Below are positions 1-31,054 of a DNA stretch of 31,054 nucleotides, piece by piece (the first letter of the stretch is position 1; each line of letters begins with the position of its first letter). Made by a program: the position numbers and the translations under genes. The notes under the pieces were generated by a model that saw nothing but the letters and a program-made list of their open reading frames with translations, ran no database searches and was not told the DNA's origin. Location of the stretch: positions 1 through 31,054 of IMG/VR virus record IMGVR_UViG_3300045424_000096. One strand, given 5' to 3'. This stretch comes from a virus (Duplodnaviria > Caudoviricetes).

Positions 1-2
1 GA

Positions 3-329
3 GAAGATGTTTTTAAAAAGATTGAGAATGAAAAACTAAGAAAAATTTTAATTGACACTTGGGAAGTTAATTATCATGCTTTTAACGACATTCTTGTTGC
101 AATATGGAAAATAGGTAATGACAAAGAAATAATCAGTCATCTTAAAAGAAACCGCAGACAATTACAAAAACTTATTGCACTACTCAATTTTTTGTTTGGT
201 TTAAGAGAAGTAGTTTCTTTTAAACTTTTTGAAGGCAAAGCAGGTTTAGAGAAAAATGTGTTACCATATATCTCTTTTTTAAAAAACTTGTTTCCCGAAT
301 TAAATCAAGAATTGAAACTTTACGAATAA
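3..329 (+). CDS. hypothetical protein, 3' part (5' truncated by window)
   Basis: Frame +3 is open from the window edge (EDVFKKIENEKLRKILIDTWEVNY...LKLYE) to TAA at 327-329; same strand as the following helicase. Not in the ORF track. Confidence 0.7.
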   Translation, partial: EDVFKKIENEKLRKILIDTWEVNYHAFNDILVAIWKIGNDKEIISHLKRNRRQLQKLIALLNFLFGLREVVSFKLFEGKAGLEKNVLPYISFLKNLFPELNQELKLYE

Positions 330-358
330 AAGCAAGTCATTAAAAATTAGGAGGACAA

Positions 359-2011
359 ATGCTTAGAAAATATCAAAAAGATGCTGTGAATTCATTATTT
401 GAATTTCAGCATGATCGCCCTGGGCAATCATCTGTAATCGTGATTCCAACTGGTGGCGGGAAAACTAGAGTTATGGCTGAAATAATCAGACGATCATTTG
501 AAGCCAACCCAAATTGCAGGGGAATGATTCTGTCTCATGTAAAAGAATTGCTTGAGCAATCATCAAGAACTTGTACACACTATGCCACAACCACAGGGCT
601 TCCTGTTGAATCAATCGGGGTTTACTCCGCTGCCATGAAACGAAGGGAAGTAAAACCTTTGACGATTGCTGGGATACAAAGTGTATACAAGAAGGGTGCG
701 GACTTCGGTCATTTGGATTTCATTATGATTGATGAATGCCATTTGATTTCACAGAATAAAGAAACGATGTACCGAAAGTTTTTGTCGCAAGCAAAGATAT
801 CTAACTCTAGAGTTAAAGTTGTTGGCTTGACTGCCACACCATATCGACTTCAGAGCGGAATCATTTTTGGGCATAAAGAAAAGACTTTTGATAATTGCTG
901 TTACGCAATTGGTGTGCGAGATTTGATTGATGAAGGATTTCTTTCACCATTAGTTACGATGGGTACAAGTGATTCGCCTGATCTAAAGAATGTACGCATC
1001 AGAGCGGGCGAATATTTTTCTAAGGATTTAGACTCAATTCTTGAGAATGCTGATCTTGTTCAATCTAGCGTTAAAGAAGCAATCGTAAAAGCATCAGGAA
1101 GAAAATCTGTTTTGGTATTTGCTTCATCGATCAAACACGCACAGATGATTCTTGATGAACTAAAGAATCAGGGTCAGCGAGCAAACATGATAACAGGCGA
1201 GACACACCCTGCAATCAGAGATTGTGTGATCAACGGATTTCGAGAAAACAATTATAAGTGGCTTGTGAATGTAGCCGTTCTCACCACAGGTTTTGATGCC
1301 CCTGGGATTGATTGCGTTGTAGTGATGCGACCAACCATGTCTAAGGGTCTTTGGTATCAAATGGTGGGCAGGGGATTTCGATTAGCTCCAGATAAGGAGA
1401 ACTGTTTAATACTTGATTTTGGTGATAACGCTCTCAGGCATGGTTGCATCGATCAGATTGTAGTTGATGCCCAAGGCATAGAACTTCCAGCAGCTAAAGT
1501 GAAACGCTGCCCTTCATGTAATCTGATACACAGGATTGGCAATATCATTTGCCCTTCATGCGGTTATTTCAAACCAAAAGAAGAAGAATCTTTGTTTCCA
1601 GAGAAACTTTCTGCAAGCCAAACTAATGGTGAAATACTTGCGGGAAGGCAACCAAAGCAATATGAGATTGTTGCTACTGGATATACGATCTATCGTAAAA
1701 CTCCAGCATCAGATCCTTGCATACTCGAAACACACGAAACGCTTGAAGGTAAATTAATTCGATGCTATCACTCTCTTAAGCATGGATTAGAATTTATAGT
1801 TTGGAAATGGCTTAAGTCTGTTGGTGCAAAAGGTTTACCAGATAAGCATTGGAACATGAATAAAGAAAGCTTGCAAATCCAAGAGTGGTTAGATACCATT
1901 CCCAAACCAACTGCTATTAAAGCACACATAAATGAAAAGGGGTACTATCATATCGATAGTTATTCCTTTCAGAGCAATCGAGTAATAAGCGGGGGAATGG
2001 CGAAAGGGTGA
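359..2011 (+). CDS. SF2 DExH helicase, RadD/YejH-like, with C-terminal zinc ribbon
   Basis: Q-motif LRKYQ, Walker A IPTGGGKT, DECH, motif III GLTATPYR, motif V LTTGFDAP, motif VI QMVGRGFR, then CPSC...CPSC; RBS AGGAGG at 349-354. Confidence 0.92.
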   Translation: MLRKYQKDAVNSLFEFQHDRPGQSSVIVIPTGGGKTRVMAEIIRRSFEANPNCRGMILSHVKELLEQSSRTCTHYATTTGLPVESIGVYSAAMKRREVKPLTIAGIQSVYKKGADFGHLDFIMIDECHLISQNKETMYRKFLSQAKISNSRVKVVGLTATPYRLQSGIIFGHKEKTFDNCCYAIGVRDLIDEGFLSPLVTMGTSDSPDLKNVRIRAGEYFSKDLDSILENADLVQSSVKEAIVKASGRKSVLVFASSIKHAQMILDELKNQGQRANMITGETHPAIRDCVINGFRENNYKWLVNVAVLTTGFDAPGIDCVVVMRPTMSKGLWYQMVGRGFRLAPDKENCLILDFGDNALRHGCIDQIVVDAQGIELPAAKVKRCPSCNLIHRIGNIICPSCGYFKPKEEESLFPEKLSASQTNGEILAGRQPKQYEIVATGYTIYRKTPASDPCILETHETLEGKLIRCYHSLKHGLEFIVWKWLKSVGAKGLPDKHWNMNKESLQIQEWLDTIPKPTAIKAHINEKGYYHIDSYSFQSNRVISGGMAKG

Positions 2012-2050
2012 AACCACTCCCCCTGTGCTGGGAGGAAGCAGACCCAGCAT
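1991..2050 (+). other. two adjacent GC-rich stem-loops at the helicase/primase junction
   Basis: GGGGGA(1991-1996)/TCCCCC(2018-2023) plus TGG/CCA; TGCTGGG(2026-2032)/CCCAGCA(2043-2049); followed by an AT-rich tract, with no U-run. Confidence 0.5.
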
Positions 2051-2097
2051 CATTATCTTAACTAATTTAACAACAAAATCAAAGGAATAGGTGTGCC

Positions 2098-4575
2098 TTG
2101 GAAGAAATAAAAAAACAGGCTTTGCGAGTTCGTAAACAGGGGCTATCAGTCTTCTCGACTAAGGTCGATAAAACCCCAGTAATTAAGCGAACTAACCGCA
2201 TAGTTGAGCTAAGAGCTAACCCGCTGTCAGAACTTGAAATTGAGATAGATTTCAGCCACGCAAATGTAGCAGGGATAGCAATCAACTGTGGCCCAGTTGT
2301 TGGTAAAAACAAGGATCTTGAGTGCCTTGATATTGATTGCCCTAAAGTGGCGATTGACTTCCTCCCTGACTTGGAAGCAACTAGCAAAGAACTACACGAT
2401 AAACTTTGCGGATGTGTGGAAACAACACCATCTGAAGGATTACACATTTTCTACTATTTGCCACTAGGTAAATCAAAGTGCCGTGAATTAGCGGTAATGT
2501 CTACTGATAATGGAAAGAGATGGCTTGCCGAAGCTAAAGCAAAAGGATCGACTAAAAAGATTGCTCCACCGTTAATTGAAACAAGAGGGGCGGGTGGATA
2601 TGTAGTTGGATTCTATTCTCAGGCAGTCTCAAAAATTGATGGATTAGTTAAGCCATATAAAATGATTCATGGAGATGTGGCAACAATTCCAACCCTGACT
2701 GCGGATGAGCATGAATTTCTGATGTCGTTTGCCCAATCTTACGATCAAAAAGCAGCAAAGAGATTCATCGAACTTAACAAGGAACCTTACCAGTACAAAG
2801 AAATAGGAAAGAAGACTGCCCTTGACCAATGGCGAGCAGAAACTTCTTGGCCCGAAATCCTTCCAGATTCTTACCGAGTAGTTGAGGTCAGGCATGACTA
2901 CTTCATGGTGTGGCATCCTGATTCGTCAGGGCGAGAACCTAACGCTATTGCAGGGTGCAAGAATGGCGGGATGGATCGCTATTGGAACTTCAGCCCATTA
3001 GATTGGCGATTGAGTCCAAACATTCCACTAACTAAAGATTATGTTTATTGTATGAGCCGAGGGTGGCAACCAGGGAGCAGGGAGTGGAAAACATTTTACG
3101 CACAGGTATTTGCGAAGTATTCAATAGACAAAATTGAAGACGAACCTGTGAATGAATCTAGGTGGGATTTTCTTGAAACAACGAAATCGGGTAAAGTTAA
3201 ACAAATTAGAACCGTAGACATTGTGCCTGATGATGCCATTTCTTTTCCAGGTTGGATCGACACTTACATTGACTACTGCATGAGGAACGCACTATACCCA
3301 GAAAAGAGAATTGCTGCTGCATCTGCATTAGGTATGTTCTCCGCTTTAGTGGGTCGATCCATCATGGGGCCGAATGAACTAAAGCTTAACTTGTATATAG
3401 TTGTTCTTGGCCTGACAGCTTCGGGCAAAGATTTTCCACGAAAATTGAACGCTAGAATCTGTATGGAAATTGATAACGCAAGCTTGCTGATGACGAAGGT
3501 AGGTTCAAGAGAGGGTCTTGAAGAAAAAGTAATTCAAGGCCCGAAATTTCTTATGGCTGATGAAGGTGCATTTGATCTTGAGAAAGCTAAATCTGGCGAC
3601 ACAAGGTTCAACGATGTCATGGGAACGATGTTAGAACTGTTTACATCGAACTATATCAAGAGGCGAGCTAAAGCGGGTGATGCGGACTCAGAAAACTTTA
3701 TTCGCTATCCATTCCTTTCCATTATGACTTCATCTACCCCCGAAGAGTATTTCAAAGCTTTATCGCCTAAGATGCTTCGGTCAGGTTTTTACAATAGGTT
3801 GTTAATTCTACAATCTGCAATTCGAGGCAGAATGAATCTTCGGGGTATGTCAGTATCAGAACCAATTCCAGAATACCTAGTTGAAGTTGCTGCACGATTG
3901 ATTGCTATGAACGAGAATCTTGTGCCTGGAGTGATTAAAGAATTCATGGCAGATACTAAACTTGATGCACTTGGAAATGCTCCACTAAATCAGATTGAAA
4001 GGGATTCAAAAATTCTTTTACTTGATGAAGATGCGTTAGAATTCTTTCAAACTCAGGTGTGGGAAAACGATGACCTTTATTCCAAGTATCAAAAAAACAG
4101 CGAAGAAGAAAAAGCTTCTTCATGTGCAAGACTTCCTGAGTTGGCTTTGAAAATAGCTTGCCTGTGGGAGTTAAGCCAAGACATAAACGCTGATACAATT
4201 TCTTTAGCTGGAGTAACTTCTGGATTTAAATTTGTGCGTGAAGTGAATAAGAGGCAGACCGCTAATACAGTTATGGTAAGCGATACCAAGTTCGGTGAAA
4301 TTACAGACAAACTACTAAACATGATCAAGGATTCATTGAATGAAATCGAACCAGATGTGTATGGTGTAAAGATGATTGATGCTAAAAGACATCTCAGGAA
4401 GATCGTACACAGCGGACAATCGGTTGACGATGCAATTCGATACCTTCAAGATTGCGGTGAAATTTCAATCAGGAAAAGCAGAGATGCAAATGGTGCTGGA
4501 TCAATGTACATCGTTATAAATGACCAATCACCTTCTCGATCCCAATCCGAGGAATCGACATCAGAGCTAAGTTAA
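2098..4575 (+). CDS. bifunctional DNA primase/polymerase (Prim-Pol, AEP) fused to a DUF3987/YfjI-like P-loop NTPase (replicative primase-helicase)
   Basis: N-terminal Prim-Pol motifs GIAINCG, CLDID, TPSEGLHIFY, ETRGAGGYVV; C-terminal NLYIVVLGLTASGKD (Walker A) and LMADEG (Walker B). TTG start with AAAGGA upstream. Confidence 0.85.
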   Translation: MEEIKKQALRVRKQGLSVFSTKVDKTPVIKRTNRIVELRANPLSELEIEIDFSHANVAGIAINCGPVVGKNKDLECLDIDCPKVAIDFLPDLEATSKELHDKLCGCVETTPSEGLHIFYYLPLGKSKCRELAVMSTDNGKRWLAEAKAKGSTKKIAPPLIETRGAGGYVVGFYSQAVSKIDGLVKPYKMIHGDVATIPTLTADEHEFLMSFAQSYDQKAAKRFIELNKEPYQYKEIGKKTALDQWRAETSWPEILPDSYRVVEVRHDYFMVWHPDSSGREPNAIAGCKNGGMDRYWNFSPLDWRLSPNIPLTKDYVYCMSRGWQPGSREWKTFYAQVFAKYSIDKIEDEPVNESRWDFLETTKSGKVKQIRTVDIVPDDAISFPGWIDTYIDYCMRNALYPEKRIAAASALGMFSALVGRSIMGPNELKLNLYIVVLGLTASGKDFPRKLNARICMEIDNASLLMTKVGSREGLEEKVIQGPKFLMADEGAFDLEKAKSGDTRFNDVMGTMLELFTSNYIKRRAKAGDADSENFIRYPFLSIMTSSTPEEYFKALSPKMLRSGFYNRLLILQSAIRGRMNLRGMSVSEPIPEYLVEVAARLIAMNENLVPGVIKEFMADTKLDALGNAPLNQIERDSKILLLDEDALEFFQTQVWENDDLYSKYQKNSEEEKASSCARLPELALKIACLWELSQDINADTISLAGVTSGFKFVREVNKRQTANTVMVSDTKFGEITDKLLNMIKDSLNEIEPDVYGVKMIDAKRHLRKIVHSGQSVDDAIRYLQDCGEISIRKSRDANGAGSMYIVINDQSPSRSQSEESTSELS

Positions 4576-6070
4576 AGGCATCTGCAAGGTCAGGAGAGTG
4601 CTTGAGTCTACGCTTCATCATGTCCTTAGACTCGACCACTCTTCTGCCATTTGTATCTACAATGTATACTGGTGTGCGTAACTCTTCCATCATTCTTTCA
4701 CGCATATGAAGCGGAAGATGTCCGATTGAAACTTTGCCTTCCATCGCAAGCTCTGCTGCCTCGAACCAGAGAGCGGATCTCATGTTTGGAAACTCTCGCC
4801 ACCTTGGTGCTTCACCAGACGAATTAATGCCGTAAAACATATAGTCACCCTTGTTATCGACTACACCACCACCTACACCACCCTCATCAATAAGCACAGG
4901 AATTTTGTATTGTGATTGCCTTGGAGTTTCGTACTTTTGGCAATACTCTTTAATTTTTTCTGCAAACTCTTTTGTAGACAATCCACGGTATTCTTTTGCA
5001 TCTATAATGCAGCATCCATGTCTGACAACCAAGCATGATCTATCGTCACCAAACCTTGCAGGGTCAGCACCGATTTGAACCACCCAATCTTTATTAAGCG
5101 GAATCGGATCAAGGATCTGCTTGAGGGCCAAAGCACCCCATACCGAATTGATCGCTTTACTTGGGTATCTTCCAAGAACTTGGATATCGAAAAGCGGGTC
5201 TTCAACCATGTAGTTTCGATCATTGAAGGTAAAGAACCCTGGTTCAGATTCTTCACCTTCTCTAGCGGTTCTGCATTCGTTTTTGATGCGGTTCTCTACA
5301 TACTCATAGTTGATTGCCCCTGGCACAAGATCAGCCTTAAAAGCCACATTAGGGTGGTCGAGAGCGGAGAGGTGGAACACTTTCCAGTCAGGAGAGTTCT
5401 CAGCAAAATAGGCGGGTGATGATGCATCATATGGGTTGAAAATGCAGAACCATAAACAATTCTCTTTGCTGGCTGAAAGCATTGATTCCGCTCGTTCCCA
5501 GAAGGTTGGTTCAATACCGCTAGCTTCGTCAAACAGGATGCACAAACCACCAGCGGAATGTCTTCCTTGAAAAGCATCAGCCTTTTGAGCGGTTAAACCT
5601 TGGATGTAGTGCGAAGGGTTCTTTTCTAATCGATTAGCCTTTGGCATCCAGTTTGGATCTCTTGGTCTAACCCTGCGCAGTTCCTTGAACACACCATCTT
5701 TAATCTGCTGGGCAACAGGTGCTGATATCAAAACTTCTGATGGGGTAAAGTGATCATGAAACCATGAAGCAATCACAGCACACAAAAAAGTTTTGCCTTG
5801 GTTATGTGCTGATCGAACCAGAACTTTCCTTGCACCATTGGCAACCGAATCAAATATTTCCATCTGCTGGGGAGTCAATGTTATCCCTAGGTATTCGCAA
5901 TACTCCCCTGGGTCTTTCGGAATCACTATAGTCTTCTGATTCTCCCGATTCACCCTCTTGATCTCTTGGATTTCCGAAAGTTTCCCCTGCAACGCTGGAC
6001 TCAATAAGGCCTTTTGCCATCTCTTTTGCAAGTTGTTTGTTGAGGAGTTTTTGGAGTTCTTGCTCATCAT
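4514..6070 (-). CDS. terL: terminase large subunit
   Basis: LTPQQ adenine-binding motif, Walker A-like VRSAHNQGKT, Walker B LCILFDEASG, coupling motif FNP, RNase H-like nuclease IGADPARFGDD...SPDLADA. Start moved to ATG at 6070 (or 6067), which has AAGGA upstream; the ORF track start is 6094. Confidence 0.9.
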   Translation of the reverse strand: MMSKNSKNSSTNNLQKRWQKALLSPALQGKLSEIQEIKRVNRENQKTIVIPKDPGEYCEYLGITLTPQQMEIFDSVANGARKVLVRSAHNQGKTFLCAVIASWFHDHFTPSEVLISAPVAQQIKDGVFKELRRVRPRDPNWMPKANRLEKNPSHYIQGLTAQKADAFQGRHSAGGLCILFDEASGIEPTFWERAESMLSASKENCLWFCIFNPYDASSPAYFAENSPDWKVFHLSALDHPNVAFKADLVPGAINYEYVENRIKNECRTAREGEESEPGFFTFNDRNYMVEDPLFDIQVLGRYPSKAINSVWGALALKQILDPIPLNKDWVVQIGADPARFGDDRSCLVVRHGCCIIDAKEYRGLSTKEFAEKIKEYCQKYETPRQSQYKIPVLIDEGGVGGGVVDNKGDYMFYGINSSGEAPRWREFPNMRSALWFEAAELAMEGKVSIGHLPLHMRERMMEELRTPVYIVDTNGRRVVESKDMMKRRLKHSPDLADAFNLALMSIPRIGIEKVIGHL

Positions 6071-6308
6071 CTCGTTCCTTATTATTGCGTTCAATTATCC
6101 ATTGCATGGCTCGCCAATCCTCAGAACCATGTTCATGGATAACCTGTTGCATAGCAATGGTTGCCTGTGCTTTGGCCTTAACCATTTCTTTTTTATGCCA
6201 AGGTTCAAGATCCCTTTTAGAAATCCCAAAGGCCTTCATGGCTAATTTAAAATCAATTCCACGCTGAATATTCTCCAGCATCTCGTAAAAACTGTCTGAA
6301 TCTATCAT
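5850..6308 (-). CDS. putative terminase small subunit
   Basis: Directly upstream of and overlapping terL; HTH-like N-terminus (FKLAMKAFGISKR) and DWRAMQWIIER, similar to the DWRAAAWLLER motif seen in small proteins preceding TerL; RBS AAGGAG; ATGA overlap with the previous gene. Confidence 0.65.
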   Translation of the reverse strand: MIDSDSFYEMLENIQRGIDFKLAMKAFGISKRDLEPWHKKEMVKAKAQATIAMQQVIHEHGSEDWRAMQWIIERNNKERDDEQELQKLLNKQLAKEMAKGLIESSVAGETFGNPRDQEGESGESEDYSDSERPRGVLRIPRDNIDSPADGNI

Positions 6309-6496
6309 GACTTTGGAAACTCCTTACCCCCTGGGAATTCAACATTTTCTGGTGTTTCTGGGTCGATCAACATTCTCATAAGTTCAAGTGTCTCAGAGAT
6401 ATAGATCAAACTTGCTGCTATTGATTGAGAAGGCTTCCCTTTTTCATACGCAGCAATCGCTTCCACCATCCAGTCTGCTCCAGCTTTATTTAACAT
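6305..6496 (-). CDS. hypothetical protein (63 aa), first gene of the packaging operon
   Basis: ATG at 6496 preceded by AAAGGA; MLNKAGADWMVEAIAAYEKGK...; its stop overlaps the TerS start (ATGA). The longer 129-aa call would overlap the divergent gene and promoters. Confidence 0.7.
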   Translation of the reverse strand: MLNKAGADWMVEAIAAYEKGKPSQSIAASLIYISETLELMRMLIDPETPENVEFPGGKEFPKS

Positions 6497-6497
6497 A

Positions 6498-6525
6498 TTG
6501 CATCCTTTCAAAAACAGGGTAAAAT
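6498..6525 (+). promoter_or_regulatory. sigma70-like promoter for the + strand island
   Basis: TTGCAT (6498-6503), 16-nt spacer, TAAAAT (6520-6525), upstream of RBS AAGGGG and ATG 6564. Confidence 0.45.
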
Positions 6526-6535
6526 AGGTAACAGT

Positions 6536-6564
6536 ATTATAGCAAAAATCAAGGGGAATTTCGA
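6536..6564 (-). promoter_or_regulatory. extended -10 promoter for the packaging operon
   Basis: Perfect TGnTATAAT on the - strand (6544-6536), with TCGAAA 17 nt upstream of the hexamer. Confidence 0.55.
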
Positions 6565-7079
6565 TGGCAGATTTAGTAGGAGCTATAGAAAAGCTGAAGA
6601 GACTTTTAGAAGACCGAGCAAAGCGGGTGGGCAGGGCTACGAACACTAATCCAGCACCTAACCCAGATATTGAAGCAACTAATAATTCCATCATATATAC
6701 ACCACCGTCTGCTTGGATGAAATCGCTAGAATACTTCCCTATGGCTAAAGCTCAATCAGGTTCTGTTGTAATGAGGGCTAGAGGCCCAAATATCGGTTAT
6801 ATTTATCCAAGGGTTGGTAAGGCCATTTTCAATAAATGGGTGGCAAATAACTTTCGTGGAGGGTTTATATACTGGTATGCATCACCATCATTAAAAGACT
6901 ATTCAATCATTGCAAGAAAAGCTCGACCATTTAGAAGAGGCGGGTCAGGTAGACTTGGAATTGTAGCGGTAAGAAACAGGAAGGTTCGAGGAACGATGTA
7001 CACGGCTATACCTAAGAACATAAGAGACAGAGGCAGAGCTTCAGCAAGAATTGCCAAGAAAAACAAATGGAGATTATAA
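6564..7079 (+). CDS. KTSC-like domain protein with a very basic C-terminal tail (putative nucleic-acid binding)
   Basis: SAWMKSLEY...GYIYPRVGKAIFNKWV...GGFIYW follows the KTSC pattern (S-x-I-x3-Y...YxYxxV-x4-Y/F...G-x2-Y/F); Arg/Lys-rich last 55 aa; RBS AAGGGG. Confidence 0.55.
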   Translation: MADLVGAIEKLKRLLEDRAKRVGRATNTNPAPNPDIEATNNSIIYTPPSAWMKSLEYFPMAKAQSGSVVMRARGPNIGYIYPRVGKAIFNKWVANNFRGGFIYWYASPSLKDYSIIARKARPFRRGGSGRLGIVAVRNRKVRGTMYTAIPKNIRDRGRASARIAKKNKWRL

Positions 7080-7080
7080 T

Positions 7081-7386
7081 ATGTACCTAAATCCATACTA
7101 TCGACACATTCAAGAAATGAAACGATTCTATGTCGAATCTATTACCAAGGAAGATATGGCTATCGTAAAAAACTGCTTGATCAGAAGTATGCGTGGAGGA
7201 AACACAAAAGCAGTAGAAATGTTTATGAGATTCACCGAATGGCAAAAAGAATTAGATGCAGCAGCAGATGCTAGACATGAACTTCAAACCATCATGGGTT
7301 CACCTACGGATGGGCTAATGAAATCGCTTCGCCCTGGATCTGTAAATATTTCTACTGGACAGCTTGAAGAAAAGAAACAGGCTTGA
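7081..7386 (+). CDS. hypothetical helical protein (101 aa)
   Basis: ATG at 7081, 1 nt after the previous stop, with GGAG at 7069-7072; LIRSMRGGNTKAVEMFM helix-turn motif. Confidence 0.75.
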   Translation: MYLNPYYRHIQEMKRFYVESITKEDMAIVKNCLIRSMRGGNTKAVEMFMRFTEWQKELDAAADARHELQTIMGSPTDGLMKSLRPGSVNISTGQLEEKKQA

Positions 7387-7443
7387 TATATTAACTTAGT
7401 CCGAATGATTCTAGGGCTTGTTTTCGCAATTTCCTGAGACTAA

Positions 7444-7477
7444 TTCCCCTCGTAGTAGAATTGCATCAGAGGGGGAA
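7444..7477. terminator. possible bidirectional terminator hairpin between convergent genes
   Basis: TTCCCCTC (7444-7451) / GAGGGGGAA (7469-7477), imperfect inverted repeat with a large loop and weak U tails. Confidence 0.35.
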
Positions 7478-7480
7478 GTT

Positions 7481-10400
7481 TCATTCGGACACTTTAAAAT
7501 CTTTGCATTGCATACAATTTTTCCAATCCGTTTTTTCATGAACATCACATAATCGAACCCACTTCTTTGGGCAATTACAATTTTTTCTGTCGATTACTTT
7601 TCCAATGTGTTCACATTGTTCTGGGTTAATCATCTCCATTGGTTTTTTAAAAAAAGGAGAATCAGTTATTATGCTTTTTTTAAATTCTAATATTTGGTTG
7701 TAGTCTGGAGGCAAGCTGTGCTGTTGGTCTTCGTCAATATCTTCTTCTATTGTTATATCGCACATAAATCCATATCTACCTATGGATTCTGTTGGAACTA
7801 AAGGGATTTGTGGTGCTGGCCCAGAAATGTATACTGATGGATTATAATAGTTTCTACCTCCATCATTTATAGTTATAGAAACAACCTTATCACTATTACT
7901 TCCAGTACCAAGAACTGCGGTAAAAGACCCTTCCATTCCACCACGATCACCATTTAAAACACGAACTTGTGGGGGGCTTGTATATCCAGATCCTCCAAAT
8001 AAAAAAGCAAAACCAATTATTGCCCCTCTGTTAGAAGTTTCATTACCAACTACTGCTTGTGCTGTAGCACTAGATACCTCTTGCCTTTCAAATGCAAATG
8101 GAAAAGCATAATTGTATTTAAAATTAATTGTGCTTAAATAAAACTTTACATTTTTATATTTAACTTTTAAAGGTGAAAGTGAAATGTATTCAACATAATC
8201 ATACCCATAATAACTACCTAATTGATCTCCATAAATTTGGTAATTAAGAAAACCAGCATCGTTTGAAATAACATAATTTAAAAAAGGAGAATTTTTCTGG
8301 ACAAACGCAAATGATATAGGAAGGGCTTTTTCTGCACTTGAAAAAACAGCGTTAAGTCTCATTTCTCCAAAATCAAATGCCACTTCATTTGTAATGTAAT
8401 CAACATTAAGAGCATCTAGTTTTGGGTTGTCTGCTTCGTAATCAATAGTTTTAAAATCTAAATACCTTGGAGCATTTTCCAAAGAAATATCTTTTTTTTT
8501 GTATTTGTATTTTACTTCAAAAGAAGCGTAATAATTTTGATATGGGCCAGCAATAAAAATACTTTTTCCGTCAATTGCATCTTGATATGTTTTAGCCATT
8601 TTTATCAAGCATCTACCCGCTGGTTGACTGTTGCTTGTTATTTCTCTAACAAATATACAATAATACAATTTGTTTGTTGGCAATGGGGCAAGAAATTTTG
8701 GAAGATACCCATTATAAAACTTCATTTCATTACCAGTCTGAAGAACTTCTGGTGGTGCATCAATTAGTATGCATCCAGCAAAATCTTCTTCGTACTGAGT
8801 GGAATCATAAACTCTTGAAAAAGTCCTATATGTGCTGTTTCCATTAAAATACACAATCTTATATCTGTACTCAAATTCACCTTCTTCATAATCCACAACA
8901 TCCTCAACAATATTGTTTTTACGGTTAAAATATGGGTTGTATTGAACATCTTTTCTTTGACTATATTTGTTAACATAAAAAGTTGCACCTTGATTTGTAT
9001 CAGGAGGTATAAATATAGTGTTGTCGTAAAAAGAACCGTAATTAAAAGGAACAGAAAAAAATTGAGTTCCATTCCAAGTTGCCGCACTAAACTCATATCC
9101 AGCAACTCCAATACCAATATCATTTGGACTTTGTGATTTAAATTCTTTTGCAGCATCATATATGCAATTGTTTTCTTGAGGTATTTTTTTGTATTCAGAA
9201 AAATTAACTTTGAACCTATCCATTCTTTTTAATCTGTCAGGTATGCTAGTCAACTTACAAAGAGGTTCTGATTGCACTTTTATTTCTGCATCAAAATAAA
9301 ATCCATATGCAACATAACTAGTTATAAACTCAGGAACTTTATTCCAATTTGCCAAAACACCTCTGTTGTTTCCTTCATCGTTCTTAAAAACAGCAGAACC
9401 AATAGTTGGAGAAGACATAAGTATGTTTTTTATTAATATAGTTGTTTCACCATTTTCATCTGTTGAAGAACTAATGCTAGTAGAAGAATCATAACGAGAA
9501 GAAAAAACTAAATTGTCTGGTCTAAAAAACGCTGTTGACCTTAAAGAAGAATTAACGCTATATCCTGTTTTAACCCCATCGGTGTATTCTACATTGTAAG
9601 TGTTTATGGTTGGATAAAATGTCTGCCTAAATATCTCGTCATATGTTCCTCTAATAACGGCTGGTGACCTATACTGTTGCCACCAAAAAGGGAACTGAGT
9701 TAGTTCTGGATGGTAATCCCATACAGAAATATTATTTATCCCATATGCACAAAAATCATCTAGAATACCTGTGCCTGTTCTTCTTATATATCCATAATAA
9801 GCTGGGCCAGTAATATAATCAGACGGAGAACAAGTATACATTGTTGCTATAAAGTCTTTTTCAAAAAAAATAGAAAACTCTATATAAAAAGAACCGTTTA
9901 AAAAATTAAAATCAAATCGGTTTAATACATATCCACCCGAAATCATTATTTCTTTTAAAGAATCTTCGTATCCAGTAAGGCCTCCACTAACTGGGTGAGT
10001 TAGTGATTTTGAATATCCATCTGGAGCAATGTACTGATGACCAACAGCATTGAATGCTGGCAAAGGGTCAAAAACCTTTTCAACATTATTGCTGCAAGAA
10101 TTGTTTTTTTTAACAGACAAACTAACATCGTTTCCAGCCATGAAATCAAAAAGAGCTTGATAATTTCCAGCATCAATTGATGGTGGTGGTTCTGGTTGAA
10201 CTGAAGATCCAGCACCAAACTCTTTTTCTATATCTTCAACACTACAAGCTGGGGTATTAAATGGTTCACCAAGAGCAGCGGGTGTATACCAAACATAACG
10301 AGTTTGATCAAGTATTGACGAAGCAAATTGAGTAGAATTCAATCCTGATTGACAAGTTGATAATGCTAAATACGCTGCATAAGCCCCGCTTATATCTTGG

Positions 10401-11305
10401 TTATTAAGAGTAGATCCAACATAAACTGTAACATATCCTTGAACATATCCAGACCCTGGGTTTGTTATACTTACAGATGCAAGCTTTTTACCACTAAGAA
10501 CTCCTACTCCAACAAATCCATTTCCTAAAACTGGCCCTGGATTAGGATTTGCATCTCCAACAACTATTGATGGAGGATATTCAAATATTTCTGCTGAATC
10601 GACAACTTCAATAGAAACAATTCCACCATTAGAAACAACAGGTGCTTTAAATACTGCTGCTTGATAACCAGCAGAACCCCAATAATTCGGAAGGAAATAC
10701 TGAGTAACAAGGCCTCCAATTTGAGAGAAATAATTATCAACACCACTCATTGGGTTTACAAATGAAGCCCCATAAGGATAAGAATTATTTAAATAAGGTG
10801 TTGCTGGAAATCTATTACCAGAAGATGGAATCCAACTTGTATATGTAGATCCAATAATAAATCTGTAATAACTTGTAAAGCTACTATTGTAATTTTCAAA
10901 AAAACTAGATGGGCTTCCAGAACATTTTCTAAAGTTGTAATATTTTAAAGATTTAGCAAAAGATGGTCTTGATTGAACTTGAGGTGAATCCCAAGGTTCA
11001 GAAAAATTCCAATACCCATATATTATATTGTAATATTGCCAAAAATTATTGGTATAATACTCAAAAGATGATTCGGCATTAAAATCTAAAGTGTATTGTA
11101 ATTCTGGAAAAGCACCTTGAGGCATCTTGTATTCTGTAAAACCTATTGAGCCAGCTTCTTTAAAATTAGAAAATGAAACTGTTGGTTCAACTTGTCTTTT
11201 TATGCAATACGAGCAAGTGCAACAGGATACTCCATCTAAACTCAAATATTCTTGGTTTAATCTTGCTATATCTTGTTTTACATCGTGACCTTCTTTATAT
11301 GCCAT
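7481..11305 (-). CDS. large virion/tail-associated protein with Cys-rich termini and GSGY beta-modules
   Basis: 1274 aa, Tyr/Phe/Ser/Asn rich; CCTCSYC near the N-terminus; six-Cys C-terminal module; ITNPGSGY and GGSGYTSPPQV modules; RBS AGGGG. Confidence 0.6.
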   Translation of the reverse strand: MAYKEGHDVKQDIARLNQEYLSLDGVSCCTCSYCIKRQVEPTVSFSNFKEAGSIGFTEYKMPQGAFPELQYTLDFNAESSFEYYTNNFWQYYNIIYGYWNFSEPWDSPQVQSRPSFAKSLKYYNFRKCSGSPSSFFENYNSSFTSYYRFIIGSTYTSWIPSSGNRFPATPYLNNSYPYGASFVNPMSGVDNYFSQIGGLVTQYFLPNYWGSAGYQAAVFKAPVVSNGGIVSIEVVDSAEIFEYPPSIVVGDANPNPGPVLGNGFVGVGVLSGKKLASVSITNPGSGYVQGYVTVYVGSTLNNQDISGAYAAYLALSTCQSGLNSTQFASSILDQTRYVWYTPAALGEPFNTPACSVEDIEKEFGAGSSVQPEPPPSIDAGNYQALFDFMAGNDVSLSVKKNNSCSNNVEKVFDPLPAFNAVGHQYIAPDGYSKSLTHPVSGGLTGYEDSLKEIMISGGYVLNRFDFNFLNGSFYIEFSIFFEKDFIATMYTCSPSDYITGPAYYGYIRRTGTGILDDFCAYGINNISVWDYHPELTQFPFWWQQYRSPAVIRGTYDEIFRQTFYPTINTYNVEYTDGVKTGYSVNSSLRSTAFFRPDNLVFSSRYDSSTSISSSTDENGETTILIKNILMSSPTIGSAVFKNDEGNNRGVLANWNKVPEFITSYVAYGFYFDAEIKVQSEPLCKLTSIPDRLKRMDRFKVNFSEYKKIPQENNCIYDAAKEFKSQSPNDIGIGVAGYEFSAATWNGTQFFSVPFNYGSFYDNTIFIPPDTNQGATFYVNKYSQRKDVQYNPYFNRKNNIVEDVVDYEEGEFEYRYKIVYFNGNSTYRTFSRVYDSTQYEEDFAGCILIDAPPEVLQTGNEMKFYNGYLPKFLAPLPTNKLYYCIFVREITSNSQPAGRCLIKMAKTYQDAIDGKSIFIAGPYQNYYASFEVKYKYKKKDISLENAPRYLDFKTIDYEADNPKLDALNVDYITNEVAFDFGEMRLNAVFSSAEKALPISFAFVQKNSPFLNYVISNDAGFLNYQIYGDQLGSYYGYDYVEYISLSPLKVKYKNVKFYLSTINFKYNYAFPFAFERQEVSSATAQAVVGNETSNRGAIIGFAFLFGGSGYTSPPQVRVLNGDRGGMEGSFTAVLGTGSNSDKVVSITINDGGRNYYNPSVYISGPAPQIPLVPTESIGRYGFMCDITIEEDIDEDQQHSLPPDYNQILEFKKSIITDSPFFKKPMEMINPEQCEHIGKVIDRKNCNCPKKWVRLCDVHEKTDWKNCMQCKDFKVSE

Positions 11306-11313
11306 TTTTTCCC

Positions 11314-12714
11314 CTATGGAAGGCTATGCCACCCTTTAACTCCAGCAGAATTCGTTCCGTAATATTTGTTTGGCCCTGGGGTCAAAGTGTCGTTTACCAA
11401 AACAAAATTCAAGTTTGAAACCAATTGAGAATTATTTGGAACAATAGAACCTCCACCTTGAATAAATGAATAATCAAAATATCCAACTCCAGCAGATGTT
11501 GCTTTTACCAGTTTTATTGAATCTCCAGTTGGCAAAGCTTTTGGCCCATCAAGAAGATTTACAAAAGATGTTTTTAAAACTGTAGATGACGAAGGAGGAC
11601 TTGAAACAAAATTTATTGCATTCCCAAGCGAATTAACGGCTAGAAAGTAATTTGCAGCACCACTATATGAATTTGGTGTGTCTATAAGAGATATAAACGA
11701 CTTTTTAGCATCCTCTATAATAGCAATACTTTCTGATGGATAAAGAGTTGCATATGTGACAGACTGACTTCCACCTATGCATACAATATCTGTTACAACA
11801 TTTAATCCTGTTGGCCCAGCAATTGCCGTATTTACCACCATAGCAATTGGCCTTGAATCCGATCTTACTGGATCATTTGGATATGGATCGTAAGATGCAC
11901 CATAATAAAACCCAAGATACCTTCTGCCATCAGCCAAAACGCTTAAATTTAATTCTCTTGCCCAGAAAGACCCTTGAAGCGCCCCAGACTGATCCAATGA
12001 ATCTACTGAATTTGCAGAATAATAAGCCCCATGATTTATTGCACTTGGAACTATTTCTAAAACGAGTTTGCTTGAAGGGTCAATACTTCTAATAAATTCA
12101 TAAATATCTCGGCCATCATTTGAGTCAACCCCTCGAAGTCTAGCAAGATAAACTAATCCTTGACCAGATACCCCAATATTTCCAGTAAAATTCCCTTGAT
12201 TGCTTGGTTCATCAATATCATACGGCATTGCGTACATTTTTGGGCATGAATCTCTAGTAGCAAAATCTGCTTTAAGACCACCAATGTCTTCAACAAAGCC
12301 TGTTCCATCCCAAATAACTTCATGGAAATCGTAAAAACGATGATACATATTTGTACTGTCAAAAACTGCGATTGCAGTAGCTTGAACACCACCTTCTCCT
12401 GTTGGAGGGCCGATTGTAACAATTGGGTTTGTATAACCAGTTCCAAATTCAATTGGGATTATAGAACTGATAACACCATTGTTAAGCAAAGCTCTAGCTG
12501 TAGCCCCTGTTCCACTACCTCCTGATACAGAAACATTTGGAACAACATCGTATCCTGACCCACCATTAGTTACTACATATCCCCGATAAGGTATTTTATT
12601 GTTTACTCTGACATAAATAAATGGGCTATTGCCTTCATTTGAAATAGTAAGTGAATCGGTGGATGCATCGTATCCAGCATTCATCCCACCACCTTGAACA
12701 GGTTGTATTCTCAT
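11314..12714 (-). CDS. tail fibre/tail-associated structural protein
   Basis: GGSGYDVVPNVSVSGGSGTGATARA module; SFISLIDTPNSYSGAANYFLAVN and C-terminal LVNDTLTPGPNKYYGTNSAGVKGW motifs, both familiar from phage tail proteins; RBS AAGGGG. Confidence 0.65.
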   Translation of the reverse strand: MRIQPVQGGGMNAGYDASTDSLTISNEGNSPFIYVRVNNKIPYRGYVVTNGGSGYDVVPNVSVSGGSGTGATARALLNNGVISSIIPIEFGTGYTNPIVTIGPPTGEGGVQATAIAVFDSTNMYHRFYDFHEVIWDGTGFVEDIGGLKADFATRDSCPKMYAMPYDIDEPSNQGNFTGNIGVSGQGLVYLARLRGVDSNDGRDIYEFIRSIDPSSKLVLEIVPSAINHGAYYSANSVDSLDQSGALQGSFWARELNLSVLADGRRYLGFYYGASYDPYPNDPVRSDSRPIAMVVNTAIAGPTGLNVVTDIVCIGGSQSVTYATLYPSESIAIIEDAKKSFISLIDTPNSYSGAANYFLAVNSLGNAINFVSSPPSSSTVLKTSFVNLLDGPKALPTGDSIKLVKATSAGVGYFDYSFIQGGGSIVPNNSQLVSNLNFVLVNDTLTPGPNKYYGTNSAGVKGWHSLP

Positions 12715-12725
12715 TTTTTCCCCTT

Positions 12726-12759
12726 AAAAAAAACAGGACACAGTTTTAATTGTGTCCTG
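12726..12759 (-). terminator. Rho-independent terminator
   Basis: - strand CAGGACACA-ATTAAAAC-TGTGTCCTG followed by T8. Confidence 0.8.
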
Positions 12760-12786
12760 CAATTATCATACACATTTGCTTTTTAA

Positions 12787-13065
12787 TCAAGGTGTTTTAA
12801 TCAATAAAGCCATGCATTGAATAATTTGTGGATACTGCATAAAGTTGCTGGATTCAGACGATAAAACTGATTTTGCAAGCTCATGTGTTGGAACAGGGAT
12901 TCCTCTGATTCCAGTCATAATATAGTCTGAAAAAGCATCAACTGCCTGATCTCTAGTAACTTCACCTTTAATAAATCTTGAAAAGATATCGAGTGAAGGA
13001 TGAACTGGATTCATTCCAGGTTGACCACCAATCATATTTGGAGGTATAGACATTTGAGGATTCAT
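12787..13065 (-). CDS. hypothetical protein (92 aa)
   Basis: RBS AAAGGA; Pro/Met-rich N-terminus; tightly packed in the operon. Confidence 0.75.
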   Translation of the reverse strand: MNPQMSIPPNMIGGQPGMNPVHPSLDIFSRFIKGEVTRDQAVDAFSDYIMTGIRGIPVPTHELAKSVLSSESSNFMQYPQIIQCMALLIKTP

Positions 13066-13077
13066 AAAACTTCCTTT

Positions 13078-13293
13078 CTATCTGCCACAACAATTAGAAC
13101 CACGAAGACTGAATCGAAGCTTTCCACCACGGAAAACTTTCGTGTCTTCTTTAACCGTTTCAATCTTAATGGTTTTTTCGACCTTCTTTTCGACTTGCAC
13201 TATTGGAGCAGAGCATTGCCCATTAGCACATGAAGAACCCTTGCGGATTGGTAAATCGATCACCATAGCTACCGTCAACACTAGACTAAACAT
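13078..13293 (-). CDS. small exported Cys-rich basic peptide (71 aa)
   Basis: ATG at 13293 after GGAGG; hydrophobic N-terminus MFSLVLTVAMV; CANGQC motif; basic tail ending NCCGR. Confidence 0.7.
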   Translation of the reverse strand: MFSLVLTVAMVIDLPIRKGSSCANGQCSAPIVQVEKKVEKTIKIETVKEDTKVFRGGKLRFSLRGSNCCGR

Positions 13294-13330
13294 AATGCTT
13301 CCTCCTAAAGAAAAAAAGTACCCAAGCACA

Positions 13331-14311
13331 TTATATCGACCAATCGATAGTTCGTGCAGGGTATCCATCAAAATTAGAGAAAGAAAAAACTTCCTCAAGA
13401 CAGATTCTATCCATGTCCTTGGCTTTAATCCAATAGGAACCCTTGGGTTCACCGTAATTGCCTAGCGGGGTTCCATGAGCATTACCCCATGAATTCTGAA
13501 TCAAAAAGATCAAACCAAAGTCTGGATGGGTGGTGAAGCCCAAGCATGACTGTTGGTGGCCCCACGATTGATTTCTTGAGGCTAATTGGACAGCAGGGGT
13601 TCCAGATGGCTTTACTTTAAGATCGCTAAATCCAAACCAAGAAGAAGCTATAGTGACAGGGTATCCATGCGACAAGGCTTGTTTAACCTCTTCACTATTT
13701 TTAAGCTTTGAAGTGCTTTGAACTTTGAACTTATTTGCTGAAGCATCAATATCAATGGGTGGCTTGTCACCATTTGACCAAGCGGTTTCTGCTGATGCAC
13801 CAAAAGTCCAAGAACCATCTTGTTCTTTAATCGGTTGCGGGTAACTAGGATCTAATGGGGGGCAACCATCTTCGTTTAGGGATTCTGCCATAGAACTGCC
13901 AAAAGAACCTTCGCCTGTTCCATGCAATCCACCACGCTTACGAGATTGACCGTAATTATAAAGAATGAATGGAATTCTCCATTCTTCAAATGTTTGCCGT
14001 TGAGATATTATTTCAACCGCTTGTAAAGTAGCCATTACCGCTAAAGCACCATGACCTACACATGAACCTGTTTTCTGATTCCAAGGAAAAAATTCGTAAC
14101 CAGCAGCTTGGTTAACCACCTTGTAAAGAAGTGATTCCTTTAGATCCAGCGGAGGGCCAGAAATTTGAAAAGGAACTAACTTTGCGTTGAACTTATCTTG
14201 GAGTTCTTGAGGTTGAGATTCAATTGGCAACCAGCCAAATTTATTAGATTCAATTGGCGGTTCTTTTGCTTTATTTCTTTCGCCAAATTTTGGCTGGTTT
14301 TCCATAGACAT
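13331..14311 (-). CDS. papain-like cysteine peptidase (clan CA, C1-like)
   Basis: Oxyanion Gln and catalytic Cys in NQKTGSCVG, catalytic His in WGHQQSCLGF, Asn in IQNSWG, and GSYWI; TAATG overlap with the upstream gene. Confidence 0.85.
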   Translation of the reverse strand: MSMENQPKFGERNKAKEPPIESNKFGWLPIESQPQELQDKFNAKLVPFQISGPPLDLKESLLYKVVNQAAGYEFFPWNQKTGSCVGHGALAVMATLQAVEIISQRQTFEEWRIPFILYNYGQSRKRGGLHGTGEGSFGSSMAESLNEDGCPPLDPSYPQPIKEQDGSWTFGASAETAWSNGDKPPIDIDASANKFKVQSTSKLKNSEEVKQALSHGYPVTIASSWFGFSDLKVKPSGTPAVQLASRNQSWGHQQSCLGFTTHPDFGLIFLIQNSWGNAHGTPLGNYGEPKGSYWIKAKDMDRICLEEVFSFSNFDGYPARTIDWSI

Positions 14312-14937
14312 TATTTTAATTCCTTTGCTATCTGAGTGAATTCTTTAGTAAGAAGATCCCTGAGTTTTTGATCAAGCTTTAATGTGCCATCTTTGGGTAA
14401 TCTTTCGTTGAGTCTTTTCCCAATTACATCTCTAAGATTAGCAAGCTCGTTTTCCATAAATTGTTTATTGATGGTTGCTTTTGCTGCCTTGAAAACATCT
14501 GTAAGAAATTCGTAGTCGTTTTTCTGACATTCTTTTGCAAGTTCATCATAAAACATAGACAACCACTTTACTTGATCTTTGTCTTCTTTTGCTGCTGCTG
14601 TTCTGATGTCATTATCAGGATTTACTGGTGGAGCGGGAGCGGGTTCATCACCGATCAATACAGATGTAAACGCTGGTTCAGAAGGGCCAAACTCATTACC
14701 AACATAAGCAAATAATCTGTACACACCTTGTATCTGAGAAGTAACTACCAAGGTTTTGGAGTCCTTTAGCAAATCCACAGGGAAAATGTTTAGGCCTTTA
14801 TCAATTGAAACCCATTTGACTGCTTTAGATTCAGTCTTGGCTGGAACGCTTATAAAAGCTCCAGGTTGACCAGAAACCCTTGCTGGAAGCTCTATAGTGG
14901 GAATCTGAAGAAACACTAAAAAAAGAAGGTTTATCAC
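14311..14937 (-). CDS. putative exported protein (signal sequence, beta-rich domain, Pro linker, helical domain)
   Basis: Hydrophobic N-terminus MINLLFLVFLQ; Ig-like stretch ending GVYRLFAY; EPAPAPPVNP linker; GTGA overlap with the HNH stop. Confidence 0.7.
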   Translation of the reverse strand: MINLLFLVFLQIPTIELPARVSGQPGAFISVPAKTESKAVKWVSIDKGLNIFPVDLLKDSKTLVVTSQIQGVYRLFAYVGNEFGPSEPAFTSVLIGDEPAPAPPVNPDNDIRTAAAKEDKDQVKWLSMFYDELAKECQKNDYEFLTDVFKAAKATINKQFMENELANLRDVIGKRLNERLPKDGTLKLDQKLRDLLTKEFTQIAKELK

Positions 14938-15224
14938 GGTCTGCTCCTTATTCGTTCTGCCATGTTTTTAGAATCTATCAAACAGTACACATTTACTGAT
15001 GACCATTTTTTTGCGTGACCAAAAAGAAAATGACAAGGTCTGCATAGCGACAGTAAATTTTTTGGCTCCATTTCTAAAGATGCATCTTTACAAAATGGGA
15101 TCAGATGGTGGACTTGAAGCAAATTGGGATCATCCTCAAGGCAGGCAGCACAGTTAGGATTCCGTTCTAGATGTGCTGCTCTTACCTTGGCCCATTGTGA
15201 TCCCCGATTATAAAAAAACGGAGA
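14934..15224 (-). CDS. HNH endonuclease (5' end lacks a canonical start codon)
   Basis: Frame open from 15224: SPFFYNRGSQWAKVRAAHLERNPNCAACLEDDPNLLQVHHLIPF...NLLSLCRPCHFLFGH, i.e. CxxC, VHH, N and CxxCH motifs. In-frame TGA at 15227-15225; the first TTG (15122) lies after the first CxxC. Confidence 0.8.
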   Translation of the reverse strand, partial: SPFFYNRGSQWAKVRAAHLERNPNCAACLEDDPNLLQVHHLIPFCKDASLEMEPKNLLSLCRPCHFLFGHAKKWSSVNVYCLIDSKNMAERIRSRP

Positions 15225-15525
15225 TCAATAACTTCAGAGCGGTCTTAAGAACGATTGCCCAAGGGATAATTCCAATTGTAATCGGATTTCCGTGGAAATC
15301 ACCCTGGGGAATTGCTTGCTCAAGAATTGCAGCAAAGTCTTCAAGAGATACTTCTGCGTTTTGAAATATCTGTTTATCATCAGGAATAACTTGGTCAGCA
15401 GCGTAACCAACGATGTTCCAAAGTGCATTACTAAATTCTTTATTACCTACATCTTTTTTGCCACGAACCTTATCAACCACTAACATCATGGCATCTGTAG
15501 GCATCGTCTGAGGAAAACTAATCAT
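15208..15525 (-). CDS. hypothetical protein with C-terminal hydrophobic/amphipathic helix
   Basis: 105 aa ending GIIPWAIVLKTALKLLISVFL; RBS AAGGA; overlaps the holin-like gene. Confidence 0.75.
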   Translation of the reverse strand: MISFPQTMPTDAMMLVVDKVRGKKDVGNKEFSNALWNIVGYAADQVIPDDKQIFQNAEVSLEDFAAILEQAIPQGDFHGNPITIGIIPWAIVLKTALKLLISVFL

Positions 15526-15790
15526 GCTTCACTTCCTTTTTTAAAGTCCTAGTGTAATTTAAAACTTCCGTCAAAATCCTCAAGCTTTCGGCTTGAGCCT
15601 TGGCTACTTCGCCAATCGAGCTTTCTAACCTATCTATAAATACCATATGTCTCTGGTGCAGGGGAAGTAGAATGTTTTGACCTAGCCAACTAAAACCCTT
15701 GTAAACTGCCCATAAAAGGAAAACCAGAAAACTTAAGGACACTCCGAATCGCTCGATAATGTCTATGATATTGATGTCTGCGAATATCAT
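15518..15790 (-). CDS. putative holin (single TM helix plus coiled coil)
   Basis: IIERFGVSLSFLVFLLWAVYK transmembrane segment followed by an amphipathic/coiled-coil region and a basic tail; first gene after the tail-fibre module. Confidence 0.55.
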   Translation of the reverse strand: MIFADINIIDIIERFGVSLSFLVFLLWAVYKGFSWLGQNILLPLHQRHMVFIDRLESSIGEVAKAQAESLRILTEVLNYTRTLKKEVKHD

Positions 15791-16350
15791 ATTGCCTCTA
15801 CTTCTTCTATGGTTAATGCGTTTTCAACAGCCTTTCTTTTAGATGCTATTTCCATAGACATCTGCGAGCGAGACTGACCATACAACAGCATTAATTGTAG
15901 CATTTCGGTGATGCTATTAAAAGACAATTCGTTGTTTTCAATCGTTACCAACGATGGCAATGGGAGGCCTAAATTTGCTGCTTCTTTAGCTAATGCAAAC
16001 GATCCAGATATCAGGGCAACATCGCTAGGTGTTATCCCTAAATGGCCTTGTGGAAGTCCTGTATCCCATCCTGTTTTTTCTAGTGCAGCCCATTGGCTAT
16101 TTATTAATAGTAGCTTTGTTGCTTTTGCTTGTGACAACGGATCTGGTGCAGCATCTGGAATATAATCCCAAACTTTAGAAACCAATGATTTTAAATATAA
16201 ACCGTCAGGAGAATTTAGTTCTACTGGCATATAAATATTTCTCATTACACCATCGTTATCAGTTCTTGTTAAAGCAACATTGTAAAAATCCTCTAAAACA
16301 TTAAGGGCTATATTTACTTTTTGCGTAAGGATTATATTTAAACTTTCCAT
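15787..16350 (-). CDS. tail fibre assembly/chaperone-like protein (DUF4376-like C-terminus)
   Basis: Directly follows the long fibre; LSQAKATKLLLIN and a terminal KAVENALTIEEVEAI typical of this class; RBS AGGAG. Confidence 0.6.
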   Translation of the reverse strand: MESLNIILTQKVNIALNVLEDFYNVALTRTDNDGVMRNIYMPVELNSPDGLYLKSLVSKVWDYIPDAAPDPLSQAKATKLLLINSQWAALEKTGWDTGLPQGHLGITPSDVALISGSFALAKEAANLGLPLPSLVTIENNELSFNSITEMLQLMLLYGQSRSQMSMEIASKRKAVENALTIEEVEAI

Positions 16351-16358
16351 GTTGTCTC

Positions 16359-19300
16359 CTAAGTTTTTATAATGAAATTTAAGCCTATTGATGGCTGCAT
16401 ATTGTTATGTGCAGAACCAGATCCCGAGTTTCCAATACTTACATTAGCTGTTCCACTATTTACAGTAATGGAGTGCTGATGAACTTGAAATTCATTGCCA
16501 GTATTAGGTGTTTGTAATACAATGTTTGAACCACCACCAGTAAAGGTATAAGGGTTAGAACCACTGTTAGTCCATACTGCTCTATCTAAAGAGTGTTGGT
16601 GATTTTGCAGTTGATTTCCTGCTGAGGCAGTATGAATATGACCAGAATCTGTTGCTGTATGATTATGGGATGCCAATTCTGCGGTAGATAATGCAACTGT
16701 TTCTGCACCAACTGTACCCCCAAGTGTGCGGTTTGTTAGCCCAGAACCTTGACCCACATTAATAGGAATTCTTGACCTTAAATCAGGAACATTGAATGTA
16801 GTTGAACCATTTCCTAAACCATATGGGCAATGAAATAGCGTGTGCGTTCCAGATTGTGTTCCTGAGGTATTAATTGCTATAGATGCTGCTGCGTTTGCTG
16901 CTGATGTTGCAAGTCTAAAAGTAGAAGATGTAACATTAATAACATAATACAAAGTATTTGCTGCTAACCCAGTTGGCAAAGCTCCGGTAGTTGTAAGGTA
17001 AACTATATCACCTGTTTGAAATCCGTGTGCTGACAATGTTACTACTGCTGGAGATGCGATTGTTACTGTAATTGATCCTCTACTTGGTATTATTGTAGAA
17101 AACAAAGTTGCATATGTAGATCTAGATATAGCAGATCCATCACATAACAAATACCCTGTTGGTGGAGAAATTGCTGCAAAAGGAATGATTGCCCCAGTAG
17201 GCATACCTGTTGCTACGCTTGCCCAACTTGGGGCAGAAGATCCATTTGATTGTAATACTTGCCCCGCTGTTCCAGCAGCAAGAAAGCTTGTTGCACCAGA
17301 TCCAGTATTATAAGGAACTTGACCAGCACCACCACCAGCAATATTGGTTGCAGTTGTTGCAGATGTAGCAGATGTAGCAGAAGTTGCAGTTGTTGCAGAT
17401 GTTGCTGTTGATGCGTTTCCAGATAATGTTGCAGTAATTGTACCAGCAGAAAAATTTCCAGAAGCATCTCGTTGTACAACAAAAGAAGCAGTATTTGCAC
17501 TTGAAGCATTAATACCAATCGTACCAGTTCCGGTTATTGTTCCACCTGTAATTGGTGAAGTTGTTGCAATTGAAGTTACAGTTCCGGTTGTGGAAGAAGT
17601 ACCCGCACCTATTGCACCTCTAAAGGTTGCAGCATCTAAAGAAGAAACTGTATTATCTGCATTAAACCTAGGGAATGTTATTGCGGTTGGATTAGTAAGC
17701 GTAAACAAGTTACTACCAACAGTAGTTGCACCTAATGAGGTTCTACCAGTTGATGCAATTAAGTTGGTTGAACCACCGTTCCATTGTTGCGTTTGTGTAT
17801 AAGCTGTATCCCAATTTGTTTGTTTTGCTGTTGTGGGTATTGCATATCCAGAAGTTGCAGAAAATACACCTGTTGTATTTGTATAGGTCAAACCAGTTGC
17901 AGTAGAACTTAAATCAGTTAATTTAATGCCACCTAAACCAGCAAGAGTATAGGTTGGAACATTTAAAACACCTGATGATAATGTGCTTGAACCGCTGTTT
18001 CCTGTTACAGTTAAAGATGTAAATGTTGCTACTGATGGTGTAGGAATATTTAAAACATTAGATACTAGAGTTGCTGCACCACTTCCAGTAGTAGTTAAAC
18101 TTGTGATTCTATTTGTGTAAGCGGTATCCCAAGTGGTTTGAGAAGATGTTGTTGGGATTGAATAACCAGTATCAAGGGTTACTGCCAATGTTCCAGTTGT
18201 TGTAATTGGATTGCCACTTACTAACAAACCAGTAGGAACAGACATATCAACAGATGTAACTGTTCCAGAACCACCAGTACCTGTGTAAGAAATGGTAAAA
18301 TTAGGATATGTTCCAGTAACCGAAATATCAGTTCCATCAGTCAAAGAAACTGTTTGATCAGGCAACGAATTAGTGATTGTAAAACTTGGATATGTACCAG
18401 TAACGGTAATGCCAGTTCCATCTGTTAATGAAACAGTTTGGTCAGGAGCATTATTAGTAATGGTAAAACTAGGGTATGTACCTGTTACAGAAATTGCTGT
18501 TCCATCAGTTAAAGAAACTGTTTGATCAGGTAAAGAGTTGGTTATTGTGAAACTAGGATATGTTCCAGTTACAGAAATTCCAGTTCCGTTTGCTAAAGAA
18601 ACTGTTTGATCAGGATTACTATTTGTAATAATGCCTGTTGCATTGTCATAAGAAATTCCAGTTCCAGCAGATAATGACTTTCTTGCATTAGTGTCTGTGT
18701 ATTGTGTAATTGTTGTTGCAATAGTAAAACTAGGATAACTTCCAGTTACCGATATTCCTGTTCCGTTTGTCAATGAAACAGTTTGGTCAGGAGAAGAATT
18801 GGTGACAGTAACCGCACCTGTTGAAACATCTACTGATACACCTGTTCCAGCAATAATAGATGTAACGCCAGCACCAACCCATTGAATAGCAGTTCCTGTT
18901 GAAGAAAGAATCTGACCAGAAGTACCTAAAGAATTTGAAGCATCTTTAATCCCTGCCCCAGGTTTAATATTCATGCTAGAATCGCCAGTAAGCCAGCGAA
19001 CATAAGCATCTGGGCCTATGGCTAACTGTTTGTCCGCAGTAGGATCGGCAACATTGCAATCAAATCCTATGGCAACATTATAACTTCCAGATGTCATATC
19101 ACCAGAAGCACCACCTATAGCGACATTGGCTATTCCTGTGGTAAGAGTTCCATTAGCACCAAAACCAAGAGAAACATTGTATCCAGAAACATTATCTGTA
19201 GTCAGTCCGTAGACAATACCTGCGGTATCAGCATCAGCGTTTGTAGGAATTGAACCATCAAAATCAACAGTGAAATCTGGATAAGTTCCTGTTACAGAAA

Positions 19301-21062
19301 TATCTGTTCCACCAGTCAAAGAAACCGTTTGGTCTGGTGCATCATTAGTAATTATCCCTGTTGTATTATCGTAAGAAATTCCAGTTCCAGCAGACAAAGA
19401 TAGCCTTGCATCAGAATCTGTATATTGGGTAATAGTCGTTGCGATAGTAAAATTAGGATAAGTACCAGTTACTGAAACACCAGTTCCATCAGTTAATGAA
19501 ACTGTTTGATCGGGTTCTGAATTTGTAATAATTCCTGTTGTATTATCGTAGCTTATGCCAGTTCCAGCGGATAATGCTAATCTTGCATCTGAATCCGTGT
19601 ACTGAGTTATTGTTGAATCAATTGTAAAGTCAGGATAAGTTCCAGTAGCATTAATGCCAGTTCCAGAGGTGATCGAAACAATTTGATCAGGAGCATCATT
19701 GGTAATAGTAAAGTCTGGATATGTACCTGTTACAGAAATCGCTGTACCATTTGTCAATGTAACTGTTTGATCTGGCAAAGAATTAGTAACAGTAACATCG
19801 CCTGTTGTAACATCTACGCTAATTCCAGTCCCAGCTATGACCGAAGTTACACCACCAGCAACCCCAGAATAACCAATGGTAAAATCTGGATATGTTCCAG
19901 TAATGGTTATATCTGTACCTTCAGTTAAGGTAACAGTTTGATCAGGTAAAGAGTTAGTAATAGTAAAATCAGGATATGTGCCTGTTACAGAAATTGCTGT
20001 TCCGTCAGTCAATGTAACAATTTGGTCTGGTGCATCATTAGTAATAGTAAAATCAGGATAAGTACCTGTTGCAGAAATTGCTGTTCCATTTGTCAATGTA
20101 ACAACTTGGTCAGGTTCAGAATTTGTAACAGTAACATTACCTGTTGCAACATCTACGCTAATTCCAGTCCCAGCAATAATAGATGTAACACCAGAAGCAG
20201 TTGGATTGCCATCAAAAACTAAATGAACAATGCCGTTTGAATCTCTTACATAACCTTTTTTATCTGTAACATTTATTGCAAATTCATTAGTTTCCATATC
20301 ACCAGAAGTTGGAACTGATGAGGGTATATATGATCTTTTTGGTTTAACTGGAATTGGGGGATTAGGATTGCCTGGGTCTTGAACAAATGTAATTGTATTT
20401 GATGAAGCAGGGGTTAATCCAGCAGCAGTAAAAGATAAATAATAAGAACCATAACCTGTGATAATTAAATCCGTGAAAACAACATTTCCAGATACTGGTT
20501 CTACAGTTAAAGTTCCTGATGCAACCGCTGTACCAGTAACAGCTACCGCTCCTACTGTAACTGAAATCAATGTTCCAGGTACTATATCACCGTTTACATC
20601 TACTATTTTTACAGACGGTTGAGTTGCCAAAACGCTTCCAGAAAGACTACTTACTGGCTGAGTAACCATTACGATGGCAACTTCTGGAAGCGGTTCCGGT
20701 GGATCTGGTACAAAATAAACAGAACCTGTTACATTGTCATCTCCAAATGCACCAGCACCATCCTTGATGTAATTTACTTTTACTTGATCATTTGCTAAAA
20801 CTCTAAATGATGTAGAAAAATTGTCTTGTCCAGATGCTTGCCAAATTGGAATTGTGTTTCTAAATAATCCAGCAACATCAGAAGCAATTTCGGAATCAAC
20901 TGTAAGATTAGGAAAAATAGTTCCTGATTCAGTCGTTTGAAATATTATTTCGCCAGTTGTATTTACGGAGTGATTTGTAGATTCAATAACATACGGATTA
21001 CCAGATTCTCCTGTTCCAGAATAAGTCATATTCAATGGAGTGCCAAAAACATTTAAAGCCAT
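16359..21062 (-). CDS. long tail fibre with tandem repeats and C-terminal tail-collar/receptor-binding tip
   Basis: Thr/Gly/Ser-rich repeats; collar motif PTGAIIPFA...GYLLCDG...TFNVPDLR; His-x-His motifs (HNH, HIH, HQH) and HNNMQP...NFIIKT end. Start at 21062 (TAATG overlap, GGAGGT 8 nt upstream). Confidence 0.9.
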   Translation of the reverse strand: MALNVFGTPLNMTYSGTGESGNPYVIESTNHSVNTTGEIIFQTTESGTIFPNLTVDSEIASDVAGLFRNTIPIWQASGQDNFSTSFRVLANDQVKVNYIKDGAGAFGDDNVTGSVYFVPDPPEPLPEVAIVMVTQPVSSLSGSVLATQPSVKIVDVNGDIVPGTLISVTVGAVAVTGTAVASGTLTVEPVSGNVVFTDLIITGYGSYYLSFTAAGLTPASSNTITFVQDPGNPNPPIPVKPKRSYIPSSVPTSGDMETNEFAINVTDKKGYVRDSNGIVHLVFDGNPTASGVTSIIAGTGISVDVATGNVTVTNSEPDQVVTLTNGTAISATGTYPDFTITNDAPDQIVTLTDGTAISVTGTYPDFTITNSLPDQTVTLTEGTDITITGTYPDFTIGYSGVAGGVTSVIAGTGISVDVTTGDVTVTNSLPDQTVTLTNGTAISVTGTYPDFTITNDAPDQIVSITSGTGINATGTYPDFTIDSTITQYTDSDARLALSAGTGISYDNTTGIITNSEPDQTVSLTDGTGVSVTGTYPNFTIATTITQYTDSDARLSLSAGTGISYDNTTGIITNDAPDQTVSLTGGTDISVTGTYPDFTVDFDGSIPTNADADTAGIVYGLTTDNVSGYNVSLGFGANGTLTTGIANVAIGGASGDMTSGSYNVAIGFDCNVADPTADKQLAIGPDAYVRWLTGDSSMNIKPGAGIKDASNSLGTSGQILSSTGTAIQWVGAGVTSIIAGTGVSVDVSTGAVTVTNSSPDQTVSLTNGTGISVTGSYPSFTIATTITQYTDTNARKSLSAGTGISYDNATGIITNSNPDQTVSLANGTGISVTGTYPSFTITNSLPDQTVSLTDGTAISVTGTYPSFTITNNAPDQTVSLTDGTGITVTGTYPSFTITNSLPDQTVSLTDGTDISVTGTYPNFTISYTGTGGSGTVTSVDMSVPTGLLVSGNPITTTGTLAVTLDTGYSIPTTSSQTTWDTAYTNRITSLTTTGSGAATLVSNVLNIPTPSVATFTSLTVTGNSGSSTLSSGVLNVPTYTLAGLGGIKLTDLSSTATGLTYTNTTGVFSATSGYAIPTTAKQTNWDTAYTQTQQWNGGSTNLIASTGRTSLGATTVGSNLFTLTNPTAITFPRFNADNTVSSLDAATFRGAIGAGTSSTTGTVTSIATTSPITGGTITGTGTIGINASSANTASFVVQRDASGNFSAGTITATLSGNASTATSATTATSATSATSATTATNIAGGGAGQVPYNTGSGATSFLAAGTAGQVLQSNGSSAPSWASVATGMPTGAIIPFAAISPPTGYLLCDGSAISRSTYATLFSTIIPSRGSITVTIASPAVVTLSAHGFQTGDIVYLTTTGALPTGLAANTLYYVINVTSSTFRLATSAANAAASIAINTSGTQSGTHTLFHCPYGLGNGSTTFNVPDLRSRIPINVGQGSGLTNRTLGGTVGAETVALSTAELASHNHTATDSGHIHTASAGNQLQNHQHSLDRAVWTNSGSNPYTFTGGGSNIVLQTPNTGNEFQVHQHSITVNSGTANVSIGNSGSGSAHNNMQPSIGLNFIIKT
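17345..17412 (-). repeat. degenerate 9-bp coding repeat (AT[S/T])n in the tail fibre
   Basis: Encodes STATSATTATSATSATSATTAT; GCAGATGTA-like units on the + strand. Confidence 0.7.
18284..20192 (-). repeat. coding repeat array in the tail fibre: 12 x ~28-aa PDQTVSLTxGTxISVTGTYPxFTI units plus two other repeat types
   Basis: Counted 12 PDQ units (7+5), 3 GVTS(I/V)IAGTG(I/V)SVDV units and 3 TITQYTDxxAR...GISYDNxTGIITN units. Boundaries approximate. Confidence 0.85.
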
Positions 21063-22222
21063 TACCATGTACCTCCATCAGAATATACCCAAGCTTGTAC
21101 ATTTTGATTATTGTATGTTAACAACTGACTTGTTAATCCACCCGCTGGAAGAGGGCTTATTTCAGATGTAGTTACATCTGTTATCTGCCCAAATGAATTA
21201 ACTGAAAAAACAGGTATATTAAAAGAGTTGCCATATGTTCCAGATATTACTCCGCTTAAATTCAAATTTACTGCTAAAAACCCGCTTGATGTAATTGGAG
21301 TTGATGTAACAGATAATGTAGAAGATGTTAATCCAACAGAAGTTACTGTACCAATGCCACTTCCTGGTTCGCCAACTGGCAAACTTGTTGCCGAAGTTAT
21401 TCTACCGTCAAGTCCAACAGTTATCTGGGGGATAGAAGAGTTGCTTCCATATACACCAGTCACAACTCCAGTTGGAGCAGTTTCTAAAGTTATATTTCCA
21501 TCAACCGTTCTTGGTGAATTTGTCACGGTTAAACTTGATGAAAGAATACCAATAGAAGTCAAGCCTTGTGTTGGAAGCGAAATAGATGCGTTTGTAGCGT
21601 TAGTTAACTGCCCTTTTGAATTTACTGTAATAACAGGAATCTGTGTTCCAGAACCATATGTTCCAGAAGAAACACCAGTAGTTGCAAGATCAGCAACTAT
21701 AGTTCCTGACGAGGTTATAGGAGAACCGGAAATTGTAAAATCTGTTGAGGTCATTGCAACTGAATTTACAGAACCAACCGAACCACCCGTTACAACCACA
21801 AGCGGTGAAGCAGCAGTTCCATTTCCAGTAAGCGTATTGTTATGCGTTACAGCGGTTAAATATGTTGAAGAAAGATTTGGGATGTCCGCTGCATTGATCC
21901 CTCTAAAAGAAGGCAATGCTGTTCCAGTCAATGGCCCAGCAAGAAATGTATTAGCACCAGTAGTTATAAAATTTAAATCAAATGTTCCATTAGCAGTAAT
22001 AGGACTTCCTGTTACCGTAAACACATTAGACTGTGCAGTCATGCTTATTGATAAAGATGATGGAGTAAAACTAACATACCTAAGAACTGCTATATTGCTA
22101 TCATCTAAAACCGTAACAGTAGATACTGGATCAGATAGAGTTGGAGTTACTTGTGGAGAAGCAATGGTTACTCCAACAGGATCTTCCAATACAGTCACTC
22201 TTGCAAAAATATCTGTTGCCAT
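21062..22222 (-). CDS. short tail fibre-like protein
   Basis: Three (T/S)GVxxG(T/V)YG...IPxx(T/S)Vxx(K/D/F)G(Q/R)(L/I)T repeats and GSPITxSG motifs; ends DGGTW; RBS AAGGAG. Confidence 0.75.
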   Translation of the reverse strand: MATDIFARVTVLEDPVGVTIASPQVTPTLSDPVSTVTVLDDSNIAVLRYVSFTPSSLSISMTAQSNVFTVTGSPITANGTFDLNFITTGANTFLAGPLTGTALPSFRGINAADIPNLSSTYLTAVTHNNTLTGNGTAASPLVVVTGGSVGSVNSVAMTSTDFTISGSPITSSGTIVADLATTGVSSGTYGSGTQIPVITVNSKGQLTNATNASISLPTQGLTSIGILSSSLTVTNSPRTVDGNITLETAPTGVVTGVYGSNSSIPQITVGLDGRITSATSLPVGEPGSGIGTVTSVGLTSSTLSVTSTPITSSGFLAVNLNLSGVISGTYGNSFNIPVFSVNSFGQITDVTTSEISPLPAGGLTSQLLTYNNQNVQAWVYSDGGTW

Positions 22223-22230
22223 GATGCTCC

Positions 22231-22581
22231 TTACGGTACTGGTCTAGTGACTTCGGGAGAAACCGTAAAGCTTCCTTGAACAAGCCTGATAACTTCAGCA
22301 CCAGTCTGGATTTCAAGGTCATATTTATAAGCACCAGTTGGCAATGCTTCTGTATCATCTGCTGTAATATCAAGCGTAATGGTATTATCTAAAAGAGTTA
22401 TTCTGCTGTTTTCTGTGGTTAATTCAATAATAATTGTCTCAGAAACAACGGTTGGGCGAACTTGCATTCTTGCAGTTGATGAGTTGTAATCGGGTTCGGT
22501 ATTATCAGCGTTTACAACGGATATATTCCGCTGAAAAGTTGCACCTTGTTCGCAGATTATGTTATATGTTCCCGCTAACAT
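22231..22581 (-). CDS. baseplate/fibre adaptor beta-sandwich protein (LtfC/p132/BppU-N-like)
   Basis: AGTYNIICEQGATF...TARMQVR...YKYDLEI...RLVQGSFTVSPEVTR pattern; RBS AAGGAG. Confidence 0.7.
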   Translation of the reverse strand: MLAGTYNIICEQGATFQRNISVVNADNTEPDYNSSTARMQVRPTVVSETIIIELTTENSRITLLDNTITLDITADDTEALPTGAYKYDLEIQTGAEVIRLVQGSFTVSPEVTRPVP

Positions 22582-22590
22582 GAATACTCC

Positions 22591-23865
22591 TTATTCTTGC
22601 GATTCAAGTGCCATTCTATACGGTTTTGCATTAAACATCAATTCAAAAGGATAACTTCCATATATTGGCCTTTTCTTTCTTGCTGGTGAAGGTGCTGGAA
22701 CTTCAACATCTTGAGAAACAACAGGGTAATATTGCTTGTTAACTTGAGTTTGGGCTAAATTGTGGCCAGCATTGACATAACTCAAATTGTCTGGATTAAT
22801 TATACCCTTGGGGCTTGATGGGTAAATGGTTCCTGTTTTTGAATAAGAATAGATCGGAATGTAAAGAAAACTAAAAGTAATATCTGTGTACAAGATATCG
22901 TTGATTCTAGGAAGATCAGCAACTTGGTCTAAACTGTAGGCAAAGACATCAAACTGATTCTTCATTTTTTGGGTGTTTGTGAAGCCAGTAAAAAGAAGCT
23001 CGCCAGGCCCATAACCAAAAAACCAATTCTGATTAACTCTTCCAAGTGCTTGAAATATGTTTGTAGATGCATCTTCACTCGGATCAATAAAAGAATATGG
23101 AACTATATTCCAAGTCATCTTTAAAACAACTTTTGGAATAAGTGTTTTTCCATAAAATCCAGCAATAGACTGGGAATCAATCTGATCAACATCAGATACA
23201 AATTTGAATGAACCACCCTTCATGGTTAAAAATTCAGCGGAAGTTTCTGTTGTGTATGTGATATACCTTGCATATTCACGATAAGGATCTCCAGAAACAG
23301 CTTTTTGTTCCCCTTTGTCGTTGTAATATATTGCATATGCACCAGATATTGTATAAGCATTTGCATAAGCAGCGTTGAGCCTGTCCATTGTTGCATCATC
23401 AGTAGTAAGATAAGGTCTTGATGAGAACTCAACTGTAACTTCATATTTGTCGTATATCAAATAATATGGCTGAATTGTTTGCCATGAAGTTCCACCAGCA
23501 GTATTCCATCTTAAAAGTGGTGATGATGGATCGTCACCAGATTCTCTTGCAAAACCTAAACCCTTTATGCTAGTTATTCTTTCGGCATACATCCATCTAA
23601 ACTGAGGATGTACCATTGGAGATTTTCTTTTTAACGCACCATTTGTAGCGTTAACGCTCACATTTCCCAACACATCTTGGCAAAAAAGAACCATTGGATT
23701 CCTTTGATCTTTTCCATCTTTTGGCCCATCAACAATATAAACCATTGTTGCCCTAGAATCACCTTCTAAGGATATAGATGTAGACCCAGGGGCAGAACCT
23801 TGAATTCTTTCTGCTAATTTTCCCTGATCCCAAAGAGTTTCATTTCCTACTGGTATAATTGGCAT
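22591..23865 (-). CDS. tail tip/distal tail-like structural protein
   Basis: 424 aa immediately downstream of the tape measure gene; RBS AAGGG; function inferred from position only. Confidence 0.55.
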   Translation of the reverse strand: MPIIPVGNETLWDQGKLAERIQGSAPGSTSISLEGDSRATMVYIVDGPKDGKDQRNPMVLFCQDVLGNVSVNATNGALKRKSPMVHPQFRWMYAERITSIKGLGFARESGDDPSSPLLRWNTAGGTSWQTIQPYYLIYDKYEVTVEFSSRPYLTTDDATMDRLNAAYANAYTISGAYAIYYNDKGEQKAVSGDPYREYARYITYTTETSAEFLTMKGGSFKFVSDVDQIDSQSIAGFYGKTLIPKVVLKMTWNIVPYSFIDPSEDASTNIFQALGRVNQNWFFGYGPGELLFTGFTNTQKMKNQFDVFAYSLDQVADLPRINDILYTDITFSFLYIPIYSYSKTGTIYPSSPKGIINPDNLSYVNAGHNLAQTQVNKQYYPVVSQDVEVPAPSPARKKRPIYGSYPFELMFNAKPYRMALESQE

Positions 23866-23879
23866 GATTTCCCTTAATA

Positions 23880-26800
23880 TTATACTGGTGCTGAAGTTGG
23901 TTTACTATGACCCGCCCTAGAAAAAGGATCTTTACCTTGAATTCCAGCGTTACCTTTATCAGCACCATTTGCTGCTATCATTCCATCTTTAAACGCATCT
24001 CTTAAGTTGTCCTTGCTTAACTTGTCAGAGATGTCTTTCAACGATTCTTCTTGGGTTTTAGCACCTGTTGCTGCCATCAATGCTTGCTTTCTAACCTCAT
24101 CGCCAACACCAGATATAGAGGTCGATTGTGTTTCTCTTACAGCAGCACCAACTGAAGAACCTTTTTTAATCCCAACTCCTGTTACATCACCAGATTTGTA
24201 CCTAGTGTTATCCTTCATTTTGTAATCAGGATCACTAAACTTTCCAACTATGTTTTCAAAACCTTCACCCATTTTTGCAAGACCCCTGTCTCTTTGCTCT
24301 TCACCCTTTTTTTGAAGATCAGAACCACTTGCTTGGACTGATTTTCCTGAATCGCCAACTGCTGTTCCAGCAGCAGAAAGTGCAGAACCAATTGTTTTCA
24401 TGCCAGGAATATAAGAAAGAAGATCGCCAATACCTTTTACCATGCTTCCAAAACCGCTAATCAACAACCCTGCTAACTGAAGTATTACTCCCATACCAGA
24501 CATAAACAAACCTAATACTGTTACTATTGATCCAACAAGCATTTTTACAACTTGCCCTAGTATCTCAAATCCATCTTTCATAGCTTTTGTTATTGGAATT
24601 CCTCCCAAAAAACTTTGCACAAGCTGAGTAAATGATTCTACAATTTCTGCAAGAATTTGAATCACAGGGTCAAGCATAATTGCAAAACCTTCAACAGCAA
24701 CAGCAACTATTTCAAATGCTGGAGCAAGAAACTGTGCAACTACCGCTTCCAACTCAATCAATGGCATAGCCAATGTTGCAAAAGCATTAGCGATTGGAGT
24801 TATTGCTGGCATCAACATTTTCATTACAAAATCAACGCCATCGCCCAAAAATCGAAGAACAGGTATAAGCCTTTGAACTACTGGAACTAAAGCTCTTCCT
24901 ATAACCCCCTGCAAGTCATTCATTGCAAGGTTTACTTGCTCCATAATTGCTGGATTGTTTTTTGCAACAAAACTTCCAAACATACCTATGGCATCAGATG
25001 CTGCCTTAACGCTTCCAGTAAGCACAGAAAACGCTTGACCAACAGGCCCAAGAGCTAACGAAGCTAAACCCCCAACAATTCCTTTACCACCACCCCCTGG
25101 AGTTCCACCAGCAAAATATCCAACCTTGCCTCCAGAAGACTTGTTCATGGCATCAATTGCTGCTTTGTTCTCAGGCTTTTCAGCAGCAGATTTTTTTACT
25201 ACTTCTTCCCCTGGAGTAAGCATAGCTGGAACAGTATCGGTTCCTTTTGGTTTAAAAGGAGTGTCTTCATCATCTATTTCCCCACCATCCGCACGATAAT
25301 TTTTGTATTTGTTTTCGTAGTTTGTATCTGTATCCCAATTATTTTCGTCATTATTAAGAAGTGATTTTTTCTTCTTTTTCTTTTTCTTTCCGCCAAACAT
25401 ATTGCCGAATACACTTCCTATACCTTCAAATATTCCACCCATACCACTCTTTGGCTTTGTGCCTTCAGCAAAGTATTTGGTTGGTTTTTGGTCTGGAAAA
25501 TCATCTCCATTTATCCCGCCTGGAAATCCTTCATCAGGCTTTGAAGAAGGATCATTGCCATCGCTGCTTCCAGATGATTCACCACCACTAAACATTGATC
25601 CAATGCTGCTAAAAATACTGTCGAAAATACCAGCAAGACCTTTTGACCCAGCAAAGTTAACTCCTTTTTTGGATTGTGTTAACTTGGTAACAACCAACCC
25701 CAGTTGTTTAATTTTGTTGTATGCCTCTTCTTCGGTAGCAGCATCAACCGTATCTTTGGTTTCGTTTCCTTCAGCATCCATTGCTTCATAATCAAAAGTA
25801 GGAATAGTTATTCCACCTTTAGGTTTACCTTTAGGTTCTCCTTTAGGTTCTCCTTTAGGTTCTCCTTTAGAACCACCGCCAACAGGAGAAGCACCAAATA
25901 TTGATTTTACAAAATCTAATATTGGACTTTTGCCAGAGAAAGATTGATTAATTCCAGATATGGTTGTAGCAATAACATTCTGTACGGATTTTCCCATTTT
26001 TCCAAACATTGCTTCAAACAAAATCCCAAAATTGTCAACACCTTTTTTAATAGATGCATCTTCCTGTTTTAACTGATATTCTCTTGCACCTTTTTGAGTT
26101 GGGCCTACAAGCGGTACTTGCTCTTCAACTTTTTTTGATTCTTCTTTTTTTGCTTCTTCTTTAATGTCATAAGAATCTCCACCAGAATACTCTACAGCTT
26201 TTACAACAGATGCCATTTCCTCAGATGTCTGTTCAAGTATTCTTATTATCGGGTCAGCAAAATCTGTACCTGGGTCAAACTCTTTAGTTTGTTTTGGCCT
26301 AGATTCATCTGCTATTGAAAAAACATCTTTCCATTTGCTTGCACTTTCAGCAGCGTTGGCAAAAACATTATTCCATGCTGCTGAAGCATTCATAATATCG
26401 CCAATGAACTGGGGTGCTATATCTACACCCTTACCGGCCTCTTTTTTTACCGAACTTCCAGACAACGCACCCATGTCCATTTCAAATGGCTTTTCTTTTT
26501 TACCCTTCTTCCCACTCTTTGTCATTGCTGAAACCTGTTCTTTTGTTACAGCAAATACATCACCAAAACCCTTTCCTACATTTTCAAAAACCTCTTCTAT
26601 AGATTGCTGTTGAGTATCAGCATCAGTTTTCTTTCTTCTAGTGGTTTTTCCTTCATTTACACTTTCAATTTGCAATTGAAGTTTTTTTGCATTAAAGATT
26701 GCTCTTTCTTGTGCAGTCTTAAGGTTAAGTGCTTTAACCTCTGCTTTTATTCTTTTATCTTCTTCTTTTTGTCTTGCAACTGCTGGATCTTGTGACGAAG

Positions 26801-27050
26801 GTGATCTGCCCTGAGATGCTCTAGGTGCTGCACTAGGGCTACTTGGAGCAACATTGCTAGCAGAAGCCTTAAGTGAATTGATTGAGTCTATTAAAGAAGA
26901 TTTTAAGCCATCAATGGCTTTTGAAAGTGAATCTATACTTGATGAAAATTCTGCCGATCCCAACTTGACATTTACAGCGATTGTTTCAACCGCTTTAACC
27001 ATATCGGAAGTGAATTCTGATTCAGACTGCAATGGGATATCGGTTGCCAT
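23880..27050 (-). CDS. tail tape measure protein
   Basis: Follows the frameshifted chaperone pair; long helical Ala/Gly-rich and hydrophobic amphipathic region; ADGG...GTDTVPAMLTPGEEVV motif common in TMPs. Confidence 0.88.
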   Translation of the reverse strand: MATDIPLQSESEFTSDMVKAVETIAVNVKLGSAEFSSSIDSLSKAIDGLKSSLIDSINSLKASASNVAPSSPSAAPRASQGRSPSSQDPAVARQKEEDKRIKAEVKALNLKTAQERAIFNAKKLQLQIESVNEGKTTRRKKTDADTQQQSIEEVFENVGKGFGDVFAVTKEQVSAMTKSGKKGKKEKPFEMDMGALSGSSVKKEAGKGVDIAPQFIGDIMNASAAWNNVFANAAESASKWKDVFSIADESRPKQTKEFDPGTDFADPIIRILEQTSEEMASVVKAVEYSGGDSYDIKEEAKKEESKKVEEQVPLVGPTQKGAREYQLKQEDASIKKGVDNFGILFEAMFGKMGKSVQNVIATTISGINQSFSGKSPILDFVKSIFGASPVGGGSKGEPKGEPKGEPKGKPKGGITIPTFDYEAMDAEGNETKDTVDAATEEEAYNKIKQLGLVVTKLTQSKKGVNFAGSKGLAGIFDSIFSSIGSMFSGGESSGSSDGNDPSSKPDEGFPGGINGDDFPDQKPTKYFAEGTKPKSGMGGIFEGIGSVFGNMFGGKKKKKKKKSLLNNDENNWDTDTNYENKYKNYRADGGEIDDEDTPFKPKGTDTVPAMLTPGEEVVKKSAAEKPENKAAIDAMNKSSGGKVGYFAGGTPGGGGKGIVGGLASLALGPVGQAFSVLTGSVKAASDAIGMFGSFVAKNNPAIMEQVNLAMNDLQGVIGRALVPVVQRLIPVLRFLGDGVDFVMKMLMPAITPIANAFATLAMPLIELEAVVAQFLAPAFEIVAVAVEGFAIMLDPVIQILAEIVESFTQLVQSFLGGIPITKAMKDGFEILGQVVKMLVGSIVTVLGLFMSGMGVILQLAGLLISGFGSMVKGIGDLLSYIPGMKTIGSALSAAGTAVGDSGKSVQASGSDLQKKGEEQRDRGLAKMGEGFENIVGKFSDPDYKMKDNTRYKSGDVTGVGIKKGSSVGAAVRETQSTSISGVGDEVRKQALMAATGAKTQEESLKDISDKLSKDNLRDAFKDGMIAANGADKGNAGIQGKDPFSRAGHSKPTSAPV
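25816..25870 (-). repeat. 12-bp tandem repeat (~4.6 copies) encoding (PKGE)n linker in the TMP
   Basis: CCTTTAGGTTCT units starting at 25816 (variant), 25828, 25840, 25852 and 25864 (partial). Confidence 0.9.
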
Positions 27051-27052
27051 TT

Positions 27053-27409
27053 TTATTTCCTTGGAACTTCACCATATTTTTGCTTCCAAGACTCAATCAT
27101 CTGCTTACTACTGGCCCCGATCATAGCACCCATTTTCATAAAATTATCAAATTTATTCAACAACAAATCCTGTGTACTTATCTGTTTTCTTCTTTGATTC
27201 CATTCGTGTTGTTCATCAGGTATAGTCACAGGAACACCTTTATCATCCCTAGTTCTATAATACAGTTCAATGATCTGCCTATCCGTCAAACGCTCTATTT
27301 CCCAAGGGCGAAGAAGATAAGGCTTGTCCATTAAATTAACAAAATAGTTTTTTAAATTAGGTGGAGGTATTGGTTCATTTGTTGCCTGACCATTTACCCC
27401 CTCCTTGCG
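27053..27409 (-). CDS. tail assembly chaperone, -1 frame extension (gpT-like part of gpGT)
   Basis: The -1 frame is open from the slippery site (RKEGVNGQATNEPIPPPNLKNYFVNLMDKPYLLRPWEIERLTDRQI...) to TAA at 27053; PWEIERLT is typical of gpT-like segments. Confidence 0.8.
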   Translation of the reverse strand, partial: RKEGVNGQATNEPIPPPNLKNYFVNLMDKPYLLRPWEIERLTDRQIIELYYRTRDDKGVPVTIPDEQHEWNQRRKQISTQDLLLNKFDNFMKMGAMIGASSKQMIESWKQKYGEVPRK

Positions 27410-27816
27410 TTTGGGAAACTCTTCTCCCGAACTATTTCCATCACAGCTTCAAATCTTTCCTTCTCTGACATCATCAAAGATTGCACTTCATTTTCTGGGG
27501 CAGAAAACAATGATGCTGCTAATGCAATTGCACCAGAAGGTGTAGACATTGCTGCTATGGATAGTTCGCTTCCAAAAGAATATGCTCCAGAAGCAATATC
27601 CCTTGTTACAGAAGATATCGCTTCACGGAACTCAACTGGCTCAAGATTGTTCTTGAGAGAAAATACAGCATCTAACGCTTTCTTTTCCATTCTCTTTTCA
27701 AAGTCAGCTTTAACTTTTTGTGTAATGAGTCCAGCGGTATATTTCTTACCGTTAAATTCAATAGTTAAAGACCCTTCGCCTTCGGAATTAAGAAGGCTGT
27801 TTACTGTATCTGACAT
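27394..27816 (-). CDS. tail assembly chaperone (gpG-like)
   Basis: Between the tail tube and TMP genes; ends with the slippery heptamer; RBS AAAGGA. Confidence 0.8.
   Translation of the reverse strand: MSDTVNSLLNSEGEGSLTIEFNGKKYTAGLITQKVKADFEKRMEKKALDAVFSLKNNLEPVEFREAISSVTRDIASGAYSFGSELSIAAMSTPSGAIALAASLFSAPENEVQSLMMSEKERFEAVMEIVREKSFPNARRG
27409..27415 (-). other. -1 programmed ribosomal frameshift heptamer C CCA AAC
   Basis: In-frame X XXY YYZ at codons TTC CCA AAC (FPN), three sense codons before the stop; the -1 frame joins the downstream ORF. Confidence 0.85.
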
Positions 27817-27834
27817 ATGCTTCCTTTCAAAATT

Positions 27835-28224
27835 TTAACCAACAATAAAACTAAACTGTCCATAAGTTGCAAAAGTAAGGCTCATCTTTTGGATGTCTTT
27901 TACCGCTGCATCATAATTGATAGCAGTTAATACACAATTGGTTATTGTGTATGTAACAGGATTTACCGCATCTTCGCTGTTATCATCGATAATAACAATC
28001 GATCCAGTCGATCCAACTTTCAATCCGTATCCGTCAATAACTTCAAGCAAATCACAAGTTATTTCAGCCGAATACAATCCAATAACATGGGAATCAAATC
28101 CCATGTTGTTGAAATTAGTCGAGTCAATTGTTTCCGCTTTACTGTTAACGGATATATTGGTTGCTGGAACACCTTCCAAATCACCAATCGATAATTTACC
28201 ATATCTTCCTGAGAGAATAGCCAT
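27835..28224 (-). CDS. tail tube-like protein 2
   Basis: ATG at 28224 after AAGGAG (MAILSGRYGKL); AETIDSTNF...IGLYSAEIT pattern of siphovirus tail tubes; paralogous to the upstream gene. Confidence 0.7.
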   Translation of the reverse strand: MAILSGRYGKLSIGDLEGVPATNISVNSKAETIDSTNFNNMGFDSHVIGLYSAEITCDLLEVIDGYGLKVGSTGSIVIIDDNSEDAVNPVTYTITNCVLTAINYDAAVKDIQKMSLTFATYGQFSFIVG

Positions 28225-28240
28225 TATTAAATCTCCTTGA

Positions 28241-28744
28241 TTAGAATGCAACTTCGCCAAAGTTAACGGTAGCAGATGCAGAAGGAATCAAAGTCAATTT
28301 AACCTTCTGAACATCTTTAACAGGCACATCATAAGTGACCGCAGTAACCGTACAGTTTTCAAAAATAAATGTTAACGGATCGCCACCATAAGGCCCATAT
28401 TCATTTGTTCCTAATGTAGCTTCAGTTGATGTTGGGCTTAAACCTAAAAATGCCCCCCTGCCACCAGTAGGAGAAAGCTCTACATCAGCCTTCATGCCAG
28501 CAAAAATGGGTGGCAATGCAACCTTATCGTAAAGAATTTCAACAGTTATTTCTGCACTTTTGATGCCTGGAACTAATCCTGTGAAACCATTAGTTGCAAA
28601 GCTAGATGCATCAGGTGTATCTATTTTTGTAGCTATGCTTGCGGTTGTAACCGGAAGGGTTCCAGTACCTACGGTTCCATCAGTTCTAAGCATACCAAAC
28701 AAGGCTATTTTGCCTGTTAAAAAATAATTTGTGACTGCTGCCAT
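28241..28744 (-). CDS. tail tube-like protein 1 (major tail protein)
   Basis: DTPDASSF...VPGIKSAEITVEILYD and NCTVTAVTYDVPVKDVQKVKLTL; RBS AAGGAG; follows the tail terminator. Confidence 0.72.
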   Translation of the reverse strand: MAAVTNYFLTGKIALFGMLRTDGTVGTGTLPVTTASIATKIDTPDASSFATNGFTGLVPGIKSAEITVEILYDKVALPPIFAGMKADVELSPTGGRGAFLGLSPTSTEATLGTNEYGPYGGDPLTFIFENCTVTAVTYDVPVKDVQKVKLTLIPSASATVNFGEVAF

Positions 28745-28759
28745 ATTTAACTCCTTAAG

Positions 28760-29239
28760 TTAAATTAAACCCTGTTCCATGAACCCATATGATACACGAA
28801 AACCAGTAACATTGTAAACTACATTCGGGTTGCTGTTGACGGAAAACGGTTGAATTCCCTTTACCATAACTCTTGAAGGGCTAATAGACCCTGGGAATTG
28901 ACCTATTTGAAAAACTTCTTTTCTTATTTTGTATCTGTCATCAAGATCCGTATACACAAGATCCCTTGCATACTCTTGAATGTAATAAACCCTGATTGAA
29001 TATATGTACTCAGATATACCGCCAAGGGCCTCTATCCCTAATTCTTCGCCTTCTTCTGATGGTGCTATCACTACGCATGGAAACACATCAGATTCTCTTA
29101 TTACCGCACCCTTACGCTTGTAAACAGTATAAGTTAAAGCAACCAAGTTTTCTGCAACAGTATCCATGATCGTAGTGTAACGATCTGCTGCATTGACTGC
29201 CATTATTGGCCTTGGTTTGCGATATATTCTGTTATTCAT
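28760..29239 (-). CDS. putative tail terminator/completion protein
   Basis: Position before the tail tube genes; FPCVVIAP motif like gpU-type terminators; start uncertain (29239 or 29203). Confidence 0.55.
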   Translation of the reverse strand: MNNRIYRKPRPIMAVNAADRYTTIMDTVAENLVALTYTVYKRKGAVIRESDVFPCVVIAPSEEGEELGIEALGGISEYIYSIRVYYIQEYARDLVYTDLDDRYKIRKEVFQIGQFPGSISPSRVMVKGIQPFSVNSNPNVVYNVTGFRVSYGFMEQGLI

Positions 29240-29241
29240 GT

Positions 29242-29562
29242 TTAACTCTGTTGAGTGCAATCAAGACCGTAATATTCTCTGTTTCCAGCGTTATCAATTT
29301 GGTTAACATAATACTTAACCGAATTAACATCCGTTATTTCGCAATCAATCATTGGCTTAAAACCGCCAAGATTAGCTTTCCACACTAAAAACCTAGTTAT
29401 ATGCTCAACTATAGCTACACCACTTTGATCGGTGTAAGCTAATGTCATTGCTCTTCTAAAACCATAATTTGTCGTAGCAGTAACATTGTCCGTATTCTTC
29501 AAAATCAATACTTCTGGATTATCAAAAACATTATATTCTTGAGACAAATTTAGCGTAGGCAT
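29242..29562 (-). CDS. putative head closure/head-tail joining protein
   Basis: 106-aa beta-rich protein after the adaptor; ATG at 29562 with AAGGGG upstream. Confidence 0.55.
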   Translation of the reverse strand: MPTLNLSQEYNVFDNPEVLILKNTDNVTATTNYGFRRAMTLAYTDQSGVAIVEHITRFLVWKANLGGFKPMIDCEITDVNSVKYYVNQIDNAGNREYYGLDCTQQS

Positions 29563-29571
29563 ACACACCCC

Positions 29572-29784
29572 TTACATGAATTGTGTCTTGTATGTTTGCG
29601 GATTCACATAAGTCAAAAGCTTGTTTACTTGCGTAATATGCTGCAAAGTCTGCTGCCTCCACTCTGTCCTAGAAACAGCAACACCTTCCCATGAATAAGA
29701 AGGTTGAGGGCTTGCAGAATCAGCCACCAATGCGTTTATATAGTTGTCTCTTATAGTCAGGAGGTTTTCGGCTGGAGTTGGCAT
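29572..29784 (-). CDS. putative head-tail adaptor (lambda gpW-like)
   Basis: 70 aa, helix / PSYSWEGVAVSR hairpin / helix layout like gpW; RBS AGAGGT; follows the capsid gene. Confidence 0.6.
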   Translation of the reverse strand: MPTPAENLLTIRDNYINALVADSASPQPSYSWEGVAVSRTEWRQQTLQHITQVNKLLTYVNPQTYKTQFM

Positions 29785-29795
29785 AATAACCTCTT

Positions 29796-29831
29796 AAAAA
29801 GAAAGCTAGGGGCCAAGAACTGACCCCCAGC
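29796..29831 (-). terminator. Rho-independent terminator after the major capsid gene
   Basis: - strand GCTGGGGGTCA-GTTCT-TGGCCCCTAGC followed by TTTCTTTTT. Confidence 0.8.
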
Positions 29832-29846
29832 CTAGGGTAGGTAGGA

Positions 29847-31052
29847 CTAAGCAGGGAGTCCTTGAACAACATAACGAGGATCAGCAACACCAGCAGAACC
29901 CCACCAAGAAGCCTTGATGGCAACAGCAATGTCCTGATTAAACTCAGCCCAGTTATTCGCAGGGGCTTGAACAACTTCCATAGGCTTGGCTTCTCTCCAA
30001 ACAAATGCTTTCTTGAAGTTACCCAAGTAAACATATTTGTCTGCGGTGGAAGCAGCAATACCGCTGGTTACCAACAGGTTTCTCGCATGAGCGGATGTGA
30101 GAAGACCATAGTTGTTATCCAATGGGTTAGGACTTTCCAACTGCTCGACATCACCAGAAGTGGCAAAAGGCCCATTTTTGGTAACCGTCTGAGGATTCAA
30201 GATCCTAGAAGCAGTATACTTTTGGAAAGGCATAACAAGCATTTGCATACCAGGGCCAAAGATGTCGATTGGCTTACCAGTATTGGGGTCTTTCATCTGG
30301 TAGAACAATTGTTCTAGCGTATTAATGCTAGCAAAATTGCTCAACGCATAAGAAGTCACCTTGTTGATGAAACCAAAGGTCATGCCAGCTTGAGCGGTTG
30401 CTGAATAGGTATTGAGAGTAGCTTCTGCACCAGCAGCAGTACCGTATACATAGCTACCTGTGAGGCCGAGTACCGTGTTAAGAATTCTCTCTTCACGCAC
30501 TAGACCGCAATAAGTACCTACGGATTCAGCAGATGCTAAAGCCTGTGAAGTCTTATCCGAATAAATCATTTCTGCGGTAATCGCACAAATTCGACCCACC
30601 TTTTCGATGGCTGGAAGTCGTACATAGTTACCAGAGAACTGGGTTTGTGGATAAGGCATACCAGGTTGAACCACTTCTGGCGAAGGACTGATGTCCGATA
30701 GCCAAGGGATCAACTCACTAGCAAGGTTTTGACCAGCAGGGATGGTCGATACAAGTTGATCACCAATGAATGATGCTAACTTATACTTTTCTTGAACCGT
30801 GGTGATAAGGATCTGACCTGTGATGGCAGCAAAGTTAGAAGCATCAACTGCCTCGGTTGCTTCCATAAAGGTTCGATCAGGGCCATTGAAACGATTAAGC
30901 TGTTCAGCCCAATCATCGCCCATGATGCCTTCTGCAAGGCCTCTAAGGGAAATTCTGCTTACAGCGATATCGCCTTTGGAAATGGATTCCGAAAAGAACG
31001 CCTTGGTTTTAGCTAAACCATTCTGTTGGCCGAATTCCTTCAGCTTTTTACC
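29847..31052 (-). CDS. major capsid protein (HK97 fold), 5' truncated by window
   Basis: Frame is open to the window edge (GKKLKEFGQQNG...LRGLAEGIMGDDW...); EAVDASNFAAITG, VQPGMPYP, KVGRICAITAEMIYSD, WGSAGVADPRY; followed by a terminator and connector genes. Confidence 0.85.
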   Translation of the reverse strand, partial: GKKLKEFGQQNGLAKTKAFFSESISKGDIAVSRISLRGLAEGIMGDDWAEQLNRFNGPDRTFMEATEAVDASNFAAITGQILITTVQEKYKLASFIGDQLVSTIPAGQNLASELIPWLSDISPSPEVVQPGMPYPQTQFSGNYVRLPAIEKVGRICAITAEMIYSDKTSQALASAESVGTYCGLVREERILNTVLGLTGSYVYGTAAGAEATLNTYSATAQAGMTFGFINKVTSYALSNFASINTLEQLFYQMKDPNTGKPIDIFGPGMQMLVMPFQKYTASRILNPQTVTKNGPFATSGDVEQLESPNPLDNNYGLLTSAHARNLLVTSGIAASTADKYVYLGNFKKAFVWREAKPMEVVQAPANNWAEFNQDIAVAIKASWWGSAGVADPRYVVQGLPA

Positions 31053-31054
31053 TA

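Follow-up and report, generated by a model that had tools for sequence, protein, structure and literature searches.

Why should the tape measure protein (TMP) of a phage carry a domain that belongs to the platform protein of a bacterial type IV pilus? This question is raised by a 31-kb phage contig (31,054 nucleotides, here called the window), in which profile searches recovered genes for capsid, tail, terminase and primase. The gene in question lies on the minus strand at 23880..27050 and encodes a protein of 1056 amino acids. It is a long ORF that follows genes in the positions of tail tube and tail chaperones, it matches the TMP profile phrog_305 (PHROG profile search, E=1.3e-8, aa 669-900), and it contains a hydrophobic block with candidate membrane-inserting segments (24438..24752, minus; aa 767-871; Kyte-Doolittle 19-residue windows >1.6). 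Directly upstream, at 27053..28744 (minus), are two major-tail-like genes with weak PHROG major-tail matches (E 0.002-0.004) and two small genes that we call tail chaperones by position only, this being the usual place for such genes. Comparison with viral relatives reveals that the middle region of the TMP is highly mosaic. A poly-Lys tract (25365..25388, minus; aa 555-562) lies between the pilus-like module and the hydrophobic block and is found in relatives without the module, too.

The remainder of the window offers some further observations. The terminase genes (4514-6308, minus) are not next to the capsid module but follow downstream of the tail and fibre genes, which share their strand. 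A gene pair at 13331-14937 (minus) encodes a peptidase-like protein, presumably a papain-like peptidase by its motif, for which Pfam gave no match, and a protein with a Pro-rich linker (14311-14937) that has relatives in 46 of 267 Gemmatales genomes. The pair is possibly a lysis or wall-remodelling cassette of planctomycete phages. Among the matches listed, 16 of 21 sequencing runs hold at least one fifth of the window, and all 16 are freshwater or lake metagenomes; RNA runs contained 0.00-0.08 of its words.

The original prediction had placed a PilC/GspF N-terminal-like module within the TMP at 25665..25870. Residues 416-462 (25665..25805, minus) do carry a copy of this N-domain (Pfam T2SSF_N), as judged by profile match, ESM Atlas and predicted fold, while the rest of the range is not module but a Lys/Gly/Pro/Glu-rich linker of 12-nt repeats (PKGE/PKGK; 25812..25868, minus; aa 395-413) just before it. 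The 47-aa segment matches the N-terminal positions of the respective models, as had been expected of it: positions 1-43 of the TIGR02120 GspF model (E=4.6e-6; with the whole TMP, positions 1-44 at E=2.2e-4) and positions 1-50 of the Thermus PilC model NF052607 (E=0.0054). Its top ESM Atlas cluster is PF28597 T2SSF_N (score 0.96, 213 of 256 features). With a profile of the non-TMP matches, the real TMP reaches 69.7 bits, while the best of 500 shuffled TMPs scored 5.6 and the best of 2000 shuffled segments 13.8; this profile derives from matches to the segment itself, and the independent support therefore comes from the NCBIfam and ESM Atlas results. On these profile-based grounds the segment is a genuine PilC/GspF N-domain, with a resemblance far above chance. 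A local Pfam scan of the TMP gave no module match, the Pfam copy used being one without PF28597. The PDB sequence search with the segment returned chance matches only, the word-indexed homologue search with a 56-aa segment 0 of 16 candidates, the annotated-phage search with the module no match, the plasmid search one weak match (E=0.1), and the viral scan with the segment no useful match.

The remaining parts of PilC are absent. The TMP has no PF00482 match and hence not the whole architecture of an N-terminal N-domain with two T2SSF domains and transmembrane (TM) segments, and it scores 20.6 bits on the GspF model against a cut-off of 424. Thus, the TMP segment is a domain copy and a member of T2SSF_N, not a PilC. 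With the exception of the start Met, the window copy retains the positions that are invariant in hosts (98-100% in 118 host domains, a set from which six duplicate or truncated loci were excluded); these are E422, A423, D425, G428, A437, E442, A443, G451 and T455. At other host-conserved sites the copy has drifted, namely to V453 from F (91% in hosts), to L452 from Y/F and to Y444 from Q. The net charge of the window module (416-461) is -5, with a range of -3 to -6 in ten TMP copies and a mean of -3 in hosts. At the position of the start Met the compact TMPs have Ile, Ala, Asn or Thr. In the window the codon of this residue, I416 (ATT), sits about 6 nt after a GGTGG purine run (25803-25820, minus), and the same is seen in the viral relative L001; an internal start here would yield a product of about 640 aa with the PilC-like domain first, but other carriers have Ala, Asn or Thr at this position and such a start is thus not general.

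AlphaFold2 models the module with strands at 6-12, 18-24 and 41-48 and a helix at 28-37 (mean pLDDT 85), so that the predicted fold is the beta-beta-alpha-beta arrangement that had been anticipated. The top Foldseek rows for this model are YkzG (E=0.073) and T7 Gp2 (E=0.12), none at E<=0.001, and the same two proteins are named as nearest solved folds of the PulF N-domain in the available text of PMC10790770. A solved PilC N-domain was absent among the fold-search matches, the best of which had a Z of 6.3.

From which host could the domain have come? A phmmer search of 1.84 billion representatives gave 249 matches at E<=0.001. Among the best 150 of these, 26 have the N-domain followed by PilC-core motifs and 104 begin with the domain and continue into truncated, shifted or other tails; the others comprise five long proteins with internal copies, five short tandem proteins, four with N-domain and TM segment and four of other types, and P0030 and P0090 were dropped as spurious repeats. 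A degenerate DNA pattern found at least 120 loci in species genomes (7 of 64 parts scanned). Among the pattern matches listed, 119 of 120 loci have the domain and 111 of 120 are titled Planctomycetota, with five naming other phyla; since the pattern had been derived from the window and its matches, the result describes the distribution of this type of sequence and not that of the family at large. L077, the remaining one of the 120 genome loci, and L012 and L014, two of the six viral pattern matches, lacked a profile match and were discarded as chance matches. The similarity to planctomycete PilC N-termini noted in the original prediction is therefore well founded. Of 70 host loci with sufficient flanking sequence, 67 encode a PilB-type ATPase directly upstream and 65 have a PilT-type motif, and complete host operons have the order pilB-pilT-pilB-pilC, with pilin-like genes after pilC where seen. 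For these reasons we regard the donor as the platform of a retractile type IVa pilus.

Host domains of the Gemmatales type come nearest, with 61% identity for the window copy (L072), 65-70% for L001 and 76-80% for the sister TMP P0005; a 140-row tree was mostly unresolved. The domain is present in 243 of 267 Gemmatales genomes, and 24 of the 267 contain relatives of the window capsid (best 38%, E=2e-58). As Gemmatales was the sole order searched, these capsid relatives and those of the 14311-14937 protein are only consistent with a Gemmatales host. The module has a GC content of 37.6%, like its TMP gene (39.1%) and unlike the closest host loci (45-66%); this points to either an old capture event or a host of low GC. 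Taken together, the module was likely captured from the type IVa pilus operon of a Gemmatales-type planctomycete. Nine genomes among G253-G267 have capsid relatives, and one Gemmatales contig (L197, G158:C90) carries a window-like capsid-tail cluster in which the TMP position is taken by a mere very short ORF; perhaps this is a domesticated element.

The domain is not confined to PilC in these hosts, and it might accordingly be a general docking tag in planctomycetes, which the TMP uses to bind a target other than the pilus motor, such as another membrane complex, lipids or a decoyed defence protein. In Gemmatales proteins of about 220-255 aa that are not PilC (L207, L210, L213, L214 and L225), a divergent N-domain at the start is joined by a linker to a hydrophobic stretch, and P0004 fuses a Ser/Thr kinase to two N-domain copies and two T2SSF domains, an architecture suggesting a coupling of kinase signalling to the pilus platform. 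In simulations the N-domain of PulF binds anionic lipids (PMC10790770, in its available part), and TMPs have been described as being recognised by a membrane defence nuclease. However, the window copy is 52-61% identical to PilC of a pilT-pilB-pilC operon and only 22-35% to the Gemmatales non-PilC proteins, and the module is acidic, unlike the Arg-based lipid binding described for PulF. We consider a target other than the pilus motor rather unlikely.

A second question is whether the phages make use of the domain. The linker, the module and a downstream spacer form a swappable cassette (aa ~387-500, approximately 25551..25892, minus), in place of which module-less relatives have unrelated or shorter sequence. 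Six viral relatives were compared; L001 has the module, four are without it and one ends before its position. The linker repeat number is unlike between the window and L001. Among 86 TMP homologues the module occurs in 8 of 33 close clusters (>=66% identity in the C-terminal half) and in 0 of 53 others; the eight carriers are exactly those flagged PF28597, and both flanking anchors are present in 31 of the 33. The module always sits in one slot, and in all compact-TMP carriers a K/P/G/E-rich linker precedes it. On a tree of the TMP C-terminal region, which left out five TMPs without the anchor motif, the module label needs eight changes, at least six of them forced by starred branches; shuffled labels need 9.0 on average, and 132 of 500 shuffles were as low as the observed eight. 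We read this scatter as exchange among phages by recombination; gains and losses cannot be told apart by the count. In contigs from two other studies an allele occurs in which the sequence of 25557-25725 is replaced, in line with several alleles in circulation.

Between the window and L001 dN is 0.161 and dS 0.588 (dN/dS ~0.27; Fisher p=0.003). In ten compact-TMP copies the host-conserved columns stay conserved (0.89 vs 0.66; Spearman 0.56, p=7e-5), and the host-conserved polar residues E422, D425, E430, T455 and K456 are kept in all ten. One copy (P0180) is only 37-50% identical to the other TMP copies. By these measures the module is under purifying selection. A decaying one-off insertion, which would have spoken against the original prediction, is ruled out by dN/dS and by recurrence, and a chimera with a host contig is ruled out, since many independent records have the module in frame within a contiguous TMP.

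The survey of TMPs for recurrence also extended beyond the compact family. The TMP-position ORF of another phage (L007, 3134 aa) carries the module, and in a family of giant TMPs it is found in 8 of 10 proteins, six with one copy and two with five. When the window TMP is compared with the giant P0094, the module is the best-scoring common segment, with 55% identity compared to about 24% elsewhere. TMPs of about 1000 aa and of about 3000 aa alike have their strongest copy at a distance of 554-833 aa from the C-terminus, where it precedes the hydrophobic block. Two further phage proteins have the domain: a protein of more than 2394 aa without PHROG match (L009, 7-7188), where it lies about 400 aa from the C-terminus and is closest to Thermoguttaceae hosts (70%), and a 94-aa protein of N-domain and TM segment in a phage accessory-gene region (L010, 6013-6294). 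In a 43-row tree, which left out P0180 and the weak P0006 copies, the compact-TMP and L007 copies group (85/96) among Gemmatales-type hosts, while starred branches join L009 to Pirellulales and L010 to sequences of Phycisphaerae type. A common clade of all phage copies is rejected, marginally and on 46 columns (p-AU 0.033). This suggests, without proving it, at least three captures as well as transfer between TMP lineages. The giant P0006, for which the viral scan gave no match, is called TMP-like solely on its sequence, which is 43% identical to the C-terminal region of P0094. Its first copy and the window module have in common an 11-residue stretch that includes Tyr where hosts mostly have Gln. 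Two giant TMP-like proteins (P0252 and P0253) carry PF00565, which we take to be the staphylococcal-nuclease family, and P0006 and P0094 have a similar-looking stretch by eye. The L010 contig also encodes an 80-aa ORF without PHROG match (6840-7079), presumably an HPr-like phosphocarrier by its motif.

These data bear on the idea that the module is a neutral or structural passenger, a stable domain acquired by chance and kept folded only since misfolding would harm tail assembly. The mosaic middle region, the majority of close relatives without the module, the degenerate copies (P0180 and three of the five in P0006) and a similar small fold in portal-vertex proteins of the virion (Z 6.3 and 5.2, below the level that exceeds a common arrangement) would all suit a passenger. 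A passenger would, however, hardly account for at least three separate-looking captures, amplification to five copies, the similar distance from the C-terminus and the polar residues kept in ten of ten copies, and we regard this idea as quite improbable.

What, then, might the domain do in a TMP? The original prediction offered two possibilities, docking of the ejection channel at the pilus base and jamming of the pilus for superinfection exclusion. The ejected TMP is thought to span the envelope, and a virion delivers only few TMP chains. This is too few to titrate all pilus machines of a cell, so a local job suits the module better than cell-wide jamming, and jamming is the weaker of the two ideas. 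We tentatively favour a captured PilC N-domain that, as an optional cassette of the TMP, docks the ejected channel on the pilus motor or platform. After ejection the module, tethered by its flexible linker ahead of the membrane block, would regain its fold, mimic the host domain and bind whatever the PilC N-domain binds. This reading supposes that the module reaches the cytoplasmic face of the membrane and that pili are the site of phage entry. Such binding might hold the DNA-conducting TMP channel at the pilus base or stall the motor there. The proximity to Gemmatales-type PilC, the selection, the recurrence and the similar C-terminal distance speak for docking, and two precedents point in the same direction. 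During injection the TMP of lambda associates with ManYZ, a complex of the inner membrane (10.1101/2025.11.03.685801, as far as the available text goes), and an N-domain mutant of Neisseria is suppressed by loss of PilT (PMC10790770, likewise in part), which links the N-domain to motor dynamics.

Several points speak against docking. The module is missing from 25 of the 33 close TMP clusters and is thus not needed for entry in this TMP family. It is located about 300 aa before the hydrophobic block and may remain periplasmic, outside the compartment in which the domain normally resides. The drift of the window copy at V453, L452 and Y444, the divergence of P0180 and the marginal AU result also count against it. 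The statement that the N-domain engages the pilus ATPases is not established: in the available text of PMC10790770 the domain is mobile, has no identified partner and is dispensable in PulF, Pseudomonas PilC and Neisseria PilG, although full efficiency requires it. When the module was modelled together with PilB (N2D+CTD) and PilT of a single host operon (Gemmataceae), the complex scored 0.02 (mark 0.32; controls not folded), which counts neither for nor against binding. A pilus-binding tail protein was not identified in the window.

Jamming would mean that the partner of the PilC N-domain is titrated by the module, which either arrives with the virion or is synthesised as part of the TMP in late infection, and that pili are thereby shut against competing phages. 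Phage proteins that block pili are known, with PfsE binding PilC and Aqs1 and Tip binding PilB (PMC8764522, in its available part). The patchy presence of the module fits competition between phages, and avidity would gain from the five tandem copies that two of the giant TMPs have. A jamming role would also suit the small phage or unplaced proteins in which the N-domain is combined with one or two hydrophobic segments (L010, P0098, P0107, P0111 and P0126); P0049, P0127, P0134 and P0143 look likewise by eye. Proteins of the L010 type may be good candidates for pilus-directed exclusion. For the TMP module itself the argument is weaker, as known exclusion proteins are small and stand-alone whereas the module is an internal segment of a 1056-aa virion protein, and loss of the PulF N-domain merely lowers efficiency (PMC10790770, in its available part). 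It seems rather unlikely that jamming is what the module does. Somewhat less likely than docking alone, although plausible, is a combination in which planctomycete phages have repeatedly captured the PilC N-domain as a virion-delivered mimic that, built into tape measures (1-5 copies) and further ejected proteins, anchors entry at the pilus motor, with the small membrane forms then shutting this motor.

The module matches the N-domain of PilC/GspF/PulF (PF28597), as covered by the available text of PMC10790770, in motif, predicted fold and nearest solved folds. In contrast to the PilC N-domain it is internal to a phage virion protein and without the Cyto1/TM/Cyto2 core, and it is acidic where the PulF N-domain is Arg-rich, with the start Met replaced in compact TMPs. 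Phage-encoded copies of a host type IV pilus component have been described before in the prophage proteins P-FimU and P-PilA (PMC12952977); the section on them, in the part available, names beside FimU the PilA-like proteins as the sole pilus mimics. However, these are stand-alone extracellular pilins in defence, while the module is a cytoplasmic platform domain fused into a tail protein. PfsE, Aqs1 and Tip (review PMC11436027) act on the inner-membrane pilus motor or platform, but are small stand-alone inhibitors that the accessible sections do not describe as host-derived domains and that are not parts of a tape measure; another pilus-directed phage protein, Zip, is reported to bind PilZ. 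In the lambda case a TMP likewise contacts a specific inner-membrane complex of the host at entry, yet the available text describes no captured host domain, whereas here the candidate contact element is a recognisable one. A literature search, with most subscription papers outside it, found no title or abstract on a PilC/GspF domain in a TMP. What the window contributes is the compact TMP family with its plus/minus cassette, together with statistics on selection, the operon of the donor and captures that look separate.

The finding is a real, selected capture of a host domain in a virion protein, with a putative function. How TMPs choose and engage inner-membrane complexes of their hosts during DNA injection is poorly understood, and a natural plus/minus cassette with a recognisable host domain makes this question testable. 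The phage copies reveal which residues of the N-domain survive outside PilC, and the domain serves as a host marker, Gemmatales-type Planctomycetota, for uncultured freshwater phages. If the proposed roles are true, a single host domain of 46 aa would underlie a phylum-wide strategy of entry and exclusion and would point to the partner of this domain.
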